Assembly (NCBI GenBank): GCA_964016885.1 | Contig: OZ024749.1 | Span: 38,874,001 to 38,938,000 of the forward strand | Direction: 5' to 3' | Length of the DNA: 64,000 nt | From: Eledone cirrhosa | Taxonomy: Eukaryota | Part shown: positions 1 through 64,000 of the stretch, piece by piece | How the letters are laid out: each line of letters opens with the position of its first letter | Position numbering within the stretch: position 1 is the first letter of the stretch | Notes under the pieces: generated by a model | Told to the model about the DNA's origin: nothing | Databases searched by the model: none | Seen by the model: only the letters and a program-made list of their open reading frames with translations | Program-made: the position numbers and the translations under genes

Positions 1-6
1 TGGGTA

Positions 7-108
7 ATAGGAAAAAAGTCAAGACCCCGACAGCTGAACTCCGGCCGTTTCAACACCTAGATCCGAAATGGCTGGAGTTCAGCCGTCGGGGCCCTGACGC
101 TTTTCCTA
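7..108. repeat. Imperfect foldback of the GCCGTCGAAACGGC repeat family, next to (TA)n
   Basis: Arms of about 44 bp around a 13-nt loop; relatives at 30692-30886, 31215-31340, 53023-53095. Confidence 0.65.
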
Positions 109-124
109 TATATTTATGTGTATG

Positions 125-198
<74 letters not shown>

Positions 199-201
<3 letters not shown>

Positions 202-560
202 TCATCATCATCATCATCATCATTTTACGTCCGCTTTTCCCTGCTTGCAAGGGTGGAACGGGTCTTATTCAGCACAGCATCTTTCCACTTGTCACGGTCC
301 TTCGTCATCTCCACTGTGAGTTTCAGCGATCTGAGGTCTGCTCTCACCACCTCCGCCCATGTTTTTCGCGGTCTTCCTCTACCACGTCTTCCTTCAACTG
401 GCATTTCTTGGCACTTCTTCACCCATCGGTCATCCTCCATGTGCATCACATGTCTATACCATCGCAGTCTCCTTTCTCGCACACTACAATCTATCCCTCT
501 CAGACACAGTTTCTCTCTCAACACATCCATGCTCGGTCGTTCAAGCACATTCAGTTTGTA
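199..560 (-). mobile_element. RTE-like LINE 3' end fragment with (GAT)n tail
   Basis: RRLRWYRHVMHMEDDRWVKK...GRRGRGRPRKTW C-terminal motif; ends GGACGTAAAATGATGATG. Confidence 0.85.
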
Positions 561-1325
561 ACGTCTCCAAGCTTCTTTGGGGTACTGAAAAGGCTTGGAG
601 AAGTTAAAAGCGCCTACCTCATTAATGTATATACGTAATTACTCTACTACATGTATTAAGTTCAAACTTACCCTTTCATACAATTAATTTCATTAAAACA
701 AATATATAGATTAAGACTAATTGTTCTTTGGTGTAATTAATTCATTGTTCCATTAATTTACAATTCTCTACTTCATTATTTACTCATAAATCATTTAAAC
801 AAAATAGAAATAGTTTACATAGTTTTTCTGACTTGTCTTTAATTTGATACAACATAACATACAGGATTTTATTCAAGTTTAATAAATAAATGGTAATTAT
901 AGTTACCCTATTCAAAGGGTTGGTACCATGAAGGGTATCCGACTGTAAAATATTAACTTAGAAAAGCACGTCCTGTCATAAGGTCCACAAGGCTAAGCCC
1001 CAATTTTAGCAGGGAAAGTGGCCTTAAAACTCTTGTTTTCTATCCTGTCTCTATTAAAAAGAACTGTGTGTGCCTGTACACAGCTTTTCATTACTAAGTT
1101 ATACCTGTTACATATCCACAATTACATCATCATCATCGTTTAATGTCTGCTTTCCCTGTTAGCATGGTTTGGACTAGGACAGGAAATTGGATATCATGAA
1201 CAGGCATATGCACACACACGTATAATCCTGCAGTTTGTTTTAACCCTTTTGATACCAACCTACTCACAATCCCATTCAGGTGTGTAAAATTGAAATCTTT
1301 CAATATAATTTGTATATAAGAACCT

Positions 1326-1375
<50 letters not shown>

Positions 1376-1974
1376 CCAATATTCAAAAAGATTTTAAAAA
1401 TGGCCTCCAGGAAGAAAAATCTTTTTTTTTTTCCTCCAAAGCCCCATCCTTGATAATGGATTGTTAATCCGAAAAATTCTGGGAATATTAAATTGCTAAG
1501 GTAACTTTGTCGTTCTTCATTCTTCCTTTTATTTTGCTTTCTCTCTCAATTCCCTTCTGACTTACCTTGGCAATTTAAACCCACTTGTATTGTACAGCTT
1601 TCTAAACAGACTTTTCAATTTCATATATCATCATCATCGTTTTAACATTCGCTGTCCCTCCTCTTCTCCTCCATCTTTTTCTTCTTCTCCTTCTTCTCCT
1701 CCTCATCAATATCCTCCACCTCCTCATTATTATTGTAACTCGTGACACTAGGAGCTTCCTTTGTTAACGCTTCATCAACTGGATACATTTTAGTTTTTCC
1801 TGTGTTCTTGTGTTCTTCTGTTCTTTCCATTTATCAGCTTCAGTTTAGAATAGAAAAGATATCACCAAGCCTATTGGATGCCGTTTATTGAAAAACTTAA
1901 AAGGCCTAGAATTAGAATATTGGTTTAAAAACTGGTAGAAAGAATCTTGAAATGAATTTAGCAAGTTAATGATA

Positions 1975-2165
1975 ATAATAATTGTTTCTACTTTTGGCAC
2001 AAGGCCAGCAATTATCCCAGTGCATTACTGGTACTTTATTTTATCGACCCCATAAGGATGAAAGGCAAAGTTAACCTCGGTGGGATTTGAACTAAGACCG
2101 TAAAAGGACGTAACTCTATGCTGGAAAGCATGGTGTCTGACCCTCTACCAATACTGCTGATTCAA
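1975..2165 (-). mobile_element. tRNA-derived SINE (family 1)
   Basis: B-box GTTCAAATCC, central GCCTTTCATCCTT...GGTCGATAAAATAAAGTACCAG, (ATT)n tail; more than 12 copies or fragments in the window. Confidence 0.8.
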
Positions 2166-2720
2166 TAATAATAAATGTTTCTAACAGCAATTTGTGACAG
2201 AGGGGTAAGTCGATTAAATTAACCCTTGAAATCGACTGGTACTTTATTTTATTGAACCTGGAAGGATGAAAGGCAAAGTTGACCTCAGCAGGATTTGAAC
2301 TCAGTCTAAAGAATCAGAACAATCTAAAGAGCCTCACATCAGTATTCAATCTGAGAGTGGCTAGGTGCTCAGCTTGAATGAGCATATATTGCAAATCAGT
2401 TGAATAATAATTAATTACATGAAGACATTTCTATAAGATGGTAGAGTTCAATGAATTTTATGTCTTTATTTTTTTGTCTTTCTTTTGTTTTTGTTTCAAA
2501 ATCTAAAACTTGTTCTGAATTACTAAGTAGGAAAAAAAAAAAATGTGTCACACTGAAAATGATTTTTCTAAGCATTTTATATTCTATTAAAAAGAAACCC
2601 TTGATTTATTGACAGCACTCTCAGGTTTTCCTGGAATTCCTTTCTTCATTCTGCTTTCCTGATTAGATATTCATTTATGAATAGTTCATTATTTCTCTGC
2701 TTGGTTTTAATTTGTAAGAG

Positions 2721-2967
2721 TTAACCTTTTCATTACCATATTTCTAATGAAAGACAGTACCTATGGTTTTCAATTAATTCTGAAAATATAAAGGATTTAA
2801 TAATGTAATTAACTTTATCATTATTAAGCTGGTGTTTGGAGCATAACTTAAAGGTTCTTATATAATATTATAATGGAAGCTTTTTAATATAAAATCTTGA
2901 AAATGAATAATTTAGTGTTTATAGAACCAAGAGCAGTTTTAGGTGTGTTTGGTATCAACAGAGTTAA
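2721..2967. mobile_element. TTAA-flanked piggyBac-like MITE (family A)
   Basis: TTAACCTTTTCATTACC...GGTATCAACAGAGTTAA; related copies near 8510-8743, 11020, 18340, 51100-51666. Confidence 0.55.
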
Positions 2968-3869
2968 AGTTTGTTTTAGATTATATAGTAATCTGGAAGA
3001 AATTTAAAAAAAGGAAAAATGGAAATGAACTGATTGTCAGATCTAAGCAAAGAGACTGTGTTTCCATCAGTCTTTCCATTGCTCATATTAGCTGTTAATC
3101 ACCACTTCTGACGGAAGTGTTGCTGATTTTCTGGTGACAGGAAGTAGGATTTGAACTCAGAATGCTCAGAGCTGGAACTGATTCTTCAAAGCATTTGACT
3201 CTTTAACATTTCTGCCATTCTACCATCCCTATTTATTGATCTTAAAAGGATGAAAGGCAAAGATAACTTCAGCAGGATTTGAACACAGAATGCAGAGAAT
3301 CAGAACATATACCAAGGCATTTAATCTACTGCTCTAACAACTCTGACAATATGCCACCTAAGTTATACAGAAATCTGTAAGAAATGGTTTCTAATGTAGG
3401 CACTGAACTGGTTATTTGAGATGGAGGGGATCCTGTAGTTGACTGGTACTTTTTTATCTAGCAATTGAATAAATGAAAGGCCAAAGCTGATCTCAGTGAG
3501 ATTGAACTCATAATTTAAAGCTCTACAACTGAATACCACAAGACATTTTGTCGGGTGCCCTACTGATTCCGCCTATCAAAAGAATGGCTTATTTCACTGC
3601 TTGGTTGGGTTACATTTGCATGAGTTAAAAAACGTTAGTTGTTGTGTAGAAAGAAATGATGCTTTGAGTTAGTGTCTGTTCATTACTTTAATTTGACTTT
3701 CATCACACAAAAGTCTGGTTGTGTGAGGAATGTTTCACAACTGCCCTACAGACAGAAGAAAAAAAAATAAAACAAGGTATTGGTGTTAGTAGTGGCTGCT
3801 GCTGCTTGAATGGGAAGTATCAAAGAATAGGCAAACGAGGAAATAAGATACAGCATGTATATGAAGGGA

Positions 3870-4420
3870 AAGATGCTAAGTTTCTGGTAAAGAAATGTAG
3901 GGAGATTGTCGAGTCCAAGCTAGCTGATGAACAGTGTGGTTTTTGCCCCGGATACAGCACAGCTGACCAAATATTTATACTGTGGTAGGTCTTTGAGAAA
4001 TCAGGGGAGTACTGCCAAGTGGTGTATTCTTGCTTAGTAGACCACAAAAAAGGTATACGACTGCATTCCACGGGACCTGCTGTGGAAGGCTGTGCAGGAG
4101 TATGGGATCAATGGACAGCTTCTTGCTGTCCCGATGTCTCTATATGAATGCCTGATTATTTGCATTTGGATAAAGGGCGCTAAATCAAAACCATTCAGTA
4201 TGGGAGTTGAACTCTGCCAAGAGTGTGTACTGTCACCTCTCCAGTTCATAATCTTCATAAACATGATTGACATATGCTGCTGGGCTGGAAGTTATATCAA
4301 GGCTGGTGATTGTAGGATCAGTCAGCTAGAATTTGCAGACATGATGCTACTTAACTGATCAGAAGGTGATCTCTGACATGCACTTGATAGGTTTGATGCA
4401 GAGTGTTGCACAGTTTTTTC
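3870..4420 (+). mobile_element. Degenerate RTE-like LINE reverse transcriptase fragment
   Basis: EQCGFCPGYSTADQIF, K..YD.IPR, GV..CQECVLSPLQF, FAD motifs with stops and frameshifts. Confidence 0.8.
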
Positions 4421-5099
4421 TTCTCCCTATTTTTGCTGAGGCTGGGTGTGTGATGTTTGTTGATCACAACCTTAAAAATTGATAGTGAAAGGTCTTCAAA
4501 ATGTTTTTCATAAACATCCTGTATATTATTCAATATACAATATGTACATTCATACATATATATATATGTGTGTGTGTGTGTGTAAGACATGGTTACCTGA
4601 CCTGATTTGCCTCAAACAGAACAACCCATCTAACCCACGCTAGCATGGAAAATGGAGGTTAAATGATGATGATGATGATGATGATATCTATATGTATATA
4701 CATGTATGTGTGTGTGTAATATACTTTTAACAAACTATATTGAATTATGCGTGCATTTAAAAGGGTCAGCAGTTGGGCTAGAGTGTAGGCAGATGAATAT
4801 ATTTGTAGGTGTTAGTTTCAATGGTGTGTCTATTGATTTGTTGAGAGATCTCATAGATTTAGAGGAGGCCATTGAAAATGTTTTGACCAAGTGAGGTGGT
4901 GCTGGTGGAGGAGTGGTGTGGAGTGGAGGTGAGGGATATAAAGACCAGAACAGGAATAAAATAAAATAGAAAGCATGAATGTTTGGAATAAAACATAATT
5001 TGTAAAAAGTCAGCCCTAGGACTGGTTCATTATTATGCCATGTTGCACCAAACAATTAGGTTCCTTCCTCTAGCTCATGATGAATAAAGCAATCAATAA

Positions 5100-5820
5100 A
5101 CAACAATAACAGCAACAATGAATATTACATCTACAACAATTACAACAACAAAAACTACAACTGCTGCTGCTACTACTACTACTACAACAACAACAACAGT
5201 AACTAATATAACAGAAGCTACAGCAATAACAACAGCACTACTGCCAACAACAATAGTAACTAATACAGCAACAACTACAATGACACCACCAGCACCATGG
5301 ACATTAACAACACCACCAACAACAACAGCAACAACAATAAAAAATAAATCCCTGACAACAAAACCTGAAAATATAAGTCCATGTCAATCATATATTAACT
5401 GTTAAATTGTGGTGGTGGCCATAATGGCGGTGGTGGAGGTGGTAATGGTGGTTGTGTTGTGGAGGTGGCAATGGTGGTTATGTTGTGGAGGTGGTTATGT
5501 GGTGGTGGCCATAATGGTGATTGTGGAGGTGGTAATGGTGGGGTTGTGTTGTGGAGGTGGCAATGGTCATTATGTGGTGGTAATGGTGGTTGTGTTGTGG
5601 AGGTGGCAATGGTGGTGGCCATAATGGTGGTTGTGGAGGTGGTAATGGTGGGGTTCTGTTGTGGAGGTGGTAATGGTGGGGTTGTGTTGTGGAGGTGGTA
5701 ATGGTGGGGTTGTGTTGTGGAGGTGGCAATGGTGGTTATGTGTTGGAGGTGGTAATGGTGGTTGTGTTGTGGAGGTGGTAATGGTGGTTATGTGGTGGAG
5801 GTGGTAATGGTGGTTGTTTT
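5100..5820. repeat. (ACA/ACT)n tract followed by a G-rich ~26-30 bp minisatellite
   Basis: Repeating GGAGGTGGTAATGGTGGTTGTGTTGT units. Confidence 0.85.
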
Positions 5821-7813
5821 GTGGACTGGCTATTTCAGTACTACTTCCTTGCTATCCTCTTCCAAAGGTGACACATTTGCAATTCTATTAGCTAAACACT
5901 TTTCCTAATGCTAACTACTTTACAGCGTGGTGAGTGTATTTTAATGTTGCACAGACACTGACATTATGTACTCAGTGAATCTGAAAGGGTTCCTGTAAAC
6001 TCTACATTGTCTCTGTTTGATCACTGATCAGTTTACACAGTGTATTGGGTGTATTTTATCTCTGAGCATATTCCACTGAAAGTTTAAACACAGGTTTCTT
6101 TTCATTTAAAAGCAGATTTCTCTTCAACCAAGCATGATGACTAAAAATTTTTGTTTTTATCCCATGAATCAGCAAGAATCAACACACATACACACACAAT
6201 TTTAAAGCACTTTAATTTGTTAATGAGAATAATTATTTTTTCTTTATATTCTTGCAAATGTGATTCAGTGTTGGTTCCATGTTAAATGATCCTAATTCTG
6301 TTGTTGCTTCGTGGCAAAAGTTGCCATTTTTATTTATTTATTTATTTATTTATTTTCATTTTTTTTTAAACCAAGGAATCAAAATACGGAAGTGATCTTA
6401 AATGGAATTAATTTGATTTCAATACATTTCAAAGAATCCTGTAATTGGAAACATTAAGCACACTATTTCAACATTTTCTGGGAGTTTGTTTCAATTCTTT
6501 ATCATCTTGGCTGGTGGTTTGACAGTAGATATCTGTGTGTGATTAGTTTCTGAAATTAATGAATGGTAGTATAATTAGTGTAATTTACTCAAATTAGGTT
6601 TGGATTTTCAACTTTGAATTATTGATTGGATATTAATTAGTGGAGGATCAACAACCAGCATTGATTGATATTTTTTATTTTTATTTTTTTATTTATAACG
6701 TTAGTTTCTGCATATGTCGGTGTATGTGTCTGTGATTGGTAATGAGTCAGGTGAGCTGGGACCATCTCATGTTTCCTAATTGTTTTAAAATACAATCTAA
6801 TGATGATGATGATGGTAGAGACTAAGTTTAATGTTACAGTAATGTAATCCTTGCAGACACAGGAAGGGATTTTGTTTTGGTTTTTTTTTGGGGGGGGGGG
6901 GGGGGGGGGGTTTCCTAAACAAGAAATAAAACCATACTTGTGTCAGCAAATTGGCAGAGTCACGAGAACATCAGATAGAATGCTTTGAGGTATTTGTTCC
7001 GACTCTGCTTTCTGAGTTCAAATCTCACCGAGGTTAAATTTGCCTTTCATCCATTTAAGGTTGATATAAAAAGGTATGAGTCTAGTATTGGGAGCGATTC
7101 TTCCTCTATATATCTTTCTCATTTCCTTTCTGTCACTCTCTCTCCTTCTCTGGAAGAAATCTTCTGTATTCAAACCTGGAGAGGAAATGGGCTCCACCAG
7201 GTTTAAAAAAAGAGAATAACCTAGAAATGCCATATGCCAATATGGTGGCCCTAAAACTTCCCTAGGTGTTAGGGTAAAGTGGTTGATCTTAAGAAGGGCA
7301 TCCAGCTGTAGGAATTAAACCAGTCTAGAATATATGAGAAGGAATGGTTTTATGACCTGTCTGGTGTGAGAATGTTACAACCTGTCCAACCCATGCCAGC
7401 ATGGAAAACAGATGTAAAAATAAAAATGGTGGTCATGGTAATGGTGATGGAGGTGGTGGTGGTGGTGGTGGCGGCTTTGAATTATTTTAAATTTGGAATG
7501 TGTTATAAAAATATCTCCAGCTGGTCGATAAATATATTTTATTTTTGTCTTTGACAATGTTTTGGTGCTACTGTAAGGAATATTTGAAACATGTTACCAT
7601 TATATGAGACAACATCTGGTTGGTTTTGGTTCCTGTGTGTTTAACTTCATCAGTTATTGAGTAGAATCACTCACCTTACACAGGTGATGTAATAGGTGGT
7701 GGTGGAAATAGTAGTAGTAGTAGTAATTCTGGGGGTTGTGGCAGTAGTATTTATACTCCTTGTTAGAATAAGTCCCCAGAATAAAGGAGTGAGAGAACAT
7801 GAGGTGAATTTGA

Positions 7814-7853
<40 letters not shown>

Positions 7854-8312
7854 GATGATAATGATAATAAATTTGTTGCAGGTGAGTGGTTGGTTTGTTG
7901 TGTGAAGGAAGGAGGGCAGGTAGGGAATCACTAAGAAACATAATCCAGTGAAATAAGGTTTGTTGACATTTTGGGGAAATAATCAGCAGTGGGATATAAA
8001 AGTGAGGGATGGCAGGGTGTAGGGGAGATGAGGTATGGAATCAACAAATTTAATCTTATTACCACTTATGAAAGATAATACCAATCGTTTTCAATAAATT
8101 TTGAAAATAATCAAGAATGTTTTGAGAGTGGATTTTGTAATATTACTCATTTTCTCATTGTTAAGCGGCTGTTTGAAACATAACTTAACGAAGGTCTTTA
8201 CATAAACAGATGATGGTAGGTTTTTAGATAAATAATATAAACACTTTAAAATAAATAGCATCATATCATAGAACAAACCCTATCTGAGACAATTGCTGTT
8301 AAAATATTCAAC

Positions 8313-8489
8313 TACCGTATTTCCTGGCGTCGAAGGCACTACCTTTTTCCTAAAATAAATCTCAAAAATCTACCATGCGTCCTTGAGGCCGAAGGTTGTT
8401 TATCTTTTTCTTTTTTGTCAAACTTTTGGTTGTCAAAATTAGGGTGCATCCTCGAGGACAAAGAGTCTTCGGCACCGAGAAATACGGTA
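8313..8489. mobile_element. Tc1/pogo-type MITE
   Basis: TIRs TACCGTATTTC...GAAATACGGTA with TA ends. Confidence 0.7.
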
Positions 8490-11400
8490 TTTATTTAAAT
8501 CTTAAACTGTTAAACCTTCCATTTACCACAACTTTAATGACATACCTAGCATTTTAATTAATTCATCAAGAATTTAAAAGGATTATTAATTATTTTATTA
8601 AGATAGTATTTGTAACATAACAAAAGATTCTTATATAAAATTATGCTGGGAAATTTTTCTTCAGTTATAAACCATTTAAACTGTTTTTTTTTTGTCATGA
8701 AACCAGAGGTGGTTTAGGGCTGGTTGGTATTGCAAGTGTTAAATAAGGAATTTACCAAACGTTTTGGCATGAAACTATTTACCAAAGCAATTACTATCAT
8801 CCTGCAATGCTGTTACCCATTTCTCCAAATGAAGTTTATAACTAATTAATGTGATCTCATTATGTTAACACCACATCTCTAAAGTTTATTACTAATTAAT
8901 ACACTGTTATTTTATCAGCTTTATAACTTATCGCTTAACCCATTTATGTTCTGATGTACAGTAACGATTGATCATTTCAGTTGTAACGAGCATGTATGAA
9001 TGTGGTTTCTCTGGAAGGTGGACTGGAGCAACACAAAATAAGTGTCTTGCTCAAGGACACAATGCTGCTGTATCTCTGTTTTGTCAGTTCCTTGAACTCT
9101 ATATATATTCACTCATACATATATATATATAACCAAGTGTTGTTTCTATAACTGAAAGCTAATCTCTGTGTATGTATGCATGTGTGTATGTTTACATCTG
9201 TCCATTTTAATTAATATATAGTATATAATTAAGCAAGTTTGAAAAATGTATATATTTGTAATGAGTCAGTATCTTATTAATTAATCCAAGTAACTAATAA
9301 TGGAATTATATTTACATGCAATAAAGCTATATATAAGATCAGTTTCAATCATCTTTGTAGAAATAAGTAACAGAGTAAACTTTGATATAGACATCCCAGG
9401 GCCATGTATTGGTGTTAGTGTTAAACTGTAGGGGTGGGTGTTGAGTCTATCATCCAAGCAAGTGATAGCAGAATGTGAGCTTAAAGCATAAAAACCAACA
9501 AATACTTCAAAATTATTTAAAAACCATAGATTGTGTCTTTCATTGGAAATATAGTAATGAAAGAGTGAAAGTGTTTATATATTCATGTAGAAAAACCTAC
9601 CATCATAATTTTATTTAAGAACCTTGGTTAAGTTATGTTCAAAACAGTAGCTTGATAATGAGAAAGTTAGTTATATTACTTAATCCCTCTTCACTCTTAA
9701 TTATTTTCAAAATGAAATTTTGGAATCCAAACAGTCTGAATACAGCATATTTTTTCCAGAGAAGAATAGAGAGAGAGAGAGAGAGAGAGAGAATGTAAGT
9801 AAGAAAGAGATATAAAGGAGGAGTCAGCCTCAGTACTAGACTGGTACTTTTTTTTATCAACCTCCCTCAAATAGATGAAAGGCAAAGTTGATCTCAGGGA
9901 GATTTGAACTAAGATAGCAGAGAGCCAAAATGAATATTGTAAAACATTCTACCTGACATTCTAATGACTCTGACAACTTGCCACCATACTGTACAATAGA
10001 GTAACACTATACCAAGATATTCCAGTCCTTCAACTCATACTAATAAACTAATTGTTATTGTGCCTAATTTCAATTAGTATGTTATATTAATGAGCCAACC
10101 TGATTAGTGTTTTTGATTTATTGAAAATAATTTGTTAAGAGTCTATGAAATCAGGGTTTGTTGCCAGCTTGGTTACTTCACACCATCCCCACTTTTGTAC
10201 TGCTTATTTCAGGTGAAATTATTATTGTTGTTGTTGTTGTTGATTATCATGATTGTTATTATGGCGAAAGAGGTGGCTGAGGCTGAAGAAAACTGAAGAC
10301 CGACATGTTCTTCTTCAGCCAAGCCCTTATCAACTTTTTCAAGTTTCACTTTGAAATATGATGGTGGGGAGTGAAGTCCTGCCTTCCAATATATATATAT
10401 ATATGTTATAAGCTGGGTGAATGTAGCAAGAATAGCCTGAGTAAATGAGCCTAGTGCAAGCCAGTAAATATATGGTAAAATGATGGGTGAATGTAACCTA
10501 TTCTAACCCAGAGTTGAGTGGGACATAGACTTAATAGGCCATCAGTTGAGTAGGACTTGGAGTTAGTTGGTGATAGGATTGAGTGGGACATGGAGTTAGT
10601 AGTCCAGAGGGTTGAGTGGGTCATGGAGTTGGTTGGAAAAAAAAATGTTTTCATACAGTCACATGATTGGCCAATAATCATCTTAAAAGACAAAGTAATA
10701 TTAAAAAAAACTTGTAATGTTATGTTGTTGAAAGAAGAGAGCCAGTGTGTAGACAAGATGGCTACTGTGTAGAATAAGTTGGAAGATTAAATGTCTGCTG
10801 CTCCCAAAAGTGTGGACAACTGTTCCACACCACACAGCTTTATACAGATGATCAAATCAAACGTTTACTTTGGCTGTGTGCCTGGAGATCTAATGAGCTA
10901 GCTTATCTGTCAGAGCCAACATGCTGTCTCCATTTCAATAGCATAAGAGGTCATCTTATTAAACAAGTCATAATATTTAATATTCTCATGCAGTAATGCT
11001 TTCCAGACCTATAACACATTTAACCCTTTTGATATCAAACCACCTGAAACCACCTCTGATTCTATGATACAAAATTGTTTGTTTTAAAGGGTTTATATTT
11101 ATCTAAAAAATCTTCCATCATAATTTTACATGAGGATCTTTTTTAAGTTATGTCCCAAACACCAGCTTAATAATCCTAGCAATTTATTTATTTTCACAGT
11201 TATTTGAAAATGATAAGCAGTTAGTGTAGGTGACATGACAAAAAGCGCCCAGCCCACACTGTAATGTGGTCATGTAGGTGTCACAATAAAAGGCACTCAG
11301 CCCACACTGTAAATATGGTTGGTGTTAGGAAGGGCATCCATCCATAGAAACCAAGCCAAATCCATTCTTGTATGAGCAAGTCATGGTCATCAAACCTGGC

Positions 11401-11629
11401 TTGTCTCACAACAGGGCAACTCATCTAACCCATGCTAGTGTGGAAAATGGACGTTAAATGGTGTTGATGGTAATGAAGTTACTAGTTATAAAACTAATAT
11501 TGTTATACAGTAATGTGTAATATAAAACAAATATTGTTAAGCAATAATGTGTAATGGCTCCAACAGACATACAACCTGTAACTGATGTAACTCTACCAAT
11601 TGTCCTGTAGGTGGATCCTTCCTCTGAAT

Positions 11630-11675
<46 letters not shown>

Positions 11676-11676
11676 T

Positions 11677-11862
11677 TGTGGATTGGCAGTATTGGTAGAG
11701 GGTCGGACGCCATGCTTTCCAGCATAGTTACGTCCCTTTACAATCTGAGTTCAAATCCCGCCGAGGTTGACTTTGCCTTTCATCCTTACGGGGTCGATAA
11801 AATAAAGTACCAGTAATGCACTGGGTAATTGCTGGTCTTGTGCCTAAAGTAGAAGCAATTAT
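11677..11862 (+). mobile_element. tRNA-derived SINE (family 1)
   Basis: A-box TGGCAGTATTGG, B-box GAGTTCAAATCCC, conserved centre. Confidence 0.85.
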
Positions 11863-11873
11863 CATCAACATCA

Positions 11874-11919
<46 letters not shown>

Positions 11920-12232
11920 CACACATATGTATACTTTGCACATAAAACCTGCTTCACATACATTCTTCATTATATGCTTACCAATGTCCAATACTTGATA
12001 CTGTGTGTATTCTTGAAATTTGTATTTGGTTAAATTCTACCCCTTTTTATAATTCCTGATGATATGCAGATGTTATATGTATTATGTTTTATGTAAATAC
12101 TTGTTAATTAACTGTCTCTGATTAACTTATTGTTTGAATATGCATATATCATTATCACCTGTATAGAACAAACAGAGAAATTAAAAAATAGATTTAAGTT
12201 GTTAAACTTGGTTTTTCTTCATTTCATTTTAA

Positions 12233-12270
<38 letters not shown>

Positions 12271-12350
12271 GCAAACACACAACTATATACATATATTTAT
12301 TTTATTATTATTTCTGGCAATATTATAACAATGTGACCCTCCCCAAGTAT

Positions 12351-12383
<33 letters not shown>

Positions 12384-12530
12384 CAAACATATATATCTAC
12401 ATATATAAACACACACATATACATGTATATATATTTAAACATTATTTATATATATGTCCAACCCATCTGACCTTGCAAAAACAGATGCCAAACAATTATT
12501 ATGTCAATATATATCTATATATTAAATATC

Positions 12531-12573
<43 letters not shown>

Positions 12574-12904
12574 AATGGGTGTATGGAAATATGTACATTA
12601 TATTTTTAAAATATTGTGGTTTTATGCTACAAAAAAAAACAACCAACAATCTCATGTCTATATTTGATTTTTATATATAGATGAAAGGGAGAATGTTAGA
12701 CTTTTGAACTGGTTCCATGAGGAATGAAGCAGGAGAGGTAGAGATATTTGAGGAAAACAAATAATACCACATTTAGTTGTCTTCTTCATATAGTGGAGCA
12801 ACAACTGACTAGATCAATATCTTTTGTGTCCAGATTAGTTTTACATTAGTTCGATAAAACTGACAATCTTAATAGAATATGATGAAGTAAGGCTGAATAT
12901 ATAT

Positions 12905-12975
<71 letters not shown>

Positions 12976-13047
12976 CATCATATATATTTATGTGTGTCTG
13001 TATCATCATTGTTTTATGTCTCTTTTCCATGCTGTCATGGACATATC

Positions 13048-13440
13048 AATCATCATTTCGTTTCATTTTACGTCCCCTTTTCCCTGCTTGCAAGGGTGGG
13101 GCGGGAACTGATTCTGGCTTGATTTCTACAGCTGGATGCCCTTCCTAACACCAACCTCATTTACAGTGAGTGCTGGGTGCTTTTTTTCCGTGGCGCCTAC
13201 ACGTCCACTTTACAGCGAGTGATGGGTGCTTTTTTGCCGTGGCACCTCCACGACTACTTTGCAGTGGAATGATAGGGACCCCCAAGTCCCTATCATCTCA
13301 TTTCTACAGCTGAGTAAACTGGAGCAATGTGAAATAAAGTGTCTTGCTCAAGGAAACAACACATCACCCGGTCTGAGAATTGAACTCACAACCTTTCGAT
13401 TGCAAGGCCAATGCTTTAACCACTAAGCCATGTGCCTCCA
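13048..13440 (-). mobile_element. tRNA-derived composite SINE (family 2)
   Basis: tRNA head (TGGCTTAGTGG, GAGTTCAATTC), CORE-like CCTTGAGCAAGACACTT, GGAAGGGCATCCAGC block, LINE-like tail. Confidence 0.8.
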
Positions 13441-13539
13441 TAACATTATATATATATATATTGTCATCCTCATTATTGTAGTTTTACATCCATGTTTTCA
13501 TGGGTTGGACTGGTCTTTCCCAGCAAACTATCTCTCAAC

Positions 13540-13580
<41 letters not shown>

Positions 13581-14486
13581 CTGTTGAAACAGCAAGAGCT
13601 CAGATGTTGGGGTGCTGACTCTTTATAATATATCTATATGTATATATAGCTTCCCTTACAATAACAGCAGTGATAACCACCTCCTCTGCTGTCAATAGAT
13701 GGGAAGACTAAATTTAATAGCCAACATTCACCCAATATAGACACGCATGCACATATACACATATACATACATACACAAACACATATACACACAACAGAGC
13801 TTGGAAACACTGTGAAAAATATATATAATGGGAAAATTAATGTAAAGTGGTGGTGGGGGGGGGGGGATATGAGAGGGAGAAGGAGAGATAGAATATGGTG
13901 AGATATAGTGGGAGGGAAGAGGTGAGAGAGGAAAGATATATGATGTATAGAGGGGAAGGAGAGAGAGAGCGATAGAGGGACAGAATACAATAGGAGAGAG
14001 AGAAAGAAGGACAGATATATATAATGGGAGAGAGAGAGAGAGAGAGAGAGGAAAGGTATATAATGTATAGGAGGGAGAGAGAGAGAAAATATATATTGGG
14101 AAGATTATTGTATCACTAACATGGTGCTTCAAGCAAACTACAACACTCTCTTACATAATGGAGAGTTATTTTAGAAGAGAGGGTACATGAACAAGGTTTT
14201 ATATCAATGTGATAGAGAGAGAGACTCTTATGTGTGTGAAGGAGAGAATCTGTATGTGTGAGAGAGAGACTCTTATGTGTGTGAGGGAGAGAATCTATGT
14301 GTGAGAAGGAGAGAGACTGTGTGTGTGAGAGAGATATAACTGTTGTAGCAGCTGAGACCTTTGATTAAAGTTGAAACAATGAAAAGATCCAGAATTAGAA
14401 AAAAACAAAACTTAGTCTTTTCTATGGGTATTTGTGTGTGTGTATGTATGTATGTATATATATATATATATATATATGTATGTCTC

Positions 14487-15090
14487 AGGTCACCAGTTGG
14501 TGCTACTGGTAACATGTATCCCAGTACAACTTGTCTCATGGTCGGGTCGTTGGCGACTAAACTGGCAACCCCACCAAGGTTTCTTGGTGAGGAGGGTGGC
14601 TTTGGACATCCTGCAGGACTAAAAACAAAACCTGTCAAAGGGCAAAGGGGCTCTTAAGAGTCAATAGCCATCCAAAATCACCGGGAGAGATGACCCCTTA
14701 GCCTTTGTCAAGGCAGAATTCTAGGAGAAGGAAAACTCTGATATAACACCTGCAACCCTGATGGTATCCAATGATGTTGACTTGTTCTTCTCTTTGGTAA
14801 ATATCATCTTGGTTGAGAGAGAGGGACTGGCTTTGTGCAGTGCCTTTGCTCACTATAAAAGCTTCACGGCACAGGCATTACTTTATATCTGGAGATCTCT
14901 GCACTTGTCGTCACATGGTACCATGGGCCCAGCACTATGTGTCAATAATTGTCACAAGTGTAGTGTTTGTACCAGAGTTTTCAAGTCGCTGGCTGGACTA
15001 AAAAGTCACACTCGTTCAGCGCATCGGTAGGGGTTCTCCTATATGGATATAAAGTAGTGGCCGTACTCGAAAATGAGTTGGCAGCCACCA
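14487..15090 (+). mobile_element. Non-autonomous RTE-related element with C2H2 zinc-finger remnant
   Basis: CSVCTRVFKSLAGLKSHTRSAH near the 3' end; head shared with 33133-33275; flanked by (TA)n. Confidence 0.5.
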
Positions 15091-15436
15091 TATATATATA
15101 TATATATATGTGTGTATGTGTATGTATGTAAAAGGTAAACAGAAATAACAACACAATCGGTACAATATATGGCAGGTATATATTAGGTTAACGCTTGATA
15201 TAGCAGGAAGAGGGACTTAACGTTTTGGACGCCAGTCCTTCATCAGAAGAAAGAATATATATATATGTGTGTGTGTGGTGTTTGTTTGTATTTATGCATG
15301 TGGTGAGCATGTATGTGGATGTGAGCTGTGTGTCCACATTATATACATATAGAAAATACTGTCTCTCTCTCTCATATTTATATAGAAAGTACTTTTATAA
15401 TTTCCATGTTTGTTTAGAAGTATATATATATATATA

Positions 15437-15807
15437 TAGATAGATAAATATACACGGGTGTGTATGATTGTGTATAGAAGATTATATTAATAAAAGGAAT
15501 TCCAACTTTGTCTGATTTACTCGTTTTATTTACAATCCTTTAAAATTTATAATGGTATTAGAATGAAATAGTATGATAGAATATTAAATGTCAAGTGTTA
15601 ATTGAACCTGAAGATTGCGAAAGCATGAAAGTACTTGTTCAATTAACACTTGACATTTAATATTCTATCATACTATTTCATTATAATACCATTATAAATT
15701 TTAAAGGATTGTAAATAAAACGAGTAAATCAGACAAAGTTGGAATTCCTTTTATTAATATAATCTTCTATACACAATCATACACACCCGTGTATATTTAT
15801 CTATCTA
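15437..15807. repeat. ~171-bp near-perfect inverted repeat with a 29-nt loop
   Basis: Arms 15437-15607 and 15637-15807, one mismatch seen; flanked by (TA)n. Confidence 0.95.
15604..15640 (+). ncRNA. Minimal type I hammerhead ribozyme motif
   Basis: GAAC-CUGAAGA-UUGC GAAA GCAU-GAA-A GUAC U-U-GUUC: core boxes, stem II with GAAA tetraloop (U-U at its base), 1-bp stem III with palindromic GUAC, stem I GAAC/GUUC. Confidence 0.75.
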
Positions 15808-15894
15808 TCTCTCTCATATATATATATATATATTTAAACACTGTCAGCGATTAAAAAGTGATTGATGTTATAAGCGCTCTTTGTTTTCTTTTAC

Positions 15895-15924
<30 letters not shown>

Positions 15925-15925
<1 letters not shown>

Positions 15926-17070
15926 CTAGCGGCTTCCCGCCTACATTAGTGATCCCCTCTGGCTTCTCAACATTCTCTATTAGATATTTTGTTTAAGTCT
16001 CATTCATTCTCAGCCCCACATTCATCGACACAGTCTCCACCTCCTGCATCAAATCCTCTGCCTCCTTCACTGTATTTGTCACCAAAACTATGTCATCGGC
16101 AAATTCAGCATCTGAAGCCAATGTATCTCCCTGGAGCCAAGCCAATGTATCTCCCTGGAGCACTCCAGCCAGTATCTCAAAGAACTCTGTCATCCCATCA
16201 GGTGTAATGACTTGGGCTTTGGTGTTGGTGTAGAGCAGTGATATCTGGTCCACTATCTTCTTGGGGATTCCATAAGCCTGTAAGATCTTCATCAGGCAGT
16301 GACGGTCCACAGAATCAAAGGCCTACCTAAGTCAATGAAAACCATGACCGCAGGAAGGCACTTTGCTCTAGCTCCCTCTAATATCCTCCTCAGCATCAGG
16401 ATGTGACTGGTGGTTGATCTTTCCTCTCTGAAGCCGTTCTGGTTGTCCCTGAGCTTCTTCTCCATCTCAGGCTGGATCCTGTTAAGAATCATCCTGTTGA
16501 TTGGTTGAGGACTTCCTGTATTTGGGAGCAAAGATTGGGAATACGGAAGATGATGTGGCTGAGAGGAAGAGCAAAGCCTGTTCCGCGTGCCACAGCTTCA
16601 GATCGGTGTGGAAGTCGGACCTTCGTAAAGACCTGAAAATCCGCCTCTTCATTGCTGTAGTGAGGTCTGTGCTGCTGTACGGGTCTGAAACTTGGACACT
16701 GACCAAGAAACTCACACAGATGGTGGATGGGTGCTACACGAGAATGCTGAGGATGGCTCTGAACATTAATCAGTATACACTGAGGATGAAAAACTCAGAG
16801 CTGTATGGGAGCCTCCCAAAAGTCAGCTCAAAAGTGACACAAAGGAGACTGAGGTTAGCTGGACATGCTCACCGACATCCAAAGTTGACATTGCACTCAG
16901 TGTTCCTGTGGGAGCCCCTACATGGACACACTGGAAGAGGAAGACCAAGGTTAATGTATGTTGATGCCCTAAGGACATGTCAGAGATGCAGGACATGGCA
17001 GCGATAATGAGGGACAGAGACCGCTGGAGAGAACTCGTCCATGGATCTCGGGAATTTTACCCGCCCTAGA
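15925..17070. mobile_element. RTE-like LINE with inverted 5' part
   Basis: - strand 16500-15925 holds RT motifs (NQNGFR, GVLQGDTLA, FADD); + strand 16501-17070 holds YLG...LLYGSETW...GRGRPR. Confidence 0.9.
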
Positions 17071-19520
17071 TACATATATATGTCATCAGTGACATTTTTT
17101 ATTAATTTAAATTTAGTTGTCTCCCTCGCCCCTTTTTACCAGTATTAATATCTGCACGTTTATAATCCCCTCCTCTCCCCCACTATGGGTATACTTTAGT
17201 GAATGAGTACATCATTTATGTTAGTCCCCACTTCCAATCCACTATATATATATATATATATACTAACTGACTTAAGTTTCAAAAAACTAGTACAATGCAG
17301 TAAAAATATAAAACGGGCAAAGGATGACAAATAACACTTGTTTTACCCAGTATATTTCATGATATTTCAATATCATACTTACGTACAGACAGACATGAAG
17401 TTGTTATAACAATGAGGATGAAGAGATGGAGAGAGAGACCACTCCTCCTGCTGTTAATGATGATGATGATGATGATTGTGTGATGCTATGGCAGAAGATG
17501 CTTTATACCGAAATATAGTTTAAAAACACACTATCTCTTTATAATTCTTTTTCATCGACTTACGCCCTTACACACACACACACATACACTCACCTACCAC
17601 CCACACACATTCACATTGCTCCAGTCTGCTCAGCTGACAAAAAAAAAAAAAAAAAAAAGAGTACCAGCAATATCTGGGGGTTTAACTCTGTAACACTCTG
17701 GTGTCCCATTCAAGGGGAGTCTTGTATTCTCTATCACTTCATGTTAATAAAACCAGGATGAACTCTGGCCTGATGTGCCTCTAGGGTAAGGACACACATT
17801 AACTCTGCGAAGCTCTGATATAAACCCTGGCCTAATGTGCCGAATGTTTTTCTTAACTATTATTTATAGTGAGTGACTATTATTATGGTCATTTGTGTTA
17901 GGACAGACACATTTCAAACTTCTGTATTTTAATTTGACTTCCATCTTATTTTGGTGATTGTCACCTTGGTATCTATCTTGTATCTTGATAAACAATAAAA
18001 GACAAACTTTATTTTGGTTATTGATACCTTGATAAACAGCAAAAGACAAACTTTCTGCTAGATACCAAACCATTTTGTTTTGTTTATTTATAGATTAACA
18101 ACAGGTGTGTTTCTAGGTGTTTCTCTGTTGTTTGCCTTCTGTTGCTGTTGATAGTAATAATAGTTAGATAGCAAATTACTGTTTTATTAGCTCTTAGTGT
18201 GTATGTTAGTTTGTATTTACTGAATAGTTACCACTATATTTTGTATGTACTGGGTATCCATTACTACGTTAGTTTATATGTACTAAATATTTACCACTAT
18301 AAAGTTAATATTAGTGTGTATATACTGAATATCCATTGCCTTTAACCCTTTTACTATCATATTTCTAATGAAAAACAATACCTCTATATTTCAGTTAATT
18401 TTGAAAATTACTAACAATTTGGAAGGATTTAGTAACTTTATCGTTAAGTTGGTATTTAGAATATAACTTAATACAGTTTCTTAATAACATTTTCTTTTTT
18501 GCTTTTTGCATTTCTGTATCATTTAAGACCTCTTATGAGCACATCCATTGCCGATGAATAAATGTGAGAGAAAGTTGCCCTTATAAAATTTAAAAAAAGT
18601 TTCTTACATAAAATTATGTTGGAAGTTTTTTTTAGATAAATATAAACACTTTAAAATAAGCACCATTGTGTTGTAGAACAAGGAGTTGTTTTGGGTGGTT
18701 TGCAATCAAAATGATTAGATAAATATACAATTTTTTGTGGTGTTCACCTTGACCAACCAGACTGTCAGATATCACTTTGAATCCACTGGTCACAGCATTT
18801 CATCCATTCTGTTCTTCATCTTACTTACGGTCCAATTATTCTCGTTATATCATTGAAGCATTAGAGTGGAGGCCTTCCAAATGGTCGTTTCTGCTCGCAT
18901 GTCTACCACTTGATAACTGCACTGGTCGGTGAATTTTATCGGTGAATTTTTTTTTTCCTTTTTGTCCCTTTTAGAAGAAATTTTGACAGAAAACTCACAT
19001 ATATTCGAACAGTTTATATATGAATGAAGGCATAGAATTCTGTTAGTTCTCAGCCATGTCTGTTTATTAATGCCATGTGCCCAAAACGTCTAATATTTTT
19101 TTAGAAACAATTATTATAACATAATATTGGTAATATCAGTTCAAAAGTTTGGTCATTGACTGTAAGATTAAACTTCTAATAACTTTAAGATAAAAACTTA
19201 TGTCTGTTTATCACATTTGTATATATGATCTTATAAACTACAAAGTTTTTACTTATATGTTATTTATTTTTTTTTATCTTCTTTCAGATATCATTTAAGT
19301 TATGCTGAATTATTTTGAAAATTTCACATGATGTCTTGTGTCCGATTAAATTGCCACTCCGAACATGATGGTCATCCAAGTTGAACTGTATTGATACCAG
19401 CTGGAAAAGTTGGTCAGGTAGTGGGGAGCATGCTCTTTGAGTTTTGGGACAGGATTCTACAGCCCTCTATAGGTGTGGTTTCTGTCTACCAACACCACAG
19501 CTGCCATCTATCATCGGGCC

Positions 19521-19646
19521 ATGGACAGTTGGGTACCTAACCCTAATGCTAAACCATTTATACCTCGGAAACGGATGGTTCGGAATGCTTCTGGCTTCCA
19601 TGTACGGACATATTCGAAAAAGAAAATATTGGCTAAAATTTTTCAG
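19521..19646 (+). CDS. POMGNT1: POMGNT1 coding exon 1 (cytoplasmic N-terminus)
   Basis: MDSWVPNPNAKPFIPRKR...KILAKIFQ resembles the vertebrate POMGNT1 start (MDDWKPSPLIKPF); GCCATGG Kozak context; donor CAG|GTAAGT; 126 nt, phase 0. Confidence 0.9.
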
Positions 19647-19820
19647 GTAAGTTGAATGTTTTGCCTTTTTTTAAAAATATATTTTAATCTTTCACAAATT
19701 AAACCATTTCTGTTTGGCCTTTAGGTTTTATTTCCTAAATACACAATAGATATGTATATACATACATACATGCACACCACACATATTTATATACACACCA
19801 CACATACATACACTATATAT

Positions 19821-20400
19821 ATAAAGGTTGGCTGAAATGTTTATAGGCTGACCATAATACTATCATGGAATGTAACCAAACGAGGTTTATTTCAACATAG
19901 TCTCCCTTGCAGTCCACACACTTTTCCCATCAGTGTTGCAGTACTTGGATCCCATTGGTGAAGCTTTCATCCTGTTGGTAAAAAAAGCCATCAACAGCAG
20001 ACATGACATCATCATCACTGCAATACTGGTTCCCAACCAAAAGTTTTTCCATGTTGGAGAACAGATGATAGTCAGATTTGTCCAAATCAGGAGAATAGGG
20101 AGGGTGATCAACCAGTTCAAAGCTACAGTCATGCACAGCAGCCATTGAAACCAAGGGTTTGTATGCTGGAGCATTGTCCTGATGAAATAAGACCCCTTTC
20201 ATCAGTTTTCCTGGGCGTTTGATCTTGATAGCCTTTTGTAACTGCCTCAGCAAGCTGTCATAGTACTCTCCATTGATGGTGTAGCCATTTTGAAGATAGT
20301 CAATAAACACAATGCCTTTTACATCCCGAAAAACTGAGGCAATCACCTTCCCTGCAGATAAAATGGCCTTCTTTGTAGCAGATGAGGAGGGGTATTCCAT
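19821..20400 (-). mobile_element. Mariner (DD34D) transposase 3' relic in intron 1
   Basis: SAGKV.ASVF.D..G, FHQDNAP, HPPYSPDL..SDYHLF motifs; terminus next to TA. Confidence 0.9.
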
Positions 20401-20863
20401 TCCATAGATATACGTGATCACTTGCAGGCTTAATCCACTCCAAAATAATAACTCAGTTGTATGAGAACAACATATAATACAGGGAAAATCTATATTGCCA
20501 ATACAAGAAAGAAAAAAAAGAGCAGTATTTATTATAGCTTCGAAGCAAAAAGTTTTCATCTGATTGGTCAAGAATCATGTCGAATGTTCCACACATTTTG
20601 AGGTGAACCCATTTGATATTTGGTGTTTAAAATGAACCTTCCTAACAGTTGTAAAGTTCATTGTTTTTTTGACAAAAGATGTCTTTTAACTTTTGTGTTA
20701 TATTTTTATTTATTGTGTATATTTGATTAGGTTTTCTTGCGAGATTAACTTTGCTGTACATTTTAAACTGATTTCAATAGAAACTAAAGTATATTATTGA
20801 TTACCAATAAAAGGTGACCGATCAATAGTTTGTGTTTATGTGCGTATGTGTTTTTTTTTACAG

Positions 20864-20960
20864 GTGAGCCTGGGAATAGTTCTCATCATCACTGTCATCA
20901 TCAACATCACCTTCCTGATTGATACAGGTAAAAAACAACAGGATAATTATGCCAAGTTGT
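20864..20960 (+). CDS. POMGNT1: POMGNT1 exon 2 (type II transmembrane helix)
   Basis: VSLGIVLIITVIINITFLIDT hydrophobic segment; T-tract+CAG acceptor, GTAAGT donor; 97 nt, phase 1. Confidence 0.9.
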
Positions 20961-21878
20961 GTAAGTTCTCATTTTCCCATCATCCTTCCCCTCTTTCCTC
21001 TCACTCTTTCTCACCTATATCTCATCTCTCTCTGCCTACTCTCTCTCATTTCTCTCTCTCTTTCCACTCTCATCTCTCTCTGTCCACTCTCTCATCTCTC
21101 TCTCTCTCTCTCCCCTCTCTCTCCCCCACTCTCTTTCATCTCTGTCTGTCTGATAAAGATATATTAAAGGTGTACCTCTACAGGTAGGGAATTATTAAAG
21201 ATGTACCTCTACAGGTAGGAAGTTATTAAAGGTATATTTCATTTACCATCCCTATCTCTCCAACCCTTATAATTAATCCCTCCAGCTCTGGTGTCACACT
21301 AACAGACTTATTAGAGTACCAGATTAAATATTTTTCAATATTTATTCCTGCTCTCAGCTCAAATTAGCCCTTTATCCATTCAAGGGCCAATAAAGTAAAG
21401 TACCTGTCCAAAGTGCTGTGGGTTGGCTGAATTGTTAGAATATCAGATGAGATATTTTGAGGTGCGTTTTGTTCTGGTTCTTTATGTTCTGAGAAGTTAA
21501 ACAGCATAAAAATGGTATGGGGCTACAGTGAGAGGGACTATGCCCCTAAGAGAAAATATGTTGTCTTTATTGATTTTAATTTCTCATTGTATTTTCTGAT
21601 GAAGGACTAGCGCCCAAAACGTTAAGACTCTTTTTCTAGTATTTCAAGCACAAAGCTAAAAATATATTTCTTCATTGTACTGTGTTGTTTGTTTGTTATT
21701 TCTGTTTGCCTTTTGTATGTATATATATATATATATACACACACACATGCATGTATGTACAAGTAGTTTCTATTGTTACCAACGTCCCATGGTGTATTGG
21801 GATTAAATATTAGAAGATTATTATAGAATCAGTCATAAAAAATTAAATTTTTCAACTTACTCTGTTGAAAGTTCAGTT

Positions 21879-21920
<42 letters not shown>

Positions 21921-22412
21921 GCATTGAAGGCATGTTAATTAAATTAATGAATTCTCAATACACATCAAAGCTGGATGTTCCAATTGTTGGGGAAATTTGA
22001 GGAATATTTAAATTGGTTTAATAATAATATTAAATATTAGGTAGGGAAATATTACACCTTTGTTATTATGGAGAAATTTATAGAATATATTTATGAATAA
22101 TATATTATTGATTGTTTGTTGTTTGTGTGTTGTTTGTGTTGTATACGTTTACATAGTTGATATTGAGGCACAACTGAATGGTTAAGATGTTAGCTTCACT
22201 ACACACATCAACATAGACATACACACATCAACACAGACATGTACATCAACACTCATCAACACAGACATACACACATCAACACACAGACACATCAAGATGT
22301 GGTTCTCCAACCAGTCTAGTCACAGACTATGACAACCCATCTAACTGATTGCAACATGGAAAACAGATGTAAAACAATAAAGACATCATCAAAGTTTTAA
22401 TGTTCACATATG

Positions 22413-22800
22413 TGAAGGTGCATGGCTTAGTGGTTAGAGCATTGGCCTTGCAATCGAAAGGTTGTTAGTTCAATGCTCGGACCGGGTGAGGTGTTGTTTC
22501 CTTGAGCAAGACACTTTATTTCACATTGCTCCAGTTTACTCAACTGTAGAAATGAGATGATAGGGACTGGGGTCCCTATCATTCCACTGTAAAGTGGATG
22601 TGGAGGTGCCACGGAAAAAAAGCACCCAGCACTCACTGTAAATGAGGTTGGTATTAGGAAGGGCATCCAGCTGTAGAAATCAAACCAGAATCAGTTCCTG
22701 TATGAGCAAGGCATGGTCAGCTGACTGGACACTGCCCACAACAGGACAACCCGCCTAACCCATGCTAGCGTGGAAGAACGGACGTAAAACGGTGATGATA
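22413..22800 (+). mobile_element. tRNA-derived composite SINE (family 2, full length)
   Basis: Head TGGCTTAGTGGTTAGAGC; tail CCATGCTAGCGTGGAAGAACGGACGTAAAACGGTGATG; partial copies at 30905-31180, 33628-33900, 56290-56490. Confidence 0.85.
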
Positions 22801-22953
22801 GGTAGGATGGGTTAGTTTGAGACAATGTTTTATAGCCAGATATATATATATATATATATATAGAAGTGGCTTCTACAGGTCTATAACTGTTTCATTCGAA
22901 AGAAATTATCATGATGATTTCTTTCAAATAATATATAGTCATGGGATATGTTA

Positions 22954-25900
22954 TGAAATATATACATATACACCAGGTCTGAACACAAAGGAACCAAACT
23001 CCAGTTGCCCCTGCCTCCATCTCTCCCACTCTCCTCATCTCTCACTATTGTGCTAGTGTGTATCTGTGAAATATATACATATACACCAGGTCTGAACACA
23101 AAGGAACCAAACTCCAGTTGCCTCTGCCTCCATCTCTCCCACTCTCCTCATCTCTCACTATGGTGCTAGTGTGTATCTGTGAAATATATACATATACACC
23201 AGGTCTGAACACAAAGGAACCAAACTCCAGTTGCCCCTGCCTCCATCTCTCCCACTCTCCTCATCTCTCACTATTGTGCTAGTGTGTATCTGTGAAATAT
23301 ATACATATACACCAGGTCTGAACACAAAGGAACCAAACTCCAGTTGCCTCTGCCTCCATCTCTCCCACTCTCCTCATCTCTCACTATGGTGCTAGTGTGT
23401 ATCTGTGAAATATATACATATACACCAGGTCTGAACACAAAGGAACCAAACTCCAGTTGCCCCTGCCTCCATCTCTCCCACTCTCCTCATCTCTCACTAT
23501 GGTGCTAGTGTGTATCTGTGAAATATATACATATACACCAGGTCTGAACACAAAGGAACCAAACTCCAGTTGCCCCTGCCTCCATCTCTCCCACTCTCCT
23601 CATCTCTCACTATGGTGCTAGTGTGTATCTGTGAAATATATACATATACACCAGGTCTGAACACAAAGGAACCAAACTCCAGTTGCCCCTGCCTCCATCT
23701 CTCCCACTCTCCTCATCTCTCACTATGGTGCTAGTGTGTATCTGTGAAATATATACATATACACCAGGTCTGAACACAAAGGAACCAAACTCCAGTTGCC
23801 CCTGCCTCCATCTCTCCCACTCTCCTCATCTCTCACTATGGTGCTAGTGTGTATCTGTGAAATATATACATATACACCAGGTCTGAACACAAAGGAACCA
23901 AACTCCAGTTGCCCCTGCCTCCATCTCTCCCACTCTCCTCATCTCTCACTATGGTGCTAGTGTGTATCTGTGAAATATATACATATACACCAGGTCTGAA
24001 CACAAAGGAACCAAACTCCAGTTGCCCCTGCCTCCATCTCTCCCACTCTCCTCATCTCTCACTATGGTGCTAGTGTGTATCTGTGAAATATATACATATA
24101 CACCAGGTCTGAACACAAAGGAACCAAACTCCAGTTGCCCCTGCCTCCATCTCTCCCACTCTCCTCATCTCTCACTATTGTGCTAGTGTGTATCTGTGAA
24201 ATATATACATATACACCAGGTCTGAACACAAAGGAACCAAACTCCAGTTGCCCCTGCCTCCATCTCTCCCACTCTCCTCATCTCTCACTATGGTGCTAGT
24301 GTGTATCTGTGAAATATATACATATACACCAGGTCTGAACACAAAGGAACCAAACTCCAGTTGCCTCTGCCTCCATCTCTCCCACTCTCCTCATCTCTCA
24401 CTATGGTGCTAGTGTGTATCTGTGAAATATATACATATACACCAGGTCTGAACACAAAGGAACCAAACTCCAGTTGCCCCTGCCTCCATCTCTCCCACTC
24501 TCCTCATCTCTCACTATGGTGCTAGTGTGTATCTGTGAAATATATACATATACACCAGGTCTGAACACAAAGGAACCAAACTCCAGTTGCCTCTGCCTCC
24601 ATCTCTCCCACTCTCCTCATCTCTCACTATGGTGCTAGTGTGTATCTGTGAAATATATACATATACACCAGGTCTGAACACAAAGGAACCAAACTCCAGT
24701 TGCCCCTGCCTCCATCTCTCCCACTCTCCTCATCTCTCACTATGGTGCTAGTGTGTATCTGTGAAATATATACATATACACCAGGTCTGAACACAAAGGA
24801 ACCAAACTCCAGTTGCCTCTGCCTCCATCTCTCCCACTCTCCTCATCTCTCACTATGGTGCTAGTGTGTATCTGTGAAATATATACATATACACCAGGTC
24901 TGAACACAAAGGAACCAAACTCCAGTTGCCCCTGCCTCCATCTCTCCCACTCTCCTCATCTCTCACTATGGTGCTAGTGTGTATCTGTGAAATATATACA
25001 TATACACCAGGTCTGAACACAAAGGAACCAAACTCCAGTTGCCTCTGCCTCCATCTCTCCCACTCTCCTCATCTCTCACTATGGTGCTAGTGTGTATCTG
25101 TGAAATATATACATATACACCAGGTCTGAACACAAAGGAACCAAACTCCAGTTGCCCCTGCCTCCATCTCTCCCACTCTCCTCATCTCTCACTATGGTGC
25201 TAGTGTGTATCTGTGAAATATATACATATACACCAGGTCTGAACACAAAGGAACCAAACTCCAGTTGCCTCTGCCTCCATCTCTCCCACTCTCCTCATCT
25301 CTCACTATGGTGCTAGTGTGTATCTGTGAAATATATACATATACACCAGGTCTGAACACAAAGGAACCAAACTCCAGTTGCCCCTGCCTCCATCTCTCCC
25401 ACTCTCCTCATCTCTCACTATTGTGCTAGTGTGTATCTGTGAAATATATACATATACACCAGGTCTGAACACAAAGGAACCAAACTCCAGTTGCCCCTGC
25501 CTCCATCTCTCCCACTCTCCTCATCTCTCACTATGGTGCTAGTGTGTATCTGTGAAATATATACATATACACCAGGTCTGAACACAAAGGAACCAAACTC
25601 CAGTTGCCTCTGCCTCCATCTCTCCCACTCTCCTCATCTCTCACTATGGTGCTAGTGTGTATCTGTGAAATATATACATATACACCAGGTCTGAACACAA
25701 AGGAACCAAACTCCAGTTGCCTCTGCCTCCATCTCTCCCACTCTCCTCATCTCTCACTATGGTGCTAGTGTGTATCTGTGAAATATATACATATACACCA
25801 GGTCTGAACACAAAGGAACCAAACTCCAGTTGCCTCTGCCTCCATCTCTCCCACTCTCCTCATCTCTCACTATGGTGCTAGTGTGTATCTGTGAAATATA

Positions 25901-28329
25901 TACATATACACCAGGTCTGAACACAAAGGAACCAAACTCCAGTTGCCCCTGCCTCCATCTCTCCCACTCTCCTCATCTCTCACTATGGTGCTAGTGTGTA
26001 TCTGTGAAATATATACATATACACCAGGTCTGAACACAAAGGAACCAAACTCCAGTTGCCCCTGCCTCCATCTCTCCCACTCTCCTCATCTCTCACTATG
26101 GTGCTAGTGTGTATCTGTGAAATATATACATATACACCAGGTCTGAACACAAAGGAACCAAACTCCAGTTGCCTCTGCCTCCATCTCTCCCACTCTCCTC
26201 ATCTCTCACTATGGTGCTAGTGTGTATCTGTGAAATATATACATATACACCAGGTCTGAACACAAAGGAACCAAACTCCAGTTGCCCCTGCCTCCATCTC
26301 TCCCACTCTCCTCATCTCTCACTATGGTGCTAGTGTGTATCTGTGAAATATATACATATACACCAGGTCTGAACACAAAGGAACCAAACTCCAGTTGCCC
26401 CTGCCTCCATCTCTCCCACTCTCCTCATCTCTCACTATTGTGCTAGTGTGTATCTGTGAAATATATACATATACACCAGGTCTGAACACAAAGGAACCAA
26501 ACTCCAGTTGCCCCTGCCTCCATCTCTCCCACTCTCCTCATCTCTCACTATGGTGCTAGTGTGTATCTGTGAAATATATACATATACACCAGGTCTGAAC
26601 ACAAAGGAACCAAACTCCAGTTGCCCCTGCCTCCATCTCTCCCACTCTCCTCATCTCTCACTATTGTGCTAGTGTGTATCTGTGAAATATATACATATAC
26701 ACCAGGTCTGAACACAAAGGAACCAAACTCCAGTTGCCCCTGCCTCCATCTCTCCCACTCTCCTCATCTCTCACTATGGTGCTAGTGTGTATCTGTGAAA
26801 TATATACATATACACCAGGTCTGAACACAAAGGAACCAAACTCCAGTTGCCCCTGCCTCCATCTCTCCCACTCTCCTCATCTCTCACTATTGTGCTAGTG
26901 TGTATCTGTGAAATATATACATATACACCAGGTCTGAACACAAAGGAACCAAACTCCAGTTGCCGCTGCCTCCATCTCTCCCACTCTCCTCATCTCTCAC
27001 TATGGTGCTAGTGTGTATCTGTGAAATATATACATATACACCAGGTCCGAACACAAAGGAACCAAACTCCAGTTGCCTCTGCCTCCATCTCTCCCACTCT
27101 CCTCATCTCTCACTATGGTGCTAGTGTGTATCTGTGAAATATATACATATACACCAGGTCTGAACACAAAGGAACCAAACTCCAGTTGCCCCTGCCTCCA
27201 TCTCTCCCACTCTCCTCATCTCTCACTATGGTGCTAGTGTGTATCTGTGAAATATATACATATACACCAGGTCTGAACACAAAGGAACCAAACTCCAGTT
27301 GCCCCTGCCTCCATCTCTCCCACTCTCCTCATCTCTCACTATGGTGCTAGTGTGTATCTGTGAAATATATACATATACACCAGGTCTGAACACAAAGGAA
27401 CCAAACTCCAGTTGCCCCTGCCTCCATCTCTCCCACTCTCCTCATCTCTCACTATGGTGCTAGTGTGTATCTGTGAAATATATACATATACACCAGGTCC
27501 GAACACAAAGGAACCAAACTCCAGTTGCCTCTGCCTCCATCTCTCCCACTCTCCTCATCTCTCACTATGGTGCTAGTGTGTATCTGTGAAATATATACAT
27601 ATACACCAGGTCTGAACACAAAGGAACCAAACTCCAGTTGCCCCTGCCTCCATCTCTCCCACTCTCCTCATCTCTCACTATGGTGCTAGTGTGTATCTGT
27701 GAAATATATACATATACACCAGGTCTGAACACAAAGGAACCAAACTCCAGTTGCCCCTGCCTCCATCTCTCCCACTCTCCTCATCTCTCACTATGGTGCT
27801 AGTGTGTATCTGTGAAATATATACATATACACCAGGTCCGAACACAAAGGAACCAAACTCCAGTTGCCCCTGCCTCCATCTCTCCCACTCTCCTCATCTC
27901 TCACTATGGTGCTAGTGTGTATCTGTGAAATATATACATATACACCAGGTCCGAACACAAAGGAACCAAACTCCAGTTGCCCCTGCCTCCATCTCTCCCA
28001 CTCTCCTCATCTCTCACTATGGTGCTAGTGTGTATCTGTGAAATATATACATATACACCAGGTCCGAACACAAAGGAACCAAACTCCAGTTGCCCCTGCC
28101 TCCATCTCTCCCACTCTCCTCATCTCTCACTATGGTGCTAGTGTGTATCTGTGAAATATATACATATACACCAGGTCCGAACACAAAGGAACCAAACTCC
28201 AGTTGCCTCTGCCTCCATCTCTCCCACTCTCCTCATCTCTCACTATGGTGCTAGTGTGTATCTGTGAAATATATACATATACACCAGGTCCGAACACAAA
28301 GGAACCAAACTCCCACTGTCGCTGCCTCA
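22954..28329. repeat. 113-bp tandem satellite, about 47.5 copies, in POMGNT1 intron 2
   Basis: CACCAGGTC recurs from 22971 to 28282 (exactly 47 x 113 bp); near-identical units. Confidence 0.97.
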
Positions 28330-28481
28330 ATTGACATGTTATGATATTCGGACATGTTATGATATTATATTTTCATGGGATACATTATGATATATATTCA
28401 TGGGATATGTTAAAATTGATATTATATTTTATATTTGTGCCATGTTGTTGTTTAAGCTGACTATGTTCTGTTTTGTTGCAG

Positions 28482-28600
28482 CTGGTGTGAGCACTGACAT
28501 CCATGATAAACAGTCTAAAAATGAGAAAATTGGAAGAACTCTTTCTGTGATAGTGGTGTCCAGTAAGGATGCAGTCGGTGTATCAGTTGATGGTACAGCG
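28482..28600 (+). CDS. POMGNT1: POMGNT1 exon 3 (stem domain)
   Basis: ...RTLSVIVVSSKDAVGVSVDGTA; TTGCAG acceptor, GTAGGT donor; 119 nt, frame-consistent. Confidence 0.9.
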
Positions 28601-28964
28601 GTAGGTTCCATCCCATTCTACCCATGTTCACCTCATTCCACATTACTCACCATTCCACACTCCACCACATTCCAATCCATCCCACTCCACCTCACCCCTG
28701 TCCATCCCACCCTGACTCCCCCAACCCATGTGCACCCAATTCCACATCCCACCCCATTCCATTTCATCCAACCCCTACCATGCAACTGTAAAATAATTAC
28801 AAAGCAGCTGCACCAAAGTAAACTGCAAATTTCTAAATTTATAGAACTATTCAACCTGTTTTAATAGAAAAACACAACAAAATATACAAAATATTCAAAT
28901 TTTACTGCTCTTCTCTCCATGACTAAACAATAAAAAACCCTACTAAAGCCTCCTACGTGTGCCA

Positions 28965-29385
28965 TTAGAATTATGTCACTGCTCCTGCCATTAAAATGAA
29001 TTATGTCCCTGTAATTAAAATTAATTAATTATGTCCATCTCTGTATTGAAAATTGATTAACTATGTCCCTGTTCCTGAAATTAAAATTAATTATGTCGCT
29101 GTTCCTGCCATTAAAATGAATTATGTTCCTGCTTTTGAAGTTAAAATTAATCAATTATGTCCCTGCTCCTGCCATTAAAATTAATTATCTACATGCTCCT
29201 GCCATTAAAATTAATTATGTTCCTGCTTTTGAAATTTAAATTAATCAATTATGTCCCTGCTTCTGCCATTAAAATTAATTATGTACCTGCTCCTCCCATT
29301 AAAATTAATTATGTTCCCGCTTTTGAAATTAAAATTAATCAATTATGTCCCTGCTTCTGCCATTAAAATTAATTAATTATGTCTC
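28965..29385. repeat. ~30-34 bp minisatellite
   Basis: AATTATGTCCCTGCTCCTGCCATTAAAATT units. Confidence 0.85.
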
Positions 29386-29420
29386 TTTTTAATTTGTTTT
29401 TGTTTTTATTTTTCTTGAAG

Positions 29421-29486
29421 GTTTTACATGATGAAGAACCTGATAAGAACCGAGGTATTCATGTTATTGTCCTGAACCAGGCAACA
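29421..29486 (+). CDS. POMGNT1: POMGNT1 exon 4
   Basis: VLHDEEPDKNRGIHVIVLNQAT (RGIHVIVLNQAT signature); AG/GTAAGT; 66 nt. Confidence 0.95.
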
Positions 29487-29667
29487 GTAAGTAGCTAGCT
29501 GTGTGTGTTGGGAATCCCTTAGTGTGTGTATGTGTGTGCGTCTTTGTCTGTCAGTTAATGCTTGCATCTGTTTATTAGTGTGTGTCTGTTAGTGTGTATC
29601 TGTATGATGATGATAAAGATGATATACAACATATCTCACTCACAATCATACCATTTGTGTTGCTGTT

Positions 29668-30402
29668 AGATATGATTGCTTATATTAATATATGATTGTT
29701 TAAATATGATTGCTTATATTAATATATGATTGTTTAAATATGATAGCTTATATTAATATGATTGTATAAATATGATAGCTTATATTAATATGATTGTATA
29801 AATATGATAGCTTATATTAATATGATTGTTTAAATATGATAGCTTATATTAATATGATTGTTTAAATATGATAGCCTATATTAATACGATTGTATAAATA
29901 TGATAGCTTATATTAATATGATTGTTTAAATATGATTGCTTATATTAATATATGATTGTTTAAATATGATTGCTTATATTAATATGATTGTTTAAATATG
30001 ATAGCCTATATTAATATGATTGCTTATATTAATATATGATTGTTTAAATATGATTGTTTATATTAATATGATTGTTTAAATATGATTGCTTATATTAATA
30101 TATGATTGTTTAAATATGATTGCTTATATTAATATGATTGTTTAAATATGATAGCCTATATTAATATGATTGTTTAAATATGATAGCTTATATTAATATG
30201 ATTGTATAAATATGATAGCTTATATTAATATGATTGTTTAAATATGATAGCCTATATTAATATGAGTGTTTAAATATGATAGCTTATATTAATACGATTG
30301 TATAAATATGATTGCTTATATTAATATGATAGCCTATATTAATATGATTGTTTAAATATGATAGCTTATATTAATATATGATTGTTTAAATATGATTGCT
30401 TA
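29668..30402. repeat. 32/34-bp AT-rich minisatellite
   Basis: ATATGAT(T/A)GCTTATATTAATATGATTGTTTAA units. Confidence 0.9.
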
Positions 30403-30460
30403 TTGAAGTAATTACAATGCAAGATAACTATACAGTTTGCTGTTGATGTTGTATTTGTAG

Positions 30461-30574
30461 GCAAGTGTGATGGCCAAGAGGGTGTTTGATACATACAGTA
30501 AACAAGAAGATGAAGCAATGGTTCTCTTCCTTAATATGATCACAAATGGTCGAATCATCATCTTCACAATCAAG
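30461..30574 (+). CDS. POMGNT1: POMGNT1 exon 5
   Basis: [38 protein letters not shown]; AG/GT; 114 nt. Confidence 0.95.
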
Positions 30575-30649
30575 GTCTGTAATCTTCATATTTCTTTACC
30601 TCTAGTCTCCCTCCCTCCCTCCCTCCCTCCCTCCCTCCCTCCCTCCCTC

Positions 30650-30691
<42 letters not shown>

Positions 30692-30695
<4 letters not shown>

Positions 30696-30886
30696 GGAAC
30701 CAGTAAGACCCTGACGGCTGAGCTCAAGCCGTTTCGACGGCTAATTCAGTCCAGAATTAGCCGTCGAAACGGCTTGAGCTCAGCCGTCGGGGTCTTACTG
30801 GTTCCTATTACCCACTCTACTACCCCAAGTATTGAGTACTTTGGTGCGTTATGGTCCACCTGGTTCCTTACCACATTTCCTTTGTT
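30692..30886. mobile_element. (TA)n-embedded foldback element
   Basis: About 54-bp arms around the loop AGTCCA, then a unique tail ending TTTGTTATATA. Confidence 0.7.
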
Positions 30887-31355
30887 ATATATATATATAT
30901 AATCTCATCATCACCATCACCATTTTACGTCCATTCTTCCACTCTAGCATGGGTTAGACAGGTTGTCCTGTCGTGGGCAATGCCCAGTCGGCTGACCTTG
31001 TCTTGCTCATACAGGAACTGATTCTGGCTTGATTTCTACAGCTGGATGCCCTTCCTAACACCAACCTCATATACAGTGAGTGTTGGGTGCTTTTTTGCCG
31101 TGGCGCCTACACACCCACTTTACAGTGTGGGCTGGATGCTTTTTTTGCCGTGGCACCTCCACGACCACTTTGCAATGGGAGGGGGTGGGGGAATATTGTC
31201 TATATGCTTCAGCTTATAGGAAAAGAGTCAGGTCAGGCCCCCAACGGCTGAGCTCCGGCCATTTCGACAGCTAGATCCAAACTGTATTGAGTACTCTGGT
31301 GCGTTATGGTCCACCTGTTTTCTTACCACACTTTCTTTGTTATATATATATATAT

Positions 31356-31656
31356 ATAATATATAAGATCAAAAGATGGTTAAAAGAGTTCCATGTATTT
31401 TATTATGCGCATTTCAAAAACAAATATCATCATGCAATAACATTTGCGTTTTCGTCAGATAAAATAGGGAGACATGATATGAAGGTTAAAACACACTTGT
31501 GAATAGGGCAGTTTTAAATCAACATATAAAATACATGGAACTCTTTTAACCATCTTTTGATCTTATATATTATTTATACTCCAGTCCTACAAACTGTAGA
31601 GTGCTTCTTATCCGATATCTGCATTGCTTTATTGTACTACAATAAAACTCACCTCC

Positions 31657-31660
<4 letters not shown>
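31356..31660. mobile_element. Hammerhead-bearing foldback element (family B), Penelope pseudo-LTR-like
   Basis: 48-bp arms 31356-31403 and 31526-31573; homologous to 63365-63904. Confidence 0.7.
31396..31466 (-). ncRNA. Type I hammerhead ribozyme motif (family B)
   Basis: UAUUUUAU-CUGACGA-[36-nt stem-loop II]-GAA-AUGCGCAU-A-AUAAAAUA; 8-bp stem I, palindromic stem III, AUA cleavage triplet. Confidence 0.8.
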
Positions 31661-31705
<45 letters not shown>

Positions 31706-31759
31706 GTGAGGTTTTTTTACAAAATGAAAAATAACCGAGGTGTCCTACACGAGTGAAAG

Positions 31760-31943
31760 TATAAAGAAAAAGAGATGAAATCGAAAATGCAACTGGAGTC
31801 TTATTAGAAAAACCACAGACCCTCCATCTCAACTCACCTTTTGAAAAGCAGAAGAACTGCGAAACCGGTAAAGGAACCAAATAAATATATATATTTTTTA
31901 AAAAAATAAGACTCCAGTTGCATTTTCGATTTCATCTCTTTTT

Positions 31944-31950
<7 letters not shown>
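31760..31950. repeat. 46-bp inverted repeat enclosing a hammerhead motif
   Basis: Arms 31760-31805 and 31905-31950. Confidence 0.9.
31837..31874 (+). ncRNA. Minimal hammerhead motif with U3-A8 core variant
   Basis: CCUU-UUGAAAA-GCAG aagaa CUGC-GAA-A CCGG U-A-AAGG. Confidence 0.65.
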
Positions 31951-31974
<24 letters not shown>

Positions 31975-32107
31975 GCAATGTCTTACTTGGTCTTCCCTTT
32001 CCTCAATATTCAATTCTTGTACAGTCTTTTATCATTCTTTCGTTCTGTCTTACAGAAAGTTGAGTTCTGAAGTGTTTATATTTTACGATATTTTGTTGCT
32101 TGTGTAG

Positions 32108-32225
32108 GACGAAGGATCATTCCAACTGAAACAGACTGCTCGCAATGTATTGAAGCAACTGGGCAGTGAGAAGGCTGATTTCCTCAACTGGAGAGACATG
32201 TGGGCATTTATTACAGTTAAAAAAA
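32108..32225 (+). CDS. POMGNT1: POMGNT1 exon 6 (followed by a GC donor)
   Basis: DEGSFQLKQTARNVLKQLGSEKADFLNWRDMWAFITVKK; the frame into exon 7 requires donor A|GCAAGT at 32226; 118 nt. Confidence 0.88.
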
Positions 32226-32392
32226 GCAAGTATTTCCTCTCAAACATCTTTGAATATATTTTAAGAGCATTTTCCCTCCCAAGACAGGGATTAGTAAGTC
32301 TTGCAAGGAATGATGATGATGATGATGATGATGGTAATGAACGTTTGACCTGAAATATTGAGTAAAAATGTGTTTTTTATTGTTTGTTTCAG

Positions 32393-32491
32393 GTGGGAAA
32401 GTTGCTGAAGCTTATAGCAAGTCTCTAGATTTATCAAGTTGGGGAGAAAAGGTTACTCTCACTGCAGCAATACCATTAGTACCAGCTGAAT
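32393..32491 (+). CDS. POMGNT1: POMGNT1 exon 7
   Basis: GKVAEAYSKSLDLSSWGEKVTLTAAIPLVPAE; TTTCAG/GTAAGT; 99 nt. Confidence 0.92.
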
Positions 32492-34029
32492 GTAAGTGAT
32501 ATACATATATAATAATAATAATAATAATAGTAATGAAAATTATTGTGTACAGTGCTCAGGTGCACTATCTTGTATCTTTACTTCTTTTTCTTGTTATTGT
32601 TGTCATCGGTGATGATGATGTTGTGGTTGGTGGCAGTGTTTAGCCTCCCAGTCAGCTCTTATCTAACAATTTTCTACCAATCCATTGAAGCAGATTTCTC
32701 AATCAGAGCTGACTGAGAGGCTAAACAACACCAACAACAATAACAACAACAAAGATAACTTCTGTAATTTGATTAACTACTAAATATTGTATTTCCACTG
32801 TTGTATTGAGTAAATGTCAACTGCCTATGAAACCAACCAAACAGGGAAAAGCAGACGTAAAATGATGATGATGTTTGTATGTATGTATATCTATATGTTT
32901 GTATGTATGTATGCATGTATATCTATCTATATATGTATATATAAATATATAATTGGTAGCTGTACAACTGTAGGTTTTTCAGATAAACAAATACATAGGA
33001 TAAATACGATAAAATGAAATAAAAAAAAAAAGAATTATTTCAAAAAAGTATTGTTTAAAAGTTAAAAGAAAATACATACACGCTCACATGTAAACAATCT
33101 CACACACACCCACACAATATATACATATTAGATGACTATTGGCTCTCATGACTTCTTCTGCCCTTTGTCAGGTTTTGTTTTTTACCTTGTAGGGTGTCCA
33201 AAATCACCCTCCTCACCTAGCAAACCTGGTGGGGATTGCCAGTTTAGTTGCTGACAACCCAACCATACAACAGTTTGTACAAGTATGGATGTGATGTCTT
33301 TGAGCAAAATCAAGTTGAGCATGCTGCTCTTGTAGTATTCACTTTGTAAGCAGGACCCAAGTGCAGTCCCTGCAAAATTCCAGATGGAATTGAGGTGCAA
33401 TGTATGAGGCAGATTTCTTCTGACAAGAGCTGGACTTGTCACTCAGCCAGAGAGAAATTGAGCTACTTGTGAGATGGTTCTACCATCAGACCCTCTGCAG
33501 TACACATGCAATAAGTGTAGCTTAATTTGCAAGTCAGCTAGTGAACTGACCAGACAAGTGAGAATACATGAAGGCATACACCAGCCGGTAATGCAGCCAT
33601 ATATATATTATCATATATTAATATATATCATCATCATCATCATCATCATCATCATTTTACATCGATGTCTCCACGCTAGCATGGGTTAGACGGGTTGTCC
33701 TGTTGTGGGCAATGCCAGGTCAGGTGACCATGTCTTGCTCATACAGGACTGATTTTGGCTCGGTTTCTACAGCTGGATGCCCTTCCTAACACCAACCTCT
33801 TTTACAGTGAGTACTGGGTGCCTTTCTACACGACCACTCTACAGTGTGGACTGGGTACTTTTTGTCGTGACACCTACTCGACCACTTTACAGCAGGAGGG
33901 GCGTGGGGGCATATTGTTTATATGCTTCAGCTTCGGCTTGTACCCGTGGGAACTCGGGTCTTCTGTATTACTGCGTAACGCCAGAATATATATATATATT
34001 AACTAACTATTGTATTTCCTCTGTTGTAG

Positions 34030-34157
34030 TGAGTGAATGTCAATGGCCTATCAATGAAATCAACAATCGTCGTAAAACATTCTGTTCAAAAGTTGAAGGT
34101 TATGGTAGTGTTTGTCAGTGTAAGGATCCTGCCCCAATTGTATTCAATCCAAGTACC
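34030..34157 (+). CDS. POMGNT1: POMGNT1 exon 8
   Basis: SECQWPINEINNRRKTFCSKVEGYGSVCQCKDPAPIVFNPST; 128 nt. Confidence 0.95.
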
Positions 34158-34204
34158 GTAAGTTGTATTATTATTATCATTATTTGTGGCTAATAAATGA
34201 AACC

Positions 34205-34880
34205 ATCAGTATCAGTAGAGGGTCGGACGCCATGCTTTGCAGCACAGAGTTACGTACCTTTACGATCTGAATTCAAATCCCGCCGAGGTTAACTTTGCCT
34301 TTCATCCTTACGGGGGTCGATAAAATAAAGTACCAGTAATACACTGGGTAATTGCTGGCCTTGTGCCAAAAGTAGAAACAATTATCACTATTATCATTAT
34401 TTCTTCTTCATAAGGGCTGTGGATTGCCAGAATCAGTAGAGTGCCGGGCAGCATACTTTGTAGCACATAGTTTTGGCTCTTTATGTTCTGAGTTCAAATC
34501 CCACCTAATTTAGCTTTGCATTTCGTCCTTACGGGGGGTCGATATAATAAAGTACCAGTAATGCACTGGGATTGATTTAATCGGCTTTCCCCTTCCCCTT
34601 CAAATTGCTGGCTTTGTGCCAAAGATAGAAACAATAATTTTTATTATTATTTCTTCTTTTTAAGGGCTGTGGTTTGGCAGTATCAGTAAAGCGTCGGGCA
34701 ACATACTTTGCAACATATAGTTATGTTCCTATACATTCTAAGTTTCAAATCCTACCAATGTTAGCTTTGCCTTTCGTCCTTATGGGTTTGATAAAATAAA
34801 GTACCAGTAACACACTGGGTCAATTTGACTTTCTCCTCCCCTTCAAATTGCTGGCTTGTGCCAAAGTAAAAACAATTAAT
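34205..34880 (+). mobile_element. Three head-to-tail family-1 SINE copies
   Basis: A/B boxes and GCCTTTC(A/G)TCCTTA repeated three times. Confidence 0.8.
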
Positions 34881-34987
34881 ATTTCTTCACAATCAGACTG
34901 ATCTGCCATCAAAATTACACTGCAGGAGTAAGTGATAACAAATGACCAAAAGTCCTGTAGTTCCTCATCTACCATTACATTTGAACA

Positions 34988-35622
34988 ACAGTGAAACCTT
35001 GGTTCATGAACAATTTTTACGAACATAAAACACCTCGGGTGATGAATGGTGTCTCTAGTATTAAACACATAAGCTGGCAACAAAAGTTGGCGACAAGCTG
35101 GGAGTTTCGGCAGGAAAGTGTCACTTCATGTGTAGTTAATTACTATGGTGACATCATCATCATTTCATTTTACGTCCACTTTTCCCTGCTTGCAAGGGTG
35201 GGACGGGAATTGATGCTGGCTTGATTTCTACAGCTGGTTGCCCTTCCTAACACCAACCTCATTTACAGTGAGTGCTGGGTGCTTTTTTGTCGTGGCACCT
35301 CCACGACCACTTTGCAGTGGAATGATAGGGACCCCAGTCCCTATCATCTCATTTCTACAGCTGAGTAAACTGGAGCAATGTGAAATAAAGTGTCTTGCTC
35401 AAGGAAACAACACATCACCCGGTCTGAGAATTGAACTCACAACCTTTCGATTGCAAGGCCAATGCTCTAACCACTCAGCCATGTGCCTCCACACACAGTC
35501 TCTCTCACCCACTGTATTTCTCTCTAAACATTTCATATAGGGAAAAATAGTTTTGGTTTAACATTTCGCATGACGAATGGCCATCGGGAATGAATCAAGT
35601 TCATGAACCGAGGTTCCAATGT
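34988..35622. mobile_element. Tc1/Tigger-type MITE with a nested family-2 SINE (35152-35490, -)
   Basis: TIR CAGTGAAACCTTGGTTCATGAAC / GTTCATGAACCGAGGTTCCAATG. Confidence 0.6.
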
Positions 35623-35774
35623 ACCCTCCTAAAAATTCTGGTTTTCATTTCATTTCATTTGAGTTTGAGTCCATGCTCAGGCCAAGTCGAAGACTCCACC
35701 CTCTATAAATGTATGTATGTTTTATCTATAATTGAACTAGTATCAGTATATTATATATATTTTCTCTTCCACAG

Positions 35775-35845
35775 CTCCCACAACAGAAAATTTCACAGGT
35801 GCCTGTAGCTGTGATAGCAAGTGACCGGCCACACTATTTGTACAG
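35775..35845 (+). CDS. POMGNT1: POMGNT1 exon 9 (start of GT13 catalytic domain)
   Basis: LPQQKISQVPVAVIASDRPHYLYR; 71 nt. Confidence 0.93.
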
Positions 35846-36384
35846 GTTTGTTGATATCTTGTAACATATACAGCAACAGGGTTATTTTAATTTGAGGATG
35901 TTATTGCAGTTAGGGTGTTGTGTTGATGATTGTAGTAAGGTGCTGGGTTCAATCTGTGGCCTAGGTAAAGCCATGTGTCCTTAAATGAGGTACTTTATGT
36001 CACTTAGCTCCGGTCCACCCACAAGAATGTGTACCAGAAGCAGCTGGTACCTTGCGATAAATTGGTGTCCCATCCAGGAGGTAGTCTAGTATTCACTATA
36101 ACTTAATGTCAATGAAACCAGGTTTAAAATATGTTGTTATATGAAGTGCTGTTGTGATATATTACATCTGTTCTATCTCTGCTTATTCCCTCAAATTATT
36201 ATATTTCGTTGAAGATCTCTTTTACTAAGTGTTGAATATTATACCTTATATTAGTGCTGTTTATTCACTTATGTTATCATTATATACATATATGTATATA
36301 AAAGGTAAACAGAAATAACAGCACAATCGGTACAGTATATGGAAGGAATATATTAGGTTAACGCTTGAAATAGCAGGAAGAGGG

Positions 36385-36420
36385 TCTTAACGTTTCGGAT
36401 GCTAGTCCTTCATCAGAAGA
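36385..36420 (-). ncRNA. Minimal hammerhead motif (family C)
   Basis: UCUU-CUGAUGA-A-GGAC UAGC AUCC-GAA-ACGU-U-AAGA; degenerate paralogues at 15215-15250(-) and 21592-21627(+) have GAAA>AAAA. Confidence 0.65.
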
Positions 36421-36708
36421 AAGAATGAGAAATAAGATAGATTGAAGGGACGGGCGGGTTGGAATTGTAAAAAATGTCTTTCGATAAAAATAACAGATTC
36501 ATTCATGTTGACATCTCTTGGAAAACTGTTGATGCTGGCATTTTGTGTATGATATATTTTTTTAGAAAAGGGGATGATTGATCGTGTCGTATGTACACCT
36601 GGATCGGGATGGGCTCTGCCAGGCTTAAAAATGCCTAAGAAACACAGTATGCCACTACAACACCCCTAATACTCCATCATGAGTTATCGGACCCTAGCAT
36701 ACTACCAT

Positions 36709-36756
<48 letters not shown>

Positions 36757-36987
36757 TTGTAACTAAGACTGTCAATTGCCTTAACTTGAACCTAAACAAA
36801 TTTCCACCAATCCAATATTATTCAGGAACACAATCAAATGCAATAGCAGCCAATCCCACAGATGGATCTTTATATCATTAAAATGTCCTTTACAAAGTGT
36901 TATTGTTATATCTTATCTGTACTTTTGTTATATCTTATCTGTACTTTGTCTGTTCATTGCTTCAAGTTGTATTATATTTCATTCCAG

Positions 36988-37063
36988 AATGTTGCAGTCA
37001 ATCTTGTCGACTCCTGGAGCTAATCCTGACATGATAACAGTGTTTATTGATGGTTACTATGAG
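36988..37063 (+). CDS. POMGNT1: POMGNT1 exon 10
   Basis: MLQSILSTPGANPDMITVFIDGYYE; 76 nt. Confidence 0.95.
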
Positions 37064-37556
37064 GTACATAACATATATATATATATATATATATATATCA
37101 TCATCATGTTCGCATGAGTTAGGTGGGACTTTTTGAGGCAATGTTTTTTCAGCTGGATGCCCTTCGTGACACGGACCCTTTTAGTTGCTTCTTACAACAC
37201 ACAGGGATATGGTATACCCGTTTTAAACCAGATACAGCCTTATATATTTACACACACACACACATATATATATTTATTGTATCTTCTCTCTATTGCTTAC
37301 TATATAAGTAGGAGTATTTATATCATAATCATCACCATTATCAACAACATCGGTTTTTCCTGCTACAAGAGAAGGACAGATCATTCATAGATCAAATCGC
37401 TGCACCCTACAGAGTGCATTATGCATTTCATTGTAGCACCAACACTAAGGAGATTGTCGTGTCTTCAACATGACTAAAGAGCTCTCTCTAGTTGGAAATT
37501 GGTAAAATATCATTACATAATGGAGTTTGAAACAAAAACCATACTGGAAATGATAC

Positions 37557-37775
37557 TTAACCATTTAGCATTTAAATTACTCTATATATACTATTGTATT
37601 TTTGTGGTGAAGGTTTTATCTTACATAATTATCTCACATAATATCGAATCTATGAGATTTTCATATATATTTTGAGAACAGTAACTTAACATTAGTGTGA
37701 GTTACGGCCGGTTTGAACAGAAAGAGGTGAGAGAATTCTGGCCGGAAATGGCTGGTTTAAATGCTAAAGGGTTAA
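37557..37775. mobile_element. piggyBac-like MITE (family B)
   Basis: TTAA ends, TIR CC(A/C)TTTAGCATTT; copies at 46052-46277, 49118-49512, 55821-56046, 57356-57582. Confidence 0.75.
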
Positions 37776-38033
37776 ATATTAAAATATAACCTTATGAATA
37801 TATTCTCCACTCATGAGAATTTCAAAACCACACCATCTAAAGATTGTGTGTTGATTAGCTGCCTCGGCTTAGACACAGGGTTTGGAATTTTGCCTATTTC
37901 TCAGACATAAAATAGTGGGGGTCAGCTTATATTCAGATCATCTTATATTCGAGTACATAGGGTAAATATTTGATATTTCCCAGTGAAATATTTTGTTTTT
38001 CCTTTGTTGTAATAAAAATGTTTGTTATTTCAG

Positions 38034-38159
38034 GAACCTCTTGAAGTAACTAAACTATTTGGTTTAATTGGAGTACAACATACACCTCTTGGAGTGAAGA
38101 ATGCCAGGATATCCCAACACTACAAAGCCAGTTTGACTGCAACTTTCAATCGTTACAAG
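38034..38159 (+). CDS. POMGNT1: POMGNT1 exon 11
   Basis: [42 protein letters not shown]; 126 nt. Confidence 0.95.
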
Positions 38160-38410
38160 GTATCAACCTTTTTTCAGTTATGCTGTTAGTTCTATATTTA
38201 ACCCTTTCAGGACGATATTTCTAACCATCTAACCTGATTTTTCCCATATTCCTGTTCAACCAGTATTCTCCTATTCCACTTTACCCACTATTCTACTAAA
38301 CTCACTATACCAGTAAACCCAATATGTCCACTAAACACACTATACCACAATACCACTACCAACTATACCCATTATTTTACTCTACCCTGCATTTTTCACT
38401 ATATTTTCAG

Positions 38411-38469
38411 GATGCTGAATTTGCCATCATAGTGGAGGAAGACTTAGACATTTCCCCAGACTTCTTCAA
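38411..38469 (+). CDS. POMGNT1: POMGNT1 exon 12 (EEDLD metal-binding motif)
   Basis: DAEFAIIVEEDLDISPDFF; 59 nt. Confidence 0.95.
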
Positions 38470-39320
38470 GTAAGTCTCCCTCTTCACTTTCTCTGTCACT
38501 CACTCTCTCACTCTCTCTCTTCTGATATGCTATGTACAATAAAATAACTCAATTATTTACATAACATTACCTAGAAATAGGACTACATTGTATAGAAAGA
38601 ACTCTTTAGTGCTGGTGCCATGATAAAATACAGCCAATATGCTCCGTAAAGTCGTTAGCAATCAAATTGAATCACTTGTCAAGAATAAAACAACCTTTCT
38701 ACTGCTGGTGCCTTGATAGAATACACCTTGTAGACTCTGAAAAGTTATTGGCGTTAGGAAGAGCATCTAGCTATAGATACTGTGCCAAAAGTGGAACATA
38801 TTAAGCCAGACATGGTCAGTCTTTAAAACAGTAACACCAGATACTCTAGGTTCTCTTTGTATTAGTTGGAAGTTGAGTGGATGATATATATATGGGATAT
38901 AGAAGAATGAAAGATAAAATAAGATATGCATAATATATATATGGAATATAGTTGGGATATAGATAGAATATAGATGAGATATAATTGGGATATAGATAAG
39001 ATATGTTTGTAGATATTTCTTTATAGATTAGATAATAAATTATTTATAATATATACAAATTAAATATAATGTTAAAATGAGTGTTTCAAGTAAAGTAAAA
39101 ATATGAAGTTATTAAGACATTTTTATTTATTTATCTGGTGTTGTAATATGTTTTAAGGTAATTAAATAAAGTAAAGATAGTTGAGATATAGATGGCCTAT
39201 AGGTGAAATAAAAATATGTATATGGGATATAGATGACATGTAAATGAGATATAGATGGGATATAGATAAGGCATTTGTTTGATTTAAAAACCAATGTAAT
39301 GTTATGTTTAATTATTTCAG

Positions 39321-39393
39321 TTACTTTAGCCAGACAATGCATCTACTTGATGAAGACCCCAGTATTTACTGTGTATCAGCATGGAATGATCAG
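39321..39393 (+). CDS. POMGNT1: POMGNT1 exon 13
   Basis: YFSQTMHLLDEDPSIYCVSAWNDQ (GT13 SAWND motif); 73 nt. Confidence 0.95.
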
Positions 39394-40190
39394 GTTAGTA
39401 TTGTTGTTGTTATTAGTGGAGTATGAAAAGGGTGGCCAGCTTAGCCCCATTTTCTCCCTTCCCCAAAATATTTAGTTCTTAACATCCTGCAATAATTTAG
39501 CAGAAAATATGTCTCTAAAAAGTGCTTTAATTCAAATGGTTATAGTATCTTTACTTGTGGACAGATTGTTGCAAAAATTTGTTGTATTAAAGATTTTAAT
39601 ATTTAATGTGATGCAGTCATAGTGACGTTTTGTTTTATATTAAATGTTTATAGTATCTTTCCTAGTGGACAGGTTGTTGGGAAAATTTGCAGTATTAAAG
39701 ACTTTAATATTTAATGTGATGCAGACAAATTGATGTTTTATACTAAATCTTTATAGTATCTTTCCTAGTGGACAGATTGTTGTGAAAAATTGCAGCATTA
39801 GAGTAAAGACTTTACTATTTAATGCGATGCAGTCAACTTTGCTAAAAAATAACATTACATATGTATGGCTATTAACTAACTTTTAACATCCTACAATGAA
39901 TTATCCAAAAATATCAAAAACTGGGTTTGTTACTTCAAATCTTTACTACTAGACAGATCATTGAGAAAAATTGCAATGTTAGGGTACAAATAATTGAATT
40001 TTTAAAGTGGTGCAGTCATAGTGCTGTTTTGTACTTTTTAGGAATGTCTTGTTAATGTATTTTCATGTGGTGCAGGACATTGAGTTAAATTTTTTTCCTC
40101 TGTATGTTCAGAATCATTAATCTCTGTTAGTTTTATTGAATGCTAATGTTGAGAAATCTATAGTTTCTGTTTGTATTTTCTGTAATACAG

Positions 40191-40319
40191 GGCTATGAAC
40201 ATTCCTGTAAGGATCCCTCCCTTTTGTACCGTATTGAAACTATGCCTGGCTTAGGATGGATGTTAAAACGGAAACTTTACAAAGAAGAACTAGAAGCTCA
40301 GTGGCCAACCCCAGAAAAA
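40191..40319 (+). CDS. POMGNT1: POMGNT1 exon 14
   Basis: [43 protein letters not shown]; 129 nt. Confidence 0.95.
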
Positions 40320-40553
40320 GTAAGAATTTGTTGTCTTTTATTTGTTGTTTCTTTTCATAAATACTTTAAAATAAACATTCCACAATTATAGAAGAAGGAG
40401 CTGTTTTAGGGGATTTGGTATCAAAAGGGTTAAAATACCTATTGTTATTTGTTGTTGTTTTTGTCATCTACCAGTACCCCTTGGTATTTTTTCCAAAGTG
40501 GTAAATACCAGAACCAAAACTAAAACATCCCTTACATTATTCTTTTATTCCAG

Positions 40554-40744
40554 CAATGGGATTGGGATATGTGGATGAGAGCCAACTTTATCCGTAAAGA
40601 TCGAGAATGCATCATTCCAGACATATCCCGAACCTACCATTTTGGCTCCAAAGGAATCAATATGAACCCTTATTTTCAGGAAGTTTATTTTAAAAAGCAT
40701 TCTTTCATGACTTTACCAAATGTTCAGCTGAAAGACATTAATAA
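40554..40744 (+). CDS. POMGNT1: POMGNT1 exon 15
   Basis: [49 protein letters not shown]...; 191 nt. Confidence 0.95.
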
Positions 40745-41039
40745 GTAAGTTACTTCTACATTTATTTTGATACACCTAACTTATAGGATAACTCATTTTT
40801 TTTTTATTTTTTGTACATAATATATATATATATATAATATGAAGGCATATGGCCTAGTGGTTAGGGTGTCGGGGTGTCGGACTTAAGATTATAGTGTCAT
40901 TGGTTTGATTCCTGAACTGTTGTTTTCTTGTGCAAAACACCTAATTTCTTCTTGTAGCAACAGTAGCTGAAGGTTAACCCTTTGATGGACTGGCATCCAG
41001 ACCAGGGGGCAGTATTGTATTGTTAATAGTTTAAACCTG

Positions 41040-41580
41040 GCACTCCGTGGGAGCCCTTATATGCTGATGACCTAGTCTTTATAGCTGAATTCATAGGAGA
41101 GCTAGACAAAATTTCAATCATGGAAGAAGGACCTAGAGTTGCAAGGTCTAAAACTAAACTTAGCAAAGACAAAAGTGTTAATAAGTAGGAAACAGTACAG
41201 GAGGTTGATGCATCAGGGAAATGGCCTTGTTTGATATGAAGAAATGGGCAAGCAACAATTCTTTAAGGTTCATACAGTGCAATCTATGGACACACAAGAG
41301 GTGTAGTGGGGTTGCAGGCAGATTAATGGAAAAGATAGACTTTATATGTGGCAGATGCACAGGAAAAGTAAACACTAAGAACTCATGTGAAGTAGATTCC
41401 TTCGGTTACCAGGGAGACTCTTTAGAAATCATCAACAGCTTTTGTTACTTAGGTGATCAAATTAGCAGTGGGGGAAGATACACTAAAAGTGTGATAGCCA
41501 GGATCAAAACTGGTTGGAAGAAGTTTAGAGAACTGATACCTCTGCTGATAACAAAGAGCTTCTCTCTCAGAGTGAAGGGT
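41040..41580 (+). mobile_element. LINE fragment (RT C-terminus with PHD-like zinc finger)
   Basis: LYADDLVFIAE...QCNLWTHKRCSG...FICGRC...FCYLGD...ARIKTGWKKFREL. Confidence 0.8.
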
Positions 41581-42019
41581 AAGCCCCTGATGATTTTTTT
41601 TTAATGAAACAGTTCTAGTCCTGTAGAAGCCATTTCTATATTAAACATTATATATATATATATATATATATATAGTAATAAAAGATGCGAAGACAAAAAT
41701 CCGAAGAGGGCTCGATAAGGATTATATTTATATTAAAAAAAAACCTGTAGAGAAAATATTTATTATATGTACAGATTAAAGTTTAAGCAAAGAGTCGCTG
41801 CTTTCACCCTTTATATATCATCTGTTGATTGTTTAGTTCACTAAGTAATTAGTTTACAGTGGGTGCTGTGTGTGGAAGGAGTGCTGCCACAGCATTTATA
41901 ATAAGGATATTTTGTTGTCTCTCTCTGAAAGACAATATATATACAGAGGGAGAGAGAGAGAGAAAACTATGCTAAAACTAATTCTGTTTATGAAAGACAG
42001 AGTATATATATATGTGTTT

Positions 42020-42120
<101 letters not shown>

Positions 42121-42879
42121 CACATACAGAAAAGAAGAGAAAGAGAGCTGAAACTAATTCTATTTATGAAAGACAGAGTATGTATGTATGTATGTATTTG
42201 TGTGTATATTGATATTCTGTACAAACACTATAAAGAATGTTTTCCATTCCAAGTTCCAAGAAAAACAAAACAAAATAATTAAATTATTAACAAATTACAA
42301 CGATGATGATAATAATAATAATAATAATAAAAATAATAATGTTTTAATATATGTATTGAGTCCAAGTTAACAATAGATGAATATTGACAAATCTAAGCAG
42401 CTGTTTACACAATATATGTACATGATAATCTGATTATTAAGAGAAAGAAAGCTGTTTTCAGCTAGCTGTATCTCATGACTGTCTCTGAACCTGTTAGTGT
42501 AGTTCTAATACAGTTGATGTGTAATTGGAATGGCTCAGAGCCTTGACTGTCTTGAACTTCCTCTCTGCTCATATCTTTCCCCAAGAAGTGGACCTGCAAC
42601 AATTTAAACAGGACATCTTAATGGTCTCTGGAGGTCTGTGAAGGCCATGGGTACTGGTAGTAGCTTGGCAGAGTCACTAGAGCATAGGATTAAATGCTTT
42701 GCAGTATGTGTTCCGGCTCACTGCACTCTGTTCAAATTGCTCCAAGGTCAACATTGCCTTTCATACTTTCCTTGGGCTGAGTCGATGGTGGTTGACTGGT
42801 GGAATTGTTACAGTGTTGCAATAGATGCTCTTTGTGGTCATTGTACCAACGCTTATTGTTTTGAGTTCAAATCCTGCTA

Positions 42880-44460
42880 TGGTAGTAGACATAATTTATC
42901 ACCCAGTTTAACACCACCACCTTTCCCTTTAGTGGTATACATAATTTATCACCCAGTTTAACACCACCACCTTTCCTTTTAGTGGTATACATAATTTGTC
43001 ACTCAGTTTAACACCACTGCCTGGTCCTTGGATGGTAGACATAACTTGTCACCCAGTTTAGCCCCACCATCTGGCCCTTCGGTGGTATACAGAATTTGTC
43101 ACCTAATTTAACACCACCACCTGGCCCTTGGGTGGTAGATTTAATTGGTCACCTAATTTAACCGCACCACGTGGCCCTTGGGTGGTAGATTTAATTTGTC
43201 ATCCAGTTTAACATGACCACTTGACCTTGTCTTTAATTGGTAGCCTTAATCTGTCACCCAGTTTAACACTGCCACCACCATCTGGTCCTTGGGTGCTAGA
43301 CTTAATCTGTCACCCAGTTTAACACTGCCACCACCATCTGGTCCTTGGGTGCTAGACTTAATCTGTCACCCAGTTTAACACTGCCACCACCATCTGGTCC
43401 TTGGGTGCTAGACTTAATCTGTCACCCAGTTTAACACTGCCACCACCATCTGGTCCTTGTGTGGTAGCCTTAACCTGTCACCCAGTTTAACACTGCCACC
43501 ACCATCTGGTCCTTGTGTGGTAGCCTTAATCTGTCACCCAGTTTAACACTGCCACCACCATCTGGTCCTTGTGTGGTAGCCTTAATCTGTCACCCAGTTT
43601 AACACTGCCACCACCATCTGGTCCTTGGGTGCTAGACTTAATCTGTCACCCAGTTTAACACTGCCACCACCATCTGGTCCTTGGGTGCTAGACTTAATCT
43701 GTCACCCAGTTTAACACTGCCACCACCATCTGGTCCTTGGGTGCTAGACTTAATCTGTCACCCAGTTTAACACTGCCACCACCATCTGGTCCTTGGGTGC
43801 TAGACTTAATCTGTCACCCAGTTTAACACTGCCACCACCATCTGGTCCTTGGGTGCTAGACTTAATCTGTCACCCAGTTTAACACTGCCACCACCATCTG
43901 GTCCTTGGGTGCTAGACTTAATCTGTCACCCAGTTTAACACTGCCACCACCATCTGGTCCTTGGGTGCTAGACTTAATCTGTCACCCAGTTTAACACTGC
44001 CACCACCATCTGGTCCTTGGGTGCTAGACTGAATCTGTCACCCAGTTTAACACTGCCACCACCATCTGGTCCTTGGGTGCTAGACTGAATCTGTCACCCA
44101 GTTTAACACTGCTACCATCATCTGGTCCTTGGGTGCTAGACTTAATCTGTCACCCAGTTTAACACTGCCACCACCATCTGGTCCTTGTGTGGTAGCCTTA
44201 ATCTGTCACCCAGTTTAACACTGCCACCACCATCTGGTCCTTGGGTGCTAGACTGAATCTGTCACCCAGTTTAACACTGCCACCACCATCTGGTCCTTGG
44301 GTGGTAGACATAATTTGTCACCTAGTTTAACACCACCACCTGGCCATTGGGTGCTAGACTTAATCTATCACCTAGTTTGACACAACCACCTTAGTTGTGT
44401 GTTCAAATCCAACTGTAGTGTACTTGGGTGTTACATTTAATCTGTTGCCCAGTTTCATAT
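42880..44460. repeat. 53-56 bp minisatellite (homogeneous 56-bp core about 43240-44310)
   Basis: AATCTGTCACCCAGTTTAACACTGCCACCACCATCTGGTCCTTGGGTGCTAGACTT units. Confidence 0.93.
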
Positions 44461-44578
44461 GACTGCCTGGCTTTTGGATGCCTTTCACAAAGTCCTTTCT
44501 ATTGCCAAATTTGAAAACAGACATAAAAATGATGATGATGATGATGATGATGATGATATATTTTCTACTTGGTTTTAG

Positions 44579-44687
44579 GATGAAGAAAGACTATTATGAA
44601 ATTCTTATCAAACAACTTATCCAAGATGCCAAACTTTTAAACCACAGCCACCCACCATGTTCAGAAGACTTTATTCCTAATACCAAG
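44579..44687 (+). CDS. POMGNT1: POMGNT1 exon 16
   Basis: MKKDYYEILIKQLIQDAKLLNHSHPPCSEDFIPNTK; 109 nt. Confidence 0.92.
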
Positions 44688-44752
44688 GTAAATGCTAACT
44701 TCTCAAACACAAATTAACTCTACAGACAATATATGTGTGTGTATGTGTAGGC

Positions 44753-44786
<34 letters not shown>

Positions 44787-44949
44787 CTGTCTATGTGTGT
44801 GATGTGTATGTTTACATTTGTCTATCAGTAACATATGGAAGGTTCTGCTGAATATTGTAATGAGGTAAATTAATTGCCATATGTTTCAATAATGTATACA
44901 TATATATAAAAACATACATATATAGGAACATATGTATGTGTGTATGTGT

Positions 44950-44986
<37 letters not shown>

Positions 44987-45078
44987 ATGAGAACTAGATA
45001 GATATCATCTAGAAGGGTATTATTTATGTGTTCTGATTATGTACCCTTTGTTTCAGTGTGTGTGTATATATATATATG

Positions 45079-45136
<58 letters not shown>

Positions 45137-45186
45137 AGACCTGACAGCTGAACTCTTGCTGCGTCAACAACTAGTTATATATATAC

Positions 45187-45219
<33 letters not shown>

Positions 45220-45300
45220 CATACACAGACACACACACATACATAATTATATGCTTTCCATGCAAGTGGAGAAAATGGTCATTAAAAGATGATGATGATG

Positions 45301-45374
<74 letters not shown>

Positions 45375-45396
45375 AGTGTGTGTATGTGTATACATT

Positions 45397-45429
<33 letters not shown>

Positions 45430-45511
45430 ATATATGTAATTATATAATTGGTAGGGTATAAGTGTATGTTGTATTAATTGTGTTTCTATTGTTGTTCTGC
45501 TCTATTTTCAG

Positions 45512-45583
45512 GATGAAGTCTATGTGATGTATATAAATATGACTTCAGATAAAGACTACACAACATGGAAACATCTGGCTAAA
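45512..45583 (+). CDS. POMGNT1: POMGNT1 exon 17
   Basis: DEVYVMYINMTSDKDYTTWKHLAK; TTTCAG/GTGAGT; 72 nt. Confidence 0.92.
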
Positions 45584-45588
45584 GTGAG

Positions 45589-46052
45589 TTAACCCTTCCA
45601 ATATCATGTTTCTAATGAAGGACACTGCCTATGTTTAACCCTTCCAATATCATGTTTCTAAAGAAGGACACTGCCTATGTTTAACCCTTCCAATATCATG
45701 TTTCTAATGAAGGACACTGCCTATGTTTAACCCTTCCAATATCATGTTTCTAATGAAGGACATTGCCTATGTTTAACCCTTCCAATATCATGTTTCTAAT
45801 GAAGGACACTGCCTATGTTTAACCCTTCCAATATCATGTTTCTAATGAAGGACACTGCCTATGTTTAACCCTTCCAATATCATCTTTCTAATGAAGGACA
45901 CTGCCTATGTTTAACCCTTCCAATATCATGTTTCTAATGAAGGACATTGCCTATGTTTAACCCTTCCAATAATACAATATTTCTAGTGAAAGGCATTGCC
46001 TCTGTTTAATTCTTCCATTACCATATTTCTAATCAAGGACACTGCCTATGTT
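45589..46052. repeat. 46-bp minisatellite starting at the exon 17 donor
   Basis: TTAACCCTTCCAATATCATGTTTCTAATGAAGGACACTGCCTATGT, about 10 copies. Confidence 0.9.
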
Positions 46053-46434
46053 TAACCCTTTAGCATTTAAACCGGCCATATCTGGCCAAAATTCTCTCCT
46101 CTTTGTTTTCAAACTGGCCTTAACCAGCTGCTCATACTTATATTAAGGTATTGTTCTCAAAATAAATAATGTCAAAATCTTGTAGATTTGATATTATGTG
46201 AGATAATTAAGTGAAATAAAGTCTTTACCATGAAAATACAATAGTAAATATAGAATAATGCAAATGCTAAAGGGTTGACCCTTCCGTTACCATATTTCTA
46301 ATGAATGACACTGTCTATGTTTAACCCTTCCATTACCAACATACAGTGTATAGTTTAATATATGTTGAATGTTTTGGTATATGAAAAATATATAAATGTT
46401 TATTTTCTCTTCTCTCCTTTTCTCTCTTTAATAG

Positions 46435-46476
46435 TGTTTCCATCTATGGGATTTAGATGTCAGAGGATTTCATAAG
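46435..46476 (+). CDS. POMGNT1: POMGNT1 exon 18
   Basis: CFHLWDLDVRGFHK; long pyrimidine tract+TAG acceptor, GTGAGA donor; 42 nt. Confidence 0.93.
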
Positions 46477-46534
46477 GTGAGAACATATATTCTTCTTCCC
46501 TTTGTCTTACACTTAATGACTAATAACTGAAGTT

Positions 46535-47555
46535 ATATTGGCTAACTTAACACATATTAACTACTGTAATACTGGCTAACTTAACACATATTAACTACTG
46601 TAATACTGGCTAGCTTAACACATATTAACTACTGTAATACTAGCTAACTTAACACATATTAACTACTGTAATACTGGCTAACTTAACACATTAACTACAG
46701 TAATACTGGCTAACTTAACACATATTAACTACAGTAATACTGGCTAACTTAACACATATTAACTACAGTAATACTGGCTAGCTTAACACATATTAACTAC
46801 TGTAATACTGGCTAGCTTAACACATATTAACTACTGTAATACTGGCTAACTTAACACATATTAACTACAGTAATACTAGCTAACTTAACACATATTAACT
46901 ACAGTAATACTGGCTAGCTTAACACATATTAACTACTGTAATACTGGCTAACTTAACACATATTAACTACAGTAATACTAGCTAACTTAACACATATTAA
47001 CTACTGTAATACTGGCTAGCTTAACACATATTAACTATTGTAATACTGGCTAACTTAACACATATTAACTACAGTAATACTAGCTAACTTAACACATATT
47101 AACTACTGTAATACTGGCTAACTTAACACATATTAACTACTGTAATATTGGCTAACTTAACACATATTAATTACTGTAATATTGGCTAGCTTAACACATA
47201 TTAACTACTGTAATACTGGCTAACTTAACACATATTAACTACTGTAATACTGGCTAACTTAACACATATTAACTACAGTAATACTAGCTAACTTAACACA
47301 TATTAACTACTGTAATATTGGCTAACTTAACACATTAATTACAGTAATACTAGCTAACTTAACACATATTAACTACTGTAATATTGGCTAACTTAACACA
47401 TATTAACTACTGTAATATTGGCTAACTTAACACATATTAACTACAGTAATACTGGCTAACTTAACACATATTAACTACTGTAATATTGGCTAACTTAACA
47501 CACATTAACTACAGTATTACTGGTTACTTGAACATAACTACAGTATTACTAGCTA
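46535..47555. repeat. 34-bp minisatellite
   Basis: CTGGCTAACTTAACACATATTAACTACTGTAATA, about 30 copies. Confidence 0.93.
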
Positions 47556-48166
47556 CCTTTCACCTGAAATATAGTGGCTTTTGTTTTACTGTTTTGTCAA
47601 GGAGAGAAGGGCAGTGTCCATGGCCCTTTTTAGGACATCTGAAAATATTAGGAGCTTTCGAGGAAGGTATCTTCAAACTAGAAACTTGGCCTGAATACTT
47701 GCAACATCAGCCAAGGACCAAGTGGTGGTATTGAACCAGAGTTACAGATTCTCTACCACCCAAGCTAAACTTACCCAAGGACCAGGTGGTGGTGTTAAGC
47801 CAAGATCACAGATTAACTCTACCATCCAAGCTAATATCGCCCAAGAATTAGGTGCTGGTTTTAAACTAGGGTCTCAGATTAAATCTACCACCCAAGCTAA
47901 AGTCACCCAATGAGCAGGTAGGTGTTAAACCAGGTTCACAGTTTAAGTCTACCACCCAAGCTGAAGTTTCTCAAAAATCAGGTGGTGGTGCTAAAGCAGA
48001 TCCATACCTTACTTATAAAACAAGGAAGGCATCTCTGGCTGTAGAATTCTACCTCAAAAGGTTTAATCCAACCCATATCAGTAGTCATAAAATTGATGAG
48101 GATGATGTGATGTACATTGTGACATTGGAATGCTCGTTAAAAGTTAATATGTTTTCATCATTTCAG

Positions 48167-48234
48167 AGTATGTGGAGGCTGTTCTTAAAGACGAACCATT
48201 TAATTATTATTGGGTCACCAGCATCCCCTTACTC
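48167..48234 (+). CDS. POMGNT1: POMGNT1 exon 19
   Basis: SMWRLFLKTNHLIIIGSPASPYS; 68 nt. Confidence 0.93.
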
Positions 48235-49200
48235 GTAAGTATTACCTCTGTCAACTACACCTCTATATCATTGATTCTATTGATACATTTGATCTGAAAA
48301 TATCTCTGTAAAACCTCCCTCAGTCATTGCTGCCTCCTTTTCCTCCAATTCAGTGAAGAGGACTCTTGTGCTATACAGACAGGGGAAGACAACCTCTCTA
48401 GTTTTGTTGCCATGAGAAAATGCACCCTGTACACTCTATAAAATGGTTGGGAATCAATCAGAGACAACATAGTGAAGGCTCTTAGTCTTGTTGAGGACAT
48501 GACAACTTCTATAGTGCTGGTGACAATGAAATGCACCCCGTACATTCTGTGAAGTGATATTGTTGTTACCATGATGAAATGCACGCAGTGCACTCTGTAC
48601 AGTGATAGTGCTGGTGACAATGAAATGCACCCAGTAGATTCTGTAAAGTGATATTGTTGTTGCCACGACAAAATACGTCCAATATACTCTGTAAAGTCTA
48701 AGTGCTGTTGCCACGATGAAATGCACCTAGCAGACTCTGTAAAGTGGCTGATGTTAAGAAGGCCAGCCAGCAATGTATTAATGAAACTATATTACAGTCT
48801 CATTAATACATTACTGGCTGAAACTATATTACTGTCTGTGGAAGCGAGTGGCCTAATGGTGAGTGTTGGACTGACAATCAGAATGTTATGGGTTTGTTCC
48901 CTCGGCTGGGTTGTGTGCTGTGTTCTTGAGCAAAACACTTCAATTCGTATACTCAGCTGAAAATGAGTACCAGTAATAGCGGGGAGGTTGACCCTGCAAT
49001 GGACTAGTTTTTTATCCAGGGAGCAGTCTTGTACTCTCAGTCGCTTCACACCATTAAACCGAGATAAGCACTAACCTGAGGAACCTCCTGGCTTGAAACA
49101 AACTTTAGATGTTCCAGTTTAACATTTTAGCATTTACATTACTCTATATTTACTATTATATTTTTGTGGTAAAGGCTCTATCTCACATAATATCAAATCT

Positions 49201-49384
49201 GGTGGATTGGCAGTATCGGTAGAGGGTCGGACGCCATGCTTTGCAGCAAAGAGTTACGTCCCTTTACGGTCTGAGTTCAAATCCCGCCGAGGTTAACTTT
49301 GCCTTTCATCCTTACGAGGTCGATAAAATAAAGTACCAGTAATGCACTGGGATAATTGTCGGCCTTGTGCCAAAAGTAGAAATA
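49201..49384 (+). mobile_element. Family-1 SINE nested in a MITE, with a 14-bp TSD
   Basis: ATAATATCAAATCT at 49187-49200 and 49385-49398. Confidence 0.88.
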
Positions 49385-49541
49385 ATAATATCAAATCTAT
49401 GAGATTTTGATGTTATTTATTTTGAGAACAATACCTTAACGTGAGTATGAGTGGCCAGTTATAGCCGGTTTGAGAGAGTTCTGGCTGGATACAGCTGGTT
49501 TATTTAATGTTAAAATTTATGTCGTTTTTTTTTCATTTCAG

Positions 49542-49614
49542 GGAATACATGCCTGCCAATGTCCTCCCCATCTATTTGAATGACACAGTTCCACTTCACA
49601 AAGACGGACAATGA
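49542..49614 (+). CDS. POMGNT1: POMGNT1 exon 20 (terminal coding exon)
   Basis: EYMPANVLPIYLNDTVPLHKDGQ-TGA; total CDS 1956 nt = 651 aa with no internal stop. Confidence 0.88.
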
Positions 49615-50069
49615 TGACTTTTTTTTTTTAGTTATTTTGGTGCAACACATTTTTTTATTTCTTCAATTTATGTTGAATTTTTTTTTTTCCCAATTAAGGG
49701 GATTTTTACCCCCTTTATATTTTTTTTAATATTTTTTTTTTTTTGGTCATTCACCGCAAGCTGAAATCAGGGAAAAAAACTGGCTAACAACGGTTAATGA
49801 ATCATCATCATCATCATTATTATTATTATTGTTATTATTATTACCAGCTGCCTACCAGCCATGATGTCGTGACTGAAGACACTCTTTGTCTTTCCATAAA
49901 CTTTTAAAATCATCCTCCACCACAACAACACCACCGGCAACACACCACCACCACCACCAACACCGATATCATTACCACCACCAACACCACCAACACTGAC
50001 TGTGGCAAATATTTTGTAAAAGAGTCAAGGAATTACTCATTGCCTTTGTCAAAACATCACAAATTCCAC

Positions 50070-50106
<37 letters not shown>

Positions 50107-52710
50107 CACTTCCTTTCTGTCTGTCTTTCTCTTACATTTTCTCGATCTCTGCCTCACACATCACACACACTCTACCTATCTTACACCTTTTCTCTCTCTC
50201 TATCTCTCTCTTTCTCACATACACTCTATCTCTGGTGTTTGTGGGGGTGCTGGTGGCTATATTGGTGTATCACAACCACCATTACCGCCACCACCACCAC
50301 TGCCACCACCACTGCTGCCACCACCACTAACAACCAGTTGGTGGTGGTAGTTACCACCACCAACAACCAGCTGGTGGTGGCAGTGGTGGCGGTGGTAGTG
50401 GTGGTGGTGGTGATGCACAATCAACAACAACCAGCTGGTGATGGCAATGGTGATGGTGGTGGAGATGGTGGTGGTGGTGGTGTTGCTGCACTTTAAAAGA
50501 AACAAAGATAAATGCGTTAACTTTTTCAATTGAACTCGCTGTAAAGTCCCAAAATAACTTGTATATCTATCCCAAACTACATTAAAAAAAAACCACATAT
50601 ATAGACAAATACTTATTTTTCTACACTTTGAAAAAAAAAAAAAGAGAAAGATGAAAACACACAATTCTTGTTCCAAAAATTGTGTTTATTTTATTCAAGA
50701 CTTTCAGAACCATTTCTAAAATAAAGGAAAAGATTTTAAAAAAATAAAAAACAATATATGAAAAAAAAATGACCAAAAAAATCCCAAAACAAAACAAATA
50801 AAAAAATATTTGCTATTTCAGTGAAATATATTTAAAACATATTTTCATAGTTTTTCTCATTTTGCTTATATTTTCTTTCTTTTTTTTGTTTAATTTTTTT
50901 AATTTTGTTTTTAGAATTATATTTCTAACAAAAGCATTCCATCAAGACATATTTAGATTTCTATGCCATCTTAATTTGACATTTTTAGTTATTATATCAT
51001 AGTTTTAATAATAATCATTTGTTAAAACCTAATCAACCATATTTCTTTGTTTATAACTAGCTTTTTTGCCTACTTTCATATGTTTTAAGAATTTAAAACC
51101 ATTCGTGACCATATTTTTAATGAAATACACTCTATTTCAATTAATGAATAATTTTGAGGGATTTACTAAAATGATTATTTCTAATGAAATATGATAGTAA
51201 CTTAACATATGGTTCTTATACTAAATTTTGTTGGAAGATTTTGATTTAAATAGAGACCTTTTATTTCTATTAATCCATGACGAATTTTGAGGGATTTACT
51301 AACATTATTTATTATTTCATCACATGGGGGATTGGCAGTATCGGTAGAGGGTCGGACACCATGCTTTCCAGCATAGTTACGTCCCTTTATGGTCTGAGTT
51401 CAAATCCCGCCAAGATTAACTTTGCCTTTCATCCTTACGGGGTCGATAAAATAAAATACCAGTAATGCACTGGTTAATTGCTGGCCTTGTGCCAAAAGTA
51501 GAAACAATTATTTATTATTTCATCACTAAGAAAGTAACTCAACATATGGGTTTTATAGAAAATAATATTGGAATATTTTAATTTCAATAGAAACTCCTTT
51601 AAAAGGAGGGATGTTGTTTCATAGGACCACAGCTGGTTTCAGTTGGGTTGGCATTAAAAGGGTTAAATTACTTGTTCTGTTCTGTTCTATTTTATATTAA
51701 GATCCATGTAAATTGTTGCTATTTGAGTTCTAGGATCCATTTTAAAGTCTTAATCATCATCATCATCATCATCATTCATCTGTTTTTTCATGCTTGCATG
51801 AGTTAAACAAGATATTTATTTTTTATGAGGCAGGTTCACTATGGCTGAATGCCCTTCCTGACACCAATCCTTAACTTATCTTAAATATGGTATATATATA
51901 TATGTACCACTAATGTTTCTTGGACTTCTGTGCTATAATATATATTGTTTATGGTGGACATAAACAAATGCCACCTTTGTTTTTATATTTTTTTAAAACT
52001 GTGTTGTTTGTGACAACTAGCATACATGTTTATACACACACATCTATATACATATGTGTATATACATATGTATATATGCATGTGCATATATGCATATGTA
52101 TATACACACACACATGTACATGCTTGTGTATATATATGGATATGTATATATGCATATGTATATACACACACATGTATATGCTTGTGTTTATGCATATATA
52201 TATATATATATATACACACACATGCATATGCTTATGTGTATATATATGCATATGTATTTATGCACATGTATACACACATGTAAAATCTACCAAGATATGT
52301 GACAAGGTCAGAAGCCATTGGTCAACCCTGGCTAAAGTAGAACTCATTTGCCCAATGTGCCACAAGCCTATATTAATCTGTTGTTGTTTGATCCGTCCTC
52401 TGCTTTATACTAGCCATGTGATTTAATACACCTAGTAGTAGTAGTATTAGTAGTTGTAGTAGTGGTGGTGGTGGTGGTTGTAGTTAGGTTAGCTAAGCCT
52501 CTGAGAGAAACTTAGCAGGGTGAAACAGCTCAATTTTTACCACAAAGCCTCCATCACTACTGCTCTGGAAACAAGAATGGTTTTAAAGGGCTTCTAACTG
52601 CAACAACATCAATATCAACATACAAAAAGTATTTATCTTGTTACTCTGACATATTGAAAGTCCTTACTGATATATGTATTGAAATACCCTAACATCACCA
52701 TAAATATACC

Positions 52711-52742
<32 letters not shown>

Positions 52743-52980
52743 TAAAATAACAGATTAAAGTTTAAGGAAAGAATCGCTGAATCGGGATCTTCTGAAACTA
52801 AAAAAATCAATCTGTGAACGCAGAAGTAAATATTTCGAAAACGTTGCAACCGAAGGAAAACAGGAAGACGATACTTTGGTTCGTGGAGACGTTCCCTGGC
52901 AATGAACGGAAAAAAACCGAAGATAATATGTCATCCTTATCGAGCCCTCTTTGGATTTTAGTCTCCAAATTTATTATTAT

Positions 52981-53025
<45 letters not shown>

Positions 53026-55820
53026 GGAAAAGGTATGACCTCGACGGCAGAGCTCAAGCCGTTTCGACGGCTATTTCAGGACAATTCCCTTGTTATAGAG
53101 AGAGAGAATGATAATGGATGGATTCCTGCTGGGTGTCAGGAAGTGACTACAGTTTAAAAAAAGTACCCAGTACCTTAGTAGAGTATAGTTCTAGTCCTGT
53201 AGAAGTTATTTCTATATATAAAACATACACACACATATATATGTGAGTGTGTGAACATATCAGGATTTAACTGGTTTTAAACTAGTTAGACCATTATTCA
53301 ACAGAGTACTCGATAATTGAGATAGTAATGTGACTATATATATGTGTACATACAAATATATATAAATGGAAGTACAGCATAATCGAAGCTCTGGTTGCAG
53401 CTAAGCACTCAATAAGGTATTTTACCTTCGAGTAATAACATTACATTTAGACAGCTATGCAAATTGAAGATTGCAACCAGTAAGCCAGCCCAATATGTGT
53501 GTGTGTGTGTGTGGAACTGTTAAGTCCAGCTTGATGATGAAAACAATATTAAGCCTTATCTCCCTTTGTTTATCCTTGTAGGTCTTTTGTGGAGAGGGTC
53601 TCTTCTTGTGAGAATCTAAAGATATTAAGTTGCCAAAAATGTCATTAAAATAATCTCATCACCACAACCACAATCATCTTCGTCATCATCGTAATGACTG
53701 TACTAGTGAGAGTAAAATAAATAAATAAATACACTAGACACCCCGAGATCAATAGATATAGTACCAGTATAACACTAGGGTCATTATAATCAACTTTATC
53801 TTCCCCATTCCCATGTGCCAATATTAGAAACATAATTGTTGTTGTTGTTGTTGTTAGATGGTATTGATGTTTTGGTTGCTATAACTGTCAGACTACAGTT
53901 CTTGGTGTCTTGGAGGAAAAGTATTCTTTGCTCCACCTCTCCTTTCTGTTAAGTATTTAATCCTTCCCACCTGTCTACCTTCCATACTGCTTCATAGCTG
54001 TCCTTAGTTTTTGTGTCAAGGACTTTCCGGATAATTCATCATCATCATCATCATCATTATCATCATCATATATTATTATTTTGGGTAATTGCTGGCCTTG
54101 TGCCTAACGTAGAAACAATTATTATTATTATTATTATTATTATTATTTGTTCTGAGTTCTAATTCTGCCAAGGTTAACTTTGCCTTTCATCCTTATGGGG
54201 GTTGATAGAATAAAGTACCAGTAACACACTGGGGTCGATTTAATCGACTTTCCTCTTCTCTTTAAATTGCTGGCCTTGTGCCTAAAATTAGAAACAATTA
54301 TTATTTACACTCCAGATGTTACAAAACAACAACAGTAACATAACCTAATTAGTTTTCTGTAACCAATTTATTTTGCTTTTAATTTTTTTTTAATTTTATT
54401 TTAAGATTTTTTTTTTTTTTAATATTTTGCCATCTGTTGTATATATTTGTTATTTGCCAATCTTGCTTTATATTTATTTTTTATTTCTTATTCTATATTT
54501 TATATATATTTCTTTTTCTGTTTTTTTTTTTTCTTTTCTTTTGAAATACAAAATATCAAGAATAAAAGAAATACCTGATAAAGAAATTAGTTTTCTAAAT
54601 TGTTCAATTTTTTAATTCTTTCTTTCATTCATTCAATCATTTATTTATTCACCTCCTTTCTTTCTATATGAAAGAAAAGAGAAGTCATCGACTTCACTGA
54701 GTGTGTGTCTTAGTTTTCTGTGTGTTAGTAATTCTTCTGTGATGTCTGGTTATGTCATTTCTGTTGCTTGTTGGTCATGTTATTGTTGTTGTTGGCTGGA
54801 AATCATCATTGTTGATATTATTGTTGTTGTTATTGTTTTATCGTTTTTGTTATTGTTGCAGTTGTAGTCATCATGTAAATCTAATCAGTTCAGTCCAAGC
54901 TGACCTATGAAGCTAGCCAGAATATCATAAGACATTTTATGGGCAAAGCCAGTCAGGGGTAGACCTAGAAGTAGATCGTGAGCAAGATGGTTGGATAATA
55001 TCCATAAGCTCAGTTGATCTCACTTGGGGAATCCAGCTGGATGATTTTGTGACAGTTGCTTCTGATAGCATCTTCTGGAGGCCAGTCTAAAGACTCTGCC
55101 CCAACAACCTACCCAGGAATAAGTAGGTGAAGAAGAAAAAGATCTATGATCTTGTCTTGTGTCAGTCAGTGTGTTGTGGTGTGTTTTTGTGACCATGAAG
55201 TCAGGTGAAATTTGTTTGATGCGAATATCATGAGCATTGTTTCAATGTTTAGTTAGTTCATTTTGTCTGTTTAAATCAGTGTTTACATATGTATTGAGTT
55301 GATTTTATGTTTAGATCCATGTTTCCATATGTATTTAGTTCATCTTGTCTGTCTAAATCAGTGTTTCCATATGTAGTGAGTTCATTTTGTCTGTCTTGAT
55401 CAGTTTTTCCATATGTATTGAGTTCATCTTGTCTGTCTAGATCAGTGTTTCCGAAACTGGATTCACAGGAAACACTGTTTCCCAGAAAATATTCTGGGAT
55501 TCCACAAGATAGGTCTTTTGATATATTTCAGCAAAAGTTTTTCTTTTTTTTTTTAATGAATAAATTCTCTCTTTAAAAGAATTTGTTTTATTTAATATCT
55601 TATTAAAATTAGTCAGTATTGTATGAAAGGGATTCTAAGATGAAATGTTTTTTTAGTAAAATTTAATAAAAGTCTATATTTTTTCAAAATTAATTGAAAA
55701 ACATTGGTAATGTATTTCATTAGAAATATGAGAATAAATGGTTTAATAGTGAATTCTAGATGCAGAATAAAAGGTTTTTGAGATTAGAAGTGAAAAGGTT
55801 AGTAAAAGTGAACATCACTC

Positions 55821-56046
55821 TTAACCCTTTGGCATTTAAACTGGCCATATCCGATCAGAATTGTCTCACCTCTTTCTGCTCAAGCTGGTTATATCTGGCC
55901 GCTCCTACTGATGTTAAGGTATTGTTCTCAAAATAAATAATATAAAAATCTCATAGATTCGATATGTGAAATAATTATGTAAGGTAAAGCCTTTACTGTG
56001 AAAATATAATAGTAAATATAGTGTAATGTAAATGCTAAAGGGTTAA
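55821..56046. mobile_element. piggyBac-like MITE (family B)
   Basis: TTAA-CCCTTTGGCATTT...AAATGCTAAAGGG-TTAA. Confidence 0.8.
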
Positions 56047-56764
56047 ACCTAAAAGTTAATGTAAATAAATTTATAATATTTCTTTAATGAACACCTAGGT
56101 GTTTTTAGTTAAATATTAATTTTCACAGCGGTGGCAAGTTGGCAGAGTCGTTAGAGCATAGCATAGCACAAAAGGCTTGCCATATTTCTTTAACTCTCTG
56201 CTTTAAGGTCAAATTTGCCTTTCACACCTTCTTTTTTAGAGGTAAATAAAGAAATTTTGATGGATTAGTGGAATTGTTAGCACATCAGGCGCCACGAAAA
56301 AGCACCCAGCACTCACTGTAAATGAGGTTGGTGTTAGGAAGGGCATCCAGCTGTAGAAATCGAGCCAAATCAGTTCCTGTATGAACAAGGCATGGTCAGC
56401 CGACCAGACACTGCCCACAACATGGCAACCCGTCTAACACATGCTAGCGTGGAAGAACGGACGTAAAACGGTGATGATGATGATGATGATCAGACGAGAT
56501 GTCTCTCAATATTCATTCAGGGTTTTTTTATGTTTTGAGTTCTAATCCTCATCTGACCTTCGTAGGTGGTAGACTTAAAAGATTAAATTCCAGATATTTT
56601 CTGACCCAGTAAATTGCTTGAATATATTATGAAAAACAAAATTAATATAAACAAAACACTAATATTCTCTTATCTAATCCTTTGTTTAACACAATTTTGT
56701 GTGTGCGTGCTGTTCTTGAGTCCTGTTTGTGTAATATATTAGATCGGCTTTCATCTTAACATGG

Positions 56765-57345
56765 CATAGAAATCACCCTAACAGGTTCGGGTAGGGGTGC
56801 TGTATTTACATAATATAGAAACTACCCCAACAGGGTCGGCTGGGTTTGTATTTACATAATATAGAAACCACCCCATCAGGGTTGGATGGGGTTGTATTTA
56901 CATAATATAGAAACTACCCTCACTGGGGTGTGGGTAATGTTCTATGTCAGGTGGGGTGTTGTATTTACATAATATAGAAACTACCTCACTGGGGTATGGG
57001 TAATGTTCTATGTCAGGTGGGAGTTTGTATTTACAGAATATAGAAACCACCCCATCAGGGTTGGATGGGGTTGTATTTACAGAATATAGAAACTACCCCC
57101 ACTGGGGTATGGGTAATGTTCTATGTCAGGTGGGGGTTGTATTTACAGAATATAGAAACTACCCTCATGGGTGGGGATAATGTTCTATGTCAGGTGGGGG
57201 GGGGGGGTTGTATTTACAGAATATAGAAACTACCCTCACTGGGGTGTGGGTTTGTATTTACATAATATAGAAACTACCCCTCACTGGGGTGGGGATAATA
57301 ATATATATCGGATGTTTTATTGACATAATATAGAAACCACCCCAG
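56765..57345. repeat. Variable-length minisatellite
   Basis: TGTATTTACATAATATAGAAACTACCC...GGGG units. Confidence 0.85.
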
Positions 57346-57619
57346 TGGGGATGTGTTAACCCTTTAGAATTCCAACTGGCCATACCCAGTCAGAATTTTC
57401 TCACCTCTTTCACTTAAAACTAGCCATAACTGGCCACTCATACTGATGTTAAGGTATTGTTCTCAAAATAAATAATATCAAAATCTCAGAATTGATATTA
57501 CGTGAGATAATTATGTAAGGTAAAGCCTTTACCACAAAAATACAATAGGAAATATAGAGTAATGTAAATGTTAAAGGGTTAAATGTCTTATGTGAGATGG
57601 GTATTGGCTGTATGTAATT

Positions 57620-57803
57620 TAATTGTTTCTACTTTTGACACAAGGCCAGCAATTACCCAGTACATTACTGGTACTTTATTTTATCGACCCCGTAAGGATT
57701 AAAGGCAGAGTTGACCTCGGCGGGGGTTTGAACTCAGAATGGAAAGGGCCGTAACTCTATGCGTCAAAGCATGGTGTCCGACTACCGATACTGCCAATCC
57801 ACC
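57620..57803 (-). mobile_element. tRNA-derived SINE (family 1)
   Basis: Reverse-complement A/B boxes and conserved centre. Confidence 0.8.
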
Positions 57804-58197
57804 CTGTATGTAATTTAATGTGGAATGGGATGCTAGCCATGTTTTTTCTTCTTCGATAGCTGATTCCTACATTCAACTTTGTTGGGTGTCAAAGACTAGA
57901 AAAATCCTGATCACAATCTGTCATTACATTGTTGTATGTCAAGTTCTGTGACTGTAGTGGTGGTGGTGGTGATGGTGGTCTGGGGGTGTAGTAGTGACCT
58001 TTGTAGGTCACACTATCTTACATATTAGTAGGGGTGGGGTAAAGAAAAATACATAAAGGAAAATATAATTGCTCAGAGTTCATAATTCACTTAGTTTTGT
58101 TATTTACTTTTCATATCCTGTTCACTGTTAGTATCCTGTTCAGTTAGTTTGTAACTAAGAACAGGTACCACTCATGTCACCTCCACTCAAGCTCCCC

Positions 58198-58620
58198 CTC
58201 ATACTACCTTCACTCATACCATCATCACTCAGGCATCACTTATTATTCCACCTTCACTACGCTCCACTTAGGCCACCTCCATTCAGGGACCACTCAGACA
58301 CTACTCATTCTACCTCTACTAAGCTCAACTCATACCTCATACTACCTCCACTCATACCATCATCACTCAGGCATCACTTATTATTCCACCTTCACTACGC
58401 TCCACTTAGGCCACCTCCATTCAGGGACCACTCAGACACTACTCATTCTACCTCTACTAAGCTCAACTCAGGTACAACTCATACCTCATACTACCTCCAC
58501 TCATACCATCATCACTCAGGCATCACTTATTATTCCACCTTCACTACGCTCCACTTAGGCCACCTCCATTCGGGGACCACTCAGACACTACTCATTCTAC
58601 CTCTACTAAGCTCCACTCAT
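58198..58620. repeat. ~138-149 bp tandem triplication
   Basis: CTCATACTACCT...ACTAAGCTC repeated three times. Confidence 0.85.
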
Positions 58621-59184
58621 ACCACCACCCCCCACTCAGACATTACTCATCCCATCTCAACTCTGGTACAACTCATACCTCATACTACTCAGACACCTCT
58701 GAAACCACTTCAACTGAGGCACCCTTCATACAACAAACTCAGGCATGACTCATGCTACTTGTACTCAAGCTCCACTCCCAACTTACTTATCTTCCTCTCG
58801 CCACTCATGACTCTCCCTGGAATTAAACAACAACAACAACAACAATAACATTAAACAATAACAACAAACTGTGTTATGTATAAAGAGATTTATTTTGTTG
58901 GGTTTCATCTTTTTGTCCTTAATTCTACTGTAGAGAAACATGTAAAAGGGATTCATGAAAGGGTCTGTATGTACGTGGGTGTATATATATGTATATATGT
59001 ATATATGTATGTGTGTATATGTATATACATATGTATACCCGTCTAACCCATGCTAGCGTGGAAGAACGGACGTAAAACGGTGATGATGATGATGTATGTA
59101 TATATAAACCAACCAAACAGTGAGTGTGTTCTGTTATTAATTCTGGCAATATTACGCAAATATGACCCTCCCCAAATATAACAA

Positions 59185-60265
<1,081 letters not shown>

Positions 60266-61003
60266 AAACAAATACTAAAAAGGAAAAAAAATACAGTAGA
60301 AAATGGTGGAGGGATTTTTTTCAGTATAATGTTAAAACATTTATTTATAAAGTGGGGATTTCCGCATATACATATATATGGACGTGTTTTGAATTGTATA
60401 TTTTCTAAATTACGTTGTTAAAAATTATTTATAACCTAAAGTAAGTCTTTATGTCCGAAACTAAATACATTTCCCACTGCAGCAATCATCGTACAGTAGT
60501 TGATTCACTTTCTTTTTAACGTACTAATACCGAAAGTGTACCAACAGAGTATAATTCATAAATTTCAGACATTTGATTTTCTAGTTTATTTTTCTCTGTT
60601 GTAAATCGTAAGTATAGAAGGATGTGAGAGATATAATCAAGATAGATAATTTCATTGTCATTGTGGAAATTGGAGACATAGACAGAGAGAGGGGGGGGGG
60701 GGTGCTAATACTTATGTTCCTCAAAAATGTTCTTGATTGAAATGTAATGGAGATGCTTCCGTGTTGTTGTTGTGAAAATGATATTAAAAGAAAATTCCTT
60801 TTAATTTGCTGCTAAATGTTTTTATCTTTTCGAAATTTTTGAAAACGCTTCTTTCAGCAGTCATTCACGGTAAAAAAAAAAGAATTAAAAAATAAAATAA
60901 AGATAAAAGACGAAAACACTAGAAGAGTTATTTCCCCTGCAACACGAAATTTATAGTTTATGGATTGTGTTCATGACGTTTGCGTGTAAGTACATATACA
61001 TGT

Positions 61004-61054
<51 letters not shown>

Positions 61055-62015
61055 AAAGAATAGAGGTGTAACACACAAGTTAATATATATATATATAATT
61101 TATATATATATAGAGAGAGAGAGAAGGGAGAGAGGCGAACACTCATATATATATAAACACATATCTATATATATGTGTTCGCCTGTTCTCCCCCCACCCT
61201 CTATATATTTATAGAAGGGTTCTGACTCTTTTCATATATATATATATATATGATATAGAAAGAGAGAGGGAGAGAGGAGAGAAATATATATACGTGTATG
61301 TTTATATATGTGTGTGTGTGTGTGTGTGTGAGAAAGATTATGTATGTGTGTTTTATACAGTTTTGAAGTTATTGTTGGAATGAATAAATAAGTTTTTTTT
61401 TCTTTTTCTTTTACTCATCGTAATTCTCCAAACACCAGACGACACTCTAATACATATAATGACAAACCCCTGTTGGTTTATTAACTCTCATTTTCTCATT
61501 GCAAAGAAACATTTGTCATGTGGGTTGATATAGTCTTAAATTTTCCAGAAAATTGGAAACACAGATTTCTACGCTGGTCTGATGCTTGATTCAAATTCAA
61601 TTAATTGATTAAAAGCCTTCAAAGTTTAAATTTGGTTTTGGTTTGATCCAATGATTTCAAAAAATAAAATACAAATGTGTTTGTTATCTTACATACCTTC
61701 ACAAAATTGTATTCCTTTCAACAGAGAATAGTCATAAAATTTATGCTGCTTCCTCTTAGAAACCACGATATACTTTGCAGTTTTCGACTCGAAAGAAAAC
61801 AAGTCATACTTCCTAAGCATAAAATTTATATTTTATCGCGATTACTTTTAAAATAAGTAAAGTAACGTTTAGAAATACATAAATGCTGACAGAATGTATC
61901 GACTGTTTAATAATGTTTCGAGGAGTGATTGAGCTTAAAGCGAACTCTCCTCCTCCGATAACATCAGCAGAATATTCTTCAAAATATGAAATATTCATTA
62001 GAAAAGTTATTCTTT

Positions 62016-62390
62016 TCAGTAACCCCGCTGACGAATCTGTGAACCAAACGTTGTTATTTCGTAGATACAAGAACCAGGAGAGTCTGTGTGAGCTAAACCT
62101 ACTAGGAGGCTTCTTTTACATTTGCAGGCTACCAACAGAGTTTCGTCAGCCCTACCAACGAAGGTGTTTGGTGATGTATGATGTATACAGGTGTAGGAAT
62201 TACCTGCCACCTTCATCTGTACCATTTGTTTTTGTTCATCCGTTAGACAATGCATTAACGATTTAATCTCATCAACACTTAACTCCACTCCGTCAGTATT
62301 GGCTATTTTTTCTCCATTGAAGTTGTAGATAGCCGCTTGTTCAACTTTACCTCGAGCCGTCAGTTTATACAGAACATCCCTCATCAACAT
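62016..62390 (-). CDS. Intronless profilin-family (profilin-4-like) protein, 124 aa
   Basis: MLMRDVLYKLTARGKVEQAAIYNFNG...SVDEIKSL...VAGNSYTCI...LLVG...PGSCIYEITTFGSQIRQRGY has profilin-like length and motif spacing; an in-frame TAA just upstream makes ATG 62390 the first start. Confidence 0.75.
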   Translation of the reverse strand: MLMRDVLYKLTARGKVEQAAIYNFNGEKIANTDGVELSVDEIKSLMHCLTDEQKQMVQMKVAGNSYTCIHHTSPNTFVGRADETLLVACKCKRSLLVGLAHTDSPGSCIYEITTFGSQIRQRGY

Positions 62391-62530
62391 TTTCACCTGT
62401 TATTGTTGTTTGACTACAATTGGTATATTTAGATTGGTACCTTTTCGTTCTTCTAAGAGACAAACAATGCCGGGAGATGTTACAACTTCAACAGCTTTGA
62501 TTACTGTTTCAGATAGATAGAGTTGTAACG

Positions 62531-62570
62531 TTTTATATCTCTGTCCCTGCTATTTATTATCATTTGATTG
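62531..62570 (-). promoter_or_regulatory. Candidate TATA and CCAAT boxes for the profilin-like gene
   Basis: On the - strand, CCAAT (62570-62566) is followed by TATAAAA (62537-62531), about 140 bp upstream of the ATG. Confidence 0.35.
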
Positions 62571-63287
62571 GCACGGCACATGCATACATGTACATACAAA
62601 CATACAAACACTTACATACACACCCTTACACATATACACTCACGTAGATAAGCACCTGTTAGTTAGCGGAAGTGGGCGTGTATATATATATATACTTATA
62701 TATATCTGAGTGTCAATAAGATCAGAGACTTTGTGTTAGACGCGCGAATGGAAAACCAGCAAAGATATAGAAACAATAATAAAACAAAACATTTGTTACC
62801 GGCTTTCTATGTGGAATGACGTAATGTATTACACCCAACCCTGAAGATAAGTTCCCGCTCATACAGTTCAGGAACCTTTGTAAAAACAAAAATAAAGCTT
62901 ATCAGAATGTGGAAAGGTATTTTAGTTCTTGAAAGGATTCATTTTAAGATAGCGTGGTCAAGTTAACTGATTTATGTTTATTTCAAGCGGTTATATATTT
63001 TAACAGAAGTGGCTAGTCGCAGGTGGGAGCCTCGGGAGTTGGAATGGCTCTTCCAACACGTCACCCTCACCAGCCTTCGGGGTAACTCCTTCTCTATTCT
63101 TTGCCCGCCGGGACCGCGGGGCGGCCAGTCAACCGGGACCTCAGGGCAACTAGTCCGACGGGGCCACGGGGCAGTTAGTCCGCTGGGCAGCCAGCGCGTG
63201 GGCCCACATTTGCTAATAACAGTGAGAGATGGGGAGAGCAGGAGAGACGGAGACAGGGGGAATTTGGTTCTTTTGTGCTCGGACTTG

Positions 63288-63365
<78 letters not shown>

Positions 63366-63491
63366 GTAGGAGGTGAGTTTTATTGTAGTACAATAAAGCA
63401 ATGCAGATATCGGATAAGAAGCACTCTACAGTTTGTAGGACTGGAGTATACATAATATAAGATCAAAAGATGGTTAAAGGAGTTCCATGTA

Positions 63492-63558
63492 TTTTATTAT
63501 GCGCATTTCAAAAACAAACATCATCATGCAATAATATTTGTGTTTTCATCAGATAAAA
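63492..63558 (-). ncRNA. Type I hammerhead ribozyme motif (family B)
   Basis: UUUUAU-CUGAUGA-[stem II]-GAA-AUGCGCAU-A-AUAAAA. Confidence 0.8.
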
Positions 63559-63797
63559 CAGGAGAACATGATATGAAGGCTAAAAAACACTTGTGGATAG
63601 TGCAGTTTTAAATCAACATATCAATAATCGTTTCGACCCCTGCTTATTAATTTTTCAGATTTGTTCGAATCCCCCCATCCCCACTTATTAATTTTGACTA
63701 TTCTATGTCCGGTAAGATTTCATTTCAAGTGATAATATGTTGATTTAAAACTGCACTATCCACAAGTGTTTTTTAGCCTTCATATCATGTTCTCCTG

Positions 63798-63864
63798 TTT
63801 TATCTGATGAAAACACAAATATTATTGCATGATGATGTTTGTTTTTGAAAAGCGCATAATAAAA
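63798..63864 (+). ncRNA. Type I hammerhead ribozyme motif (family B, inverted copy)
   Basis: Same motif as 63492-63558 with one T>A change in the stem III palindrome (63851). Confidence 0.75.
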
Positions 63865-63896
63865 TACATGGAACTCCTTTAACCATCTTTTGATCT

Positions 63897-63960
<64 letters not shown>

Positions 63961-64000
63961 CACGGATACACATTTAGCTAATTACGTTGACCGGTGACTA

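Follow-up and report, generated by a model that had tools for sequence, protein, structure and literature searches.

A hairpin of two Penelope-like retrotransposon ends with a hammerhead motif as its loop in Eledone cirrhosa

Described Penelope-like elements and the Eledone locus

The closest described systems are EN+ Penelope-like elements (PLEs) with inverted pLTRs, among them Penelope of Drosophila virilis and the Pen families of Adineta vaga (PMC3846280; overview in PMC8557442). The Eledone family resembles them, as far as these sources describe them, in an ORF that joins a reverse transcriptase (RT) to a C-terminal GIY-YIG domain, in strong 5′ truncation, and in a head-to-head inverted copy with a palindromic junction, an optional tail at one end, a TATA/Inr-like pLTR start and microsatellite targets. 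The PLE layout in PMC8557442 comprises inverted 5′-truncated copies, a 30–40-bp tail, a ribozyme in the pLTR and a (TA)n bias, while palindromic junctions have been read as self-priming with an antisense template invoked (PMC3846280) and RT has been placed at two starts, the tail boundaries (PMC11167929). Two further systems are related. Minimal type I hammerheads of metazoan PLE pLTRs and of Anolis PAc share with the Eledone motif the CUGANGA and GAAA boxes, a 5-bp stem I, an undefined loop 1 and a tiny palindromic stem III suited to dimers (PMC4209133, PMC11167929); opposite-strand hammerhead pairs 100–700 bp apart have been noted in Schistosoma (PMC4209133). Non-LTR retrozymes (PMC7229834; 10.64898/2026.07.22.740005) are likewise non-autonomous, hammerhead-bearing and PLE-related, but they are described as head-to-tail tandem arrays with a hammerhead per unit, whereas the Eledone hairpin is a single head-to-head pair.

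The window is the whole stretch of DNA analysed here, 64,000 nucleotides of contig OZ024749.1 from a 3.0-Gb host genome rich in AT and microsatellites. Judged from its sequence, the hairpin in this window consists of two end fragments of an abundant Penelope-like retrotransposon, placed head to head, with a hammerhead motif as the loop. It differs from the described EN+ PLEs in that its junction lies in hammerhead stem I, its left arm is without the core, and both arms carry the tail. In the element numbering used throughout, 0 is the C of CUGA at window position 15608, and the predicted cut falls between +28 and +29. The parts of the locus are as follows.

15421–15435, no strand: left flank, (TA)n target microsatellite; sister copies end in (TA)n/(CT)n
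15436–15607, minus strand: left arm, inverted, 5′-truncated copy of the element 3′ end, +29 to +200; its inner 5 nt (15603–15607) are common to native stem I
15436–15483, minus strand: optional left-arm 'tail' of ~48 nt; most sister arms end at +152
15603–15607, plus strand: TGAAC, the 5′ strand of native stem I and, at the junction of the inversion, a microhomology of 5 nt
15608–15636, plus strand: predicted minimal type I hammerhead core, with CUGAAGA, U·U plus a 3-bp stem II, GAAA, palindromic AGUACU stem III and U17
15636–15637, plus strand: predicted cleavage site after the CUU triplet, where copy 5′ ends cluster family-wide
15637–15808, plus strand: right arm, direct copy of the element 3′ end past the ribozyme, consisting of the stem I 3′ strand (15637–15641), the remainder of the pLTR (to 15760) and the tail (15761–15808)
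15809–15833, no strand: right flank, (CT)n/(TA)n target microsatellite

In the assembly the two 172-bp arms (15436–15607 and 15637–15808) flank a 29-nt spacer and are 99.4% identical, the sole mismatch lying at 15561/15683; the preliminary description had the hairpin, the single mismatch and the loop right and made the arms 1 bp too short, at 171 bp. The locus thus lies within a (TA)n tract and reads first as an inverted copy spanning +29 to +200 and then as a direct copy spanning −5 to +200; a test for target-site duplication found (TA)n at both flanks. The arms had also been described as a direct extension of stem I. They do pair over 172 bp, but native stem I is only 5 bp long (TGAAC/GTTCA), and in other copies the sequence upstream of its TGAAC is unrelated element sequence. 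The cleavage position, 15636/15637, is one that we assume from hammerhead numbering. The right arm begins exactly there, as stated earlier, but this adds no independent support, since by definition the cut site is where the 3′ strand of stem I begins.

The Penelope-like identity of the element, missed at first although the hammerhead loop was recognised, emerges from its copies in the genome. A 27-nt core pattern has 6,065 exact genome matches and a control none, and the hairpin arm matches at least dozens of loci at 86–99% identity. In long copies, an ORF upstream of the core encodes the RT motif YLDD, a linker of the form CX4CxxC and a two-cysteine motif resembling GIY-YIG, so arranged that the RT and then the C-terminal GIY-YIG occur in the same element (frames upstream of the core in L031–L034). 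The direct Pfam match of the ORF to GIY-YIG is weak (E 9e-4, below the cut-off). The ORF has 169 longer homologues at E≤1e-10, proteins of 705–817 aa with E down to 1e-150 and a best identity of 60% among those listed; each of the 120 listed of the 169 has PF00078 and/or PF01541, or else PF28514/PF26215, the companion families. L031 contains CNDSRCGTC and LIYCIKCPNCEQLYVGQ and agrees with the Neptune/Nematis definition, so that the element is probably of Neptune/Nematis type by its linker motif rather than by a tree. Elements of this type (CX2-5CxxC linker; PMC8557442) have in common with it a CX4CxxC before a GIY-YIG with two internal cysteines and a (TA)n bias. Loci L032 and L034 contain, upstream of the copies, long RT-endonuclease ORFs from another Penelope-like family that is only distantly related, one frame being 713 aa without a stop; BLASTP against the second RT-EN ORF, nested in L032, gives a distant relation only.

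The pLTR follows the ORF in L003, L010, L015, L025 and L026 and stands ahead of the ORF N-terminus in L110, L115 and L171, where the end continues past the microsatellite into a shared stretch. L115 has the pLTR, the tail and a downstream stretch common to L110, and it contains the ORF N-terminus. Because L110, L115 and L171 run from the core-bearing end toward the ORF, with L115 reaching its N-terminus, this end is the pLTR. At positions 1690–1720 of L110 the tail and an internal microsatellite are followed by a pyrimidine-rich stretch that ends in TAG just before the ORF ATG. This may be the 3′ splice site of an intron in the 5′ UTR, such as other Penelope-like elements have. Arms in the family end at +152/153 or ~48 nt further, at the optional tail, which is slightly above the published 30–40 bp; sequencing-run pieces matched to the flagged locus have loose ends at 15483. 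Inverted 5′-truncated copies adjoin the 5′ end in 94 head-to-head pairs among the fetched loci and in 582 exact palindromes.

Elsewhere in the window, a near-perfect inverted repeat at 63447–63909 (175-bp arms, 99%, 113-nt spacer) also ends in (TA)n; a motif scan found no hammerhead core in it, and its arm also matches 31341–31527 at 91%. Positions 22954–28313 contain 47 tandem copies of a 113-bp unit that are 99% identical.

The hammerhead motif and its possible transcript

The spacer parses as had been proposed, with the boxes in place and no leftover bases: CUGAAGA (15608–15614), U (15615), a 3-bp stem II (15616–15618/15623–15625) closed by a GAAA loop, U (15626), GAA (15627–15629), A-GUAC-U (15630–15635) and U17 (15636). 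The CUGANGA and GAAA boxes, U16.1-H17 and stem I of a minimal type I hammerhead are all present, RNA folding of the hairpin recovers stems I and II, and core boxes at both ends arise in 2 of 200,000 shuffles of the 29-mer. Conservation of the core in homologous copies, named earlier as a check, is borne out at 95–100% per position in 74 copies. The highly conserved, though not absolute, G10.1–C11.1 pair is absent, both positions being U in 99% of these copies, so the U-U noted as a caveat is real but family-wide and no defect of one copy. On account of this U·U base of stem II we file the core as a non-canonical variant of the minimal type I hammerhead, and the same feature together with U at position 17 makes its activity uncertain. 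The Eledone core thus differs from the minimal type I hammerheads described for PLEs in its 3-bp stem II, U·U in place of G10.1–C11.1, and U17. The stem III palindrome, AAGUACUU, self-pairs over 8 bp (−8.8 kcal/mol), which makes a dimer possible. An Rfam scan of the window (E≤1, 142 matches) gave no hammerhead family; its matches are miRNA families driven by microsatellites or hairpins, which stay below the gathering score, and a single marginal tRNA.

A second, unrelated hammerhead-like motif lies 360 bp from the hairpin at 15215–15251 on the minus strand, with CUGAUGA, an extra A, a GGAC/GUCC stem II with a G-C base, and AAAA replacing GAAA. The repeat around it is another one of high copy number and probably represents a different Penelope-like family.

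The preliminary description proposed that the locus, if transcribed, would give a functional self-opening long dsRNA feeding ADAR or Dicer. A transcript would indeed form a duplex of 172 bp whose loop contains the core, but we regard such a function as very improbable. The flagged copy, truncated at −5, is without the TATA and start region and hence without a promoter, and no gene is evident at 13–19 kb of the window besides degraded LINE-type frames. These frames, on the minus strand at ~15990–16800, adjoin the hairpin and encode a reverse transcriptase that we take to be RTE-like. Stem III has 1–2 bp and needs a partner, as only a dimer can provide; after a cut the two halves would remain paired over 172 bp with a 29-nt overhang; and nothing singles out this hairpin among hundreds of sister hairpins. 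Runs recorded or guessed as RNA contain no more than 0.05 of the query words in what was a weak search. In the published assays, moreover, a single minimal hammerhead does not cleave in vitro and dimers do so weakly (PMC4209133), and the Anolis PAc hammerhead needs protein (PMC11167929).

Inversion axes and the origin of the hairpin

We assign a probability of about 0.68 to the reading that the hairpin consists of 5′-truncated PLE 3′ ends placed head to head by cDNA fold-back on stem I during retrotransposition. Reverse transcription would start at +152 or at ~+200 (the tail) and run toward the RNA 5′ end; at the flagged locus the first-strand cDNA would have stopped just past the hammerhead. 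The cDNA 3′ end would then fold back and prime on itself with 1–5 bp, here the 5-bp stem I, and the hairpin cDNA would later be resolved into an inverted repeat. Most fold-backs in the family would have formed at the likely transcription start (−44/−42) and a second group at the predicted cut (+27 to +33), which would make the flagged locus a rare premature stop on uncleaved RNA. The hairpin itself is likely an inert by-product and not a regulatory RNA.

The distribution of inversion axes places this junction within its family. An exact 25-nt palindrome centred on the A at −42, that is, 42 nt upstream of the core, occurs at no fewer than 582 loci, and among 30 unselected core-bearing copies the 5′ end lies at −46 to −33 in 18, beyond −75 in 9 and elsewhere in 3. 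TATATAA stands at −75 to −69, 31 nt above −44, a spacing from which −44/−42 is likely the transcription start. An upstream control yields 68 loci, mostly with one arm toward the start zone (50 listed, judged by eye). The stem-I inversion, by comparison, is found at 2 loci in the genome with a 25-nt junction pattern at ≤2 mismatches, the flagged one and L126. A shorter junction pattern meets native upstream sequence in 13 of its 14 exact matches, and none of 16 inspected among its 118 one-mismatch matches is a stem-I fold-back. With 2 loci against at least 582 at −42 and ~120 at the cut site, the earlier suggestion that inverted repeats are born through stem I is not supported, and stem I is rejected as an inversion hot spot; the junction is a rare variant of a known retroelement structure.

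L126 has the same stem-I junction, carries mutations of its own and is tailed on just one of its arms. An assembly or chimeric-read artefact at the flagged locus would fit the fact that no listed contig or read (X1, X2 and X4 contigs; X21 RAD reads) spans the junction, yet it is scarcely credible, because the symmetry ends at the element 3′ end on both sides with differing flanks, unlike read fold-back chimeras, a second locus has the junction, and the unique left flank (15292–15411) is matched without differences in run X1. The arms also differ at one site by a natural allele. Elsewhere, the head-to-head pair of L006 (G000:C20 ~10.6166 Mb) stays symmetrical into its two flanks, which are identical, and L014 forms a perfect palindrome of 2.2 kb; both may be larger fold-backs or assembly artefacts.

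The junction sequence of the flagged hairpin is equally explained by a later deletion between TGAAC repeats in a longer palindrome or by two annealing cDNAs. Under the first alternative, which we consider unlikely, an ordinary −42-centred palindrome formed first, and an asymmetric deletion between TGAAC direct repeats in the inverted arm and in native stem I later took out ~110 nt of the centre, so that the core became the loop. Long perfect palindromes are prone to deletion, palindromes at −42 outnumber every other form by a wide margin, asymmetric junctions with one arm in the −30 to −44 zone are frequent in the 68 upstream loci (by eye, 50 listed), and the 5-nt microhomology fits. Such a history is opposed by the 99.4% identity of the arms, which implies that little time has elapsed, by the asymmetry that the removed piece would need, and by the recurrence of the same junction at the independent locus L126.

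Whether the arms share a template was addressed by comparing alleles within the 94 head-to-head pairs, of which 86 were scored and 8 dropped for fewer than 60 shared sites. Subfamily differences per arm pair average 0.59 in the 32 pairs reaching the start zone, 0.27 in 11 intermediate pairs and 0.09 in 43 near the cut, versus 3.03 subfamily-diagnostic differences between random copies. This supports descent of the two arms of a locus from one template, or their later homogenisation, and it rules out two different donor RNAs as a general rule; two RNAs from a single donor, or gene conversion at a later time, could produce the same sharing. The general idea of snap-back self-copying, already advanced in the preliminary description, gives the best account of the arms' origin, as arms share subfamily alleles within loci. 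At the flagged hairpin itself the arms disagree at one of the 8 polymorphic sites from +44 to +150. This mismatch, at the family-polymorphic site +75 that also differs in 4 other pairs, slightly favours two templates, and the tail on both arms speaks against self-copying here.

Two templates are what a second, distinctly improbable alternative invokes. Two cDNAs from two target nicks would have been joined, one from ribozyme-cleaved RNA (ending at +29 in TGAAC-3′) annealing to the stem I complement of a cDNA from uncleaved RNA, and ribozyme cleavage would then set the left-arm start. In keeping with it, arms that start exactly at +29 recur, including one in L028 joined at −12 without microhomology; both arms are tailed here, as in only 3 of the 86 pairs; the sole mismatch is a family polymorphism; and the Anolis PLE protein is a predicted dimer that cuts both strands (PMC11167929). 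It is weakened by the general finding that the two arms of a locus resemble each other much more closely than random copies do, and the microhomology masks the true breakpoint. Fold-back of a single cDNA on stem I stays our preferred account of the hairpin.

Copy ends at the predicted cleavage site

A gapped genome search found 158 short-spacer fold-backs near the ribozyme. In the 50 that head the list, the start of the longer arm lies at +27 to +33 in 38, at +11 to +25 in 7 and at +35 to +42 in 5, one of the last being an arm walk stopped early by an indel; 38 of 50 scales to ~120 of the 158 (95% range 98–137). A downstream control of the same width gives 48 loci with 23 in its best 7-nt window, which lies at a palindrome, five-fold fewer. 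Of the 31 loci with both arms reaching +30 (classified by eye), 18 have the start of the longer arm at +27 to +30, 7 have it at the stem III palindrome (+21) and 6 have it elsewhere; both arms stop exactly at +29 in 4, of which 2 are without a spacer. Solo ends against (TA)n, among the matches listed for part of the genome, fall at +27 to +39 in 13 of 15 and at +3 to +26 in 2, a tally in which TA microhomology inflates +33 to +38 and from which one further locus is set apart.

Junctions with other sequences have a similar position. A four-mismatch junction test at +29 returned 18 matches, 12 of them independent once 3 internal deletions and 3 duplicates are removed (L110 and L115 among the 12 are 99% alike), while the same test at +19 returned 7 matches with 1 true junction. 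The partners at +29 include an SSU rRNA fragment (L124) and the element's own ORF (L117), as would be expected of template jumps from an RNA 5′ end. At L124 (G000:C28:80903154-80906187) the eukaryotic SSU rRNA fragment is joined directly to +29, likely by a template jump from a cleaved RNA end. L110/L111 (G000:C3 ~222.07 Mb) contain an 845-nt unit running from +29 into the ORF N-terminus, followed in L110 by another +29 start; L115 (G000:C4 ~311.39 Mb) has a 99%-identical piece of this unit, inverted relative to the rest of the ORF.

Microhomology shapes individual peaks, as at the stem III palindrome (7 of 31 loci) and at +72/+73 in the control (14 of 48). As the sole cause of the cluster it is insufficient, since mean priming potential does not single out +27 to +33 (3.1 bp, versus 2.7 at +4 to +26, 3.3 at +60 to +95 and 5 at stem I). 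Other readings deserve weight. RT may have stalled at a folded or protein-bound ribozyme, in line with the largest single class of fold-back ends (14 of 50), which lies at +31, two bases short of the predicted cut. A second initiator-like start at +31 to +33 may also produce the cluster, as may ascertainment, given that exact-match anchors favour young copies and that the 7-nt window was picked after the data had been viewed. The simplest reading is that cleaved 3′ products were reverse-transcribed. The copy ends at the predicted cut suggest ribozyme cleavage in vivo, activity being indicated indirectly, by ends of genomic copies. For Anolis PAc, by contrast, RNA ends were reported absent at the cut site (PMC11167929), whereas in the Eledone family genomic junctions cluster there.

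Taken over the whole family, we lean slightly toward viewing the head-to-head repeats as fossils of cDNA fold-back, whose axes map the transcription start (−44/−42) and germ-line cleavage by a non-canonical hammerhead, with the cleaved 3′ product integrated. The flagged locus would then be a rare read-through of uncleaved RNA. PMC3846280 proposes antisense self-priming; the Eledone axes, at a likely start and a predicted cut, fit cDNA fold-back on a sense template instead. The element type, the pLTR ribozyme, the inverted arrangement and self-priming are already in print; in the passages covered by a literature search, no report was found that links inversion axes or truncation points to the start site and the ribozyme cut.

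As one of two rare junctions in a family of thousands of copies, the single hairpin is of little consequence. The pattern across the family is relevant to in vivo cutting by minimal PLE hammerheads, for which PMC4209133 offers no evidence and whose function PMC8557442 calls unclear, and to the origin of head-to-head inverted pLTRs. A table of inversion axes and truncation points relative to the ribozyme costs little to compile, in this or any other PLE-rich genome, and the pattern yields sharp predictions for 5′-end mapping and in vitro work. If the reading is true, it would provide genome-scale in vivo evidence for cleavage by a PLE ribozyme, and an antisense template would no longer be needed to explain head-to-head PLE repeats.

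Follow-up and report, generated by a model that had tools for sequence, protein, structure and literature searches.

Does an insertion that starts exactly at the predicted cleavage site of its own ribozyme record the 5′ end of a ribozyme-cut RNA? The question is raised by a locus in the 64,000-nucleotide stretch of Eledone cirrhosa DNA that we analysed (hereafter the window), where an inverted, head-to-head pair of pseudo-LTRs (pLTRs) of a Penelope-like element (PLE) lies within a (TA)n repeat. With element positions numbered so that +1 is the first base 3′ of the predicted hammerhead cut, sequence and alignment place one arm at 31356..31527 on the − strand; it has no tail and runs from −123, the dominant 5′ end of the family, to about +48, the point at which partner arms end in 41 of 46 pairs. 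The second arm, on the + strand, is 5′-truncated: its pLTR portion (31526..31573), complementary to the first arm, is the 3′ part of the pLTR from +1 and opens at 31526 with ATAAAATAC. A ‘tail’ of ~87 nt follows (31574..31660, +), which in the intact element runs on into the 5′ UTR and ORF; here the arm closes at 31660 and (TA)n resumes. The target microsatellite is present in the sequence to the left (31341..31355) and to the right (31661..31700), with no readable target-site duplication. The initial annotation was right that the + arm begins at the predicted post-cut sequence and runs to the element end before (TA)n, and had concluded that the retrotransposed RNA owed its 5′ end to the ribozyme. 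At the head-to-head junction, sequence and alignment overlap show that the arms have a 2-nt AT in common (31526..31527), so the real break could lie anywhere from +1 to +3, and this microhomology explains the junction.

The hammerhead is a type-I motif at 31396..31466 of the − strand, located by sequence and structure fit. Its stem I 5′ arm starts at 31466, the core CUGACGA lies at 31458-31452 and GAAA at 31415, and the AUA triplet puts the predicted cut between 31404 and 31403, with stem I ending at 31396; core, stems and triplet all lie as first described. Stem I has 8 bp; stem II has 15 bp, interrupted by a 1x1 internal loop. Helix III is palindromic, with only 2 bp as a monomer and a predicted 8-bp helix of −10.5 kcal/mol as a dimer. 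Dimeric cleavage of PLE hammerheads is reportedly treated in one paper. The CUGANGA core, GAAA, NUH and three helices are all present in the family motif, and the G10.1-C11.1 pair of canonical and PLE hammerheads is absent, being A-U in 17 of 18 haplotypes and G-U in the other. None of the hammerhead copies was detected by an Rfam scan of the window at gathering score, and shuffle z-scores of the isolated motif are weak (−0.15 to −1.1). Fold prediction gives stem I a probability of 0.6-0.7 in native context and of 0 in − strand read-through at the locus, where the two arms pair as a long duplex. Since read-through would leave no stem I, the copy at this locus is likely to cleave only if transcribed from its own start.

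A paralogous inverted pair, identified by sequence comparison, lies at 63365..63909 and consists of a tailed full arm (−, 63621-63365), a 113-nt filler and a tail-less full arm (+, 63735-63909). The − strand hammerheads of the two loci (31466-31396 and the copy at 63.5 kb) differ at five places in the 75-nt motif, namely N7 (C/U) and four A/G changes opposite U, and the claim that these differences preserve the structure is borne out for all five; the chance of keeping a pair is 0.58 per transition, so four such changes alone are weak evidence. In the third copy in the window (63794-63868, +), one change disrupts a helix III pair. At 97% identity, the filler (63622-63734) copies DNA ~200 nt past the insertion (contig 38938096-38938211), which makes it a local, templated insertion between the arms. 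A tandem array of ~48 near-identical units, also of 113 nt, occupies 22841-28331; filler and satellite unit are equal in length and unrelated in sequence.

Beyond the window, the family is abundant: the 3.0 Gb genome holds 8,933 exact matches to 24 nt of the tail, and in a position-ordered sample of 100 of these, 46 of 62 short copies have an inverted partner. An intact copy (locus L250) has a 798-aa ORF (4164-1771, −) in which motifs of a reverse transcriptase (RT) and then of a GIY-YIG nuclease were located, and the ORF is flanked on both sides by the same pLTR and tail, as a direct partial tandem. The ORF starts ~215 nt downstream of the cut, and the 3′ UTR is ~1 kb. Pfam searches of two ORFs, this one among them, gave no family match; its atlas neighbours carry GIY-YIG and RVT_1 families, which we take as a lead. 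A four-Cys motif at aa 657-671 resembles the published Neptune/Nematis linker (PMC8557442), and the inverted truncated copy, one-sided tail and (TA)n targets belong to the anatomy published for EN+ PLEs (PMC8557442). By its ORF, pLTR arrangement and tail, the family is an EN+ Penelope-like retrotransposon. A non-LTR retrozyme, which is described as head-to-tail tandem hammerhead units without an ORF (10.64898/2026.07.22.740005), is ruled out by the dispersed head-to-head pairs and the autonomous ORF. A second PLE-type ORF at another locus (L131, 3328-4962) meets an inverted pLTR piece of the family via a short shared stretch; being 43% identical to the L250 ORF and joined to that piece, it was rejected as the ORF of the family, and the join is possibly a template switch between families. 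Upstream of the tandem element in L250 (5653-7425, −) there are helicase reading frames that are putatively Helitron-like by their motifs.

The window contains other repeats as well. The (TA)n array also houses, at 31701-31960, a different inverted element, tailed on one side only and with a tail end close to that of the family; an element of this type also adjoins the family at a second locus (L020), and it is probably a second PLE family. On the other side, a third element has its inverted arms at 30697-30890 and 31225-31340; these hold GAAA, a helix that pairs and GUC, much as the 3′ half of a hammerhead would if its helix III were long, and lack the 5′ core. Five more CUGANGA cores, at 21596 (+), 36416 (−), 15246 (−), 62028 (+) and 62149 (−), are likely to be hammerheads of other PLE families; three are of one related short type and two face each other. 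A tRNA-like match at the Rfam threshold (13373-13430, −), in a repeat also present near 22413-22572, is probably the head of a tRNA-derived SINE.

Across the family, the hammerhead is conserved. Among 231 full pLTR copies, taken from mixed samples in which arms from one insertion are not independent, 204 retain the whole core and have no more than one pair broken. Common variants (in at least five copies) occur at eight of 50 stem positions, and all eight keep pairing; they occur at none of ten core positions, at N7, at three of four loop II positions and at 22 of 96 positions outside the motif. Pairing is kept by 8 of the 51 rare stem variants. For eight out of eight to keep it by chance, the probability is 5e-5 under the outside mutation spectrum and 0.013 if only transitions are considered. 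Nine pairs vary, each on one side only, and 99.1% of cells are paired. Covariation, which had been proposed as a check, did not appear, with none of the 25 pairs showing a double compensatory change among 18 haplotypes; with no pair changed on both sides, this is conservation rather than covariation. Such a pattern of variants indicates that the hammerhead fold is under purifying selection in the family.

A ribozyme-made 5′ end predicts a peak of truncations at the cut, and none was found. In a position-ordered sample, the first 100 of the 8,933 tail matches, no tailed arm starts at +1 and 84 span the cut: 38 continue into the element body, 29 start at −124..−119, 15 at −118..−17, one at −13 and one at −1, with three more at +2..+6 and 13 beyond +10. 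Their inverted partners behave alike, 31 of 46 starting at −124..−119. Two samples look closer at the cut. For starts within about −27..+22, 100 of 1,647 matches were listed, 99 of them distinct; after 22 with internal indels were set aside, nine of the remaining 77 start at −13, 17 in −16..−11 and two at +1, and truncations among these listed matches are denser just downstream of the cut (15 in +1..+8) than upstream (five in −7..0). For starts within −2..+11, 200 of 360 matches were listed and 34 with indels or duplications set aside; +1 accounts for 14 of the other 166, against 15.7 expected under a uniform null, with 30 at +6 and 28 at +10.

Mismatch-filtered searches cannot test junctions of the kind in the window, where +1 meets a full-length partner: C stands in that partner at the places filtered on. 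This class was therefore counted separately. Among 100 junctions listed of 103, 20 are at +1, 18 at +6, ten at −3/−2, one at 0, 14 at +2..+5, ten at +8, ten at +8 or +10, eight at +9, six at +10 and three at +11, so that +8 and +10 together hold 26. The 20 at +1 include the copy in the window and one probable duplicate, and in three of the 100 listed a complete partner end abuts +1 exactly, as a blunt join. A wider version of the class (100 listed of 242) has 11 at +1 and 36 at −16..−11. In one further mismatch-filtered search (100 listed of 150, 19 deletions set aside), the apparent starts among the 81 remaining matches are 26 at +1, 13 at 0, 12 at −1 and 30 at −2 or earlier. The tallies of the −2..+11 sample, the separately counted class, its wider version and the further search were read off the printed matches by eye; when 60 of the 200 and 30 of the 100 were checked by script, the only disagreements were three mutated rows, of which two had been counted as +1. 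A sample may contain both arms of one pair and probably holds a few duplicates. The frequent start sites are those with AT-type microhomology to the partner's end, as at the window junction, and in the separately counted class +1 is no commoner than its neighbouring AT sites. Family-wide, 5′ truncations cluster at −16..−11, the 3′ foot of stem II, which reflects either RT pausing at the folded hairpin or a microhomology effect of the U-run. Because family copies mostly span the cut and begin 123 bases upstream, the +1 start of the copy in the window is likely a chance join.

The dominant end at −123 carries a signature of its own. All 42 copies that continue into the body have C as the template base preceding −123, yet the base that precedes a −123 start genome-wide is G in 2,557 cases and A in 783, and junction flanks in general are 42% A and 13% G. 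At free ends in the position-ordered sample, G is found in 11 of 26 against this 13% background (P 1.7e-4), and in 22 of 57 over all loci unbiased by the first query, loci L001-L030 being left out because the query that found them had G there; seven of the 22 G-preceded free ends are short duplications of the start, so the G has a second possible source. Complete 5′ junctions of L1 elements can carry one extra G that derives from the mRNA cap (PMC11702581), and transcription of Drosophila Penelope is described as starting within the pLTR (PMC2377424; PMC6765202). As a non-templated G at the −123 end is the expected mark of a capped start, we infer a capped transcription start at −123, upstream of the hammerhead. 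The literature searched, mostly papers free of subscription, yielded no report of a cap-like G or of tail asymmetry for any PLE.

Tail asymmetry is nearly absolute: among head-to-head pairs in loci not chosen by tail, 131 of 132 have one tailed and one tail-less arm, a pattern consistent with one fixed priming site on the RNA for each target strand. The Anolis PLE in vitro is reported to extend both target strands, to start reverse transcription internally at two sites bounding the tail, and to insert equally well with a dead hammerhead (PMC11167929). We consider it probable that the locus arose from two reverse transcriptions of capped, hammerhead-uncut RNA, joined head to head. The anatomy of the family, the distributions of its ends, the asymmetry of tails and the added G were observed directly, and the following steps are drawn from them. 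Transcription would start at −123, upstream of the hammerhead, and the element's RT/GIY-YIG protein would open both strands of a TA repeat. Priming would occur at +133, where the tail ends, on one strand and at the AU-rich pLTR end (~+46 to +51) on the other. Synthesis of each cDNA would proceed toward the 5′ end of the RNA, where the cap would often be copied as one more G, or would halt early, often at the foot of stem II, and the two cDNA 3′ ends would be joined via 1-4 nt of microhomology. At this locus, one cDNA would have been completed and the other stopped or trimmed at the AT of +1. In tandem transcripts the hammerhead would probably cleave as a dimer or aided by protein, and so act on the transcript pool and not set the template 5′ end.

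What survives of the original proposal is a fold kept by selection; the end of this copy does not carry the case for cleavage in vivo. Some hammerhead-cut transcripts might still be copied to their new 5′ end, with the window copy among them, as a minor route. Its junction fits the cut exactly and the fold is under selection, +1 has twice the count of the upstream AT site at −3/−2 in the 100 junctions listed of 103 (20 vs 10) and includes the three blunt joins, the 100 listed of 150 have 26 at +1 against 13 at 0 and 12 at −1, and density among the matches listed is higher just downstream of the cut (15 vs 5). Yet that step could equally come from stalling at the unwinding of stem I or from poor joining at the GC-rich palindrome; +6 (18) and +8/+10 (26) are as common as +1 in the 100 listed of 103, other junction classes have 14 where 15.7 are expected among the matches listed, and a genuine RNA end gives a sharp pile-up like that at −123. 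We estimate that a surplus, if there is one, involves no more than a few tenths of a percent of arms, and regard such a route as improbable.

That the hammerhead is kept as a fold, for protein binding, as a promoter or as an RT pause, with little or no cleavage in vivo, is doubtful but deserves weight. The 10.1-11.1 pair is A-U or G-U and not G-C, the monomer helix III has 2 bp, metazoan PLE hammerheads are described as cleaving poorly in vitro (PMC4209133), and the Anolis cut site is reported to show no RNA-seq ends (PMC11167929); against this, the lack of common variants at all ten core positions while N7 varies fits selection on catalysis, and the 8-nt palindrome would form the dimer helix of −10.5 kcal/mol. 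If the pair arose differently, because one cDNA folded back or primed itself or because the template was antisense, the +1 start would again be incidental. Self-priming on an antisense template has been proposed for the head-to-head pairs of rotifer PLEs (PMC3846280), the first 6 nt of the pLTR here are a palindrome, and junctions are perfectly palindromic in 27 of the 166 arms that reach −123. We think it unlikely nonetheless, as both arms often have their own extra G or filler, the truncated arm can be either one, and the 131/132 tail asymmetry better fits two fixed RT start sites.

Two reverse transcriptions of uncut RNA remain our preferred reading. The role of the PLE hammerhead and the origin of inverted insertions have been posed as open questions (PMC8557442), and with ~9,000 tailed copies both become testable from junctions alone. 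The junction counts lend genomic support to the in vitro picture of an uncut template, two RT starts and priming of both strands, and, as useful by-products, they bring out a cap-like G, a strict asymmetry of tails and a cluster of stops where stem II has its foot. If the minor route were true, the +1 surplus and the density step would be a genomic footprint of metazoan Penelope hammerhead cleavage in vivo, running beside the main capped, uncut route.

Among known systems, EN+ PLEs of the Neptune/Nematis type are closest, as described in PMC8557442: they have the same single ORF with RT followed by a C-terminal GIY-YIG, partial-tandem pLTRs with the hammerhead in the pLTR, and an inverted 5′-truncated copy with a tail at one end in (TA)n targets. 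Their tail is usually 30-40 nt (PMC8557442), and here it is ~87 nt; the 3′ UTR is ~1 kb here, and the likeness is one of anatomy, not of placement in a tree. According to PMC11167929, Poseidon of Anolis carolinensis (PAc) likewise has two internal RT start sites bounding the tail and an uncut RNA as its main template, with no ends at the hammerhead cut; its ORF starts inside the hammerhead, unlike the ~215 nt downstream of the cut found here, and the evidence is biochemical there and comes from genomic junction statistics here. The minimal hammerheads of metazoan PLEs are likewise type I with a long helix II and a short palindromic helix III for dimers (PMC4209133); the motif here differs from that account in its longer helix I (8 bp) and helix II (15 bp), in A-U or G-U at 10.1-11.1 and in its AUA triplet (PMC4209133). 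In contrast to R2 elements, the copies here do not begin at the cut, the dominant end being 123 nt upstream. The HDV-like ribozyme of R2 has a role in 5′ processing. R2 elements with such ribozymes likewise have a conserved self-cleaving motif near the retroelement 5′ end (PMC6765202). L1 twin priming likewise gives inverted insertions from a second reverse transcription on the other target strand, with microhomology joins and an extra G at complete 5′ ends (PMC11702581), but here the two cDNAs overlap almost fully, begin at two fixed starts and have no poly(A) tail.

Follow-up and report, generated by a model that had tools for sequence, protein, structure and literature searches.

A U3-A8 hammerhead motif in a Penelope-like element remnant within intron 5 of POMGNT1 in the octopus Eledone cirrhosa

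The window analysed here is a stretch of 64,000 nucleotides from Eledone cirrhosa, and the gene that hosts the feature under study is POMGNT1. The exon next to that feature matches human POMGNT1 in the PDB (E-value 2e-8) and is 93% identical to Octopus POMGNT1. When POMGNT1 of Octopus vulgaris is compared by tblastn, coding exon 5 falls at 30461-30574 and coding exon 6 at 32108-32227, both on the + strand. The intron between them (30575..32107, + strand) begins with GT at 30575 and ends with AG at 32106-07. It is numbered 5 by the coding exons, any 5' UTR exons being outside the count.

Within intron 5 lies a 247-base, truncated and inverted fragment of the pLTR of a Penelope-like retroelement, set between two (TA)n runs that the repeat scan places at 31660..31699 (left) and 31947..31974 (right) and that represent the target microsatellite. 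The first part of the fragment (31700..31805, - strand) repeats the 3' end of the pLTR in inverted orientation; across its 106 bases it is 93-99% identical to the pLTR ends of three related loci (L031, L071 and L074), and it includes a tail that is absent from the sense piece. The sense piece itself (31806..31946, + strand) is 5'-truncated, is 94-98% identical to the pLTRs of five RT-bearing loci (L031, L071-L074), and stops without a tail, in (TA)n. A perfect 46-bp inverted repeat spans 31760..31950 (arms 31760-31805 and 31905-31950), and its 99-nt loop holds a hammerhead motif. Penelope-like elements typically show truncation at the 5' end, have an inverted copy alongside and a tail, and target (TA)n (PMC8557442).

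The motif (31837..31874, + strand) is a minimal type I hammerhead with two stems of 4 bp, a U3-A8 core and a GUA site. Stem I is formed by CCTT (31837-40) and AAGG (31871-74), and stem II by GCAG (31848-51) and CTGC (31857-60). The 5' core box UUGAAAA (31841..31847) matches the family consensus and the general form N3-UGA-N-N8-A, with U3 at 31841 and A8 at 31846 as the Watson-Crick 3-8 pair; the second core box is GAAA (31861-64). Stem II opens with G10.1-C11.1, and A9 directly adjoins G10.1, there being no extra base between 9 and 10.1. After GAAA follow CCGG (31865-68) and TA (31869-70), and A15.1-CCGG-U16.1 makes up the palindrome ACCGGU (31864..31869), which includes the A15.1-U16.1 pair (A31864-U31869). 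A palindromic 15.2-16.2 segment with loop 3 is characteristic of Penelope-type minimal hammerheads, and stem III is predicted to form solely between two copies. The NUH site is the triplet GUA, with the predicted cut at 31870/31871.

A strict descriptor of minimal hammerheads gives one match in the 64-kb window and none in 200 block-shuffled copies of it, and no second copy of the motif was found in the window. Rfam reports no hammerhead at gathering level across the window, and none at E<=10 across 31600-32100, where 28 sub-threshold matches occur that are mostly miRNA-type hairpins. These miRNA-type matches are all below threshold, and a miRNA precursor was rejected. An earlier note on this DNA had read the motif, its stems, GAAA, CCGG and the GUA site at 31837-31874 exactly as they are described here. 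It had also placed the motif in the sense orientation within POMGNT1 intron 5, as the tblastn exon placement and the splice dinucleotides bear out, and its statement that canonical motif searches miss the variant agrees with the Rfam results at both thresholds.

The U3-A8 core is the norm of the family rather than a peculiarity of this copy. The first 30 loci (of which L026 and L028 coincide) gave 45 BLAST rows, and all 32 that could be parsed have TTGAAAA; the other 13 comprise eight with the same core, one without G5, and four of AT-repeat noise or a reversed partial. Across the genome the exact 34-mer with U3-A8 is present in 10,963 copies (control, 0), while C3-G8 on the same stems is absent. 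The single changes C3-A8 and U3-G8 occur 51 and 22 times, the four count patterns differing slightly in length, and this level (0.2-0.5%) is what mutation after insertion would be expected to leave. The check proposed in the earlier note, that the family consensus should carry U3 and A8, has thus been run and has come out in its favour. The C3-G8 counts apply to the stem III sequence tested, and say nothing on C3-G8 hammerheads with another stem III. A general C3-G8 pattern ending in CGAAACCGGT has 2 matches with poor stems against 140 for its reversed control, which makes that control unusable as background.

The stems also vary within the family. A U3-A8 pattern with a changed fourth stem II pair (the dominant stem II excluded) has 144 matches, and 28 of the 30 that were fetched retain at least three stem II pairs. 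The compensatory stem II types are GCAT/ATGC, GCAC/GTGC, GCAA/TTGC, GCTA/TAGC and GATTG/CAATC, while CTT/AAG, TTT/AAA and AATAT/ATATT are found as stem I in the diverged families. Since the core of this set is forced by the query pattern, the stems alone are independent evidence. Their covariation suggests that the fold has been under selection in the lineage of the element and not at the POMGNT1 locus. Variation in the family extends to the outer pair of stem I, which is different in roughly half of the contig depth summed over three runs, none of whose contigs reaches across the POMGNT1 insertion. A side observation concerns seven C3-A8 copies at G000:C1:348863669-348949713, six of them at intervals of about 9.6 kb and the seventh 38 kb beyond, a spacing that suggests a single mutated copy multiplied as a tandem array.

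In a genome of 3.0 billion bases the 10,963 copies amount to one exact motif per ~273 kb, so that a copy in an intron is unremarkable and expected by chance. Among related retrozyme copies in Xenopus, ~43% are reported to overlap introns (bioRxiv 10.64898/2026.07.22.740005). The core and flanks of the POMGNT1 copy are 96-100% identical to copies elsewhere in the genome, and so show no sign of local adaptation.

A genome search with the 247-base insert, in which 40 of 331 candidates were scored, returned 107 matches. A complete element is found at G000:C2:32.686-32.692 Mb and consists of an inverted pLTR, a pLTR, RT and GIY-YIG frames, and a further pLTR. Many of the 150 scored RT matches fall in long open frames, and the four frames that were checked (three of 775 aa, one of 938 aa) each contain DKG, YxDD, a CX4CxxC linker and a GIY-YIG region. 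In one 775-aa frame Pfam finds GIY-YIG at 682-772 above the cutoff (27.9 vs 22.6 bits) and RVT_1 at 295-441 just under it (E 1.3e-6). The linker that joins RT to EN, at residue 645 in the 775-aa frames, is of the CX2-5CxxC type that marks Neptune and Nematis (Craig et al. 2021, PMC8557442). Among the five longer stretches examined, two have a same-strand pair of hammerheads flanking the frame (L031, 7905/3197; L074, 6931/1952), with spacings of 4.7 kb and 5.0 kb respectively. The hallmarks of EN+ Penelope-like elements are therefore present, and as in the EN+ elements Neptune and Nematis (PMC8557442) they comprise RT followed by a C-terminal GIY-YIG in one frame, DKG, the linker, hammerhead pLTRs, an inverted 5'-truncated copy, a tail and a (TA)n microsatellite target. 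The parent appears to be a young, high-copy Penelope-like element with a Neptune/Nematis-type linker, which makes these two its candidate clades. Also in this family, the 775-aa RT-EN frame is overlapped by an upstream one that is read in a different frame (L072:2561-3391 and 3304-5628; also L031:7101-7733). This would fit an ORF1 joined by frameshift, an arrangement mentioned for such elements (PMC8557442, Fig. 1 legend).

Truncated remnants of a second Penelope-like family lie in POMGNT1 intron 5 too (30693-30901 and 31239-31356), and the 5' core is absent from them. This family has 2,099 hammerhead matches in the genome, and among the 100 matches listed 98 are U3-A8 and 2 are C3-A8. A full motif (L013:2571-2668) combines a long stem II with a stem III of 6 bp, and its site is GUC. 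The three-way junction is the minimum-energy prediction for its monomer, with a z-score of just -0.64. In tandem copies (L081) the hammerhead recurs every 3.54 kb, before frames of 784-786 aa with DKT and CxCX5C, which are marks of the Hydra clade (PMC8557442). Pfam gave no match on the one such frame submitted.

Fold predictions bear on how the motif of the first family might act. Stem II is predicted with a probability of 0.8-0.9, and the 4-bp stem I with 0.7 when the motif is folded by itself and 0.08 within the intron, where the flanking 46-bp helix has a pair probability of ~1.0. In the monomer, stem III has a probability of 0.0, while the palindrome gives a self-duplex of -8.3 kcal/mol, and the 38-nt fold as a whole is no better than that of shuffled sequences (z -0.94). 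Two copies are predicted to cofold through ACCGGU into double-hammerhead helices, at -20.3 kcal/mol, whereas a pair of monomers gives -12.8 kcal/mol; with 100 nt of context, the predicted pairing instead uses other A/U-rich sequence and not the palindrome. As a stable stem III is missing from the predicted monomer, the motif does not appear to be a canonical monomer-active hammerhead. By position and anatomy it belongs with the Penelope-associated class, and by analogy it would work like a dimer-type minimal hammerhead, its cleavage being a prediction. In the minimum-energy folds of both monomer and dimer, U3 pairs with A17. The corresponding C3-G17 pair is an inactive trap conformation in hammerheads (PMC3884650). 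Such a mispair would lower the expected activity, and could also serve as a latch; given this counterpart of the C3-G17 trap, the motif might be inactive even in its parent element.

The closest published systems are the minimal hammerheads of Penelope-like elements described by Cervera & De la Pena (2014, PMC4209133). In that work the single minimal motif did not cleave, and dimers and trimers cleaved at a low level; a U3-A8 variant was found there by homology with the Cercyon elements of Schistosoma mansoni, with ~1,300 matches. The octopus family shares with them the type I topology, the position in the pLTR, the short stem I, the unstable palindromic stem III with its dependence on dimers, the U3-A8 core, and the thousands of dispersed single copies that derive from truncated elements (PMC4209133). 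It differs from the S. mansoni families in having a stem II of 4 bp and not of 7-8 bp (PMC4209133). It also has no extra base between A9 and G10.1, a base that is described as common but dispensable for catalysis (PMC4209133), and its GUA site can mispair with U3. The octopus copies are highly uniform, like those of D. virilis, whereas the S. mansoni copies are heterogeneous (PMC4209133). The same 3-8 swap was reported in 2011 as a natural covariation in several hammerheads, the authors citing an earlier study for activity in vitro (Perreault et al., PMC3088659), and this supports the earlier note in treating U3-A8 as a known and tolerated covariation; that survey was general, whereas the octopus motif is of the dimer type and belongs to a retroelement. 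No relevant rate data for the 3-8 swap turned up in the literature searched. The occurrence of U3-A8 in Penelope-like hammerheads is thus already in print, and the addition made here is an octopus family within a published class. No description of this family was found in the literature searched, which lay outside subscription papers and supplements, and Repbase-type collections may hold the element.

Domesticated hammerheads in the introns of amniotes (HH9 and HH10) are single-copy, conserved and stable as monomers, and lie in the sense orientation to the host gene. The POMGNT1 motif shares with them the intronic position and the orientation, but it has more than 10,000 recent copies and no stem III on its own. 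A domesticated intronic ribozyme was rejected on the ground that the 10,963 exact copies are not a single-copy state. A non-LTR retrozyme array was likewise rejected, the site having a single truncated, inverted copy and no head-to-tail tandem hammerhead units.

The most probable explanation is that the hammerhead came to intron 5 as part of the pLTR, left there as a truncated, inverted (TA)n insertion of the Penelope-like element, and that the lone copy is close to inactive; we hold this with good, though not complete, confidence. In the transcript of the parent element two pLTR copies would pair through ACCGGU into a double hammerhead and be cut after GUA. This cutting would process the element precursor RNA, probably slowly and with the help of an element protein, as the published relatives suggest (PMC4209133, PMC11167929). 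Activity in the parent is suggested by that analogy and by the covariation of the stems. U3-A8 would replace the tertiary C3-G8 pair, and each insertion would have inherited it from the master element. In POMGNT1 the motif lacks a cis partner within the window, and if a cut did occasionally occur, it would lie in the loop of the 46-bp hairpin, whose flanking helix is predicted to keep both intron pieces paired afterwards. The copy is thus likely to do little to the host gene. The earlier note was right on U3-A8, and missed that the motif is a passenger of the pLTR of an element with more than 10,000 copies. It also passed over the published record of U3-A8 in Penelope-like elements and the predicted U3-A17 pairing.

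An alternative is that the hammerhead shape has been kept while cleavage has been lost in every context, with the U3-A17 pair and a stem I of 3-4 bp as a trap, and that the motif is simply copied within the pLTR. The predicted U3-A17 pairing in monomer and dimer, with its resemblance to the C3-G17 trap, speaks for it. So do the Anolis element, in which mutants of the hammerhead had no effect on insertion in vitro (PMC11167929), and the Naiad elements, which spread without hammerheads (PMC8557442). On the other hand, the covariation of stems I and II among the diverged families argues for selection on the fold at the level of the lineage; U3-A8 is reported as active in vitro (PMC3088659), and G17 variants still cleave in hammerheads with tertiary stabilisation. 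On balance this alternative is unlikely. A bolder proposal takes the U3-A17 pair as a latch: U3-A8 would have taken over almost entirely from C3-G8 in two or more unrelated Penelope-like clades of this octopus (~13,000 copies, missed by Rfam where tested), and the latch would block the cutting of host pre-mRNA by thousands of intronic copies until the element protein opens it. This we regard as improbable.

A third possibility, that the intronic copy cuts POMGNT1 pre-mRNA by pairing in trans with sister copies and so lowers or shapes expression, is more doubtful still. The sense orientation, the more than 10,000 identical potential partners and the predicted preference for the dimer over two monomers in isolation would favour it. 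However, the window contains a single copy, stem I is rarely formed in the predicted intron context and the site lies within the hairpin loop, and the cofold with 100 nt of context bypasses the palindrome. A single minimal hammerhead of the same class was inactive and its dimers were weak (PMC4209133), and the Anolis element cleaved only with the element protein, and left no RNA-seq ends at the site (PMC11167929). The near-identity of the POMGNT1 copy to other copies, as noted above, also counts against a local role. The suggestion of the earlier note that the motif could cut the host pre-mRNA on dimerising is accordingly not upheld, given the lack of a partner in the window, the weak stem I, the U3-A17 pairing, and published relatives that are weak as dimers or depend on protein.

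Lastly, that U3-A8 arose here by independent decay from CUGAAGA, which the earlier note had named beforehand as an outcome that would speak against it, or is a chance match, is hardly conceivable: Rfam does not score the motif, but decay is refuted by the U3-A8 and C3-G8 counts, and the descriptor found nothing in the 200 shuffles.

The perfect 46-bp hairpin (31760-31950) sits ~160 bases upstream of the 3' splice site. In a cephalopod we take such a hairpin to be a plausible substrate for A-to-I editing, and editing is plausibly a likelier effect on the host RNA than cleavage.

As it stands, the finding is of little importance beyond adding an octopus family to the published class. If a U3-A17 latch or cleavage by trans-dimers were true, it would explain how a genome tolerates thousands of intronic ribozyme copies. 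Counts of cephalopod hammerheads that are based on Rfam are probably too low, since 235 were reported for the giant squid (PMC6962438), whereas a single family here has ~11,000 exact copies. The second family, with its predicted stable stem III, offers an easy natural substrate for tests of U3-A8 activity.

Other repeats are present in the window. Directly upstream of the hammerhead insert, between (TA)n runs, a third repeat (31351-31659) has a 53-bp inverted repeat and a tail-like end; a copy with 95% identity lies at 63326-63512, and this repeat is possibly another pLTR fragment. The sole match at gathering level of Rfam in the window is tRNA-like (13373-13430, - strand), at 29.3 bits just at the threshold, and is probably a tRNA-derived SINE. 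Coding intron 2 of POMGNT1 contains a 113-bp minisatellite (22954-28313) of 47 copies that are 99% identical, and further arrays with units of 56, 46 and 34 bp occur at 43021-47523.
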